Source of the DNA: Mobula hypostoma
Lineage: Eukaryota
DNA length: 64,000 nt
Reading direction: 5' to 3'
Assembly (NCBI RefSeq): GCF_963921235.1
Contig: NC_086108.1
Coordinates: 29,080,001 to 29,144,000, forward strand
Shown: positions 1 to 64,000 of the stretch, in pieces
Layout: every line of letters begins with the position of its first letter
Numbering within the stretch: position 1 is the first letter of the stretch
Made by a program: the position numbers and the translations under genes
Notes under the pieces: generated by a model
Database searches by the model: none
Seen by the model: the letters and a program-made list of their open reading frames with translations, nothing else
Told to the model about the DNA's origin: nothing

Positions 1-448
1 TATAATTATATAAAGCAGAAAAGGGTGAACGTGAAAGCAGGAGAATGAGAAGGGGGAAATTATATTGGGTAATGAGGAAATGGCCAAGGCTTTGAATGGC
101 TATTTTGTGTCGGTCTTCATGGTGGAAGAAATATCTAACCTGCCAAAGAGAGATGTTATGGATGCGATGGGAGGTGAGGATCTTGATGCAATAGCTATCT
201 GTAAAGAGGTAGTGCTGAGCAAACTTATGGGCCTGAAGATAAACAAGTCCTCTGGTCCAGATGGAATCCATCCCAGGGTACTGAAAGAAATGGCAGAAGT
301 TATAGTAGAGGCTTTGGTGATAATTTACAACAATTCTCTGGATTCTAGGCAGGTCCCAGCAGATTGGAAGAAGGTGAATGTCATGCCACTGTTCGAAAAA
401 AGATGTATGTGAAAGGCAGGTAACTATAAGCTAGTTAGTTTAACATCT

Positions 449-676
449 CAAACAACAGGAATTCTGCAGATGCTGGAATTTCAAGCAACACACATAAAAG
501 TTGCTGGTGAATGCAGCAGGCCAGGCGGCATCTCCAGGAAGAGGTGCAGTTGATGTTTCAGGCCGAGACCCTTCGAAGGGTCCTGACGAAGGATCTCGGC
601 CTGAAACGTCGACTGCACCTCTTCCTAGAGATGCTGCCTGGCCTGCTGCGTTCACCAGCAACTTTTATGTGTGTTG
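449..676. mobile_element. Hairpin-shaped Penelope-derived mini-insertion (inverted pair of pseudo-LTR termini)
   Basis: Arms are reverse complements of each other. Flanked by 14-bp TSD TTAGTTTAACATCT (435-448, 677-690). Same sequence as the terminus of the Penelope copy at 14579. Confidence 0.85.
579..614 (+). ncRNA. Minimal type I hammerhead ribozyme motif
   Basis: GGTC-CTGACGA-AGG(atctcgg)CCT-GAAAC-GTC-GACT: CUGANGA and GAAA boxes, GUC triplet, stem I GGTC/GACT, palindromic loopless stem III. Confidence 0.7.
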
Positions 677-748
677 TTAGTTTAACATCTGTAGTTGGGA
701 AAATGCTTGAAGCTATCATTAAAGAAGAAATAATGAAGCATCTGGAAA

Positions 749-3700
749 CAAATATTCTTGCAGGTAGGTTTGCTAGAGAGGCTCCAGTGGATTTAAACTA
801 GATACAAAGGGGGAGGGGAACAAGAGTGTAGGAACAGATGGAGGGGAGAAGGAAGAAAAAGAAGATAGTAAAGTTGTTAATGATAAACAGAGAGTAAGAG
901 GTGGAGAATTTCTTAACTGCATTTATTTTAATGCTAGGAGAATTGTAAGAAAGGTCAATGAGCTTAGAGCATGAATTTATACCTGGAAATATGATGTTGT
1001 ATCTATTAGTGAAACATGGTCGCAGGAGGGGTGTGATTGGCAACTAAATATTCCTGGATTTCATTGCTTCAGGTGTGATTGAATCAGAGGGACAAGAGGG
1101 GGAGGTGTTGCATTGCTTGTCAGAGAAAATATTACAGCGGTGCTCTGACAGGATAGATTAGAGGGCTCATCTAGGGAGGATAATTGGGTGGAACTGAGGA
1201 ATGGGAAAGGTGTAGTAACACTTATAGGGGTATATTATGGACCACCAAATGGGAAGCGAGAATTGGAGGAGCAAACTTGTAAGGAGATAGCAGATATTTG
1301 TAGTAAACACAAGATCGTGACAGTGGGAGATTTTAATTTCCCACAATTAGACTGGGAAGCTCATACTGTAAAAGGGCTGGATGGTTTGGAGTTTGTAAAA
1401 TGTGTACAGGATAGTTTTTTTGCAGCAATACATAGAGGTACCAACTAGAGAAGGGGCAGTGTTGGATCTCCTATTAGGGAATGAGATAAGCCAGGTGATG
1501 GAGGTATGTGTTGGGGAGCACTTTGGGTCCAGTGATCACAATGCCATTAGTTTCAATATAATTATAGAGAAGGATAGGTCTAGACCTAGGGTTGAGATTT
1601 TTGATTGGAGAAAGGTTAACTTTGAGGAGATGCAAAAGGATTTATAAGGAGTGGATTGAGATAAATTGTTTTATGGGAAGGGTGTAATAGAGAAATGGAG
1701 GTCATTTGAAAGTGAAATTTTAAGGGTACAGAATCTTTATGTTCCTGTTAGCTTGAAAGCAAAGGTTAAAAGTTTGAGGGAGCCATGGTTTTCAAGGGAT
1801 ATTGGAAACTTGGTTTGGAAAAAGAGAGATATCTACAATGAATATAGGCAGCATGGAGTAAATGAGGTGCTCGAGGAATATAAAGAATATAAAAAGAATC
1901 TTAAGAAAGAAATTAGAAAAACTAGAAGAAGATACGATTTTGCTTTGGCAAGTAAGGTGAAAATAAATGCAAAGGGTTTCTACAGTTATATTAATAGCAA
2001 AAGGATATTGAGGGATAAAATTGGTCCCTCAGAGAATCAGAGTGGACAGCTATGTGTGGAGCCAAAAGATGGGGGAGATTTTGAACAATTTCTTTTCTTT
2101 GGTATTCACTAAGGAGAAGGACATTGAATTGTGTAAGGTAAGGGAAACAGATAGGGAAGTTATAGAAACTATGATGATTAAAGAAGAGGAAGTACTGGCG
2201 CTTTTAAGGAATATAAAAGTGGATAAGTCTCTGGGTCCTAACAGGATATTCCCTACAACCTTGAGAGAAGTTAGTGTAGAAATAGCAGGGGCTCTGAAAG
2301 AAATATTTCCAATGTCATTAGAGACAGGGATGGTGCTGGAGGATTGGCGTATTGCTCATGTTGTTCCATTGTTTAAAAAGGGTTCTAAGAGTAAATCTAA
2401 CAATTATCGGTCTGTAAGTTTGATGTCAGTGGTGGGTAAATTAATGGAAAGTATTCTTAGAGATGGTATATATAATTATCTGGATAGACAGGGTCTGATT
2501 AGGAACAGTCAACATGGATTTGTGTGTGGAAGGTCATGTTTGACAAATCTTATTGAATTTTCTGAAGAGGTTACTAGGAAAATTGACGAGGGCAAAGCAG
2601 TGGATGTTGTCTATATGGACTTCAGTAAGGCCTTTGATAAGGTTCCACACGGAAGGTTAGTTAGGAAGGTTCAATCATTAGGTTTTAATATGGAAGTAGT
2701 AAAATGTATTCAACAATGGCTGGATGGGAGATGCCAGAGAGCAGTGGTGGATAACTGTTTGTCAGGTTGGAGGCCAATGACTAGTGGTGTGCCTCAGGGA
2801 TCTGTACGGTCCAATGTTGTTTGTCATATAGATTAATGATCTGGATGATGGGGTGGTAAATTGGATTTATAAGTATGCAGATGATACTAAGATAGGTGGC
2901 GTTGTGGATAATGAAGCAGGTTTTCAAAGCTTGCAGAGAGATTTAGGCTAGTTAGAAGAGTGGGCTGAAAGATGGCAGATGGAGTTTAATGCTGATAAGT
3001 GTGAGGTGCTACATTTTGGTAGGACTAATCAAAATAGGACATACATGTAAATGGTAGGGCATTGAAGAATGCAGTAGAACAGAGTGATCTAGGAATAATG
3101 GTGCATAGTTCCCTGAAGGTGGAATCTCATGTGGATAGGGTGATGAAGAAAGCTTTTGGTATGCTGGCTTTTATAGATCAGAGCATTGAGTATAGGAGGT
3201 GGGATGTAATGTTAAAATTGTATGAGGCATTGGTAAGGCCAAATTTGGAGTACTGTGTACAGTTCTGGTCACCGAATTATAGGAAAGATGTCAACAAAAT
3301 AGAGAGAGTACAGAGAAGACTTACTAGAATGTTACCTGGGTTTCAGCACCTGAGTTACAGAGAAAGGTTGAACAGGTTAGGTCTTTATTCTTTGAAGCGT
3401 AGAAGGTTGAGGGGGGACTTGATAGAGGTATTTAAAATTATGAGGGCGATAGATAGAGTTGATGTGGATAGGCTTTTTCCATTGGGAGTAGGTGAGATTC
3501 AAACAAGAGGACATGAGTTGAGAGTTAGGAGGCAAAAGTTTAGGGGTAACACGAGGGGGAACTTTTTTCTTCAGAGAGTGGTAGCTGTGTGGAGCGAGCT
3601 TCCAGTAGAAATGGTAGAGGCAGGTTCGATATTGTCATTTAAAGAAAAATTGGATAGGTATATGGACAGGAAAGGAATGGAGGGTTATGGGCTGAGTGCA

Positions 3701-3802
3701 GGTCGGTGGGACTAGGTGAGAGTAAGCATTCGGCACGGACTAGAAGGGCCAAGATGGCCTGTTTCTGTGCTGTAATGGTTACATGGTTATATGGTTATAT
3801 AT
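749..3802 (+). mobile_element. CR1-clade LINE 'B' (end of ORF1, frameshifted APE+RT ORF2, 3' UTR) nested in CR1 'A'
   Basis: APE motifs (VGDFNFP, GSSDHNAI) and RT motifs (QHGF, YMDFSKAFDKVPH, SGVPQGS). ORF2 stop at 3715; (ATGGTTAT)n tail at about 3775-3802. Confidence 0.92.
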
Positions 3803-4781
3803 GAAATGGATCCATCAGGCAGACACCGCATGGATTCAGCAAAGGCAGGTCCTGTTTGACAAACTTACTGGAGTTCTTTGAGGATATAATGAGCGCAGTG
3901 GATAGCGGGAAACAGGTGGACATTGTATACTTGGATTTCCAGAAGCCGTTCGATAAGGTACTGCATAAAAGGGTTATCCATAAGGTAAGGATGCATAGAC
4001 TTGGAGGTGATGTCTTAGCATGGGTAGAAGATTAGTTAACTAACAGAAAACAGAGAGTTAGGATATATGGATGTTACTCTGGTTGGCAGTGGTGAGCGGT
4101 GTGCCACAGGGGTCAGTGCTGGGCCCACAGCCGTTCACAATATATATTAATGATCTGGAAGAGGGGACTGACTGTAGTGTATTTAAGTTTGCTGATGATA
4201 CTAAATTGAGTGGAAAAGCAAATTGTGGAGAAGATATGGAGATTGTGCAGAGAGATAAAGATAGGCTGAGCGAGTGGGCAAGGGTCTGGCAGGTGGAGTA
4301 CGATGTTGATAAATGCGAGGCCATCCACTTTGGAAGGGAAATGAAAGAGCAAATTATTATTTAAGTGGTAAAAATTTGCAGCATGCTGCTGTGCAGATGG
4401 ACTTGGGAACGCTTGTGCATGAATCACAAAAGGTTGGTTTACAGGTGAAGCAGGCTATCAAGAAGGCAAATGGAATGTTAGCCTCCATTGCTAGAGGGAT
4501 TGAATTTAAGAGCAGGGAGGTTATGCTGCATCTATACAGGGTACTAGTGAGGCCAGACATGGAGTACTGTGTGCAGTTCTGGTCTCCTTACTTGAGGAAG
4601 GATATACTGACTTTGGAGGCGGTGCAGAGGAGGTTCACCAGGTTGATTCCAGGGATGAGGGGTTAGACTATGAGGAGAGATTGAGTCACCTGGGACTGTA
4701 TTCACTGGAATTCAGAAGAATGAGAAGAGATTTTATAGAAACATATAAAATTATGAAAGGAATAGAGGCAGGAAACTTGTT

Positions 4782-6326
4782 ACAGACACCTGTTAGGGTG
4801 CATTCTCCAGTTACCTTAGAAGGTAACTGTAGCCTTCAGCCAGGAGCAGATGTCATCAGGTGCTTCCTAACCTTCATGGAGTGGTGGGCCGGCAGTAGTG
4901 GCCATATCACTGCCTGTCTGCTCCTGGCTTCCAGCTCCCCTCCTCTTGCCTACCCCAAATCCAACAAGAAGCTCATTCTTCCTCTTCCCCCATTCTAAGA
5001 GCTGCTTATTTTTTGCTCCTTTCGTCCAGGCCCAGATCTGACAACAACCGCCATGCTGATTTGGCTGGGAAACCTCTGCAGCCGATCTCCACAGGGAACA
5101 ACCATGCCTGCCATCCCTTGTCTTTACACTCCTGCACTAAGGGCTGCTACTTCAAGGCCTTTCTCTCGTGGGCCTCTTCTCATCCCTCCTACGGCACAGT
5201 CAACTCGACCAGAGTTATTTTCTTGTCTTCCATTGACCACAGTACAATGTCCCGGGCATAGGGTTGTGTGCACCACATCCGGGAACTGCAATCTCCTTCC
5301 CACATCGACCCTAACCTCCCAGGACCTGGCCGCGAGCAGCAGATTGGGTTTTGGTTGTTTGGTTATGAAAGGCCTAGCTCCCTCTTTGATGAAGGTGACG
5401 GCCTTCCTCAAATCTGTGCCAGCCGTCCTCTTCTTGCATCCCTCCCACTCTAGTGTGTCAGCAAGAGGCAGAAGCACCTTAACATGGCGCCACCTATACC
5501 GTCCTTGAGTTAGAGCTGTTTTACACCCAGACAGTACATGAGCCAGTGTCCCCTTTTGACCACAGAGCTTACAGTTCGGGTCCTCTCTCATCCCCCATGT
5601 GTACACATGTAATGGTGAAGGAATGGTGTCATACACAGATCGCAAGAGGAAGGAAATACGGAAGGGCCCCAGTCTCCATAACTCTGCCCATGAGATCTTG
5701 CGCTTAGGCAGATCCCATTTTGTCCAGACACCCTGGGACTCTTGTTCCAGTGCCTTTGACATCTGCTTCTGTTCCTCACGGATCTGTACTTCTGCCTGTA
5801 TTATGTCTCTCCTGTTCCTTATGCTTGCATTTCCCCACTTCTAGAAGTGAACTGAGCTGAGGCCTTGCTGCCCGACACAGGGGTTGCCGATGATATCTCG
5901 CAGCTTCAGAGAACACACTGCTTCCTCCACAGCTGCGCTGGCTGCCCACTTACGCCCAGTTCTGGTTGTAACGCCTGCTTGCTTTACCAAGACGTCATTA
6001 GAATCTCTCAAACTTAATAAAGTTCTGCATTTTGCCACCTTGAATTCCTCCACAACAGATGACAGGGGAAGCTGCAGTTGCCTAGAATGAATATAAAGGC
6101 CCACTGAAGAGAAGCTTGGGGGAACTCCCAACCATCTCCGCAGGTGCTTGTTGGTTTTCCTCTCGATTCCCTCTACAACAGTCATGGGGAACTCATAAAG
6201 TGTGAAGAGCCAGAGAAGCCTGGGCAGAAGGCCGTATTGGTACAGCCAGGTCTTGAATTCACCCGGAAGTCCGGATTTGTCAATCTTCTTCAGCCATTCC
6301 TCTGTCTGCTTCACAGCATTGGTGAC
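4782..6326 (-). mobile_element. 5'-truncated Hero (R2-group) non-LTR retrotransposon: RT C-terminus, CCHC knuckle, restriction-like endonuclease, 3' UTR
   Basis: ORFs 5841-6467 and 5124-5762 include IDKSGLPGEFKTWLYQYGLLPRLLW and CKLCGQKGTLAHVLSGC...GRYRWRH, followed by a frameshifted PD-(D/E)xK-type region. Imperfect AA(C/G)TTGTT duplication at the ends. Confidence 0.85.
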
Positions 6327-6341
6327 AAGTTGTTTCCACTG

Positions 6342-6590
6342 TGATGCACCTTCAATTACTCCAAAAGACTGGAAGTAGGGTAAATACTGAAAGGCTTTTA
6401 TTCGTCGTAAAATGTGACCTCCACGCTGAGTGTCTGCCCCTGGACTGAGGAGGAGGAGCAGTGGCAAAATTGCCTTTATTCAGGGTCTGTGGAAGGAGCC
6501 ACAGGGGCAGTCAGCAGAGGTGCGTGTCCAGACAGGTAACCCAGTTACAACATATATATATATATATGTATATATGTATGGTTTACCACA
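6342..6590 (-). mobile_element. Short solo LTR (249 bp)
   Basis: TG...CA termini, AATAAA on the minus strand, 5-bp TSD CACTG (6337-6341, 6591-6595). Confidence 0.8.
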
Positions 6591-7334
6591 CACTGGTAGG
6601 TGAGAGTAGAACTAGGCGACATAGCCTCAAGATTTAGGGACAGAGATGAGGAGGAACTGCTTTTCCCAGAGAGTGGTGAATCTATGGAATTTTCAGCCCA
6701 ATGAAACAGTGGAGGCTACCTCAGTATATATATTTAAGACAAGGTTGGATAGATTCTTGCATTACTAAGGGAATTAAGGGTTATGGGGAAAAGGCAGGTA
6801 GGTGGAGAGGAGTCCATGGCCAGACCTGCCCTGATCTTATTGAGTGGGGGTGCAGGCTCGACAAGCCAGATGGCCTACCCCTGCTCCTATTTCTTATGTT
6901 CTTATGTTCAAAGGAGCTTGGAACTGAACCTCAGTTTAATGTAAATATTACATTCTGTGAGGAAGCACAGATTTAATCAAGCTGAACTGGACATGTCTCA
7001 TTATGATTTTGCACCTAATTGTTTACCTGCATTGCCCTTTCTCTGTTGCTATTGCATTTTATTCTGCCATTGTTATTGTTTTACCTTGTTCTACCTCAAT
7101 GAGTTGTGTAATGATCTGATCCGTATGAACAGTATGAAAATAAAGTTTTTCACTGTAAAATGAGAATAATAAGCCAGTTTCACTTCCAATTCCAATCCTC
7201 TTGGAGGTAGTCATGGATCAGGCTGGACAGAAAACCAAGCTATTTCTGGATTATGACACAACTTTGAAACATGAAAAGATCATTTGGTCCTTTGGTCTGC
7301 TCCATAGTTCAACTAGTTCATTAAATACTTCATA

Positions 7335-7873
7335 CAGTACTGTGCGAAAGTCTTAGGCACATATACAGAATATAGCTAGCTAGGGTGTCTGCACAGCACT
7401 GTATTTGTCAATGTGGAGCAGAGAGCAAGTTTTTATAAATCTGGCAGGAGCAAAGGGTGTTGGGAATTGTGAAGGAGGAGTGTCACGGGAGGGGTGTGGG
7501 ACAGGTGGCAGAGAAGGCGTGGCGGGGGGGGTGGATGGCACGAGTGCAGACACACCCAGCCCTGAGACGCCAGGCAAGGTCACTTAATCCAAGCAATTGA
7601 TTCATCGACCATTATAAAATGTCTCTCTGATGCTTCCTGCTCCTTCCCCTTTTCCCAGCTATGGTTCCCCTCTCCCTGCCCCCTTCCGACTCTCAGCCCA
7701 CCATAGAGACCCATAACAGAATCAGGTTTATCATCACTCACATATGTCATGAATTGTTTTTCTTTTTGTGGCAGCAGTACAGTTCAATACATAAAATTAC
7801 TACAGAAATGTGAAAAAGTCTTAGGCACCCTAGCAATATATACAGTATGTGCCCCAGACTTTTACACATTATG
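7335..7873. mobile_element. Tc1/mariner-like MITE whose ~70-bp terminal repeats are themselves palindromic
   Basis: TA|CAGTACTGTGCGAAAGTCTTAGGCAC at the left end; degenerate inverted copy at 7803-7873. Confidence 0.55.
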
Positions 7874-10585
7874 ATACATATCTTTTATTAACAGGTTCAA
7901 GGTTTTTTGTTGACATTGTTCTATGCACGAGTGTAAAGGAGAATAAAATGGTTGTTACTCCATGATGCAGCATAAAAAGAACACAATAAGCATAAGAAAC
8001 ACAAAATACCCACAGTAGATACAAATGTAAATGCAATCCCATAAAACACAATGTACAAGTATCTGTTTGAGTGTGGCCGTATGTACATGGAGTGATTGTA
8101 TGTACATAAGGTGATGCTAGGTGCAGCAGTATCCATACAAATCTTAATCTGAAATTAGCCTAGCAACAAGAGTTCTGAGGGACAGGAGTTTCATATTTCC
8201 ACAATGCTTTCTATAGAAAATGAAAACCTTCCTGATTTTGCTCCCACATGACCAAGGTTTCTTTTTCATTCTAGATCCCTTCCAGTGCTTTCTATGTAAC
8301 CACTTTGTCGAGTGTCAGCCATTTTGGATATCTCAGTTTGATCACACCTCTAATCTACTATACTCCACAGGATGCAAGCCAAGTCGCATAACCCTCCCTG
8401 AACTTTCTGAGCACTGGGTCCAGTCTGGTGAAACTCTAATCCTTTAAGGCTGATGTATCTTTCTTCAGGTATCTGCTTCATACCCTGTGCAAGCTGCAGT
8501 TCTGCAGAATTTACAGTTGCAATAGGCCCTAGCTTTTTCCTGGGCTGTAGAAAATGAATGGCAAATGATTTCTCAGATGCATATCCAGAATCTCAATCCA
8601 GGCAAATGTTTTAAATTGGGCCCGTGAAACTCTGGAATCTGAACAATTTCCTGTTTTTCTCAATCTGCATAAATTGTTGAAAGCCGACTGAAATAAGCCT
8701 CTACGAGACTGTGCTAGACATGTGGACAGAGGTAACTTTCTGACTGGCTGCCAAATATACTGGGTGCTTGTACAATTGATGAAACAGCACCAGTGTTAAA
8801 TAGACATAATTCAAACAGATTTACCTTCCAGGTCCTCAAGAAGTTTATTCTACAATTTGTGGGAACGATATTTTTGCTTCAAACTTTGCAACACCTGCAG
8901 CTTTGCTTACCAACTCTGGCTGAATGGACTTCTGAAGGCTTCCTCCTCACAACCACCACAGCTGGGCATCTTCCTCCCCTGCCACCTTCACCACTGCTTA
9001 CCTGTCACGTCCGTCAATGTACCTTTTTCCGAGGCTACTAGAACTGAAAGGTATGTCTTAATACATGAGTGTAATTGATGACATTTCATATCAATCGACA
9101 AATCATATATCCCACAATCTCCAACTCATAAACACCGCCAGCTGCCATTTCAATGGCCTCTGATTTGCTTTCCTCAGGTGCTTGCAGTTTCCTGGAGACC
9201 ATCCATTAATTTCTGGATCCATCCTGGAGAGTAGTAAGCCTAGATGCTGTGAGATTTCTGAATGACTTCCTTGTTATTTTAACCGTAATGTGAAGCTGGA
9301 GAAAGAAGGAATTCCAGAGAATGTGATGCTTGTTTCTCCAAGTTGTTGCTAACTACCCCACTGATCACCAGGAATATCCTTGTTTCAATGAGGGATCTAC
9401 TTTGATAGAAGTGTGATTCCCACTGAACACGAAAGGTCCATGCTGCCGCTATAAGCAAGAACTCTAAATTTGCCACACACAAATTATCCAAAAAAATTCT
9501 CAAGGCACCAAAAGTTCAGGAATTGGGGCACATCCTCTTCTTCTTCCAAATCCCAGCAAATTTCACCTCATTTTCTTAAGTATATCGAGGCCTCGAGGGT
9601 TGGTAATGGCCCAGATCCCAGACACTGGACACCCTCCAAGCAACCAAGAGCTTGAGACCAATAGGAAATTATCTTCAGCAAATAAAGGAACCAGAAGGGT
9701 ATTCACAAATTAAATTATAGGTTTCTCATGCCAATGGATCTTTGTAATGTCAACCAATTGTCTCTAAGTCTGCAATGCAAGATTCACAACCAGAAGGAAT
9801 TTGAAGTGTAAGCTGAAAGGAATTTAAGGGCACTAACTCTGACAGGGGTTAGTGCGGTGCTTGTGAAAAGTTATAAAGAGGCAAGGAGAGCTGCCAGAAC
9901 ATGTTCATCAGATTTATTCAACTTTCTGCAACTTACTAGGTATGCTATCAATGTAAATATGTGACATTCTTCCACCTTTTAGAAAGGAAAGTACTTTGCA
10001 GATTTAACCTGTTTCCAAGTTATCTGAGTCTCTGATTTTCTCAGGGGAACATCTCTTTGGTGTTGCATCTACTTGCTGACGTGAGGAAGTTGACACTCTT
10101 AAATTAATTGAGTGGAATTTTATGTTGTTCCTTTTACATTCTCCATCAAATTCTGGAATACATGTATGATATATAACTCAGTATTTTTTTGTTATCTCTT
10201 GCTGGAACTAAATATTCCCTTCTAATTTAATCTATTTTCACAACAGACAAAGGCAATGGAGGAACTTAAGGGGTCACACAGCATCTATGAAGGGAAAAAG
10301 ACATGGGTCAAGACTCGTGAGCTTGAATGTTAACAGTCCATTTCCTTCTATATATGCTGCCTAACCTGCTGAGTTCTTCCGGCGTTTTTGTGAGTTGCTC
10401 TAGATTTCCGGCATCTGCAGTCTCTTGTGCCTCCATAATGTCACAAGTTACCTTTTTTATAACCTTGTTCATCCACTATTCCTTCAACATCCCATTGCTA
10501 AATGTCAGATTTATGAGGTTTCGTTAAAACACAATCTGTATTTGAAATACCGCGCAATATTGGTAGCTCGGGTTGGCTATTTGTA

Positions 10586-11385
10586 AGTTCAAAGCTTCAA
10601 AGGTTTCAAGGGTGCATTCAGTGTCAGAGAAATGTATACAGTATACATCCTGAAGTGCTTTTTCTTTGCAACCATTCACAAGGAACAGAGGAGCGCCTCC
10701 AAAGAATGAATGACAGCTCAATGTTAAAACCCCAAGGTCCCCCCAGCTCCCCTCCCTCCTGCGCGTAAGCAGCAGCAACCAACCATCCCCCCTCCCCCAA
10801 CCGGCAAAAAAAAGCATCGGCACCCACCACTGAGCTCTCAAGCGTGCAGCAAAGAAACAGACTTGCGGTACTCCAGAGACTACTCATTCACCCATATTCG
10901 ATATACCACAGGCTCTCTCTCTCCCTAATGAGGGAGAAAGGGGTGTCTCCATTTCACAGCGTGAGGGGAGACATAACAAACAACTCACTGGTTTATGATG
11001 CTAGAAGTCCATTGTGTTGCTTTTTCTGAGCTCTGTGCCCAAAGATCTCAGGTCTTAGATCTTCAATCTCCCACAACACACCAATCTCCTGCCCGGACAC
11101 TGACCTTTGATCGTCCTGTCTCCAGAGCCATGAAATCTCGGACCTCTGAAGACGAGTGAAGCTCTTAACCCACGCCCTCAGCATGCTGAATAACAGCCCT
11201 CTGTGAAACTCCAAGGACAGATCCTATTCCCGCAATGAACTGTAGTCAGCATGTAACTCCAGATCAGGGTCTTCAAAAGAACTCTGAAGAGAAAAATAGA
11301 GATATTAAAGATAGAAATAGAACCGTTTCCAAAGATGCAAGCGAAGGAGTCACCATTAAGCGCCACTGATTCTCCTAAGCTCCTC
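10586..11385 (-). mobile_element. Non-coding LINE-tail retroelement (second partial copy at about 11682-11840)
   Basis: TTTGAAC-like tail on the minus strand. 10586-10760 and 11682-11840 are clearly homologous. Confidence 0.5.
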
Positions 11386-11390
11386 CTCAC

Positions 11391-12105
11391 TGTTTGGTTG
11401 ATTACTGAATTTGGCAAAATGTTTGTGGATGTTTTGGCTCCAACTGAGAAGCCACGATTAGTGTTCAGTGAGGGTGTTGTCTCCTCAGAATGCCAGCTTA
11501 TATACTCCTCCGAGGTCCGAATGGATATTGATTAGACATCGTGGTCTGGTTGGCTGACTCAAGACACCGTGAACAGTTTAGCAGTAGAAGATTCCGATTG
11601 GCTAGCTTCAAGAGAGATCCATTGGAAGTGTTTGCTCCGCTGTCCAGATCCCAAAATTACTAGCAATTCGTTGATTGTTCGAAAGTTCAAAGGTTCAATT
11701 TAATGTCAGAGAAAGGTATACAATATAATCCTGAAATGCCTTTTCTTTGCAAAACACCCATGAAAACAGAGAAGTGCCCCAAAAAATGAACAACAGTTAA
11801 ACGTGAGAACCCCAAAGTACCCCCCCCCCATCACCCTCCCGTGTGTTGACTTGTTGTTTATCTTTTCTCCGTAAGGGTTTATATATCAGATCTATGTTGG
11901 TGTGTTTGCTGATGGATCCTTTAGTAGAGAACCACACTTCGAGAAATTCTCATTCTTTTCTTGTTCTTGCTTGAGTCAAGACTCTGGTTGTCATCCAGTT
12001 GAATGGTGTCCATCTTCGTCTTCATGAGCTGATACGAGCGAGAGTGGATCGTGCTTCGACCAGGCTGCATGAGCATCAGCTAGCGAGCAGAAGCCACAAC
12101 CCAGT
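11391..12105 (-). mobile_element. Decayed Penelope-like element (Poseidon-type GIY-YIG C-terminus and terminal repeat) with a short 5' inversion
   Basis: Minus strand reads KHDPLSLVSAHEDEDGH then, after a frameshift, RVLTQARTRKE*EFLEVWFS...IDLIYKPL. Plus strand 12057-12102 reads STRLHEHQLASRSHNP. Confidence 0.6.
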
Positions 12106-12570
12106 GAAGAGGTTGTCTTGTATACTCCTGATGCAGGTCAATTAATTACACAACGCATTGGGGAAGTAGAAGATAAATTAATAACAGAATGTAGAATAAA
12201 GAGTAACAGCTTCAGAGACAGTGCAGTACAGGTAGGCAATGAGGTGGAAGATCAAAATGAGGGAGATAGTGAGGTCAACAGTCCATTTTATCAAATCAGG
12301 GAACCATTTAATAGTCTTATTAAGGAAGATGTCCTTCAGGCTGAAGGTATGTACTTTCATGATTTTGTATCTTCTGCTCAGAGGGGGAGAGAAGTAGGGA
12401 GAATGTCCAGTGTAGGTGGGGTCTTTGATTATGCTAGCTGCTTTAATGTGCTAGTGAAAGTATAGACAGAGACCATAGAGGGTGATGAGGTTTCTTTGAT
12501 GTGTTGAGCTACGTATATAACTCTCTGCAGTTTCTTGGTGGTCATGGGCAGAGCAGTTGCCATACCAAGC

Positions 12571-13975
12571 CGTTCCACTCTTTAAGAAAGGTGGAAGACA
12601 GGAGAAAGTAAATTATAGACCGGTTAGACTGACCTCTGGTTGGGAAGATGTAGGAGTCAACTGTTGAGGATGTGGAGATGGACTACTTAGTGACACAGGA
12701 CAACATAGTACAAAGTCAGCATGGTTTCCTTCAGGGAAAATCCTGCCTTACAAACCTGTTGGAATTCTTTGAGGAGATTATAAGCAGGATAGATAAAGGG
12801 GATACAGTGGATGTTGTACATTTGGACTTTCAGAAGGCCTTTGACAAGGTGCCACACATGAGGCTGCTTACCAAGTTAAGAGCCCATAGTATTACAGGAA
12901 AGATACTGACATGATAAGAACATTGACTGTTTGGTAGAAGGCAGTGAGTGGGAATAAAGGGATCCTTTTCTGGTTGGCTGCCAGTGACTAGTGATGTTCC
13001 GCAGGGGTTGGTGTTGGGACCACTTCTTTTTTTGCTGTATATAAATAATTCAGATGATGGAATAGATGGCTTTGTTGCCAAGTTTGCAGATGATATGAAG
13101 ATTGGTGGAGGGGCATGTAGTGTTGAGGAAACAGGTAGGAACATGGAAGGACTTAGACAGATTAGGAGAATGGGCAAGAAAGTGGCAAATGAAATACAAT
13201 GTTGGAAAATGCATGGTCATGCACTTTGGTAGTAGAAATGAATGTGTGGACTATTTTCTAAACAGGGAGAAAATCCAGAAATCTGAGATGCAATGGGGCT
13301 TGGGAGTCCTTGTGCAGAACACCCTAAAGGTTAACTTGCTGGTTGAGCCAGTGTTGAGGAAGGCAAATGCTACGTTAGCATTCATTTCAGGAGGTCTAGA
13401 ATATAAGAGCAAGGATGTGATGCTAAGGCTTTATAAGGCACTGGTGAGGCCTCTCCATGAGTATTGTGAACAGTTTTGGGCTCCTCATCTTGGAAAAGAT
13501 GTGCTGTCATTAGGGAGGGTCCAGAGGAAGTTCCCAAGGATGATTCCAGGAATGAACATTTGATGGCTCTGGGTCTGTGCTCACTGAAATTCAGAAGGAT
13601 GGGGGCGGGGGGGGGGGAATCTCATTGAAACTTTTCAAATGTTGAAAGGCCTAGACAGAGTAGATGTGGAAAGGATGTTTCCCATGGTGGGAGAGTCTAC
13701 GACAAGAGGGCACAGCCTCGGGATAGAGGGGCACCCTTTCAAAACAAAGATGCGGAGACACTTCTTTAGGCAAAGGGTGATGAATTTGTGGAATTTGTTG
13801 CCCCATGCAGCAGTGGAGGACAGGTTGTTGGGTGTTTTTAAGGCAGAGATTGATAGGTTCTTGATTGGACATGGCATCAAAGGTTACCAGGAGAAGGCAG
13901 GGAACTGGGGTTGAGGAAGAGGAAAAAAAGGATCAGCCATGATGGCCTAATTCTGCTCCTATACTTATGGTCTTT
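12571..13975 (+). mobile_element. 5'-truncated CR1 LINE (RT and 3' end)
   Basis: HLDFQKAFDKVPH, VPQGLVLGP, KFADDMKIG, LVRPLHEYCEQFWAP; CTTATGGT tail. Confidence 0.9.
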
Positions 13976-14578
13976 CTATGGTGCATTGATAAATATGGAT
14001 GGGGACATACCAAATTCCTTAAGCCTTCGGAGGAAATTGAGCTGATGGTGAGTTTTCTTGGTCATGGCATCTACATTGTTGGACCGAGACAGGCTATTAT
14101 TTGATGAATTCCAAAGAATTTGATGGTCTTGACCCTCTCAACCTCAGCACCATTGATATAGGTAGTGCATGTGTACCACTCACCTTCCTGAAGTCAGGGA
14201 CCAGCTCTTTTGTTTTGTTGACATTGAGGGAAGGGAGCTGTCATGTCAACAAGCTCTCTTTCTCCTTCCTGTCCTCTGATTCATTGTTATTTGAGATACA
14301 GCTCGCTATATTGGTATCATTTGCAAACTAGTAGATAGAGTTAGGGCAGAATCTGGCCACATGTGTACAGGGAGTAGCGGACTGAGGACATAACCCTGTG
14401 GTGCACCAGTGTTTAGAATAATTTTGGCAAGGTATTGTTGCCTATCCTCACTAATTGGAGTCTGTTGATCAAGAAGTTGATGACCCAGTTGCAGAGGGAG
14501 ACATTGACACCCACAGTCCAGAGTTTAGTAATGACATTGCTTGGAATGATAGTATTGAAAGCAGAACTGAAGTCAATA

Positions 14579-16116
14579 CAACACACATAAAAGATGCTGG
14601 TGAACACAGCAGGCCAGGCAACATTTCTAGGAAGAGGTACAGTCGACGTTTCGGGCTGAGACACTTCGTCAGGACTAACTGAAAGAAGAGCTAGTAAGAG
14701 ATTTGAAAGTGGGAGGGGGAGGGGGAGATCTGAAATGATAGGAGAAGTCAGGAGGGGGAGGGATGGAGCCAAGAGCTGGACAGTTGAGTAGCAAAAGGGA
14801 TATGAGAGGACCATGGGACAGGAGGCCTAGGAAGAAGGAAAAAGGGGAGGGGTGGAAAAAGCCCAGAGGATGGGCAAGGGGTATAGTGAGAGGGACAGAG
14901 GGAGAAAAAGGAGAGAGAGAGAAAGAATATGTGTATATAAATAAATAACGGAGAGGGTATGAGTGGGAGGTGGGGCATTAGCGGAAGTCTGAGAAGTCAA
15001 TGTTCATGCCATCAGGTTGGAGGCTACCCAGACGGAATATAAGGTGCTGTTCCTCCAACCTGAGTGTTGCTTCATCTTTACAGTAGAGGAGGCCATGGAT
15101 AGACATATCAGAATGGGAATGGGACGTGGAATTAAAATGTGTGGCCACTGGGAGATCCTGCTTTCTCTGGCGGACAGAGCATAGGTGTTCAGTGAAACGA
15201 TCTCCCAGCCTGCGTCGGGTCTTGCCAATATATAGAAGGTCACATTGGGAGCACCGGATGCAGTATATCACCCCAGCCGACTCACAGGTGAAGTGTCGCC
15301 TCACTTGGAAGGACTGTCTGGGGCCCTGAATGGTGGTGAGGGAGGAAATGTAAGGGCATGTGTAGCACTTGTTCCACTTACAAGGATAAGTGCCAGGAGA
15401 GAGATTGGTGGGGTCGAATGGACAAGGGAGTCGCGTAGGGAGCGATCCCTGCGGAAAGCAGAGAGAGGGGGGGAAGGAAAGATGTGCTTAGTGGTGGGAT
15501 GCCGTTGGAGGTGGCGGAAGTTACGGAGAATTATATGTTGGACCCGGAGGCTGGTGGGGTGGTAGGTGAGGACCGGGGAACCCTATTCCTAGTGGGGTGC
15601 TGGGAGGATGGAGTGAGAGCAGATGTGCGTGAAATGGGGGAGATGTGTTTGAGAGCAGAGTTGATGGTGGAGGAAGGGAAGCCCCTTTCTTTAAGAAAGG
15701 AGGACATCTCCCTCGTCCTGGAATGAAAAGCGTCATCCTGTGAGCAGATGCGGCGGAGACAGAGGAATTGCAAGAAGGGGATGGCATTTTTGCAAGAGAT
15801 AGGGTGAGAAGAGGAATAGTCCAGATAGCAGCAAGAGTCAGTAGGCTTATAGTAGACATCAGTAGATAAGCTGTCTCCAGAGACAGAGACAGAAAGATCT
15901 AGAAAGGGGAGGGAGGTGTCGGAAATGGACCAGGTAAACTTGAGGGCAGGGTGAAAGTTGGAGGCAAAGTTAATAAAGTCAACGAGCTCAGCATGCGTGC
16001 AGGAAGCAGCGCCAATGCAGTCGTCGATATAGAGAAGGAAAAGTGGGGGACAGATACCAGAATAGGTTTGGAACATAGATTGTTCCACAAAGCCAACAAA
16101 AAGGCAGGCATAGCTA
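14579..16116 (-). mobile_element. Penelope-like element (Neptune-type): RT C-terminus, GIY-YIG endonuclease, terminal repeat
   Basis: LYIDDCIGAA and LPFLDL...TDVYYKPTDS (RT); GVIYCIRCSQCDLLYIGKTRRRLGDRFTEH (GIY-YIG). Imperfect 14-bp TSD AACTGAAGTCAATA / CACTGAATTCAATA. Confidence 0.9.
14641..14676 (-). ncRNA. Minimal hammerhead ribozyme motif in the Penelope terminal repeat
   Basis: Reverse complement AGTC-CTGACGA-AGTGTCTCAGCCC-GAAAC-GTC-GACT; stem II is imperfect. Confidence 0.6.
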
Positions 16117-16924
16117 CACTGAATTCAATAGGTCTCTTTGCTATCCAATGCTCCAAAGATGAGTGTAGGGCCAACAGACCTGTTTCAGTGGTGTGCGAAT
16201 TGCTGTGGGTCAAGGTTGTCTGGGAGGCTGGAGCTAATGAGTACCATGACCAGCCTCTCGAAGCATTTTACAATGGTGCACCTTAGACCTACTGGGCAGT
16301 AGTCATTGAGGCATGTCTCCTTGTTCTTCTTAGGTATCACAGTGATAGTGGTCTTCTTAAAGCAGGTGGTTGTCTTAAAACAGATAGTTTTAACTGTTTA
16401 TCTCCAGGAATTTATGCACGTTGTCAACTCTGTTCTCAACCATCTTTCCTCACACACAACCTTCTGATTCAATAAATTCTTCCTCAGCTTGGTCTTAAAT
16501 GGATGCCCTCTTATTCTGAGACCATGCTTTTGTGTTCTGGACACCTAATGCTATCTTTATCACAAAGGTTGGACTGTGGTATTTGATGTCTCCATTAGAT
16601 CTTAGGATGGTTTGCTGTCAATAGTATTGACTAGTATTGAAAAGTCAGTGAAATATCATCTGAGAAACGCCATCATATGCTGATGGACTATGGAGTTGGT
16701 GAGATCTCTGTGCTAATATTGACACAACTGGTAAGTAGTTCCCAGAAACTGACTCTGTTTTGAGATTTCTAAGATCACCGCTTTTCCATATAAGTTTCCA
16801 GAGTCACATTTTTATGAGTTGTAGATTTTTCAGATATCTTATGGACTGTTAATGTTGGTAATAGATTTGTTTATTATTTTATCGCTATATCTTTTTCTAT
16901 TCTATCCTACAAGAGGATACTTCC

Positions 16925-17379
16925 TGGAAGAGCCATGTACCTATTTTCTGTCTGTCTGTATTGTATTTTGTGCTGCACATTTATTGTGCATGATTTATCA
17001 TGTGGGTTGAGGCGTAGTATAAGTGAATAAGTATAGTTAAGTATTCATACTTTGTCTAAGTTCAGGTTAGTCCAGGTAGAGCCAAAGAAGCAGCTAGGAT
17101 GATATTTATTGTTGACCGCTAAGTTTGCTTAGTTACGCTATTACTTCAGGATGCTAACGCTAAGGCCGCTAACGTTACTGCTTAGACTGATTATTTCATT
17201 ATATCACTAGTTTTAGTTTCATTAGTATTTTATCATTACAAAATTGTTCATCTTTGCTGGTTTATTAATAAGGGATTGAATTAACTTTGGGACTTCATTA
17301 CTTTGGAGTGTGTCATACAGTAACAACCTCCGTGCTTCGTCTCTGAGCGGTTTAGGTTTGTATTCAAGAAACTGCTACA
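16925..17379 (+). repeat. BEL 5' LTR
   Basis: Homologous to 28546-29007; ends ...CTACA. Confidence 0.8.
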
Positions 17380-17614
17380 TTTTGTCAACAAAAAATGTTT
17401 ATACCAAACAAACACCAGTCTACGGCTAAGGATTACCTCAGATCTGTTGGCGAAATTGGAATAGCAGCACTGAGAAGCCAACACAGCTTGTGGCATGCAA
17501 AGACCTTTTGTTGATTCATGCTGTGTGTTTGTGATGCCAACACGGTTTGGAATGTCTGTCCACTGGGGACCATTGTTTGGTCATGTGATGATTGCCTGTG
17601 GGTTCACCATTATG

Positions 17615-20130
17615 TTAGAATTAGAATTTATTTAATTCTTATATCCATCCCACAACGTCAGGGAGTAAAAATCTTTGTATTATGACTCCATAGCAATGTA
17701 CAGACATGGGAATTTAGAAGTCTAATTGCTTGTAGAAAGAAGCTGTCCCATAGCCTGTTGATCCTGGCTTTAATGCTGTGGCAGCATTTTCCAGACGGAA
17801 GCAGCTGAAACAGTTTATTGTTGGGGTGACTGGTGTCCCCGACGATCTTCCAGGCCTTCTTTATATACCTGCTGTATATGTTCTCAGTGGAGGTAAGTTC
17901 ACATCCACAGACGCACTGGGCTGTCCATATCACTCTCTGCAGTGCCCACAATCAAGGTTGGTGCAGTTTCCACACCAGGTGGTGATACAGCCAGTCAGGA
18001 TGCTCTCATTGGAGCCCCTGTAGAAGGTCTTGAGGATCTGGGGGTCCACACTGAACTTTTTCAGTTGCCTGAGGTGGAAGAGACACTGTTGTGCTTTTTC
18101 TTTTGCCACAAAGCCAGTGTGTACAGTCCAGGTGAGATCACCGATAATATGTATACCGAGGAACTTGAAACTACCCACCTCTCAGCTTCAGACCCATTAA
18201 TGTTGATTGGGCCAAGCCTGTCTCTGTTCCTCCTGTAATCCACAATCAACCCTTTTGGACATTGAGGGAGAGGTTATCCTGGCACCACTGTGTCAGGGTG
18301 TCAACCTCTCCTCTGTAGGCTGTCTCATCACTGCTAGAAATAAGGTCAATCAAAGTCGGGTCATCTGTAAATTTGATCAGCAGATTGGAGCTGTGTTTGG
18401 CAGTACAGTTGTAGTTGTATAGAGAGTAGGGAAGGGGACTCAGAACACAACCCTGGGGGTCCACCAGTGAAGGTCAGAAGGTCAGAGGTGAGAGAGCTCA
18501 TCCTTAAAACCTGTTGGCGATATGATAGGAAGTCTAGGATCCAGCTGCACAAGGTGGGGTCAAGATTGAGGTCTCTGAGCTTCTTGTCAAGTCTGGAGGG
18601 AATTATGGTATTGAATGCTGAACTGTAGTCCAGGAACAGCATTTGAATGTCTACATACCTCTTCTCCAGGTGAGTGAGGATGGTGTGTAGTGCTGTGGCT
18701 ATGGCATCATTAGTAGACCGGTCCCTTCGGTAGGCGAATTGTAGGGGGTCCAGTGTGGATGGTAGCACGCTCCAGATGTAGTCTTTAACCAGCCTCTCAA
18801 AGAATTTGCTTATAATTGAGGTGAGTGTGACAGGGAACCAATCGTGCAGGCATGCTACCTTAGTTTTCTTAGGTACAGGGACAATGATGGACAATTTGAA
18901 ACAGGAGGGCACTACACACTGGGAGAGGGTGAGATTAAAATGTCCATAAACACACCAGCTAACTGTTCAGTGCACACTTTAAGGATGCGCCCTGGGACGC
19001 TGTTTGAATGTAGCTTGTGACCATCTCCGTGTACTCAGAGATGTTCTCAGCTCAGAATACCTCCCAGGTGATGCTATCAAAGCTGTCTTGTAACATTGAG
19101 TCCGATTGGTTGGACAGCAGTGGATAGTTTTCACCATGGCCGCTTCCTGCTTCAATCTCTGCCTGTAGGTGGGCAGAAGCAAGATGGAGGAATGGTCAGA
19201 CTTTCCAAACAGAAGGTGAAGATATGCTTTGCGGGCACTGTGGAAGGGATAGAGGCAGTGGTTGAGTATGCCTCCTCCCCGTGTGCTCACCTCGATGTGT
19301 CGGCAGAACTTTGGGTGAGCTCTGGTCTGTGACACTTGGTTAAAGTCTCCAGCGCTGATGAAAGCAACCTCTGGGTGTGTGGTTTCATGGATATTGATGG
19401 TTTCACGAAGTTTACTAAAAGCCTCTTTGATATCGGCCTGTGGTGGGATGTACACAGCTGTAATGATAACAGACGCAAATTCTCTAGGCAGCCAGAAAGG
19501 TTGACAGAGCAGCATAAGGTACTCCAGATCTTGGAAGCAATAGGATTTGAGGGTGTGCACACTACCTGAGTCACACCAAGCATTGTTCACCATGAAACAT
19601 AATCCCCCACCTTTACTTTTCCCATAGAGGTCTTTAGACCTGTCCGCTCGGAACACAGAGAACCTGATGGGTTTGATGGCTTGGTCTGGTACTTCCTCCG
19701 ATAACTGGGTTTTGGTAATGCATAAGAGGTTACAATGCTATGTCTTCTGTTGGTAGGATATTCTGGCTCTCAGCTCACACAACTTGTTGTCCAGGGACCG
19801 TATGTTGGCCAGGAGTATGCCAGGGAGCGGCAGTCTATTCGTGCACCGTCTTAACCTGACCAAGATGCCAGGTCTTTTTCCTCACCTCCGGCAATGCTCC
19901 CTCGGTGACGAACCTCCCATGGTTCGTGTGAGCAGCCGGTCCCAGTGGTAGAAAGGTGACACATTATGATTGAATGCTGTCTTTCTGATGTTCAAAAGAG
20001 TCAGTCGATATTACCTGATGAGACTTTCAGCTTTTTGTAAGAGAGGTGCAGAAAGGACCAGAGAGATAAGCAGAAAATGACAACACCAATTTGGAGTATG
20101 CCACACGGCTGCTGTACAAGGCGCCATCTT
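17615..20130 (-). mobile_element. Rex1/Babar LINE with both ends and an internal deletion
   Basis: APE (KSKGGGLCFMVNNAWC, AVYIPPQA, AGDFNQ, GKSDHS) and RT ([20 protein letters not shown]). 5' end AAGATGGCGCC, TTCTAA-like tail, short TTATG duplication. Confidence 0.88.
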
Positions 20131-21744
20131 TATGGTCATATTTTTACTGAAGTGGTGAAATACTCCGGTTGCCGACATTTGAATTAAATGGCGTTTGTTT
20201 GGTCTGCTTTAAACGCTGTGGATGCACGGCTGGTTTGTTGTTGACTACGTTTATTGAATCAGGATATCACTGGTGCTGCAGGTGAACAAGGAATTAATTG
20301 CAAGTGGAGCAATAAGGAGAAAGAAACATGAGTGAATTGAAATTTGGAATGGATGCCAGAAACCCTCATATCAGGACTGTCAAAAGAGAAATTGATTACT
20401 TTGAAAGCTTTAGCGGGTAGAGTTGCAAATCTTCAGAAGGAATATAAGACAAATGTGAACAAAATCAAAGGTTTAATACCAGCAATTAAGGATCTAATGG
20501 GAAATAAGGAAAATGCCCTAGAAGTGCAATTTTATCTTGAGGACTTGACTAGCCTTTGTGCAACTGTTGCTAAGCAACATCACGCATTGTTGTCACTAAT
20601 TTGTGAGGCCAAGCAAGGAAAAAGAATGAAAATTTTTGAAGCATTGAATGCCTTAGTAGTGCAGTCAGAGGGTATGTTAAACAATGTTTGAACCAAATAT
20701 GTTATATTGAAGGTTATGTTCTTGAAACAAGTGAAAACATTTCTCAAATTCCAAGGCATATTTTGACTCAACATATAGCAGAGGAGCCACAGGATTAAGT
20801 AAATTCAAGTGATAGTGCATAAAATGTCCTTGCTCCAGGTTCTGCTACAGGCAGAGCATATCCGCGTCTAATACCTCCTCTGTGCAGAAAAAAAACAGAG
20901 GCTGATATAGTTGCACTAATCACACTCATGTTGGTATTGATGTACAGCATGGAAACACTCTTGTTTTAGATGTTAGAGATCAAAATAGTACTATTGATAT
21001 TATGAGGAACCAAAATGAAATACCATCCTTATTGGAACAACAGCAGCACATTTCATCTCTGCCTAAAGGAGAGATTAAAATATTTGATGATCCATTGCAG
21101 TATCATGCATTCATGAAGGCTTTTGAAAATAGTGTTGAAGACAAGACTGACGATTATGATGACTGCCTCTATTTCCTTGAACAGTACACTAGAGGCTGCC
21201 CTGGAGAACTTGTCAGAAGTTTCTAGCATGTTGATCCTAGGGAAGGATATCTAAAGGCTAAGGCTTTACTGCGGGAACATTTTGGTTTTGGATAGAACAT
21301 TACATTTGCCTACATGCAAAAGGCTCTCTCTTGGGTACCTATCAAATCTGAAAATGTGAAAGTGCTTCGAGACTACAGTCTTTTTCTTAGAGGCTCTTGC
21401 AATGCCATGGGAAAAGTGTAGTACATGTAGGAGCTGGACATACCTGCTGATATGTCAATTGTCATAAAGAAATTGCCCTGTATGCTTCAGGATAACTGGA
21501 GCTTGGTGGTCTGTGAACTGCAAGAAAGGCATACCCGTAAGAATACTTTGGCAAACATTGTTGATTTTATTGAAAGGCAAGTTGTTACACAGCCGGTGTT
21601 TGGGAACATACAGATTCTCTATCACCAGCAATAAGCAAAGGTATGAACAAAGCTAAGTCACAATGTCATTCTGAGGCTAAGGGAAGCAGTTTTACCACTG
21701 CTGTGGCCACTGAGAAGTATAGCTAAAATTGAATCGAGAGGTAA

Positions 21745-22338
21745 TCGAAGGGAAATGCGAAGATGTAATGTTGAGTCTTTATGAAGTACAGGTGACATTT
21801 CACTTGTATTGTGAGCAGTTTTATGCCCCTTACCTTAGAAAGGATGTGCTGAAAATGGAAAGGGTTCAAAGGAGGTTCATAAAAATGATTCCAGGATTGA
21901 ATGGTTTGTCATAGGAAGACCATTTGATGGCTCTGGGCCTGTATTCATTAGAATTCAGAAGAATGAGAGGTGACCTGATTGAAACCTATTGAATGGTGAA
22001 AGGCCTTCATAGAGTGGATGTGGAAAGGATATTTCCTATGGTAGGAGAATCTAAGACCAGAGGACAGCCTTAGAATAGAGGGGCGCCTTTTTAGAATGAA
22101 GAAAAGGAGGAATTTCTTTAGCCAGAGAGCGATGAATCTGTAGAATTCTTTGCCACAGGCAGCTGTGGATGTCAAGTCTTTATGTATGTTTAAGGCACAA
22201 GTTGATAGATTCTTGATTGGTCATGGCATGAAGGGATATGGGGAGAAAGCAGGAGATTGGGATTGAGAGGAAAATTGGATCAGCCATGATGAAATGGGGA
22301 GCAAATGGCCAAATTCTACTCCAATATCTTATGGTCTT
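21745..22338 (+). mobile_element. CR1 3' fragment inserted in BEL gag-pro
   Basis: YCEQFYAPYLRKDVLKMERVQRRFIKMIPG; TCTTATGGTCTTAT tail. Confidence 0.85.
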
Positions 22339-23773
22339 ATCAGAATGGCCAGAAGTCTAAGAAGGGTAACATGACAATGGTTACTTATGCTTTTCTGGAT
22401 CAAGGAAGTACGGCAGTTTTCTGCACAGCAAGTCAAATGAACAAGCTCAGCCTAACAGGAAAAGGGACTCACATTTTATGCATCATGGATTAAGAGAAGG
22501 TTGTGAGTTCTACTTTGTTTCTGGATTGGAAGTAGTTGGCCTAGATGGTGAAAACTATTATGAACTAACTAATGTCTATATGCAGGAAAATTTGCCTGTC
22601 CACAAACAGAACATTCCTGATCAGAGGGTCTCCAGGGATGGTCTAACCAGAAACATGCCAATTTGCCAGTCTGCCAGAGATTGACTCAGAAATTGAGCCG
22701 CTAATACGGGCAAACTTGCCTAAAAGATTGGAGCTGTTTCAAGTGCTTTGCAGTGTCAATGAAGGACACTATGCAATCAGAACAATGATGGGTTGGACTG
22801 TGAATAGAACACTGAAAGGAGACCATGGTGCTGGGAGAAACGGTGCTCAGCCTGAGCTGATGGTTAACAGGATCTCCGCTTTGATCTTGGGTGAGCTATG
22901 GCAGCAGCTGACTTCACTGAATATAGTCAGGATGAACAATCTGGTTTGTCAAGTGAAGACCATAATTTCATGGAGCTGGTTGCAAATTCTGCAAAACTGG
23001 TTGATGGCCACAACCAGATTAGTTTACTTTTGAGAAAGAAGGAAGCTAACTTGTCTAATAAGAGGAATATTGCTGAACAGCATGCTCTAAATCAAAAGGA
23101 AACAGTTTTAAGAAGCTACGCAGTTTTCACGAAGGATGTCATCTCCAAATGTTATGCTGAAAGAATGCCAGCAGAGAACCTGGAACATTGTGATGGGCAA
23201 GTCTGGCATATTCCATGTCATGGTGTTTACCACCCCAGAAAAGGGAAAGTCCGTGTTGTTTCACTGTGAGATGAATTTTCAGGGAATATCACTTAATGCT
23301 CAGCTTTTTCAGGGACTAAATCTTACCAGCTCATTGAATGGAGTTATAACCCAATTCAGAAAAGAACCAGTGGTGATCATGGTGGATATTGAATCAATGT
23401 TTCATCAGATTAAAGTACCAGTGGAAGAAGCAGATCTGCTGAGGTTTCGCTGGTGGTCAGATGGTGACCTTAGCCAAGATGTGGTAGACTTTAGAATGGT
23501 AGTACATCTCTTAGGAGCAACTTCATCATGAGCTGTGCCAATTTCAGTCTTAGGAAATATGCAGAAGACAATGAAGAACAGTTCAGTCACGAAACAATGG
23601 ATAGGGTTTTACATTGCTTCTACAGTATGTTGATGACTGTCTTGTGTCCGTGCCCTTTGAGGTAAAAGCAATGTTCCTCTATCATGACCTTGTATCCATT
23701 TGTGCTAAAAGCCACTTTTAAGTCACAAAGTGGATAAGCAACAGACATAGTGTAATATCTGTGATACCAGAAG

Positions 23774-25552
23774 TGTCATGGTCTGGATCACGTTCCCTTT
23801 AAATTTACTTTGTTTGTGTTACGATCTGGACCGTTGACCCCCTGTTTCCCTTTGGTTCCCTGTTTTCCCGTGTCCCTCAGGCTTGGTGATTAGAGGCATT
23901 TGCTCTCGGCTGAACCAACAGTTTATAAGTCTCTGGCTTTCAGCTGTTCGGCGCGATAGCGTTAACGAAGTCACTGAAGGTAGTGCGAACCAATGAAATC
24001 TGGCCAGAGCCGACTAAGTTTCTTGCCGGAACAAGCCTAGTCTCCTCCCGAAGCAAATGCCAGCAAGCCGCCTTCCCTTGCCAGAGCGGGTCAGTCAAAG
24101 ATAACCCACCGGCGTGAGTCACGAGCTTGCTGCTGCTTGGAGCGTACTTGTGCCCAATTATAGTACTGTCCATCGTTGTGTGGTCTCCGTATCCATGTCC
24201 TGTGTCTAAAAGGGGTCCCGGCCCTGTACCCTGGAAGGGGCCTGACCCTGTGTCAAAAAGAGTCCCAACTCCGTCCTGTGTCTAAGGAGGATTCCCGGCT
24301 CAGTGTTTTATGACCTATGTCTGAGTTTGTCCCGTGAATAAGGAGAGTCCCTGGCTCCGAGGTTTCAAGTATCAAGTCCTGGCTCTGGAGGTTTCAAGTA
24401 TCAAGTCCTGGCTCCGAGGTCCGTGTTCCGAATCCTGGCTCCGAGGTCCGTGTTCCGAGTCCTGGCTCTGGGGTCAGTGTTCTGAGTCCTAGCTGTGACG
24501 AGAGTACACATAGATTAAGATGTTAGCTGTCCTGTGCTGGCACCAGTGGGATCAGCAGTTGGTCTGCCACCTGTCTTCAGGAGAAAAAGAGATAAGGAAA
24601 ACAATGGCGCAGCATTTGGAGATGTTAATGAAGGGACGGAAGGAGAGCTGTCAAGATCGGCTCCCCCTTTGAACCCTGAACTGTTTGAAGTGAAGGACAG
24701 GCGATACCCCAGCAGGGGGATAAAAAGGGACAAGTTCACTAAGGCAAGACACACACGACACCCCAAGGTAACGAAACCCTGGAAGCGGTGCGTCTCCCAC
24801 AAGTCGGTGGGAGGTTTTGGAGGGCTGGTTGTGGGACCAAGCCATAGACGCACAGGGGGGAAAGGTACGATTGGCGGGAACCTGGTGTGTGTCCGCCCTT
24901 GCCTGGGTGCCAGGTTCACCGCAGAGAAACGATCGTATCTGGAAACGGAGTGGTCACGGTCGGTGACCTCAGAAGACATCACAAAGGGCTCGCCCGAAAG
25001 CTGACTGCGAAGAATATTGAAGGTCTGTGTGGAAGCAGTTTGAATATTCATTCGTTTTTGCTCTGTCTCTCTCCTTCCCCCCCACTGTCCATCGCCACGG
25101 CAGTGATTACTGTGAACTGAACTGAACTCAATTGAACTGAACTTTGCGTCACTTTGAAACTGGTCATTTACCCCTAGACGACGATAGAGCTTGATTGATC
25201 CTGTTATCCTAATTCTGTGTACATGCGTGTTTATCATTGCTGAACTGTTGCATTTATTATCCTTTTGATTAGAGTACTGTGTTGCTTGTTTCTTTAATAA
25301 AACTTTCTTAGTTCCAGTAATCCAGACTCCAACTGAGTGATCCACTTCTGCTGGTTTGGCAACCCAGCTACGGGGTACGTAACATAGCCCAGACGCTTAG
25401 TCCCAGCCTAGTCCAGGGCCTGAGCCCTTGTCCCTTATGCTATTCCTGCTTCTGCTTTGCTCTCCTTGTAATGAGCAATAAACTCAATTTAGTTAACCTC
25501 ACAAGACATGTTTGCGTCTTGCATTTGGGTCCACCCATGCCCCCATGTGACA
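23774..25552 (+). mobile_element. Solo LTR (~0.88 kb without its nested insert) with internal tandem repeats, inserted in BEL pol
   Basis: TGTCA...TGACA termini, 5-bp TSD AGAAG (23769-23773, 25553-25557), AATAAA near 25477. 3' end resembles the LTR at 50522. Confidence 0.85.
24494..25384 (+). mobile_element. Solo LTR (891 bp) nested in the previous LTR
   Basis: TGTGACG...CGTAACA termini, 4-bp TSD TAGC (24490-24493, 25385-25388), AATAAA near 25296. Confidence 0.88.
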
Positions 25553-26469
25553 AGAAGAGCAAAGAGCAAAACACATGAAGAATTTGGATTTGGATCAAGA
25601 TATTCCTACGGTGGCGAGAGTACTGGGAATACAATGGTGATCCAAGGTAGGCCACTCACCAGAAGGGGTATCTTCTCCACACTTAGTTCCCTTGGGAATC
25701 TTGAGTTTGGTAGTGTTATCTGCTAGAAAGATCCTAGAAGATCTATGTATGAAAGAGCATGGCTGGGTTGACACTATTCCAACCTCACTTGCTCATGAGT
25801 GGACAATCTGGTTGGAAGAACTGTGAGTTGGAAGCCTTCAAAGTTGTTTGATGTTTGAAACCCTTGGATTTCAAAGAAGTTACTGATGCACCACTTTACA
25901 GACGCAAGTGAAGATGGCTATGGAGCGAGCAGTGCCTTATTTATCGTGGCACAACCTGTGTTCTCAGGTGTGCAGTGCTTTTATCATGGGAAAATCCAGG
26001 ATAGCTCCTCTGGTCAGTTTCCATCCCTCACATGGAGCTCACCACTGCTACCATGGCAAGCTGTATGGATACATGGTGGAGGAAGGAGTTGCACAACCAG
26101 CTTCAGGATTCAGTGTTTTGGACTAATAGTACTTCAGTGCTGAGGTATATCAAGAATGAAACTTGCCAGGTTCTGAACTTTTATTGCTAACAGTTTCAGA
26201 ACTTCTTGAGGTCTCACAAGCATCTCAATGGAGGTATGTAAACACTCAGTAGACGTGGACTCTAGAGGGTTAAAGGTGAAGGCATGAGACATGGGTGTCA
26301 GGGCCTCAGTATCTTCGTCAGCCTGAAAGGGAATGGCCTGTGAATCCTGACTGTTCTAGAGAACTTCTGCTAGATGATACAGAAGTCAAGAGGAGTGTTA
26401 CACTGAATGTCATACAGATTGAAGAGGCATTGGGCGCAGTAACATATAATTCATCATTTCTCATCTTGG

Positions 26470-26605
26470 CAAACAACAGGAATTCTGCAGATGCTGGAAA
26501 TTCAAGCAACACACATCAAAGTTGCTGGTGAATGCAGCAGGCCAGGCAGCATCTCTAGGAAGAGGTACAGTCGACGTTTCAGGCCGAGATCCTTCGTCAG
26601 GACTA
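26470..26605 (-). mobile_element. 136-bp Penelope terminus-only insertion carrying a hammerhead motif
   Basis: 14-bp TSD ATTTCTCATCTTGG (26456-26469, 26606-26619). Confidence 0.85.
26569..26604 (-). ncRNA. Minimal type I hammerhead ribozyme motif, intact core
   Basis: Reverse complement AGTC-CTGACGA-AGG(atctcgg)CCT-GAAAC-GTC-GACT. Confidence 0.72.
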
Positions 26606-28243
26606 ATTTCTCATCTTGGACCTGTTTGAGGAATACAGTGGCTTGGATACTTAGACTTAAGAACCTACTCTTGTTTCTTAGTCAGAGGAGGATGCAATTG
26701 AACGTCATTCTTGCACAGTCTGATTTGGATGAAGAACAACAAGGGTATTCTTTGGAGTGAGAGATCGAGAAGGCTAAAGATCAAATCAGCCGAAATTGTC
26801 TCTCAGTAGAGAGCTCAGAAAGGCTGAAATGGAGATCACTGTGTTTTGCCAAAGGAAAAGTTTTCCAGTTGAATTTTTGAGTTTGTGAAGGGGAGAAAGT
26901 GTGAAAAGGAACAGCCAGATTTTCAAGCTCAATCCAATACTTGAAGATTGTGCCTTGAGAGTTAGTGGACAGTTTAGTAGGACAGCCATGCCTGAAGAGT
27001 CTAAACATTCTGTTATATTGGCAAAGAATCTTCATATCTCAGACCTCATTCTGAGGCAGGTAAATTAAAAGGTGGAACAGGTTGCATCAAAAATACTGGA
27101 TTCCTGGTGCTAGTACAGCTATAAGAAGACTCCTGTTGAAGTGTGCTGTTTGATGATAGTTACATGCTGCTCCAGGATGCCAGCACATGGTATGTCTACC
27201 TCTGGACAGGTTCCCTCTAGATGAACTTCCATTTCCATGTGTAGTTGTGGACTACTTTGGACCTTCTGAGTTAAAGAGCATAAGGAGTACAGTGAAGAGA
27301 TATGGGGTTTGTATTTACCTCTCTATCTATATGAGCTGTTCACATTGAAGGGCACCTGTAGACACAGCTAATGTACTTTCATGCATTATAGCAAGACAAG
27401 GACAGGTTCATGAACTGCCCTCTAATAATGCAACAAACTTTGTTGGAGCTAAGCACGAGCTGTGAGAAGCCATTGAGAAGTGGAATCATTCAAGGATTAG
27501 TGATGTCCTTCTTCAGACAGTAATTAGGTCGATTTTTAACCCCTGGCTTGCTCATATCATGGAGGAACATGGGAGAGATTAATCAGGTCTGTGCAAAAGG
27601 TCCTCCATTCCACCATGGAAGTACAGAATCTTCATGAAGAGTTCTTTATAAAGTAGAGGCTGTTATCACTGGTTATCCAATTCCTAAAGCATCATCTGAT
27701 CCCAGTAATTTGTAAGCATGAGCACCCAATCACCTGTTGCTTCTGAAGTGCTCACCATCCTTACAGCCAGGAGAGTTCCTCATTTATGTTCATCACAGAT
27801 GGAAACAGGTACAATACATGTCAAATTTGTTTTGGAAATGGTGGGACAGGGAGTTACAGGAACATCAGAAATGGTCAGGTATGAAACACAATTTCCTCCC
27901 AGGAGATATTGTGCTTATATTTGATGACACAGTGCCTTGAAATTCATGAATCATGAGGAGAGTCATTCAAGTCTTTTCAGACAGAAGAGGATTTGTGTGG
28001 CATGTGTACATCAAGACCAAACCAACTGTGTGAAGAGGCTTATAACTAAGATCTGTCTTCTACAGGAGGCAGAGGTTTGAGGAGCTACAGCTCTAGAAGC
28101 TTCATGATTTTGACTTGATTATGGACTTGACAGAGAGTGGTTAAAGAAATCACTCTGTACTGGGCTAAGTGCTGGTATCCTCTGCCTTAGATGACTGTGA
28201 CATGACTTGTCTGAAAGAAGAAGGAGGACATTTGTATGAATGT

Positions 28244-28446
28244 ACACACGAGGAAATCTGCAGATGCTGGAATTTCAAGCAACACATAAAAATTGCTGGT
28301 GAATGCAGCAGGCCAGGCAGCATCTATAGGAAGAGGCACAGTCGACGTTTCAGGCTGAGACCCTTTTTGGCCCAAAACGTTGACTGTACCTCTTTCTATA
28401 GATGCTGCCTGGCCTGCTGCATTCACCAGCAATTTTTATGTGTGTT
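28244..28446. mobile_element. Hairpin-shaped Penelope-derived mini-insertion
   Basis: Inverted arms; 14-bp TSD ATTTGTATGAATGT (28230-28243, 28447-28460). Confidence 0.85.
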
Positions 28447-28545
28447 ATTTGTATGAATGTTAATGTTTATCCTTGAAGATTTCATGTCTCCTATTCTTAG
28501 TAGTATGTAGTAGTAATTATTCTGGTGTAATAATTAGGGACTGGG

Positions 28546-29007
28546 TATAAGGAGCCATATATCTATTTTCTGTCTGTCTGTATTGTACTTCGTGTCGCTT
28601 GTTTATTTTGTAATTTGTCACATGGTTTGGGGTGTGGTATAAGCAAATGAGTATAGTTACGTATTCACACTTCTTCTAAGTTCATTTAGTCTAGGTAGAG
28701 CCAGAGAGACAGGTGGATGATTTTTTTTGTTGATGCCAAGTTTGCTTAGTTACGCTAACGCTTAAGAACGCGGGTGCTAAGATTGCTAACACAAGTGGTT
28801 AGATTGCTTATTTCATTGTATTGCTAGTCTTAGTTTCATTAGTTTTTTTTATTATTACAAGCTTGTTCATCTTTACTGATTTATTAATAAAGGATTGAAC
28901 CTACTTTTTTGAACTTTGAAACTTTGTCATTTTGGAGTATGCATCATACAGTGTCAACTCCCGTGCTTAGTCTCAGAGTGGTTTTGGTTTGTTTTCAAGT
29001 AACTACA
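28546..29007 (+). repeat. BEL 3' LTR
   Basis: Preceded by purine-rich AGGGACTGGG; homologous to the 5' LTR; ends ...CTACA. Confidence 0.8.
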
Positions 29008-30509
29008 ATACTTCTTATACACATTTCTTCTGTTTATCCCCTAAGGATATTGCATGTTTCAATAAAAGTGCCTCTCATTCTTTGAAACAATGAATGAAGT
29101 AGCAGCCTGTTTAACTTTTTCTACAAGAAAATCCATACATATGAGAGTCTATTCTAGTGAATCTTCTCTAAACTGCCTTCAATGAACTCTTATCCGTCCT
29201 TAGATATGGGGACCAAAATTGTTCATTATGTTCTAGATGTGGTTTTGCTAGAACCTTGTATATTTACAGTAAGAGTTACGTTTTTTTAACCTTTATTCTA
29301 TAAGCCTTCCCTTCAATGTTGCCTGCTGACTCATTGTATTTGATGCACAAGGACCTCCAAATCCTTTCTACCACAGGTTTTGTTTTTGTCGAATGGGCAA
29401 TATATTGTATTTGTTTATTCTTCCATCCAAAATGAACAATTTCACATAGTTTCATTCTATCCCCATCTGCAATCATTTTCCCAACTCACCTAACCTATTA
29501 ATATCCCTCTATAATCTATTCAGTTCAAAGTAAATTTATTATCAAAGTACATGTATGTCACCATATTCTACCCTGAGATTCATTTTCTTCCAGGCATTCA
29601 CAGAAAAACAAAGAAGTCCAATAGATTCAATAAGAAAAACGACACACAAAGACTGACAAACCACCAATATGCAAATAAGTAAATAAATAATACTGAGATA
29701 ATGAGTTGTAGAGTTCCTGAAGGTATCTCCATAGGTTGTAGAATCAGCTCAGAGTTGAGATGAATGGAATTATCCATGCTGGTTCAGGATCCTGATGGTT
29801 GAAGGGTAGAAACTGTTCCTGAACCTGGTGGTGTGGGACCTTAGGCTCCTGTACCTCCTTCCCCATGGCAGCAGCATGAAGAAAGCATAGCCTGGATGGT
29901 GATTGCAACTTTCCTTCTCACCTCTATTTATGGTGGCTGCAAATATGGGGTGGCAACTTGAAAATGACACCCCTTATTCCTTCTTGCTGCACCCTGCTTA
30001 TTAGTCAGTCTTCTATGTGTGTCCGTAAATTTCAGCCACCATCATGTGCTCTTATCTTGTGACATAATCTTTTGAGAGGCATTCATGTCGAACATCATCT
30101 GGAAGTCCAAGTACAATACATAATGATCATTAGGTTAATCCTCATTCTGTGATTTCCAGTTCCAATAGTTGAAAGTGAAACAACGATGTATTCAGAAACA
30201 ATTTATCATTGATAGACTTAATTTTCATAAGTTCTTCATTTCGCATATGTCCCCGAGCATTGTGGGTGGTGCGGGATTGTGTGGCGACATTTTGGAACTG
30301 CCCCCAGCACATCCCTGGGTGTGTTGGTTGTTCACACGAACGATGCATTTCACTGTATATTTCAATGGAGGTGATAAATAAATATAAATCTGAATCTGAG
30401 CCAGGTGAGGGGAAGGTGGAGATAAGGACGGAAGCTGGGACATTACAAGCAGAGACACAAGGCCACAAAATGCTGGAACCTAGACACTCACTAACTTCTT
30501 CAGGGTCTG

Positions 30510-31140
30510 CTGAGACTCAGTTGGTTGCACTCTGAGTTAGAAGGACTGGGTTGAAGTTCCCCCTCTGGAGTTTTGCACACTCACTGTTGCAAACCTACTC
30601 CTCGTTCCCTGTTCTTGGCACGTTCCTGAGACTTGAGTCCAGCGCAATGCCGAGGGACTTCAGAGAAACTTTCTTGTGGATGGGACTCAGAAATAAAAAT
30701 GGGTGCCTGTTCAAGACTAATATGAAAAATGATTTCCTTCTCTCAGGGCCCCATCAGTGGATGTAAAAGATTCCATTGAAATATTTGTTATTATCACATA
30801 TATGGTGCTGAGATCATACTGGTTGCAAGTTAACAGCTGTGTTTCCTGCAACACACATAAAAGTTGCTGGTGAGCGCAGCAGGCCAGGCAGCATCTCTAG
30901 GAAGAGGTGCAGTGAACTTTTCAGGCCGAGACCCTTCGTCAGGACTAACGAAGGGTCTCGGCCTGAAACGTCGACTGCACCTCTTCCTAGAGATGCTGCC
31001 TGGCCTGCTGCATTCACCAGCAACTTTTATGTGTGTTGCTTAAATTTCCAGCATCTGCAGAATTCCTGTTGTTAGCTGTGTTTCCTGTACTGCTTCAAAG
31101 TTATGTCATCAACGGCAAAGTATTTTGAGATGTTCTAAAC
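30510..31140 (+). mobile_element. Very old Deu-domain (SacSINE1/AmnSINE-like) SINE remnant
   Basis: GTGGATGTAAAAGATTCCAT and GCTGTGTTTCCT...CTTCAAAG resemble the Deu-domain consensus as I recall it; heavily diverged. Confidence 0.4.
30849..31073. mobile_element. Hairpin-shaped Penelope-derived mini-insertion
   Basis: Inverted arms; 14-bp TSD AGCTGTGTTTCCTG (30835-30848, 31074-31087). Confidence 0.87.
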
Positions 31141-31224
31141 AGTTCTTTAAATGTCTCAGAACTATAATGCAACAAAAATACTGAACTTAAGAAACAATTA
31201 GGATGAATTAGGGAAACATATCTT

Positions 31225-32695
31225 TACTCCCCCCTCCCCCCACCACCTCCCTGCCGCTTTCAACAGGGATCACTCCCTCCATTATTCCCTTATCCATTTG
31301 TCCCTCCTCATTAATCTCCCTCCTGGCACTTATCCCTGCAAGCAGCCCAAATGCTACACCTGCTCAAACACCCCTCCCTCACCTCCATTTAGGGTCCCTT
31401 CCAGGTGAGGCAACACTTCACCTGCGAATCTTCTGGGGTCATCTATAGTGTTCAGCAACACCTTATATTCCATCTGGGTTCCCTCTGTTGGCCAGAAGAA
31501 ACTTCAGTCTGATCATGGACAGGGGAAGCAGACAAGCTAATTGTTTTATGGACTCTGAACAGTTTCTTGCTTGGATAATCTAATCAGAGCAACTGAAAGT
31601 GGACACAGGAAGCTTCAGGTAATGACCTGAAACCACTCTCAAACAAATAGCCATTTGTTATGTAAAGGACATGGACCCTGAACTGCTCCTTGCTCTGGGA
31701 TAATCTAATCAGAGCAATATACCCGAGACCATTCTCAGAGGAGTAGCTACTTATTATGTAAAATGCCAGACCTGCAGTTGGTAATCTCGTTAGATTCTGT
31801 CTGTGTTGCCTCATTTAACTGGTTTGGACCAGTCAGAGTGTAAAGGCACAAATACACAAGGCTGGGGTGGGCAGAGCCATGGAACAATGTTGGCTGTAGC
31901 CCTGTACAATGACCAGGAAGAAGGTGACGCAGGTGGGTCAGGTGACCTTGAGCCAATGGGATGGAGATCCAATGGTTCAATTGATGAGGAACAGTATTAG
32001 ACTCAGGAGCTCCAAATACGCAGGGGCGATAACTCCAGCAGCCAGAGACCAACCATCACGGATAAGGAGGACCCCACGGACACGTGGAGATCGGGACCAC
32101 GAGGAACGCCTGGCCAGGGTAGGCTCCTTTACTGGGTAGTACCTTTTCTCTTCATTGACTGTTCATGGAGGGTCAGGGAATTCTAGTAGGGTGCACACAG
32201 AGACAGTCTGTGAACTCACGAGCTTTTAGTTGAAACAATAACAATTACTTGTCGGTATATACAGATTCTCTGTGCCTCACTGATCATTATTACAGGGGGT
32301 GATTCTTGTAACACCTCCAACCTGATGGTATGAATATTGATTTCTCTTTCCGTAAACAAATTCCCCACCCCCACTTTCCCTCTTCCCCACTCTGACCATT
32401 CACTTCTCACCTGCCTGTTACTTCCCCTGGGTTCCCTCCTCCTTCCCTTTCTCCTATTTTCCATTCTCCTCTCCCATCAGATTCTTTCATCTCCAGCCCT
32501 TGATTTTCCCATCCATCTGACTTCACTTATCACCTTCTAGCTAGCCTCCTCCCCCACTCCCCACCTTTTTATTCTAGCATCTTCCCCTCCTCCTTCTCAG
32601 TCCTGAAGAAGGGTTTTGGCCTGAAACTTTGATTGTTCCCTCTTTTCCATAGATACTGTCTGACCTGCTGAGTTCCTCCAGCATTTTGTTTGCTT
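31225..32695 (+). mobile_element. Decayed Neptune-type Penelope fragment split by a solo LTR
   Basis: Homologous to the reverse complement of the 14579 copy. Degenerate hammerhead AGTCCTGAAGAAGGG...CCTGAAAC at 32599-32634. Confidence 0.75.
31486..32313. mobile_element. Solo LTR (828 bp)
   Basis: TGTT...AACA termini, 4-bp TSD CCTC (31482-31485, 32314-32317). It interrupts an otherwise contiguous Penelope sequence. Confidence 0.8.
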
Positions 32696-34561
32696 TGAAT
32701 TAGAACAACATACGAATGAGAACAGTTGGAACAATTAGAAATCCTTTCATCTACATGGAGTTAGAAAAAATAACACTTAAGCAAAAGTGAATGCTGTCAT
32801 TATAATCCAACAATTAACTACCCAGCAAATGCGACAGCTAGTGTGAATTGTGATAAATATAGGTATTCTTTCACTGATCAGGATTTCAAGTTGTCCCAGC
32901 ACGTTATTGGGGTAGGAAGATATTTTTTGGGGCATAAGTATGTGCTATTCTGCTTGTGACAAACTCAATGGAGCAGGATAAATCAATCCTTTGTTTAATA
33001 CTGATTTATGGATCAAGCGGATTGCTGAGCACTCACTTCCAGTGGACATGAAGATTCTTGGCATTAGAACAGCTATAAAAACCTTAGCAACTCCCTCAGT
33101 TGTTTGACACCCCTGTCAGCTGCTTCTCCAGGGCTGTGGGGAAAACTGCTGATAAGATGCCGGCCAGCCTGTCTCATTAACCAATAATGAGCCGTAGACC
33201 TGCCACTTCCCAATATCCTCAATTGGATGAGCAATGGAAAACAAGCAGTGCATTAAACTGAGACTTGCTTTAATTTGCGCTAAAACAGCCTGAGAAAGGG
33301 GGAGGGGGGTTGGTGATAGATTAAAAATCAAAACTGCCAAGTATCAACAAAGGAAATATGTTGCAAGAATATGGTGAGAGGGCAGGGGAGAGGAAATTAA
33401 TTGGACTTCTCCTTGATAGAACTAGCTCAGACTTTGAGTCAAATAATGCGCGATTCCATATGTCTGACACAGGCACGGTGAAGTGATTTGATTAATAAAA
33501 CTTAAGCATTATCAAAAGGAACATTGGGTATGGACTGTCACAATCCTTCATCTCAGTCCTCTGGAGTCTGGCAAGTACATATCACAAGGCGGAGAGAGTC
33601 TGTATTCTAATTAGCACCAGAACGTCAATGGAGTTCTCTAGCATTGTTTGAAAACCAGTCAGTGAGCTGATAAGCACATACATATCATATTCTTAGTTGA
33701 TCCAAATAGGTATTGTACCTAATACTAATTATTTTTTATGTAAGCATGTTAATTGTTAATTGTGGAGCTAGATGTCATTTAGTCTGTATTTGCTGCAAAG
33801 CTACAAGGTGGGCACATGAAGCTCGCAAGAACAAGAGCATTCTGAGTCCTATACTTGGGCAGAATTGGATGAGGCCCTTTGGTCAAGGCAACAAAACCAA
33901 TAACAATTAGTATATGTACAGTGTTTATGTTAATGTAATAACAATTCTCAAGACATTTCACAGGAAAGTTACTGGATAACATTTTGAAAGAGGATGCATG
34001 AGACGTTAGGATCAATGGCCTAAGGATTGGTCATATAAGTAGGTTTAAGAGGAAGAGGAGGACTGGAAGTGGTGGATATTCAAGGAGGGAATTTTGGGTC
34101 AGCAGATGGTGTGCCTCCAATGGAGGGGCAATGCATATTGATGATGGACTGAAGGACAGAGTTAGAGAAACATAGTGTTTTATGGAAGAAATTAAACAGA
34201 AGAAGTGGGGAAAGGCTTTGAAAGTGACAATTAGAATTTTGCATTGAAATCCTTATCAGACGGGATGCCAGGTTATGGATGCCAGAGTGTTGGACGCTCA
34301 GATTAATGGAGAGCAGAAGATATGAATCTACCCAGACTGGAACAGTCGTCTGGAAGTAGCAACTAAATGGACGAGCATTTCAGCAGCAGGTAGGATGATA
34401 TAGGGAGAGGGTTGATTAGTGTTATGGAGAAGGAGCAAGTAAACTTAGTCATGGACTGAATATATAGTTAGAAAGACACCTCAAGGTCAAATACGTCACC
34501 AAGGTTATGAATAACCTAGTTAATTTTCAGTTAGCTGGTAAGGGATGAGATATTGGCAAGT

Positions 34562-34767
34562 TATTGTGTATTTAATATTTTAGTAATATTTGAGTAATCT
34601 AAGTATATTGTTTGATTAAGCTTTCTTTTTGTTTACATAATTCACTACAGGTTATACGTTGTAAGCACCTGCCTCGCTAAAAGTAAAAGCAAAGAGTACA
34701 TGTTTGTCCCGGTGTCCCTGTGTTTTTCTTTTGATTAGTTTATGTTTCAGAACTACAAAACATAACA
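34562..34767 (+). mobile_element. Short solo LTR of the same family as 45099-45352
   Basis: Alignable to 45099-45352; CAAGT/TAAGT flanks. Confidence 0.75.
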
Positions 34768-34794
34768 TAAGTAATGATTCCATGTAAAAAAAAT

Positions 34795-35086
34795 TATTTA
34801 GAGATACAATGTGGAATAGGCCCTTCCGGCCTATTCAATCTGTGCCGTCCAGCAACCCCTGACAAACCCGATTTAACCCTCATCTAATCACAGGACAATT
34901 TACAGTGACCAATTAACCGGTACATCTTTGGACTGTGGGAGAAACCGGAGCACTTGGGGAAAACCCACACATTCCACAGGGAGGACTGTAGAAACTACTT
35001 ACAGAGGACACCGGAATTGAACCCTGAACTCCGACAGCCCACGCTTTAATAGCATCACACTAACTGCTATGCTACCATAGTGCCCA
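34795..35086 (-). mobile_element. tRNA-derived V-SINE (HE1-like) with CR1-type tail
   Basis: A box TGGTAGCATAG, B box GGTTCAATTCC, V-domain-like GTGCTCCGGTTTCTCCCACAGTCCAAAGA, tail GGCCGGAAGGGCCTATTCC. Confidence 0.8.
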
Positions 35087-38000
35087 TTCTGGAGAGATTC
35101 GTCTCTGTTCTTGACCATTTGGAAAACGTGTGGATCAAAATCTGACCCGATGATTTTTCTCATCCATCCTCCATCAACTGCACATCAATTTGAAATCAGC
35201 AGAGAACTTTACAAGTGGAATTGTTCTTGCATTTCTCTAACTAGTCTAGTTGAGTTTTTGGTTAATGATAAGTTTCAGAATGTTGATGATGGGTGACTTG
35301 GCACTAAAGTGCCACTAAATATCCAGAGTCGATAATTAGATTTCTCTTATTAGAGATGGTCATCGTCTAAAAGTTTTGAAGTATAAATGCTACTTGCCTA
35401 AATATTCTCTCGTGTTGTACTGCATGCAGGTAATGGCTCCTCTTTTTGCTTAGGAGTTATAAATGGGATTGACGATTATACAATCATCAATGAAAATCTC
35501 TACTTCTGATTTTAGGGTGGAAGGAAGGCCACTGATAAGGCAGCTGAACATGCTTGAGTTTAAGAACTCCAGCTATATTGCCCTGAGATGGGATAACGGA
35601 GCCACAACTTTGTATAAGGGATAACTTAAAACATGAATTTTCCTTGCTAGCATTGCTTTTAGTTATACCTGGGTGTATTTCTCCTTGCGATCATTACCTT
35701 TAGTTTTATCTGTTCTCTTAATGATGCACTCGGTTAAATGCTGGTTTGATCTCAAAGGCAATCACACTTATCTCACCTTTTAGGTCCAACGCTCTGTTGA
35801 AAGCCAATGTTCAGCATGTACCTGAGAAACGTAAGAGGGAAAAGGATAAGATGCTTTTGATGTGGGCTGCAATGGATGGATAAGAATGGAACAAGGCAAG
35901 TACATTTCTTTCCGGATGGACTACGGGAAATTTTAGAGTGGGAATGTTTGGATAACTTTAAGTCTACATGCAGGTTGGAAAGTCTAAGGAAGAATAGATT
36001 ATCTTCAAAACAATCACATAGGGCCTTTTTTATGCCATAGACCAATATCATTAGGTAAGGTATCCATGGAACACAAGTTGTGAACCCCTGACGTAGGATG
36101 TCAGTAATTACTTTAAATCAAAGTGAACTCAGGACACTGAAAGTAAACCTGAGCTAAAAGAATCAAACAAGAAATTAAGATGAAGAGAGCATTAATTTGG
36201 AAATGTACAACACTTTCAAGAACCTTGACGAAGAAAGGGAAACTGGAGGTACTTTGCAGGAAAGGGTGACGGCAGCAGAAGGAGTGTTAAGTATGTCAGC
36301 TTGTGAGCAGGGGAGGGTGGATTCTCTGTCATAAGGTATCAATGAGGTCAAGAGAGTAGGAGGGAAACCGTAAACAATGCTGAACATGTGAGGCGAAACA
36401 GAAGAAAAACTAGACATAGTTGTACGCTTTGGGCTAGGTTTTAAGGAATATTTGAGGTTTTCTCCAGTGAGCAAGAGAAGGAATTAATGCTTCAGAGTTA
36501 ATATAGTGGGAATGATAAAGGAATTTGCAGAATTCACAAAAATTTGTTATGCAATTTACAAGTGCAATGGATGACTGGACCTGACATTTATTTTGTGGCA
36601 AGAAATACAGATAATGGGTGCATTTATGATGTGGGGTTGCACAGGGCTCAGTACTTGGACCCTTACATTTTACAGCACAATTTAACCATGCAGGGAGCAT
36701 TGTTAAAAAGTTTGTAAATAATTTCAAAATGCATGTGTTTGATGGGAGGAAAACTATGGCTTGCAGGATGTTATAGACAGTAGAATGACTGGAGGGATCT
36801 CACCAACAGAAATGGATCAAGTTGGCCTTATTTCTGACCGACAAGTTGGAATCTGCACGGCTCCCTGCAATGGAAAGATCAAAGAGGTGATCGTAACTAG
36901 GAGATGGGGTGCTTACACAGCAAATATGGCACATCTTTTCCAGATATACAGAAGTGTGTCATTCTAGGTTGGAAACATTGCATGATGTAAAACAATGAGA
37001 AATGCAAAGTTTAAATAGTAATAAGATCAGTGATGACAGCCTTAAAGAATTTTTGTTAAAGGACCTGAAGCCAGGATCAGGGTAACTTGTAATCCAAGGT
37101 GAATTGATCACAGCCACCTGATCCATTGCTCCGTCCAATTTGTAACCAAGTAAATTGCTTTGGTTAACCAACAGCCAATTAAAAATTACAATTGACAGCC
37201 AGACCGCTTCAATTACTGAATTACATTACTGGTTGTCAGAGTTCATCAGGGACACCAACAACAATCTTATGGCTTATTCGTAAGGAGTAGCGTCTTGCCA
37301 TGCTACTGTGCCCTTTACCACAGTTGCACTCTTAGCAGCAGTTCAGAATCAGAATCAGGTTTATTATCACCAGCATGTGATGTGAAAGTTTGGAGATACT
37401 GTAAGTTCAAGCATGTGCGCTGTAATTGTTAACTGTGAAACTTCAAATGCACGCAAAATCAAATTGTTTCCTTTCAAAGATGGACAGCTCTGTGTTCAAT
37501 TGGATGCAGATTTTAACTCACTGAAATTGAGGCCAATGATTGAAGTGACATTGTCCGAGATCTGAGGCACTGGAGAGAGATTGTGAGAGCTCAACAAAAT
37601 TCCATGTTACCAATAAGAAACTTATCTTGCAGGGAAGAACAAACAAGAGATTTGTTAATTGAATGGGGTTTGGTTCAAAGCATCTACAAGACAAATATTT
37701 GAAGTTTCTGCCTTCATGGATCACAGCAATAATTTTGGCTGATTTTTTTCTCTTTGTTTATTCAGTTTTTGGTTTTATTTATTTCTTGAGTGATTACTTT
37801 TCTGCTGGTGCCCTGAAGAAGTGAATTAATTCTTCCTATAAATTGATGTTGAAGAAAAAGTGCACAGGAAAATTGATGGCGTGCCTTTCAGTGATGTTTA
37901 CTGTTAATGTCTGAGTACATGTAATCAGCCTTTAATACAAACCTTTTGCAAAACAACTGCATTAAAATGCTACAGAACACCTTCATCTGAATCAGAATCA

Positions 38001-38479
38001 GGTTTAATATCTCTGGCACGTCATCAAATTTGTTGTTTTGCAGTCTCAGTGCATTGCTATATATAATTTAAAAATATATACTGTAAATTACAATAATAAT
38101 TATATATGCAAAAATTAAATTAAGTAAATAGTGCAAAAAGAGCAAAAGAAAATGTAGTGAGGTAGTGTTCATGGGTTCATTGTCCATTCAGAAATCTGAT
38201 GGCAGAGGGGATGAAGCTGTTCCTGAAACTTTAAGTGTGTACCTTTAGGCTCCTGCATCTTCTTCTTGATGGTAGCAATGAGAAGAATGCATGTCCAGGG
38301 AGATGAGGGTGAAATTCTTACCTATTGCAATTGAACCATTTGTGTGCAAATTAACATTTGGAAATGTTCACAATTACTTTTAACCACTCATTTGTTACGT
38401 TTAGGCAGATCTAACTCCAAAAGAACTTCTTGTATTAATTATATTCAATGGCCTGCAGTAGCTCCATAGAACAGGAATA

Positions 38480-38950
38480 AATAAGAACATAGGAGATGGA
38501 GCAGGAATAGGCCATTTGGCCCTTCAAGCCTACTCCACCATTCATCAGAATCATGGCTGATCTTGTACCTCAGTGCTATTATTCTACATTCTTTTCACAT
38601 CCCATGCTTCCTTTAATATTCAGCATCTATCAATCTCTGTTTTGTATGAATATAGTGAGTGGGTTTCCACAGTGTTCCATTGTTGAGAATTCAAAAGGTT
38701 CAGCAACCTTTGAGAGGAGAAATTTCTCCTCAATCCTAAATCTTCAATCCCCCATCTTAGATGCCTCAACCCACCATCGTATTCCTTTAAAGAACTTTAA
38801 AGGTCTTGATGATATGTCCACTCATTCATCCAAGCTATAGAAAATACAATTCCAGTTTACTCAATCTATCTTCATGAAGAAAAACCACCTTCCTGGAAGC
38901 AATCTACTGAACATCAGTAAACCATTGCATCATGCTGCATTATCATTTCC
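38480..38950 (-). mobile_element. Old CR1 3' end remnant
   Basis: AAGAACATAGGAG...GGCCATTTGGCCCTTCAAGCC is the reverse complement of a CR1 3' terminus. Confidence 0.6.
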
Positions 38951-39719
38951 TTCATAACTTTCAAAATATGTTATAGAAAACCTTGCGATTCTTATGGTAA
39001 CTAAAATTTCTGATTTAACTAAGCAATAAATCTCTTTCAACATCACATAGCTTTCCAAACTTGGAGAGACATCAAATTGATGCCTTGGAATTGTCTCTTC
39101 AAAGAGATAAGCAATAATTTCTATATTTGCTGGTAATGCCCACATTCCAATAAATATTGATATTGTTTAGCATACCATTCAACAGAAGCAGACATCAGAG
39201 ATAAGAAACTGCTATACTATATTTAAAGCCTTAAAACAATACTCTTTATAACAAAAAAAAAACAGTGAAATTTCCATCAAGATCAACATCTTCCATTGCT
39301 GGTCTCATAGAACAGTTTCAATACAACATATTCCACTGATCTGTAATGCATTCTTATAGTTGACAGCATTTAGCCTGTGCCTACATACTTGTACTCAGCT
39401 CACAAAAGGACACTCTTCCAGCTACAGGGAAGTGTTGCTACTGAATGGTTGAATGCTGCAATGGAGTGAGTGTGTTTGCAGGAAATCAGGGGTGAAAGAA
39501 TATTCATTGCGCAAGAGATCCACTGAAATCTTTCTGACCTATGGCCAAGAACTACCGTGTCAGGAAGTCCTTCTAAGGACATGCGTGCAGTGTATGAACA
39601 GGGAAGCCCGCAATACATAAAACTCCAAGTTTGTGCTCTGCCTGCTCCTCTGGGCTGAAGAAAACTAGATGGAGACATTTTTGCATGACAGTGGATATTA
39701 GTTTACAGTCTACATTTGG

Positions 39720-40440
39720 AGAGTGCTGGTGGAGCAAATAAGAAGCTTTACGTTTCCTGGTACTAACATATTGAATGACCTGTCCTGGGCCCAATCATAA
39801 AGCAGATGCTCCGGAGCCTTTATTAGGAGGTTAAGGAGGGTTAGCTTGTCACCAAACATTCTAACAAACTTCTACAGATGTATTGTTGAAAGTATCTTGA
39901 GCAATTACATCATGGTCTGGTATGATAATTCAAATATTTAGGAAGATAAGAAGCTGCATAGAATGGTGAGGAACTCTGCCAAATACATCACAGGCACATC
40001 TTTCCCTAACATCAGTATCATCTGCAAGAGGCACTACTTCAAGACCCATCATCAGAAATCCCATCATCCGGGCAATGCCATTTTCTTGCAGCTGCTATCG
40101 GGCAGGAGGCTGTGAAGCCTGAAGTCCCACATCACCAGATTCAAGAACAGCTACTTCACTTTAACATACAGATCCTGAACCAGCCAGCAGATCTATCATC
40201 ACTACAGTTTAGCAACACATGACTTAGCAACACTTTGACTAATTTGATCACCTTGCAATAAAATGGACTTCATTTTATTTCTTTTCTAATTGCATTCTCT
40301 TATAAATTTGTATATAATTTATGTTTAAGTTATGTTTTTCTTGCGGATGCTTACATAAATGCTATACGTTTGTGATGCTGCTGTAAGTCTTTCATTGCAC
40401 CTGGGCTTACATGCAATTGTGCGTACAACTTTGATTTTGA
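39720..40440 (+). mobile_element. Rex1-like LINE 3' remnant
   Basis: NFYRCIVESIL...TRFKNSYF-type decayed coding sequence. Confidence 0.6.
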
Positions 40441-40469
40441 CAAATGCGGCAGTAAGAGCAAAATTCAAA

Positions 40470-40995
40470 GCTCAGAGTAAATTTATTATCAAGGTACATA
40501 CAGATATGTTACCATATTTTAACCTGAGGTTCATCTCCTAGTGGATATTCACAGTAGATATAAAGAAGCACATTAGAATTAACGAACCTTCGCAATGGCA
40601 ACAGTAAGAAGAGAGCATGGCCTGGATGGTGGGTGTCCTTGATGATGGATGCTGCTTTATTGTGACAATGCTCCCTATAGATGTGCTTAGTGGTGGGGAA
40701 GGTTTTCTTGTGATGGTCTGGACTGTATTCACTATTTTTTGTAGGCTTTTCCATTCATGAGCATTGGTGTTTCCATACCAGGCCATAATGCAACCAGTCA
40801 GGATACTCTGCACCGAGCACCACTTGTCAAAGTTTTAAATAACATGCTGAATCTGCACAAAATTTGTTAGGAAGTAGAAGCACTGTCCTGCCTTCTTTGT
40901 AATAGCACCCATGTGATGGTCCCAGGACAGATCCTCTGAAATGACCCTCTTCACCTCCAGTCCCCTGATGGCTCATGGACCTCTGGTTTTCTCCT
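40470..40995 (-). mobile_element. Rex1-like LINE 3' remnant
   Basis: SILTGCIMAWYGN...LQKIVNTVQTIT and IIKDTHHPGHALFLLLP. Confidence 0.7.
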
Positions 40996-42264
40996 CCTAT
41001 GGCAGATATTAGATGAGGAAGTTGAGGCAGACATGGTCAGCAGCACTTTGAATGAATCTGAGGCCAGGGGCTGAAAGCGATGATGACTCTGACCTCCATG
41101 AAAGAAGCAATCCAGATCTGTGTGGAGTTGTGTGTGATGTTATAGGACACGAGAGGTCTCAGAAAGGACAACATTTGAACGTCGGCTCATTAAACTGCAC
41201 ACATACTGAAAAATAATTAGTTATAAAATATAGTTATCCTTGAGTAAATGAGCTGCCTGTTCTTGAAGCAATGAAGCAGAGACATCAAGCTGGAGTTCAA
41301 GTTTACAGGCTGCATCTCTGTTGCCACCATATTGAGTGGAGGTAGGTGGTTATACAAATAAAGTTGGTAGGACAAACAAAAATCCCAGCAAAAATTCAAG
41401 AATCAAACACAGCCTGAAATGAAGACAATATTGAATTACATCTGCTTAATCTGGTTTTCAAGTACACCATATCACCATTGTTTTGTCTGTGTGATCCATG
41501 ATATTATTAAACCGCACTACAGATCACGAGCAAATACCTGACAAGTTCAAGTGAATCAAGCTCGAAAACATGCTGACTAATTTTCCAACAGCTGATAACC
41601 AGTCTGGAAGTTATCTCAACTACAACTTCACACACACTTAGCAAGTTTCTTTAAGTTATTTCTAGAAAAAAAAATAGAGGCATAATTGGGTCTGATTTTG
41701 AGTAAACTCATCTTAAAATGTTCTTTTTAGTACAAAGTGTATTTCAGTAATCTTGTATGATTTGTTATACCTGCATTAAATATGCATGAAAATACCATTT
41801 TCAATTACCCAGGACACCGTATGTCAACATTACTCAGTTAAATGAATTGTTTACATATTTACTTTCCAATTCCAATAGTTTCTGCTGAGATTCTTTCCAA
41901 TGTTCTTTGAAGAAAGGTTGAAAGCCAATTTTCAAAAGGTATAATCAGACAAGGTTAAGTGGAGCTAACCAGTTAAACACAAACGAGTTTTGTACTCATT
42001 TGTAAATAGAAGGTACAATGCTGATTCCAAAGCTTTATTTCCATAACAGATTTTAGAAGTTGCACATAGCTGAAAGAAATTGTCATTCTCTGTGTTATAT
42101 TGGTTATATTTTTGAAGTATTATATTACAATTAGAGCTTGCCAAAGATCTTTCATTCAGTCTGCTAGCAGAAGCCCTCAGCACACCCATTGATGTTACCT
42201 GATAGACAGGCAGGAAGATAGCACACAGCACTTAAACATTGTAAGCACATCTTTATTCATTCTA

Positions 42265-42500
42265 AGGTAAGGAGTTTCTCCGGTTAGGGGATGATTTCCC
42301 CCCACACCTCTCTGACGTAGTGGGGAACTGCATACGAGGCAAGTGGTTTGCCATTGCCTTCTGCTGGGTGAGTTTCCAAAGAGATCACCAGCTTGTAACC
42401 CAGCACGGATAGAAAGTGTGCAGGGGAGCTGGCTGGATTTGAACTCGGGGCCTTTCGTCCCGAAGCCCGACGCTGATGCCACTGCGCCACCAGCCTGGTC
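42265..42500 (-). mobile_element. tRNA-derived SINE (236 bp)
   Basis: A box TGGCGCAGTGG, B box GAGTTCAAATCC, CCTTA-like tail, 12-bp TSD TTATTCATTCTA (42253-42264, 42501-42512). Confidence 0.85.
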
Positions 42501-42788
42501 TTATTCATTCTAGCAAATTGAATATCAAGAGCAAAGAGTGAAAAGCTTAAGAAGGAAACATCGAAGAGGAAATGGATGGGAGGAAGAGTTTGGGGCACAT
42601 CTTCACTCATCCCAAAGTTGAAGGTAATCTCCAGATCAAGAAATAGATCAGGGTACTTCCAAGCATACTCACCTTAATTCTTTGGCATTTATTTGCACTA
42701 TTAATAAGGTCTTGGTTGATCTGTCTTTAATGCCAGCTATGTATTCTCAGCTACCGCTAATAATATTTCAACCCAGTGCCTATCAAGT

Positions 42789-43407
42789 AACACACATCAA
42801 AGTTGCTGGTGAACGCAGCAGGCCAGGCAGCATCTCAAGGAAGAGGTGCAGTCGATGTTTCAGGCCGAGACTCTTCATCAGGACTAACTGAAGGAAGAGC
42901 TAGTAAGAGATTTGAAAGTGGGAGGGGGAAGGGGAGATCCAAAATGATAGGAGAAGACAGGAGGGGGAGGGATAGAGCCGAGAGCTGGACAGGTGATAGG
43001 CAAAAGGGATACAAGAGGATCATGGGACAGGAGGTCCAGGAAGAAAGACAAGGGGGGGGCACCCAGAGGATGGGCAAGGGGTATATTCAGAGGGACAGAG
43101 GGAGAAAAAGGAGAGTGAGAGAAAGAATGTGTGTATAAAAATAAGTAACAGATGGGGTACGAGGGGGAGGTGGAGCCTTAGCGGAAGTTAGAGAAGTTGA
43201 TGTTCATGCCATCAGGTTGGAGGCTACCCAGACGGAATATAAGATGTTGTTCCTCCAAACTGAGTGTGGCTTCATCTTTACAGTAGAGGAGGCCGTGGAT
43301 AGACATGTCAGAATGGGAATGGGATGTGGAATTAAAATGTGTGGCCACTGGGAGATTCTGCTTTCTCTGGCGGACAGAGTGTAGGTGTTCAGCAAAGCGG
43401 TCTCCCA
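42789..43407 (-). mobile_element. Neptune-type Penelope 3' fragment with hammerhead motif (42850-42885)
   Basis: Close homology to 14579-15208; reverse complement AGTCCTGATGAAGAGTCTCGGCCTGAAACATCGACT. Confidence 0.88.
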
Positions 43408-44300
43408 GGGAGTAATCTCGAGATGACTACCTTTGTGGTCCTGCTTCTCAACTTCCTTCCTAACTCCCTGTGGTCTGCTTTCAGGACTTCCTCCCTTTTC
43501 CTACCTACGTCGTTGGTACCAATATGTACCATGACCTCCGGCTGTTCTCCTTTCCACTTCAGGATATCATGGACACGATCAGAAACATCCCGGACCCTGG
43601 CAAACTACCATCCGTGTTTCTTTCCTCCATCCACATAATTGCCTGTCTGACCCCCTAACTATAGAGTCCCTTATCACTGCTGCCATCCTCTTTCTTTCCC
43701 TACCCTTCCCTACCCTGCTGAGCCACAGGGCCAGACTCTGTGCCAGAGGCGCAGCCACTGTTGCTTCCCCCCAACAGTACTCAAGCAGGAGTACTTATTG
43801 TTAAGAGGGACAGCCACAGGGGTACTCTCTAGTATCTGATTCTTGCCCTTCCCTCTCCTGACTGTTACCCACTTACCTGTCTCCTGAGGCCCCGATGACC
43901 ACCTGCCTATAGCTCTATCACCTCCTCACTTTCCCTGACCAGACGAAGGTTATTGAGCTGCATCTCCAGTTCCCTAATGTGGTTCCTAAGGAGCTGCAGC
44001 TCGACGCACCTGGTGCAGATGTGGCCGTCCGGGAGGTGGGAGTCTTCTCACATCTGACACCCAGCACAGAACATTGGCCTCACACACGTACTTCTTGTCT
44101 GTATTCTACGCAAGCTACCTAGCTCGCCTCAACCCCTTATCGTCGAAGCCCCGTTGAACCAGAGCCCTCCTACTCTTTCTCCCTCTACTCTCTACTCTGA
44201 TGCCTGGTCTATAAAGCTGTCTCCTTTTAAACTCTTCTCACTGTTCTAACTGGCTGACGTCCATGTGTTTGTGTAGTCGTGCCTCGATCAGACCGCTGAA
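43408..44300 (-). mobile_element. CR1 5' region (5' UTR and ORF1 zinc finger/esterase)
   Basis: Minus strand encodes HICTRCVELQLL, a VIRDSIVRG-like segment and VMVHIGTNDVG (SGNH esterase-like). Confidence 0.75.
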
Positions 44301-44329
44301 GGACTATCCCATATTAATTCCTAATCATG

Positions 44330-45352
44330 TTATCTAAAGAATGTATTGTGAGCAACGGCAGCAGAACGCACTGCACTGACACGGATCCAGAAGGTTGTCA
44401 AGTTTCCTTGCATATCGCAAAGCAGCACACCCCACAACCAGCAATGCTCCTGCTATGCTGTTCCTGGATTGTCCTTTGCACTCATTCTTGGATCTCCTCA
44501 AACCCAGTCTCTGAGGGAGTATGCAGGACAAACAGCCGAGGCAAATTGAGGGCTCTTCAAACAAGGAGGTTCAACGTTCTACTCCCGGACAAACGGTCCT
44601 AGTGCGGGGCTACAGAAATGATCACAAATGGGTGCTTGGAAAGATTAATGACAGACTGGACCACTCTCCTACATAGTGGAGATTGAGTCTGATGTCAGCT
44701 GGAGATCAGTTGAGAAGAGTGGATCAATTGTTGGAGAAGTAGGGGTTGCCCAGAGCTGCCAGAACCACTTCCTGCAGTTCCACAGTCAGCTCCTACAACC
44801 ACCACAGAGGAGGCTTCAGAACCTGAGATTGTTTCACAGCCGCAAGTCTCACCTGCCAAGCAGAGTGACCTCCCTGATCAAGATAAAAGTTTCCTACAAG
44901 AGTAAGAAATCCTCCACAGCACTTAAATCTTCAGATCTGAATGGGACAATTAAATTTTTTCTATGCTGTGGATGTCTGTATAGTAGTTGGATTATATGGC
45001 ATACTGTTTGTGTATGTATATATATTTAGGTGTGTATAATTTGAGATGCATTCTATATTGAGTTGGAATTTATAGCTTTATAGATAAGCAGGGAGGGGTG
45101 TTGTATATTTAATATTTCAGTAATATGTGAGTAATATTGTAAATATATTATTTTATTAAGCATTCTTTGTTGTTTACATAATGCATTATAGGTTATATAT
45201 AAAACTATGGGAACGGCATACATCATCATGCCACCATGTCATATGGGTATTCCTCGCTAAAAGTGAAAAAAATGAAAATAACATACCTGCATTCCAGACT
45301 CCCTTGTTTTTCTTTCGATTAGTTTTATGTTCTGTAGTTACAAAATATAACA
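44330..45352 (+). mobile_element. Gypsy-like 3' fragment: integrase C-terminus, PPT and 3' LTR (45099-45352)
   Basis: AYRKAAHPTTSNAPAMLFL...LDLLKP; purine tract AGGGAGGGG immediately before TGTTG...AACA. Confidence 0.8.
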
Positions 45353-46759
45353 TCAGCCTTCTTGAACATCTGCCAGTTAGTCTGTTCAAAACAGTTCTGA
45401 AGCATAGAGATTACCTCATCAGGCCATACAGTGATTTTCCTTTTGTCTGTTTTCTCATACATTGCTTTACATTGTAAAAGGCAAATATTGAAAGCACATT
45501 GAGATATATCTCTACCCAAGCATGTTGTTATTGCCCTCTTGTATGCAATGTTTGCTAACTCTAACACTTAATCCAAAAAAATAATGTGATGAAATTGTAT
45601 TTTAAGGTAGCAGGGTTCCGTTTTAGGCTGCTGTATTTTTCTAGTACTTTTTCTTCAACCTAAGTTAATCATCTCTCTTGCTACCTCCTCCCTACCAACC
45701 AACCCTGCTTTGAAATTGCACAATACAAGAATAACATGTAAGTATCCTCTGACCTTTCATTGGTCAGTGAGAAATTTGGTTTCCGTGGTTACTGTTTAAA
45801 TGAGGCCTTCCTGAAGATTGGGCTTTTTGCCAGAAGCTGCAATTAATAACATATCCCTTGGGATTTGCAGATAGTTATCTGATTTTAGGTGAAATTTACA
45901 GCATTGATCAGTGAATAGGTCACTAAGTATTTTTAACTGGCTCTGTTTCACTAATCACTACAGATGTTGATGGAAATTTTCAAAAGATAGAATCTATATT
46001 TTTCGTGATCCAAGATTTCTCTTTTAATATTTATATAATATAAACCTTACGTTGACAGCCAAGCCAATTTCACAAACCTAAGGCACAACAAAAACCAAGT
46101 CAAACAATATTAATGAGAAAACAAAAGCTGGAAATACTCAGCAGGTCAACCAGCAGCCACAGAGAGAGAAAAACAAAGAGTTAATGTTTCAGGCTAATGA
46201 ACTTTTGTCGAAGCTGGAATCAGATGTTATTGATTGGGCTTCTATAGCATCAGGTAAACTCCGAGCAACAGAATTAGAGTTTGATTCACCCTTCAGTAAC
46301 TCCCTGCTTGAATAAAGGGAATTAAAATTGTTCTGATAGTCTTGAGGAATCCTTTTATAATAATTGGATCTAACCTGCCCCTGACCAACTGCCTATTACA
46401 AACAGGCAAAAACTCACTATTTGCTGAAGAGGACTTACTGACAGTGGATCTTCAAGCAAAAGGTGTGTTAGGATGAACGGCGTAATTGACTGGAAGGAAA
46501 GGGTGGGGTGGAGAAAGGGTCGCTGTCTGATGCAGCAGTTGGATGCTAGGTTGTCTTGTGTGGCCCAGGGACGTTCTGGTGTCACATAGGAAACAATACT
46601 GGCGGCCATGGAAATGGCGATCACCGTCCCCCTCCCACCCCATCACATGCCACCCGCGGATTTTCCTCAGGATAATAGAAGAAGTCAGTTCATTCACACT
46701 CCAATCCTATTCCACTGTTCAGCAAGACCCTGGCTGAACTATGGCCTACTTCCATTCGT

Positions 46760-47040
46760 TGGTATGGTAGCATAGTGGTGTTCATAATGCTTTACAGTAC
46801 AGGCGACTGGGTTTCAATTCCTGCCGCTGCCTGTAAGGAGTTTGTATGTCCTTCCTGTGTCTGCACGGGTTTCCTCCAGGTGCTCCGGTTCCCTCTCACA
46901 GTCCAAAAATGTACCAGTAGGTGGGGTAATTGACCATTGTAAATTGCCCAGTGATTAGGCTAGGATTAAATCAGGGGTTGATGGGCAACATGGCTTGAAG
47001 GGCCGGAAAGGCCTACTCTGTGCTGTATCTCAACAAATAA
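46760..47040 (+). mobile_element. tRNA-derived V-SINE (HE1-like)
   Basis: Homologous to 34795-35086: A/B boxes, GGTTTCCTCCAGGTGCTCCGG, CR1-type tail. Confidence 0.8.
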
Positions 47041-47181
47041 ATTGCGGGAAGTAAAAGGTTGTCAGTCATCACCTGTGGAATAGGAATTTTGTGGATCCCT
47101 GCCGAAAATTGGCTGTACTGTATGACTTTGATCGGAGATTCCATTTATTTCTCTTCATCCAATAGGGCCTGTGAGGTAGGG

Positions 47182-48374
47182 CAGTGGTCCCCAACCACAG
47201 GGCCGCGAGGAAACGATATGATTTGGCGATATGAGTCAGCTGCACCTTTCCTCATTCCCTGTCACGCACACTGTTGAGCTTGAATGCATGTGAGGTCATT
47301 ACCCGTGCGTCATACATGTCAGCACGGGAAGAAGATCAACTCCTCGAGCTTGCAAATGATGGCGGGCTGAAAAGTATGTTTGACATAACATCTCTGCCGG
47401 CATTCTGGATCAAAGTCAAGGCTAAATATCCTGAGATAGCCACGAAAGCACTGAAAACGTTGCTTCCATTTCCAACATATCTCTGCAATGAATGCAACTA
47501 AAACTAAATTGTGGAATAGACCGGACATAAGGAACCCCCTTCGAGTATCGCTGTCTCCCATCACTCCTCGATAGGACGGTCTTGTTGCAGGGAAACAAGC
47601 CCAGGGCTCCCACTGATTCAGCGATATTGGTGTGTTGCAATGATTTTATATGTTCATACAGGGAAAATATGTGCTGTGTGTTTAATATCCAAATGTTACT
47701 TAAAATGTTATGATGCTATTGACTTATAAGTGACTTATATAACCATATAACAATTACAGCCCGGAAACAGGCCTTCTCTGCCCTGGTCCGTGCCGAACGC
47801 TACTCTCACCTAGTCCCACCGACCTGCACTCAGCCCATAACCATCCATTCCTTTCCTGTCCATATACCTATCCAATTTTTCCTTAAATGATAATATCGAA
47901 CCTGCTTCTACCACTTCTACTGGAAGTTCTTTCAACACTTACTTCAAGCTCCCCTGTCCTCCCCTGATAATTGACTTATCACTATATTCATGTGAGGAAA
48001 ATATGCTCTGTGTGTTTAGTATTAAATTCGTTAGATAAACCCTTTTAGAAACGAAATTGAGTGTATTAGCCACTTATCACCTATATTCCGGTCATGATTA
48101 ACACCCCCACCCCACAAACAGAATCACCAAAAACGATTTGTAGAAAAAAATCGGCATGTACACGCATGCGCAAATCACGCATGCTCACACAGGTGCCCGC
48201 GCAAGGCTTCATGGTCATGGTAGTCTTTCTCGGGGTAAACCCTATGTATTTGACTGCTACTCTTGTCCGTTGGCAACCCTACCCTCAAACCCCACCCCCC
48301 CCAGGTCAGCTGGTCCGCAAGAATATTGTCAATAATAAAGCGGTCCGCGGTGCAAAAAAGGTTGGGGACCCCTG
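47182..48374 (+). mobile_element. hAT (Charlie3/MER1-like) deletion derivative containing a CR1 3' fragment (about 47740-47945, minus strand)
   Basis: TIRs CAGTGGTCCCCAACC / GGTTGGGGACCCCTG; 8-bp TSD AGGTAGGG/AGGTAGGA; hAT dimerisation-domain remnant FWIKVKAKYPEIATKALKTLLPFPTYLC. Confidence 0.88.
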
Positions 48375-50521
48375 AGGTAGGAGACTGCAATTGCCAGCCA
48401 CTCAAGTCTTGAAGAAGAATGGCTGGCGTTGTCAAAATCCAATTACATTGAAGCCCCCTATGGTGCAAGAGCAGGAGGAGTGCATTGGAAGCAGCAGTTA
48501 CAACCTCCAAAGGAATCCCAGATCATGAGATTGTGCAAAACCTCCTGGAGCAAAGCCCAAATTCACTGTTTTCTCAGGAATCTGAGTAGCCATTAGTCTG
48601 ATTCACAAAGCATGTTGGGTGCACTAAAATAAATATAGTTTCTTAGTATAACTTCTTAATGTATGGACCGGGTGATGAGGATTTTGTTCCTTTCAAAAAA
48701 TGGTCCAGTTTCTGGAGCAGGTATCTGATGCATCCTAGATTGTACGCCTCGTCTCGCCTGCAGTCTTGTCCTGGAGCCACCCTGTACCTAGCTCCCTTGC
48801 TGTCCCTTGTACTCCAATTAATAATGATTATTTTACACAATACTGAACTTCACAGGAGAATTCTTAGTTCATTGAATCAGTGGTGCACCTGGGATTACTC
48901 AACTACTGAATTCCAGGAAATGCATCCCACTTTTCAAAGTTCAAAGTAAATTTATTATCAAAGTACATATATGTCATAATGTACTACTCTGAGATTCATT
49001 TTCTTGCAGCCAATAACAGTAAAACAAAGAAATACAATAGAATCGATGAAAAACTGCACATAAAGATTGACAAACAACCAATGTGCATTTTCCTCGAATA
49101 TCCACTTATAACTTTAGCCATGGAGCCTAGCTTTCATTGTGATAAAAATAGCCTTCACTCTAGCAAATATATCCTCTGTAAGTCTGCACCACTCTGTTGT
49201 GTCATACTGTGAGCAGATTTACAAAAGTTCCTGAAAACTGGTCTTCCAGAAACAGGGTCCAGCATTCTATTAGCCTTTTGGATTATTTTCTGCTCCTGTC
49301 TACAACATTTTAATGGCCTACTTGTGTGACCCAACATCACCTCAGCACAACCCTTCACTAAAACCTTACTATCTAATCCTGAGTTTTCCTGGCAATGAAG
49401 AAGAGTCTCAGCTCGAAACATTGACTGTTTATTAATTTAATTTGCCAGGTTCCTCCAGCATTTTGTATGTGTTGCTTTGGAAAACATTCAGGCTAGGTTA
49501 ACATGCATTTAGGGGTAAAACCATAAGGCAATGAGACATAGAAGCAGAATTAGGTCATTCAGCCAGTCGAGCCTGCTCTGCCATTCCATCATAGCTAATC
49601 CCGGATCCCACTCAACCCCATACACTTGCCTTCTTGCCACATCCTTTGACGACCTGACTGATCAGGAAATGATCAAATTCCGTCTTAAATATACCCAGGG
49701 ACTTGGCCTCCACTGCAGTCCGTAGCAGAGCATTCCACAGATTCACTACTCTCTGGCTAAAAAAATTCCTCCTTACCTCTGCTCTAAAAGGTCTCCCCGC
49801 AATTTTGAGGCTGTGCCTTTTAGTTCTGGATCCCTCCACCAGAGGGAACATTCTCTTCACATCCACCCTATCTAGTCCTTCCAACATTTGGTAGATTTCG
49901 ATGAGTTCCCCCTGGTTTCTTCTAAATTCCAGTGAGTACAGGCCCAAAGCTCCCAAACACTCCTCATATGTTAAACCTTTCATTCCCAGAGTCATCCATG
50001 TGCACCTCCTCTGGACTATCTCCAAAGACAACACATCCTTTCTAGGATATGGTGCCCAAAACTGCTGATAATACTCCAAGTGTGGCCTGAATGTCTTATA
50101 AAAGCTCAGCATCATCTCCTTGCTTTTATATTCTATTCCCCTTGAAATAAATGCCAACATTGCACTTGTCTTCTTTACCACAGACTCAACCTGTAAATTA
50201 ACCTTCTGGAAGTCTAGCTCAAGGACTCCTAAGTCCCTCTGCACCTCCGATGCTTGAATCTTCTCCTCATTTAGATATTAGTCCACACTATTCTTCCTTA
50301 TACCAAAACACATTATCATACATTTCCCAACACTGTATTCCATATGCTACTTTTTCGCCTATTCTTCCACTTTGTCTAAGTCCTGCTGCAATCACATTGC
50401 TTCCTCAGCACTACCTACCTCTCCACCTATCTTTGTATCATCTGCAAACTTTGCCACAAAGCCATCAATTCCATTATCTGAATCATTGACAAACAATGTG
50501 AAAAGAGTAATCCCAATACTG

Positions 50522-51465
50522 TGTCATTGTCCAGTCCGTGAAGTCTGTATTCCGGTTCACGGTCCGGTCCATCGACCCTTGCTCCAGGTTTTCCAGTCTA
50601 CCCTGTTTCTGTTCTTGTTGAGCTCTACTTGAGGCAGCTGATGTTCGTTGGGGCTGGCTGCATAAATACCTTCAGAGACCAGAGAGTGGCTGCTGGATTG
50701 TTCTTGTCCTTACTCCTTGTATCCTTTCCTCTGCCTTCTGTTTCCTTGCCTGAAGCCCTGCCTTGTCTTGCTGGTAACTCTCGCCTCAACTGAAGTTCCC
50801 GTCTTGCCTTGCTTTGCCTGAAGCCTTGCCTTGTCTTGCTGGTAACTCTCGCCTCGTCTCGCCTGCAGTCTTGTCCTGGAGCCACCCTGTACCTAGCTCC
50901 CTTCCTGTCCCTTGCCTCCGCCCGAGTAAGCCAGGCTGTCTTGCTATTACCTATGGTTGGTTCTGTCCCTTCCTGTCCCTTGCCTCCATCGGGTGGAGTA
51001 CCACGGCCTGTCTAGCCTCAAGCCTGAAGACTCCAGCCTCCTGCCCAGCCTCAAGCCTGAAGACTCCAGCCTCCTGCCCAGCCTCAAGCCTGAAGACTCC
51101 AGCCTCCTGCCTAGCCTCAAGCCTGAAGACTCCAGCCTCCTGCCTAGCCTCAAGCCTGAAGACTCCAGCCTCCTGCCTAGCCTCAAGCCTGAAGACTCTA
51201 TCCTCAAGCCTGAAGAATCCAGCCCTGTCCTGCCTGCTTGCCAAGCCTCGTCCTTGCCTAGTTCTGGGGTCCGAGGTACTGGGTCCTTGTCCAGTCTCTG
51301 GCTCAGAGTCCAAGCCCGGGCTCCTAGCTCTCTTGTCCAGTCCTGTTCCGGATTCCCGGTTTTCGTGTCCATGGCCTTGACCTCACCTGCATCCTAGTCT
51401 TGTCCCTAGTACTTCAGTGTCTGTGTCTTGCACTTGGGTCCGTTCCCAGCCACCCTCGTATGACA
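50522..51465 (+). mobile_element. Solo LTR (944 bp) with internal tandem repeats
   Basis: TGTCA...TGACA termini, 5-bp TSD TACTG (50517-50521, 51466-51470). Confidence 0.88.
51012..51225 (+). repeat. 33-bp tandem repeat, about 5 full and 2 partial units
   Basis: Unit GCCTCAAGCCTGAAGACTCCAGCCTCCTGCC(C/T)A; no spacers. Confidence 0.95.
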
Positions 51466-51928
51466 TACTGACTCCTGAGGAACACCACTAGTCACTGGAA
51501 GCCAACCAGAAAAGGCTCCTTTTATTCCCACTCACCCCTCCTGCCTGTCAGCCATTCCTCTATCCATGCCAGCATCTTTCCTGTAATGCCAGAGGATGTT
51601 ATCTTGTTAAGCAGCTTCATGTGTGGCACCTTAACAAATGCCTTCTGAAAATCCAGGTAAATGACAATCACCGCTTCTTCTTTGTCCACTCTGTTTGTTA
51701 CTTCCTCAAAGAACTCCAACAGATTTGTCAGGCAAGATTACAGGGAAATCTGACTTTGACTTATTTTATCAATAGTCTCCAAAACTCTGAAACCTCATCC
51801 TTAATAATAGACTCCAATACTTTCCCAGCCACTGACGTTAGGCTAACTGGCCTATAATTTCCTTTCTTTTGCCTTTGTCCCTTCTTAAAGAATCTTGCAG
51901 TCCTCTAGGACCATGCCAGAATCAAGTG

Positions 51929-52408
51929 CAGACATCCCACCCTGCAAAAACTCATTTCAGGGAGGTAGCACCATCAATTTGCAGGAGACTCCCGGAACTT
52001 CCGGGAGAGGTGGGATGTCTGCAATAGAGTAGCTCCTTAGCAGCTAGCCAGCTAGTTTAAATAACGTTAGCTATGCTAATGAATGAATAACACCTGTTAA
52101 ACTCACCTCAACATGTCTTTTACAGTCTTAACCCACCATGGGCAATAGAAAAGTCACTGTTGCAAACAGTGCAGCGAGCAACACTGTCACTATTTTTGAC
52201 TCCTATTAGGCAGGGATACGCTTTAGTGTAGTCGGGGGTGACATATGTTTTATATTTTCTTTTTTTGGAACACTGCCATGGCGTTCTTGTTCTCTCTCTC
52301 TCTCGCAAAAATTGATTTCTGTGATATTGTATATAATTTACTGGCATCAGGGAGCCGCTATTAATATGCGGGAGACTCCCGGAACTTCCGGGAGAGGTGG
52401 GATGTCTG
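51929..52408 (-). mobile_element. Non-autonomous hAT-like DNA transposon with a 6-bp TSD
   Basis: TIR CAGACATCCCACC; TSD CAAGTG (51923-51928, 52409-52414); zinc-finger-like remnant ARCTVCNSDFSIAHGG. Confidence 0.8.
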
Positions 52409-53426
52409 CAAGTGATTCTTGAAAGATCATGACCAAAGCATCTGTTATCTCTTCAGCAACCTCTCTCAGGACTCTGGGATGTAGTCTATCTGGTCCAGGT
52501 GACTTATTCACCTTAAGACCTTTGAGTTTGTCTTGCACTTTTTCCTTTATAATAGCAATGGCACTCACTCCTGCTCCTTGATTCTAAAGGACCTCTAGCA
52601 CACTGCTAAGGTCTTCCACACTGAAGACAGATGCAAAGTACCCATTAAGTTCATCTGCCATTTCTTTGTCCCCCATTACTACGTCACCAGCACCATGTTC
52701 CAGTGGTCCAATATCAACTCCTACCTCCCTTTTCAAAAACTGAAAAACTTTTAGCATCCTACATTATATTATTGATTCACTTGCCCTCATATTTTATCTT
52801 TTCCCTACTGATAGCTTTCTTTTAGTTGCCTTTTGTTGGATTTTAAAAGCTTCCCAATCATCCATCTTCCCACTCACTTTTGCTACCTTGTAGAAAACAT
52901 AGGGAAAAAACATAGAAAGCCTACAGTGCAATACAGGTCCTTCGGCCCACAAAGACGTGCTGAACATGTTCTTACCTTAGAACTACTGAGGCTTACCTGT
53001 AGCCATCTATTATATGCCCTTTCCTTGTAGTCCTTAATTTCCCTTGTCAGCCACAGTTGCCTACGCCTGCCATTTGAGAACCTCTCCTTCTGTGGGCCAT
53101 ATCTATCCCCCGCCTTGTAAACTATTCCCAGAAACTTCAGCCATCTGTGCACTGCTGTCATCCCCGCCAGTATCCTCCTCCAATCCACCTGGGCAAGCTC
53201 CTCTCTCATGCCTCTGTAATTCCCTTTACTGCATTGCAGTACAGATACACACATCTTATGCTTCTCCCTCTCAAATAGCAGTATGAATTCAATCATACTG
53301 TATGATTGAATGATAATAAAGTTCATCTTTCCAGACAATATGGTATTATATATACTGTATGTGTACCTTTAAGTACTGGGGTAAAATCAGATATAATGTT
53401 GTGCTCATACACAAGTAGTGAGTTGA

Positions 53427-54838
53427 ACACACATAAAAATTGCTGGTGAACGCAGCAGGCCAGGAAACATCTATAGGAACACTCACAATGCGCTGGAGGA
53501 ACTCAGCATCAGTTGAAAAGATTAGTCGACATTTCAGGTCGAAACCCTTCGTCAGGACTAACTGAAAGAAGAGATAGTAAAGGATTTGAAAGTTGGTGGG
53601 GGGGAGAACCGAAATGATAGGAGAAGACAGGAGGGGGAGGGATGGAGCTAAGAGCTGGACAGTTGATTAGCAAAAGGGATATGAGAGGATCATGGGATGG
53701 GAAGCCTAGGGAGAAAGAAAGGGGAGGGTGGAAGCCCAGAGGATGGGCAAGGAGTACAGTGAGAGGCACAGAGGGAGAAAAAGGGGGGGGGGGGAGGGAG
53801 AATAAATAAATAAATAAATAAATAAATAACGGGTGGGGTACGAAGGGGAGGTGGGTCATTAACGGAAGTTAGAGAAGTCAATGATCATGCCATCAGGTTG
53901 GAGGCTACCCAGACGGAATATAAGGTGTTGTTCCTCCAACCTGAGTGTGGCTTCATCTTGATAGTAGAGGAGGCCGTGGATAGACATATCAGAATAGGAA
54001 TGGGACGTGGAAGTAAAATGTGTGGCAACTGGGAGATCCTGCTTTCTCTAGTGGACAGAGCATAGGTGTTCAGTGAAACGGTCTCCCAGCCTGCGTCGGG
54101 TCGCGCCAATATATAGAAGGCCGCATCGGGAGCACCGGATGCAGTATATCACCCCAGCCGACTCACTGGTGAAGTGTCGCCTCACCTGGAAGGACTGTCT
54201 GGGGTCCTGAATGATGGTGAGGGAGGAAGTGTAAGGGCATGTGTAGCACTTGTTCTGCTTAAAAGGATAAGTGCTGGCAGGGAGATCGGTGGGAAGGGAT
54301 GGGGGGGACGAATGGACAAGGGAGTCGTGTAGGGAGCGATCCCTGTGGAAAGTAGAAAGAGGGGTAGAGGGAAAGATGTGCTTAGTGGTGGGATCCTGTT
54401 GGAGGTGGCGGAAGTTACAGAGAATAATATGTTGGACCCGGAGGCTGGTGGGGTGGTAGGTGAGGGCAAGAGGAACCTTATTCCTAGTGGGATGGCAGGA
54501 GGATGGGGTGAGAGCAGACATGTGTGAAATGGGAGAGATGTGTGAAATGGGAGAGATGCGTTTGAGAGCAGAGTTGATGGTGGAGGAAGGGAAGCCACTT
54601 TCTTTAAAAAAGGAGGACATCTCCTTCGTCCTGGAATGAAAAACCTCATCCTGAGAGCAGATGCGGCGGAGACGGAGGAATTGCGAGAAGGGGATGGCAT
54701 TTTTGCAAAAGACAGGGTGAGAAGAGGAATAGTCCAGGTAGCTCTGAGAGTCTGTAGGCTTATAGTAGACATCAGTAGATAAGTTGTCTTCAGAGATAGA
54801 GACAGGAAGATCAAGAAAGGGGAGGGAGGTGTTGGAAA
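53427..54838 (-). mobile_element. Neptune-type Penelope element, 5'-truncated, with hammerhead motif (53524-53559)
   Basis: NKCYTCPY linker and GVIYCIRCSRCGLLYIGATRRRLGDRFTEH; homologous to 14579-15925. Confidence 0.9.
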
Positions 54839-54839
54839 T

Positions 54840-55338
54840 AGAAAGGAGAGGAAAGGAAGGACAATCGAAAGAAGAAAACTATGTACAAAGTAGGGAGTGA
54901 TCTTTTTTTACAACATATTCATTGACTTGTGAGAATAAAATCAGGCCTATGACGTGTTACATAGTTAAACCATTTTTCCCAGTATGAATCAAATTGTTCC
55001 AACTTATGATTAACAGATGCTGTTATCTTCTCCGTTTTGTAAATATCCATTATAATTTCCATCCATACATTTAAAGTTGGGCTCTCCTGTGATAACCATT
55101 TCCTGGTAAGGGTCTTTTTACCAGCCACCAACAGTACATTCATTAAATATTTATCTCTTTTCAACCATTCTTGAGGTATATACCCAAAATATATGGTCTT
55201 ACTGTCTAAGAGTATTTCACATTTAAAGATGTCTTGTAGGGCATTATGTATCCCACTCCAATAGTCTTTAATAATGGGACATTCCCAGAAAATATGATAA
55301 TGGTTTACATTTTGATTTCCACAATTTCTCCAGCAAAC
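54840..55338 (-). mobile_element. L1-clade LINE ORF2 C-terminal fragment
   Basis: CWRNCGNQNVNHYHIFWECP knuckle, then LLVAGKKTLTRKWLSQESPTLNVW...EKIT. Confidence 0.8.
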
Positions 55339-56479
55339 AAGAATAAAAGCTGGACTGAACTTTCAGCTTTGACCTGCAGATCAATCATGCATCATTAAGA
55401 TGTCATTGAATAAAGGGGTTTACCAGTTTTCTGTGATGCTGCTGTCACTTTGATAAACTGCATTGCAATTACAATGTCTCTACAATAAGTGCAAGCATCT
55501 GAAATTGGGATGCATTTTCAGAATGGGAGGCTTGCGAAAACTGAGGTCACCTGGGCAAACAGCACAAGTTTCTTTGGCCAATTCCAGACAGTCAACAACA
55601 GACCAAGTTTCTTTGCCTGAAAAGGACAACATTTAAAAAAATAATTTTTGAAGTGTTGTTTTAAGATTTTGGCATTGTTGGCAAAGCCAGTAATGTTCAA
55701 CCCTAATTAGACCTGAGAAGCTGGACCAGCTTCTTGAATAACTTTAGTCCGTCTGACTAAGTTACTCCCACAGTGCTGTAGGTCAGGAGTTCCAAGAGCA
55801 ATAAAAAAGGAACAGTAATATATAGTATTTTAAAAATAGAATGGAGGGGACTGTGTGGATGCCAATGGTCCCTGTCCTTGATGGTAGAGCTTGGGGGACT
55901 TTGAAATTTGTGTTGCATGCATTTCTGGATTCTGGATTCTGGTTACTCCTTTTTTTGCTGTTTTTGTGAAGTTTGATTGGGGTGATTGATGCAGACTGGA
56001 GCACTCCAGTGAAGACTGGGTCAATGGCCTGCAGTCAGTCATTGGTGAGCACTGTACTGAACTAAACTGAATACTCCTGGATTCCTGGTTAGATGTTGAA
56101 GTTCTATGTGTTGTCTGATCGCTTTTGGCCATTTGTGCAATTCATTCTTTTTTTTGCGTGCTGTGTGTTTGAAGTTTTTCTTTGAACAGGTTCCATGTAT
56201 TTCTTTGTTTCTTGGCTGCCTGTGGGAGGACAAATCTTGCAGTTGTATTCTGTATACATACTATGATAATAAATGTACTTGAAATCGTTGTGGGTTTGAG
56301 AGGAGCTGTCAGAGTAGCCTGAATGAGTAACTGTAGTGTATCTTACAGAGGATATATAGTGTAATGACGGAATACTTAAAATGATGCACTGAATAGCCAG
56401 TAAGTGGCCATTCTAGATTATGTTACAGATTCCCTTGTTTATCACATTGACATCAAAGCATACAGTAAAAGCAATTTTG

Positions 56480-59400
56480 TGATTTCAGGACCCCCCTCCC
56501 ATTTGTAAATGGAAGTAACATATCTCACTATGGGGATGGATGCAACATTCTGTTTCCTCACTGTATCATTTGCCAGCCTATCTGGGTGTTTCCTGGCTCT
56601 TTGAGACCTTCTTATCTCATCTTCAACTTCTTCAGCCTCAGGCACTCCTTGGAACTCTTCCTGTTTACTTGGGGATGCCTCCCCCATACATCACTCATAT
56701 CTTCTAGCAATTCATGACCCCGTCACCTGACTGAGCTCAGCTTCATCCTCAGTTACAATGGGTCCCAGCTTCCCATCACTATCTAGCTTTGCATCTGCTT
56801 GTCAACTGCCAGTCACTCCCATTACATCTGAGTCAGGGTTGAGAGATTCAGGAATCGGTTCATCAATTCTTGGGGAGTTTGCATAGGGTAACGTATACCA
56901 CAACCCTATTTCCTCAATCTCTGAGTCCATCATCATTCAGTGGTTGGGCCCATTTCAGGTCTTTCTGCTGATTGCCTTTCTGTTCTCCTTCTTCTGTGCA
57001 GAGTTCTCCTACTAGGTGTAGGTTCCATGTCAAACTCTGGGTCAACATGTACTTCCTGCTATAGGGGTAAAAGCTGATCCCAATGGAGAATTTTGGCGGG
57101 GTCATTCCCAGCTTCTGGCTTCCCCCGGAAAACTGGCACATTTGGCACCTGGCTCTCCACGACATAAGGCATAGACACCCAGCGGTCGGCCAGCTTCTGC
57201 TTCCCTGGTAGCCCCAAATTTCCTATTAAAATTCTGTCTCTAAGCTTCAGTTGAGAGAACCTAATCTTTTGATCATATCTCCTCTTGTTTCCTCGATTTT
57301 GCTTGGTAGCAGAGAAACCTGCTAGCTCATAAGCTTTCTGTAGTTCTTTTCTCATGTCAGACACATACTCCAGATACGTCTTCTGTGGCAAGTCTTCACC
57401 GCTGGCTCCAAAACAAAGATCTACAGGTAAACTCGCCTCACGGCCAAACAGCAAATCCTATAGCGAGTATCCGATGGCTTCTTTTGGTGTACAGTTGTAG
57501 CAGTGGACCAAATGTTCAATATGCTGACTTCACTTGTTCTATTTGTTGGCATCCAGAGTTCCAAGCATGTCTAATAATGTCCGGTTGAATCTTTCAGGCT
57601 GAGGATCACTCTGAGGGTGACAGGGCGTATGTGGTCCTTGACTTCTCGACTCCGAGAAGTAACTTATGCATCAGCCGACTCCAAACTGTGAGACTATGTG
57701 TCCAACATAGTTGGCTGATGTCTTAGAGAATAGGCCCTTGTCCTGTGACAGTTTAACCCTTCAGCTTTCAGGCAGTCGAGCACCTTTGGTAGCCTCAGCT
57801 CTTGCTCCTCCATTGTAGACCTGAACACTAGGAGATCATCCAAGTACACCAGTACCTCAATTGTTCATGTCCCCAACAGTCTTCTCACGACACGTTTGAA
57901 AGTAGCTGTTGCTCCGGTTATGCCCTGGGGTGTTCTTTCAAACTGAAATAATTCAAGTGGACATATGAATGCCGTCTCATCTTCATCAGCTTCATTCATG
58001 GGTATCTGATAATACCCACTCTTTAGGTCTAACACACTGACCCAATTTGCTCCTCTCTGTCAGGCCGGAGCAATCTTGATGCATGAAACAATACATTGGT
58101 CAGGGACTGTACATTAGTTATTCTTCTTCTTCACCAACACTATGGGTGATGCACTGGGACTCCTTGACTCAGTGATAATTCCAGCTTCCTTCAACTTCAG
58201 CAGATGCTGCCGAACATCTTCCACCTCTGCTGGTGTTAACCTTCGAGACCATTCTCTGAAAGAGGTATCCTCTGTCACTCAGGTAGTGTGGTGAGCACTC
58301 TTGGAGTAACCTACATCAAACTCGTCAGTAGAAAAGACATCTTTGAACTTCAACATCTTCTCCGCTAGTCTCCTTTTCCATCCTTCGGGTGCTGGGGTGT
58401 CACCAAAGTTGAATGACTTTGCTGTTAACTTTCTTGATCCAGGAGATTATTACTCTTCCAGTTTCTCACTGGAAAACTAGACATTACGGTCACTGGGAAA
58501 AGATGTGCCATCAGCATCCCATGTCTGAGGGAGACCTCTTTCTCCAAGGTGTTCCTCACAATTACTGTCATCCTGTTTACCTGGACAGCCAAAGGTTTCT
58601 GCAGTTCAGGTCTCATCAGCACTCCAGCAGGTAAGCATGACACTTCTTCGTGATCTCCGGAGTATCCACCAGGAGGGACTTGGCACCAGGCATTCCAGGG
58701 AATTTGGGTTTCCTGTCACTCTTGGTACTTCCCCAGGACATAACATGATGGTTTTGGGTTCGGTGTACCACAAAGTTCTTCGTTTATGTTCACTATCCTG
58801 CTTTGGAGGAACTTGCACTTTCTCAAAAACGGCTCTGAACACCAGGTGAATCGACAAGGTTTTCAAAAAATTCTCTCCATTTCTCTCCTTGCAGGCCTCC
58901 AGGAGCCTTTTCAGAATGGGAGTATTTGGTCTCTCAATAAAGGAAGCTTCACCCTTCTCAACCGGGTCCGGACAGATCGACACTAATGTATCAATGATAC
59001 GAAGATAGGTGAAGGGGTAGGTAGTGCTGAGGAAGCAATGTGATTGCAGCAGGACTTAGACAAATCAGAAGAATGGGCAAAAGTCAGCAGATGGAATACA
59101 GTGTTGGGAAATGTATGATAATGCATTTTGGTAAAAGGAACAAAAGTGCGGACTATTATCTAAATAGGGAGAAGGTTCAAACATCAGAGGTGCAAAGGGA
59201 CTGTGGAGTCCTTGTGCAAGACTCCCAGAAGGTTAATTTACATGTTGAGTCTGTAGTAAAGAAGGCAAATGTAATGTTGACATTTATTTCAAGGGGAATA
59301 GAATATAAAAGCATGGAGATAATGCTGAGCCTTTATAAGACACTAGTCAGGCCTCACTTGGAGTATTGTCAACAGTTTTGGGCCTCATATCTCAGAAAGG

Positions 59401-61638
59401 ATATGTTGTCATTGGAAAGAGTCCAGAGGAGGTTCACAAGGATGATTCCAGGAATGAAAGGGTTAACATATGAGCAACATTTAGCAGCTTTGGGCCTGTA
59501 CTCACTGGAATAGGGTGGATGTGGAGAGGATATTTCCTATAGTGGGGCCTCCAAAGCTAGAGGGCACAGCCTCAAAATTGAGGGCAACCCTTTGGAACAG
59601 AGGTAAAGAGTAATTTTTTTAGCCAGGGAGTAGTAAATCTGTGAAATCCTCTGCCACAGACTGCGGTGTTGGCCAAGTCCAAGTGGAAAATTAAAGCAGA
59701 GGCTGATAGTTTCCTGACCAGTCAGGACATCAAAGGATCTGGTGAGAAGGCAGGGGTTGATTGGGATCCAGGTTCAGCCAGGATGGAATGGCAGAGCAGA
59801 CGTGATTGGCTGAATGGCCTAATTCTGCTCCTATGTCTTATGATCTTATGGTCTAAGGCCTCAGCTACTCCAACATCTTCTTCAGAAAACTCCAGCTTCA
59901 ACAACAAGTAACCATCATATGGGTAGTCATCAGTACTAAAGCCCCAAATTTCTAAGACACTGAATGGCATAAATGCGTTAAATACCTGAATCTCATCATA
60001 AGCTCCAGTGGGCTGTTCATCGTGCCGAAAATGCTTTCTATTGCTTGCATGTAGCCCACAGATATGACCAACAGGTTTTCTGCCTTTAGAGACCTCACCA
60101 CCTCAGCAGCCAGACCTTTTAGATTCTCTACCAGTTGCTGTCTTTTCATATTATCTGAGCACTGCCGCTTATCCAGTTACTGGGATGTCTGCTCCACCCA
60201 GTTCTCATATTCCTCCTCCCCGTTGAGGGTGGACTTGACTCCAGAGAACGTTCTCGGCCTATGATAACTTTGGCTCTCTGATGGACGCTTTGGCATTTAC
60301 CTACCGGTGATGTAATTGCCTAAACCAGCTCAGAATTTCCATCACCTGCTGAAGGATCCATTAGAGCTTTCACATCAGACAACTCCTTTCCCTCACTTCA
60401 CAGAAACAAAAAAAATTCTTTAACGTCTTCACCCTCAGCTACATGCCCCACTTCTCTAAAAGTATGGACTGCCTCCCCAGGTGTCCCTATCCTATAAGGC
60501 AGCACAACTTCAGTTATGTCACTGGTAGTCTGGACTAACACGACATTCTTACCCTCTGAACGGTTAAAACGCCGTTCAACCAGCCGTAACTTTCCCCAAT
60601 ACTTTTATAGAACTCTACACTCCAATTAGTAATTCATCGGGGCTTCAGATAGCCACACCACTCAGAACACAAGCATTATTTATGGGTTATCTCTTAGAAT
60701 CACACAAAACCTTAATCCCCACGGTGTCCATAATAAAGTAACTATTTGCTTTCCCTGACAATTGTTTAAACGCAGGCTTAAACAGTCAAATCATTTCATC
60801 AGTTCTTAACAGCAGTCACACAGCAATCAGAAAATCCAGGATGAGCCCTCACAAACATAGCTCCCTCACCAGGCTTGTATGCAAACTGGGCTCGTTAGCC
60901 AGCTCTGCTAATAGCCACATGACTCAGTGATGAGAAGGCCATCTATCATAAATAATATACGTTATAGGGTTAGTGTGATTTGTGGTTCAACAAAACAGGA
61001 AAGCTGGGATGTTCTGATTAATGGAACCCCGATCTGAGTGAATGCTGTAAGTACTGCCCATCTACAATTATCAGGCGGCAAAAAGAAAAGATCATACACC
61101 ACATACAATGAAAAAGAAAGTGTATTTACAAATTTCAGCTTTTTCAAACAGTAATTAAGAGAAAGAAAGAAAAGACAAAAATAAGGGCTATTACAGTTAA
61201 ACCAATCTAGATGTGCACATGGCATTGAAGCTCAAATTATCCAAAAGGTGGGAATGGCCATTACTTACGGCATTGAATTCTCATCACCAATCACCAGTAG
61301 AGCTTCCCATCTTGGACTCCTTCATCTCGTGAAGTACTTCTTGCAGTTGCATCTTTGTGCCTGATCAAATCCTATGGTTGTCTCTCCCGATCTTCTCTTC
61401 TCTGTTTCTCCTGCGAAAAAGACCACAAGCCCCACCAACTTCCATCACAAATCTCTCACCGCACAGCCCTCTGTAGAACCTTCTTCCATTCCATCATCCT
61501 TGTTTGGCTGACAAAACATTTCTAAGTTGAATATCATAGCCCCTTGTCTTTAGCCAAAAGTAACATTCTCCCAACAGGACGCAGTGCTTTTACAGAAAGC
61601 TACTAAATAAAATACCACACAACATTATCAGTAGAAAT
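56480..61638 (-). mobile_element. Decayed Gypsy LTR retrotransposon: 5' LTR (about 60856-61638), PNMA-like gag, RT and integrase; 3' LTR not seen
   Basis: Degenerate tRNA-Pro PBS (TGAGGGCTCATCCTGGAT) after the LTR; KRQQLVENLKGLAAEVVRSL (gag); LDLKSGYYQIP and VYLDDL (RT); LFGREASLPVDLCFG...KLADRW (integrase). Confidence 0.85.
58990..59833 (+). mobile_element. CR1 3' fragment inserted in the Gypsy element
   Basis: LVRPHLEYCQQFWASYLRKD; TCTTATG tail. Confidence 0.88.
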
Positions 61639-62129
61639 TTTAACTAGGGCACTTCACATGATAGCAAGTAGATAAAGAGATCAGTAAGATACAGCCACTC
61701 AAATAAAAATATTCCAGGTCCGGCCCAATACAAGAAGGCGACACACTGCCCCGGTGGAGCACACTGGTTCCCATGCCTCTCTCCTGGGGCTGTAAGCAGG
61801 TGACACCACAGCTTGAGGCCCACCCAGTCCTTGCACATATAAGTTATTTGATTTGTAGATAAATATTTGAAATATCAACGAATTAAGAGTAATGGGATAA
61901 ATGGGACAGAAGATGAACTGAGACCAGCATAGATCAGCCATGATCACATTGAATGACACGACAGCCTTGAGGAGCCTGAAAGCCAATTCTTTTTTCCCAG
62001 TTTCTTGTGTCTTGTTTATTCTATTTCCTAGTGTCAGTGACTCTATTCAAGCAAAAGTGGTCACCATCTGTATACGAGGTAACCCTTATCTAACGTTGAA
62101 GATGTAATGCAAAGGGCCTTCTCTCAGGC

Positions 62130-62760
62130 ACTTCAGGAGCACTAGAAGGAGGTGATGGGCAGGCAAGGAGAAAAGGAGAGAGAGAGAAACGGGGATGGGG
62201 AATGGTGAAGGAGAGGGTGGGGGGGGGCAGTACTGGAAATTCGAGAAATCGATGTTCATGCCATCAGGTTGGAGGCTACCCAGATGGAATATAAGGTATT
62301 GTTCCTTCAACCTGAGTGTGGTCTCATCAGGATAGTAGAGGAGGCCATAGATAGACATGAGACACACTCAGGTAATGCCCCCCTCTCCTTCATCAGTCCC
62401 CATCCATTTTCCCTCTTTCATCTTATCTCCTTGCCTGCCCATTGCTTCTCTCTGGTGCTTCTCACCCCCTCTCCTTTTCTTTCTTCGATGGCCTTCTGTC
62501 CTCTCCTGTTGGATTCCCCCTCCTCCAGCCCTGTATCTCTTTCACCAATCAACTTCCAAGCTCTTTACTTCACCCATCTCCCCCCTGGATTCTCCTGTAA
62601 CCCTGTGTTTCTCCCTCCCCTCCCCCCACCTTTTAATTCTGCTACTCATCTTTTTTTTCTCCAGTCCTTCTGAAGGGTCTCAGCCTGAAACATCGACTGT
62701 ACTTTTTTCCACAGATGCTGCCGGCCTGCTGAGTTCCTCCAGCATTTTTGTGTGTGTTGC
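62130..62760. mobile_element. Decayed Penelope fragments in inverted arrangement
   Basis: Minus-strand GIY-YIG C-terminus (LGSLQPDGMNIDFSNF), then a plus-strand terminal repeat with a degenerate hammerhead at about 62663-62698. Confidence 0.7.
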
Positions 62761-62848
62761 TTCATCCCTTCAAATCTGTTCCAACTTTCAACTTGATTAT
62801 GGTTGATCTTCTGTCTCAAATCCATCTTCCCCAACCTATACAAATAAT

Positions 62849-62955
62849 GGGGTCCCCACCTGGCACTCAGCTCTCACCTGTGGCTCCCCATAGCTGTGCG
62901 ACAGCGGCCACACCCCGGGCAACGGCTTCGACAAGCCGGCTAAACCAGGTGAGGG
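62849..62955 (+). ncRNA. Candidate HDV-like self-cleaving ribozyme
   Basis: Nested double pseudoknot assigned by eye: P1 GGGGT/ACCCC, P2 CTCTCACCTG/CAGGTGAGGG, P3 TGGC/GCCA, P1.1 CC/GG, P4 CGGCTT/AAGCCG, and GGGCAAC...GGCTAA core. Confidence 0.65.
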
Positions 62956-63323
62956 TAGCCGACGGGTCTCAAACCCTCAGTGAGATAGGGAGTTGTCTAT
63001 CCCAGCATGTGAAGACAGACTCCGGCGGATTGAGCGGATGAGACCAATGGAAGGTCCAACGGTCAAGAAGGTGGTCTCTGTAAGCGTCGTGGAATGTGTA
63101 GAGCAGAACAAGACACAGAAGACGTCCTGGTCATCCACTGCGCCTAGTCCCATCTCCAGCCGTCTCGACTCTGTCTTGCCACTGGACCCAGATGGGAATT
63201 GGGAAGAGAGAGTGAGGCTGACGCTGCGCAACTCTCCCTCACTTAAATCCAAGTCACGCGCTAGTCTCGACACCATCAATAATGGTGTCGAGGTCCTCAT
63301 CGACGTACGATGGACGAACAAGA
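62849..63323 (+). mobile_element. Non-autonomous 475-bp retroelement, probably RTE-derived
   Basis: Perfect 12-bp TSD TATACAAATAAT (62837-62848, 63324-63335). CpG-rich relative to flanks. 3' hairpin TCGACACCAT/ATGGTGTCGA. No tRNA head. Confidence 0.8.
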
Positions 63324-64000
63324 TATACAAATAATATGCAGCCCTTTGAGCAGAAATGCGTGTCATTTTCAAGCGTGAGCTTGCATGGGTGCCTGATGTT
63401 AAATGAGCTGCAGCAACAATATATGGATCTGATTTGACATGCAGCACATTGTAAAAGTTCATCTTGTGTCACTAAAGCTAGTGAAGAAACTGCTGAGTTT
63501 TGTAGGCTTAGGGGCTTCTTTTAGGTGCATTGCATTCTCATGCCGTAGGTTTCAGATGGATTTATTTTTTACTCCCCACTAGATAAGTACCATCCGAAGT
63601 GGTGACGTTCATTTAAATTCCAGCAAAGCATTTACTGACATGTAATTTCCAACCCACATTTGATGAGCTCCAAGTATCATTTCCAAGTAGAAATATTGAA
63701 ATCAGTGTGATTTTGGAAGACTTGATGAGCCCAGCGTGCCTCAGTTCTAGTGGGATGAATCCTGCTTTACTCTATTCCCACCCACACGGTGAACATCAGC
63801 ATCATTTTCTGATTGCAACCTTTTCAAATGTATAATGATAGTCTCATGTTGGGAGATGATTTCTCTTTCATCTGACTGGCAATGTTGCAGAATAGATTAC
63901 CTACTCATGGCAGAATTTACACTGTCTGCATCCTATTTCCACTGCTTAGATACTACAATGGGCAAATAATATTAGGTTTTGGGCCAGATGGCAAGAAAGA

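Follow-up and report, generated by a model that had tools for sequence, protein, structure and literature searches.

This study suggests, with good confidence, that the flagged stretch at positions 62849 to 62955 of the window, by which we mean the whole 64,000-nt stretch of Mobula hypostoma DNA analysed here, belongs to a damaged copy of a short non-autonomous RTE element, whose 5' end it forms, and that in the intact copies of this family a predicted HDV-like ribozyme likely cuts before the first G. The element occupies 475 bp at 62849..63323 on the plus strand and is bracketed by an exact 12-bp target-site duplication (TSD; 62837..62848 and 63324..63335, plus strand), whose left copy lies flush with G62849, the element start given by an initial annotation of this DNA. 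It has no second copy in the window and corresponds to a 561-nt bipartite element that lacks 81 nt near its 5' end. Behind the ribozyme-like part come the remainder of an RTE LINE 5' UTR (62956..63278, plus strand; 93% identity to L264, a copy of the parent LINE) and about 44 nt of the LINE 3' end (63280..63323, plus strand), which match the 3' ends of the LINE copies L264-L266 and, by eye, RTE-1_PSi.

When the first 142 nt of the window copy were searched against the host genome (3.5 Gb), 1129 candidates were obtained; an exact 21-mer from the ribozyme core has 1306 matches in the same genome, and another exact motif finds 1192 matches to older related families. The intact 5' end of the family reads GGGGTGT-AT-GGGGTGT and lies about 81 nt upstream of the window-type start. 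It is reached by 26 of the best 29 other copies, and none of these 29 has GG at the place of 62849-62850; a family start like that of the window copy was not confirmed. In a core-anchored sample, which covers 90 of 100 places among the 21-mer matches listed and is unranked by likeness to the window copy, alignments start at nt 1 in 53 copies, at nt 2-4 in 17, at nt 5-10 in eight and farther in in 12; none of the 90 starts at nt 82-84, the position of the window copy, and 70 begin 78-81 nt more 5' than the window copy. A tail-anchored sample, which partly overlaps these 90, has 18 of 30 copies beginning at nt 1-4. The 69 full-length (561-nt) copies carry a median of 19 differences from the column majority. 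The 5' ends of the family thus converge on the G that opens the P1 strand, the predicted cleavage G, and to that extent the earlier placing of the cleavage site at the first base of the element stands; however, this G lies 81 nt upstream in family coordinates, and G62849 equals it only if the loss in the window copy is an internal deletion. TSD-like repeats of 8-14 bp, a few of them probably chance, were found for 34 near-full-length copies, and family copies carry (CAA)n-type, microsatellite-like tails. A relaxed core pattern gave 23 matches in the host genome, all members of the same family, while sequencing contigs from four runs compared with the copy L002 showed substitutions only, with a CC>AA change in L3 that pointed to the older families. 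Ten pattern matches in viral contigs were inspected by eye and none had the architecture. Some copies (L005, L014, L058, L097 and L100) have partial re-copies of the first 9-nt unit upstream of G1, in some cases with re-copied target sequence, and copies of a second LINE family described below have one or two identical 9-nt units.

The 561-nt element is composed of the 5' 517 nt and the 3' 44 nt of an APE- and RT-encoding LINE of about 4 kb. Three of the 90 core-anchored copies (loci L264-L266) continue beyond nt 517 into LINE sequence, and in all three some 3-3.5 kb with APE/RT homology separates the matches to nt 1-517 and nt 518-561, which, together with the same last 44 nt, indicates that the short element is an internal-deletion derivative of this LINE. 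LINE copies were absent among the 30 tail-anchored copies. By eye, the distal 5' UTR and the tail resemble RTE-1_PSi and RTE-3_AMi in the accessible part of the supplement of Kojima 2018 (PMC5786205), and from this UTR likeness to named RTEs we infer that the partner reverse transcriptase probably belongs to the RTE clade. The parent LINE and the UTR likeness agree with the earlier proposal that the HDV-like fold heads an RTE-clade retroelement. The second LINE family (L120/L123) has the same core and a different tail; Pfam detected RVT_1 in L123 (E 8.5e-25) and no domain in three of four fragments of L123, and the atlas match for the LINE protein bears a generic RT name and nothing finer. A separate observation concerns a composite subfamily of 10 of the 90 copies (L043, L046, L055, L057, L070, L080, L098, L103, L108 and L119) with a junction shared at nt 517, in which the ribozyme-headed RTE 5' part is followed by a tRNA-like SINE of about 120 nt and then by the RTE tail, the reverse of the usual tRNA-head-first order. 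ARAGORN at relaxed score reports a tRNA in two composite copies, and several composite units are apparently flanked by TSDs as a whole. A stand-alone relative of the tRNA-like insert (80% over 98 nt) is found in the window at 42397-42494 on the minus strand, and the adjoining segment at 42289-42393 resembles the distal part of an older RTE-type element.

All the helices drawn by the initial annotation can be read in the window copy: P1 at 62849-62853/62912-62916, P2 at 62871-62880/62946-62955, P3 at 62881-62884/62907-62910, P1.1, and P4 at 62923-62928/62933-62938. In the predicted fold of intact copies, P1.1 and P4 are as drawn there; P1 has 7 bp and pairs family nt 1-7 with 62910-62916 (window coordinates), P2 pairs 62871-62881 with 62944 and 62946-62955 around a one-base bulge, P3 has 3 bp (62882-62884 with 62907-62909), and J4/2 reads G-C62940-U-A-A. 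L3 of the intact copies is 28 nt long and consists of seven HDV-type bases followed by A, a hairpin and G. On the plus strand of the window copy, a remnant of the P1 5' strand with five of its seven nt (62849..62853, most likely family nt 1-5) is followed by the orphaned 3' arm of a further stem, P1.2 (62854..62870, family nt 87-103), and by the P2 5' strand (62871..62881), which forms 10 bp with 62946-62955 and whose T62881 is predicted to pair with A62944 across the bulged C62945 or with A62910. Next come the P3 5' strand (62882..62884), the first seven nt of L3 (62885..62891) with U20, the C21-C22 of P1.1 and A62890 in place of the family G25 (HDV numbering), and the hairpin inserted in L3 (62893..62905, with arms 62893-62897/62901-62905), which is 6 nt shorter than in intact copies. 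The remaining parts are the segment 62907..62918 with the 3' strands of P3 (62907-62909) and P1 (62910-62916) and the P1.1 GG (62917-62918), the P4 hairpin (62923..62938), J4/2 (62939..62943) with the predicted catalytic C62940, and the P2 3' strand (62944..62955).

The first seven L3 bases fit TYYHCGY and J4/2 fits CNRA of a published descriptor (accessible part of the supplement of PMC4870747), and the earlier reading of C62940 as the C75 equivalent holds; P2, P4 and P1.1 had been drawn correctly. Intact copies show the helix order P1, P2, P3, P1.1, P4 as a nested double pseudoknot, in which P2 and P4 covary, and a P1 of 6-7 bp that opens with a purine-pyrimidine pair (G-C, G-U or A-U). The catalytic C is present in 68 of 69 copies, which is close to background conservation, and by eye it also survives in 27 of 30 copies of the older families, for which the search pattern had left this position free; U20 together with G25 is found in 61 of 69, and 19 of the 69 copies with a full 5' end retain every scored pair and core base. 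The 5-bp P1 of the initial annotation fails in the relatives, where 53.8% of its cells are paired versus 100% when a 7-bp P1 is drawn from the true start, and the 5+4 geometry of P1 and P3 is damage in the window copy (the 81-nt loss), not the family layout. Folded alone, nt 11-101 form one long stem, P1.2, at whose base the second repeat pairs with the CACCTGG strand; in folding, nt 1-7 are unpaired with a probability of 0.99 and nt 10-16 with one of 0.15. A forced P1 from nt 1 gave -73.8 versus -61.6 kcal/mol from nt 10, in a comparison that left P2 out and used a program without pseudoknot capability. The second repeat at nt 10 was rejected as the main cleavage site because only 7 of 90 starts fall at nt 7-10 and folding disfavours it. 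Constrained folds of the second-family LINE copies were uninformative because these copies are decayed.

The pairing of these helices at the family level is not chance. A pattern scan of metagenome contigs gave 16 matches, of which 13 have, by eye, the same build and five of these 13 have LINE-protein homology downstream (within 1.5 kb); the other three (L238, L243 and L252), which are GC-rich, akin to each other and carry the core pattern without helices, were dropped as unrelated. For the alignment, 14 relatives were hand-picked for a recognisable 5' start and for spread over families; the rows are related to each other, and in two LINE rows the P1 columns are empty. Paired cells amount to 95.2%, versus 84.5% in shuffles and 42-47% with slid partners. 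As many as 19 of 44 pairs have changed on both sides, which none of 500 shuffles reaches, a count that is not a probability because the 14 rows are related and hand-picked. By helix, such double changes are found at 5/6 pairs of the L3 hairpin, 5/11 of P2, 4/6 of P4, 4/9 of P1.2 and 1/7 of P1, so that P1.2, P2, P4 and the L3 hairpin keep pairing through sequence change. The hairpin that the initial annotation had noticed within the 22-nt L3 of the window copy is real and covaries across these relatives. The invariance of P3, P1.1, G25 and the catalytic C is no evidence, since the search patterns fixed them in all 14 rows. RNAalifold, unprompted, recovered P1.2, P2, P3, the L3 hairpin and P4.

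It is somewhat unlikely that the active fold, although real, is registered differently, with a 6-bp P1, a P3 of 4 or 5 bp (T62881-A62910, U62885-G62906) and the L3 hairpin stacked on P3. RNAalifold favours T62881-A62910 and U62885-G62906 (14 of 14 rows each), and P1 pair 7 is impossible in the second LINE family; however, RNAalifold is unable to draw P1 across P2, the 7+3 register yields the 7-nt L3 motif and the CNRA junction in the register of the published descriptor, and antigenomic HDV is already reported to shift register at the base of P2 (PMC2175327, in part). The 7+3 and 6+4 registers are indistinguishable because the relevant columns never vary, and at the level of function the 6+4 register is compatible with cleavage before the first G by intact copies.

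Compared with the intact copy L063, the window copy has its first 83 nt replaced by GG, carries A instead of G at 62890 and has lost 6 nt of the L3 hairpin. The 81-nt loss is probably an internal deletion that joined nt 1-5 to nt 87 via GGT microhomology, and G62849 may therefore still be the first base of the family. A 5' truncation at nt 84 with addition of two untemplated G is possible, but extra bases at 5' junctions in this family are mostly A/T, unlike the GG of that reading. The window-type start has two exact matches in the host genome, the other being L032, a full-start copy whose internal deletion has brought GGGGT (nt 23-27) up against nt 87, and an event of that sort is the simplest reading for the window copy too; the short-hairpin form matches once, the window copy itself, so the 6-nt deletion is private and a window-type subfamily was rejected. 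The change at 62890 lies at a CpG site, is present in eight of 69 copies and puts A at the conserved G25 position, which the initial annotation overlooked. As far as the accessible texts report, G25A lowers the activity of HDV about 3000-fold (PMC1874588), and a G-to-A change at the G25 equivalent abolished cleavage in a wasp R2 ribozyme (PMC3774820). With P1.2 and two P1 pairs lost and G25 changed to A, the window copy is likely to cleave poorly or not at all, and as a ribozyme it is likely weak or dead. The CACCTGG strand, suggested earlier as an alternative pairing, does lie at 62857-62863, but it is buried in P1.2 of intact copies and freed only in the window copy: its pairing probability with P2 is 0.00 in four of four intact copies and 0.21 in the window copy, versus 0.75 for the native P2 there (nested ensemble). 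The window copy may keep some residual activity, since the native P2 dominates and one wasp R2 ribozyme has a P1 of just 4 nt (PMC3774820, accessible part).

We consider it quite improbable that the window copy itself functions as a short ribozyme variant (5-bp P1, 17-nt J1/2). It has all the helices, P1.1, C62940, the native P2 at 0.75 and a TSD flush with G62849, and other HDV-like ribozymes are described as working with short P1 stems and short J1/2 linkers (PMC3774820, PMC4908430, both in part). However, it has no descendants in 3.5 Gb by the match counts of its start (two) and its L3 deletion (one), it carries A62890 in place of G25, its minimum-energy fold adopts the alternative P2, and an unstructured 17-nt linker would be expected to be slow from what is accessible of PMC4908430. 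Breakpoints in the family also cluster near nt 80-89 (L032, L095, L055, L030 and the window copy), with two internal deletions that end at nt 87, a 5' inversion at that same position and two truncations; they fall in the P1.2 3' arm, which suggests that reverse transcriptase stalls or jumps there.

From the pile-up of 5' ends and the predicted fold we infer that intact copies may cleave themselves. The element would be transcribed by read-through, and the J1/2 of about 90 nt would fold first into the P1.2 stem, hiding the second GGGGTGT repeat and the CACCTGG strand and leaving nt 1-7 free. The double pseudoknot would then form, with the C62940 equivalent as the putative general acid, and the cut would release a unit-length RNA that the LINE protein would copy from the 44-nt tail. 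The L3 hairpin, inserted near HDV position 27 behind the seven loop bases of HDV type, would likely project off the active site. RTE elements are reported to bear active HDV-like ribozymes (PMC7936874, PMC6765202), and P1.2 and the extended P2 are reported to speed cleavage of drz-Agam-2-1 almost 1000-fold (PMC4908430), in the parts of these papers at hand. A subfamily with an A6-C mismatch in P1 (14 of 69 copies, 13 of those with G65) has spread, and the second LINE family has spread with a C7-A mismatch; mismatches at the top of P1 occur in about a quarter of the R2 ribozymes covered by the accessible part of PMC3774820. Of 49 copies, 31 have T directly before G1, versus a 35% background (p = 6e-5), and U at -1 is given as the best base for HDV cleavage (PMC1874588, in part). 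This T could come from target preference, an untemplated cDNA base or a templated U, while tandem-repeat slippage as its whole cause is weak, the excess being mostly a single T. The TSDs of 34 copies have A first in 23, which together with the T before G1 points to a target or junction preference.

An internal RNA polymerase II promoter starting at G1 or one base before, with the fold left as a relic or kept only to protect the RNA or serve translation, would produce a pile-up at G1 just as a ribozyme does and would suit the enriched T at -1, the spread of P1-mismatched subfamilies and the sharing of one stretch by promoter and ribozyme in L1Tc (PMC3383444, accessible part), but it is very unlikely to be what sets the 5' ends, since the 5' end is the P1 strand in several families with diverged J1/2 sequence and the catalytic C is retained in the older-family copies counted by eye above, and the two roles are not mutually exclusive.

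Rfam gave no ribozyme family at E up to 10, either for window positions 60000-64000 or for six loci with intact relatives, so the recommended check with HDV-like models was negative and the expectation that standard descriptors would miss the fold was borne out. The published RNArobo descriptor has an L3 of 7 nt (TYYHCGY) and a J1/2 of up to about 51 nt, both of which the intact copies exceed, and with our re-implementation L063 was missed until both limits were relaxed. These limits are a search convention, not a catalytic requirement. Our own relaxed descriptor, applied to both strands of the window, gave three matches, namely the flagged site and two chance-looking ones.

The ribozyme drz-Agam-2-1 of Anopheles gambiae is linked to RTE elements. 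According to the accessible part of Webb et al. 2016 (PMC4908430), it has in common with the present fold the nested double pseudoknot, a J1/2 structured by P1.2 and short linkers, and its P2 is extended to 11-12 bp, like the long P2 here; that part describes no L3 hairpin. The present fold further differs in that its P1.2 conceals a second version of the P1 strand and that a bulge of one base is predicted in P2. Bipartite non-autonomous RTEs that keep the LINE 5' end are a known class, and some RTEs have ribozymes, for which Kojima 2018 (PMC5786205) cites Ruminski 2011; RTESINE1/2, WALLSI3 and RTE-N2_Lch in that paper likewise consist of the 5' UTR and a short 3' end of an RTE LINE. The accessible part of that paper draws no ribozyme structure, and the three core motifs of the ribozyme predicted here have 0 matches in what is accessible of its supplement (PMC5786205). 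R2 ribozymes and R2 SIDEs (PMC3774820, PMC3414825, accessible parts) also combine a 5' HDV-like ribozyme with a 3' recognition end in short, internally deleted elements. Their 5' junctions vary and carry untemplated bases, and they show P1-top mismatches and duplication of P1 strands. R2 is rDNA-specific with a restriction-like endonuclease, whereas the present family is dispersed with an APE-type partner, and those parts describe no L3 hairpin in R2 ribozymes. The genomic HDV ribozyme shares the U20-C21-C22..G25 start of L3, the P1.1 CC/GG, GCAA before P4 and the G-C-N-A-A junction, but its L3 has 8 nt and its J1/2 a few nt, whereas here L3 has 28 nt and J1/2 about 96 nt.

HDV-like ribozymes at the 5' ends of RTE, R2 and L1Tc are established (PMC6765202, PMC7936874), as are short internally deleted elements headed by ribozymes (PMC3414825), so far as the accessible parts of these papers go; the present family would operate in the manner of these systems. 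For a hairpin inside L3 we found no published description, and Ruminski 2011, Webb 2009 and Webb and Luptak 2011 may show one. It is a tentative proposal, which we think has somewhat less than an even chance, that a widespread animal RTE lineage carries an undescribed subclass of HDV-like ribozymes with a selected hairpin in the catalytic L3 and a P1.2 that chooses which tandem P1 strand is cut, the hairpin serving a function of its own, either in a tertiary contact or in binding the RTE protein. Current descriptors would then overlook such ribozymes by the thousand in each genome. The published descriptor allows L3 exactly 7 nt, and in HDV this loop contributes to the active site, so a covarying L3 hairpin would widen the HDV fold if the family cleaves, and ribozyme counts in animal genomes would then be too low, as the 1306 and 1192 matches of two exact motifs indicate. 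The family also offers a ready test of how 5' ends are set in non-autonomous RTE elements, a question that bears on RTE-based gene-writing templates using RTE UTRs (PMC13708176, in part). As a deletion mutant made by nature, the flagged copy is of little weight in itself but illustrates that one damaged copy can mimic a new geometry.

The window as a whole contains many broken LINE-type ORFs. Fragments of a non-LTR ORF are found at 5124-6479 on the minus strand, with motifs suggestive of HERO or restriction-like-endonuclease elements. Other fragments, at 14978-16124, 54048-54907 and 62041-62780, look Penelope-like (RT plus a GIY-YIG-type motif), and the flank immediately upstream of the flagged element shares repeats with them. 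At 50778-51397 an ORF-spanning tandem repeat with a unit of about 33 nt was recognised by eye from the translation.
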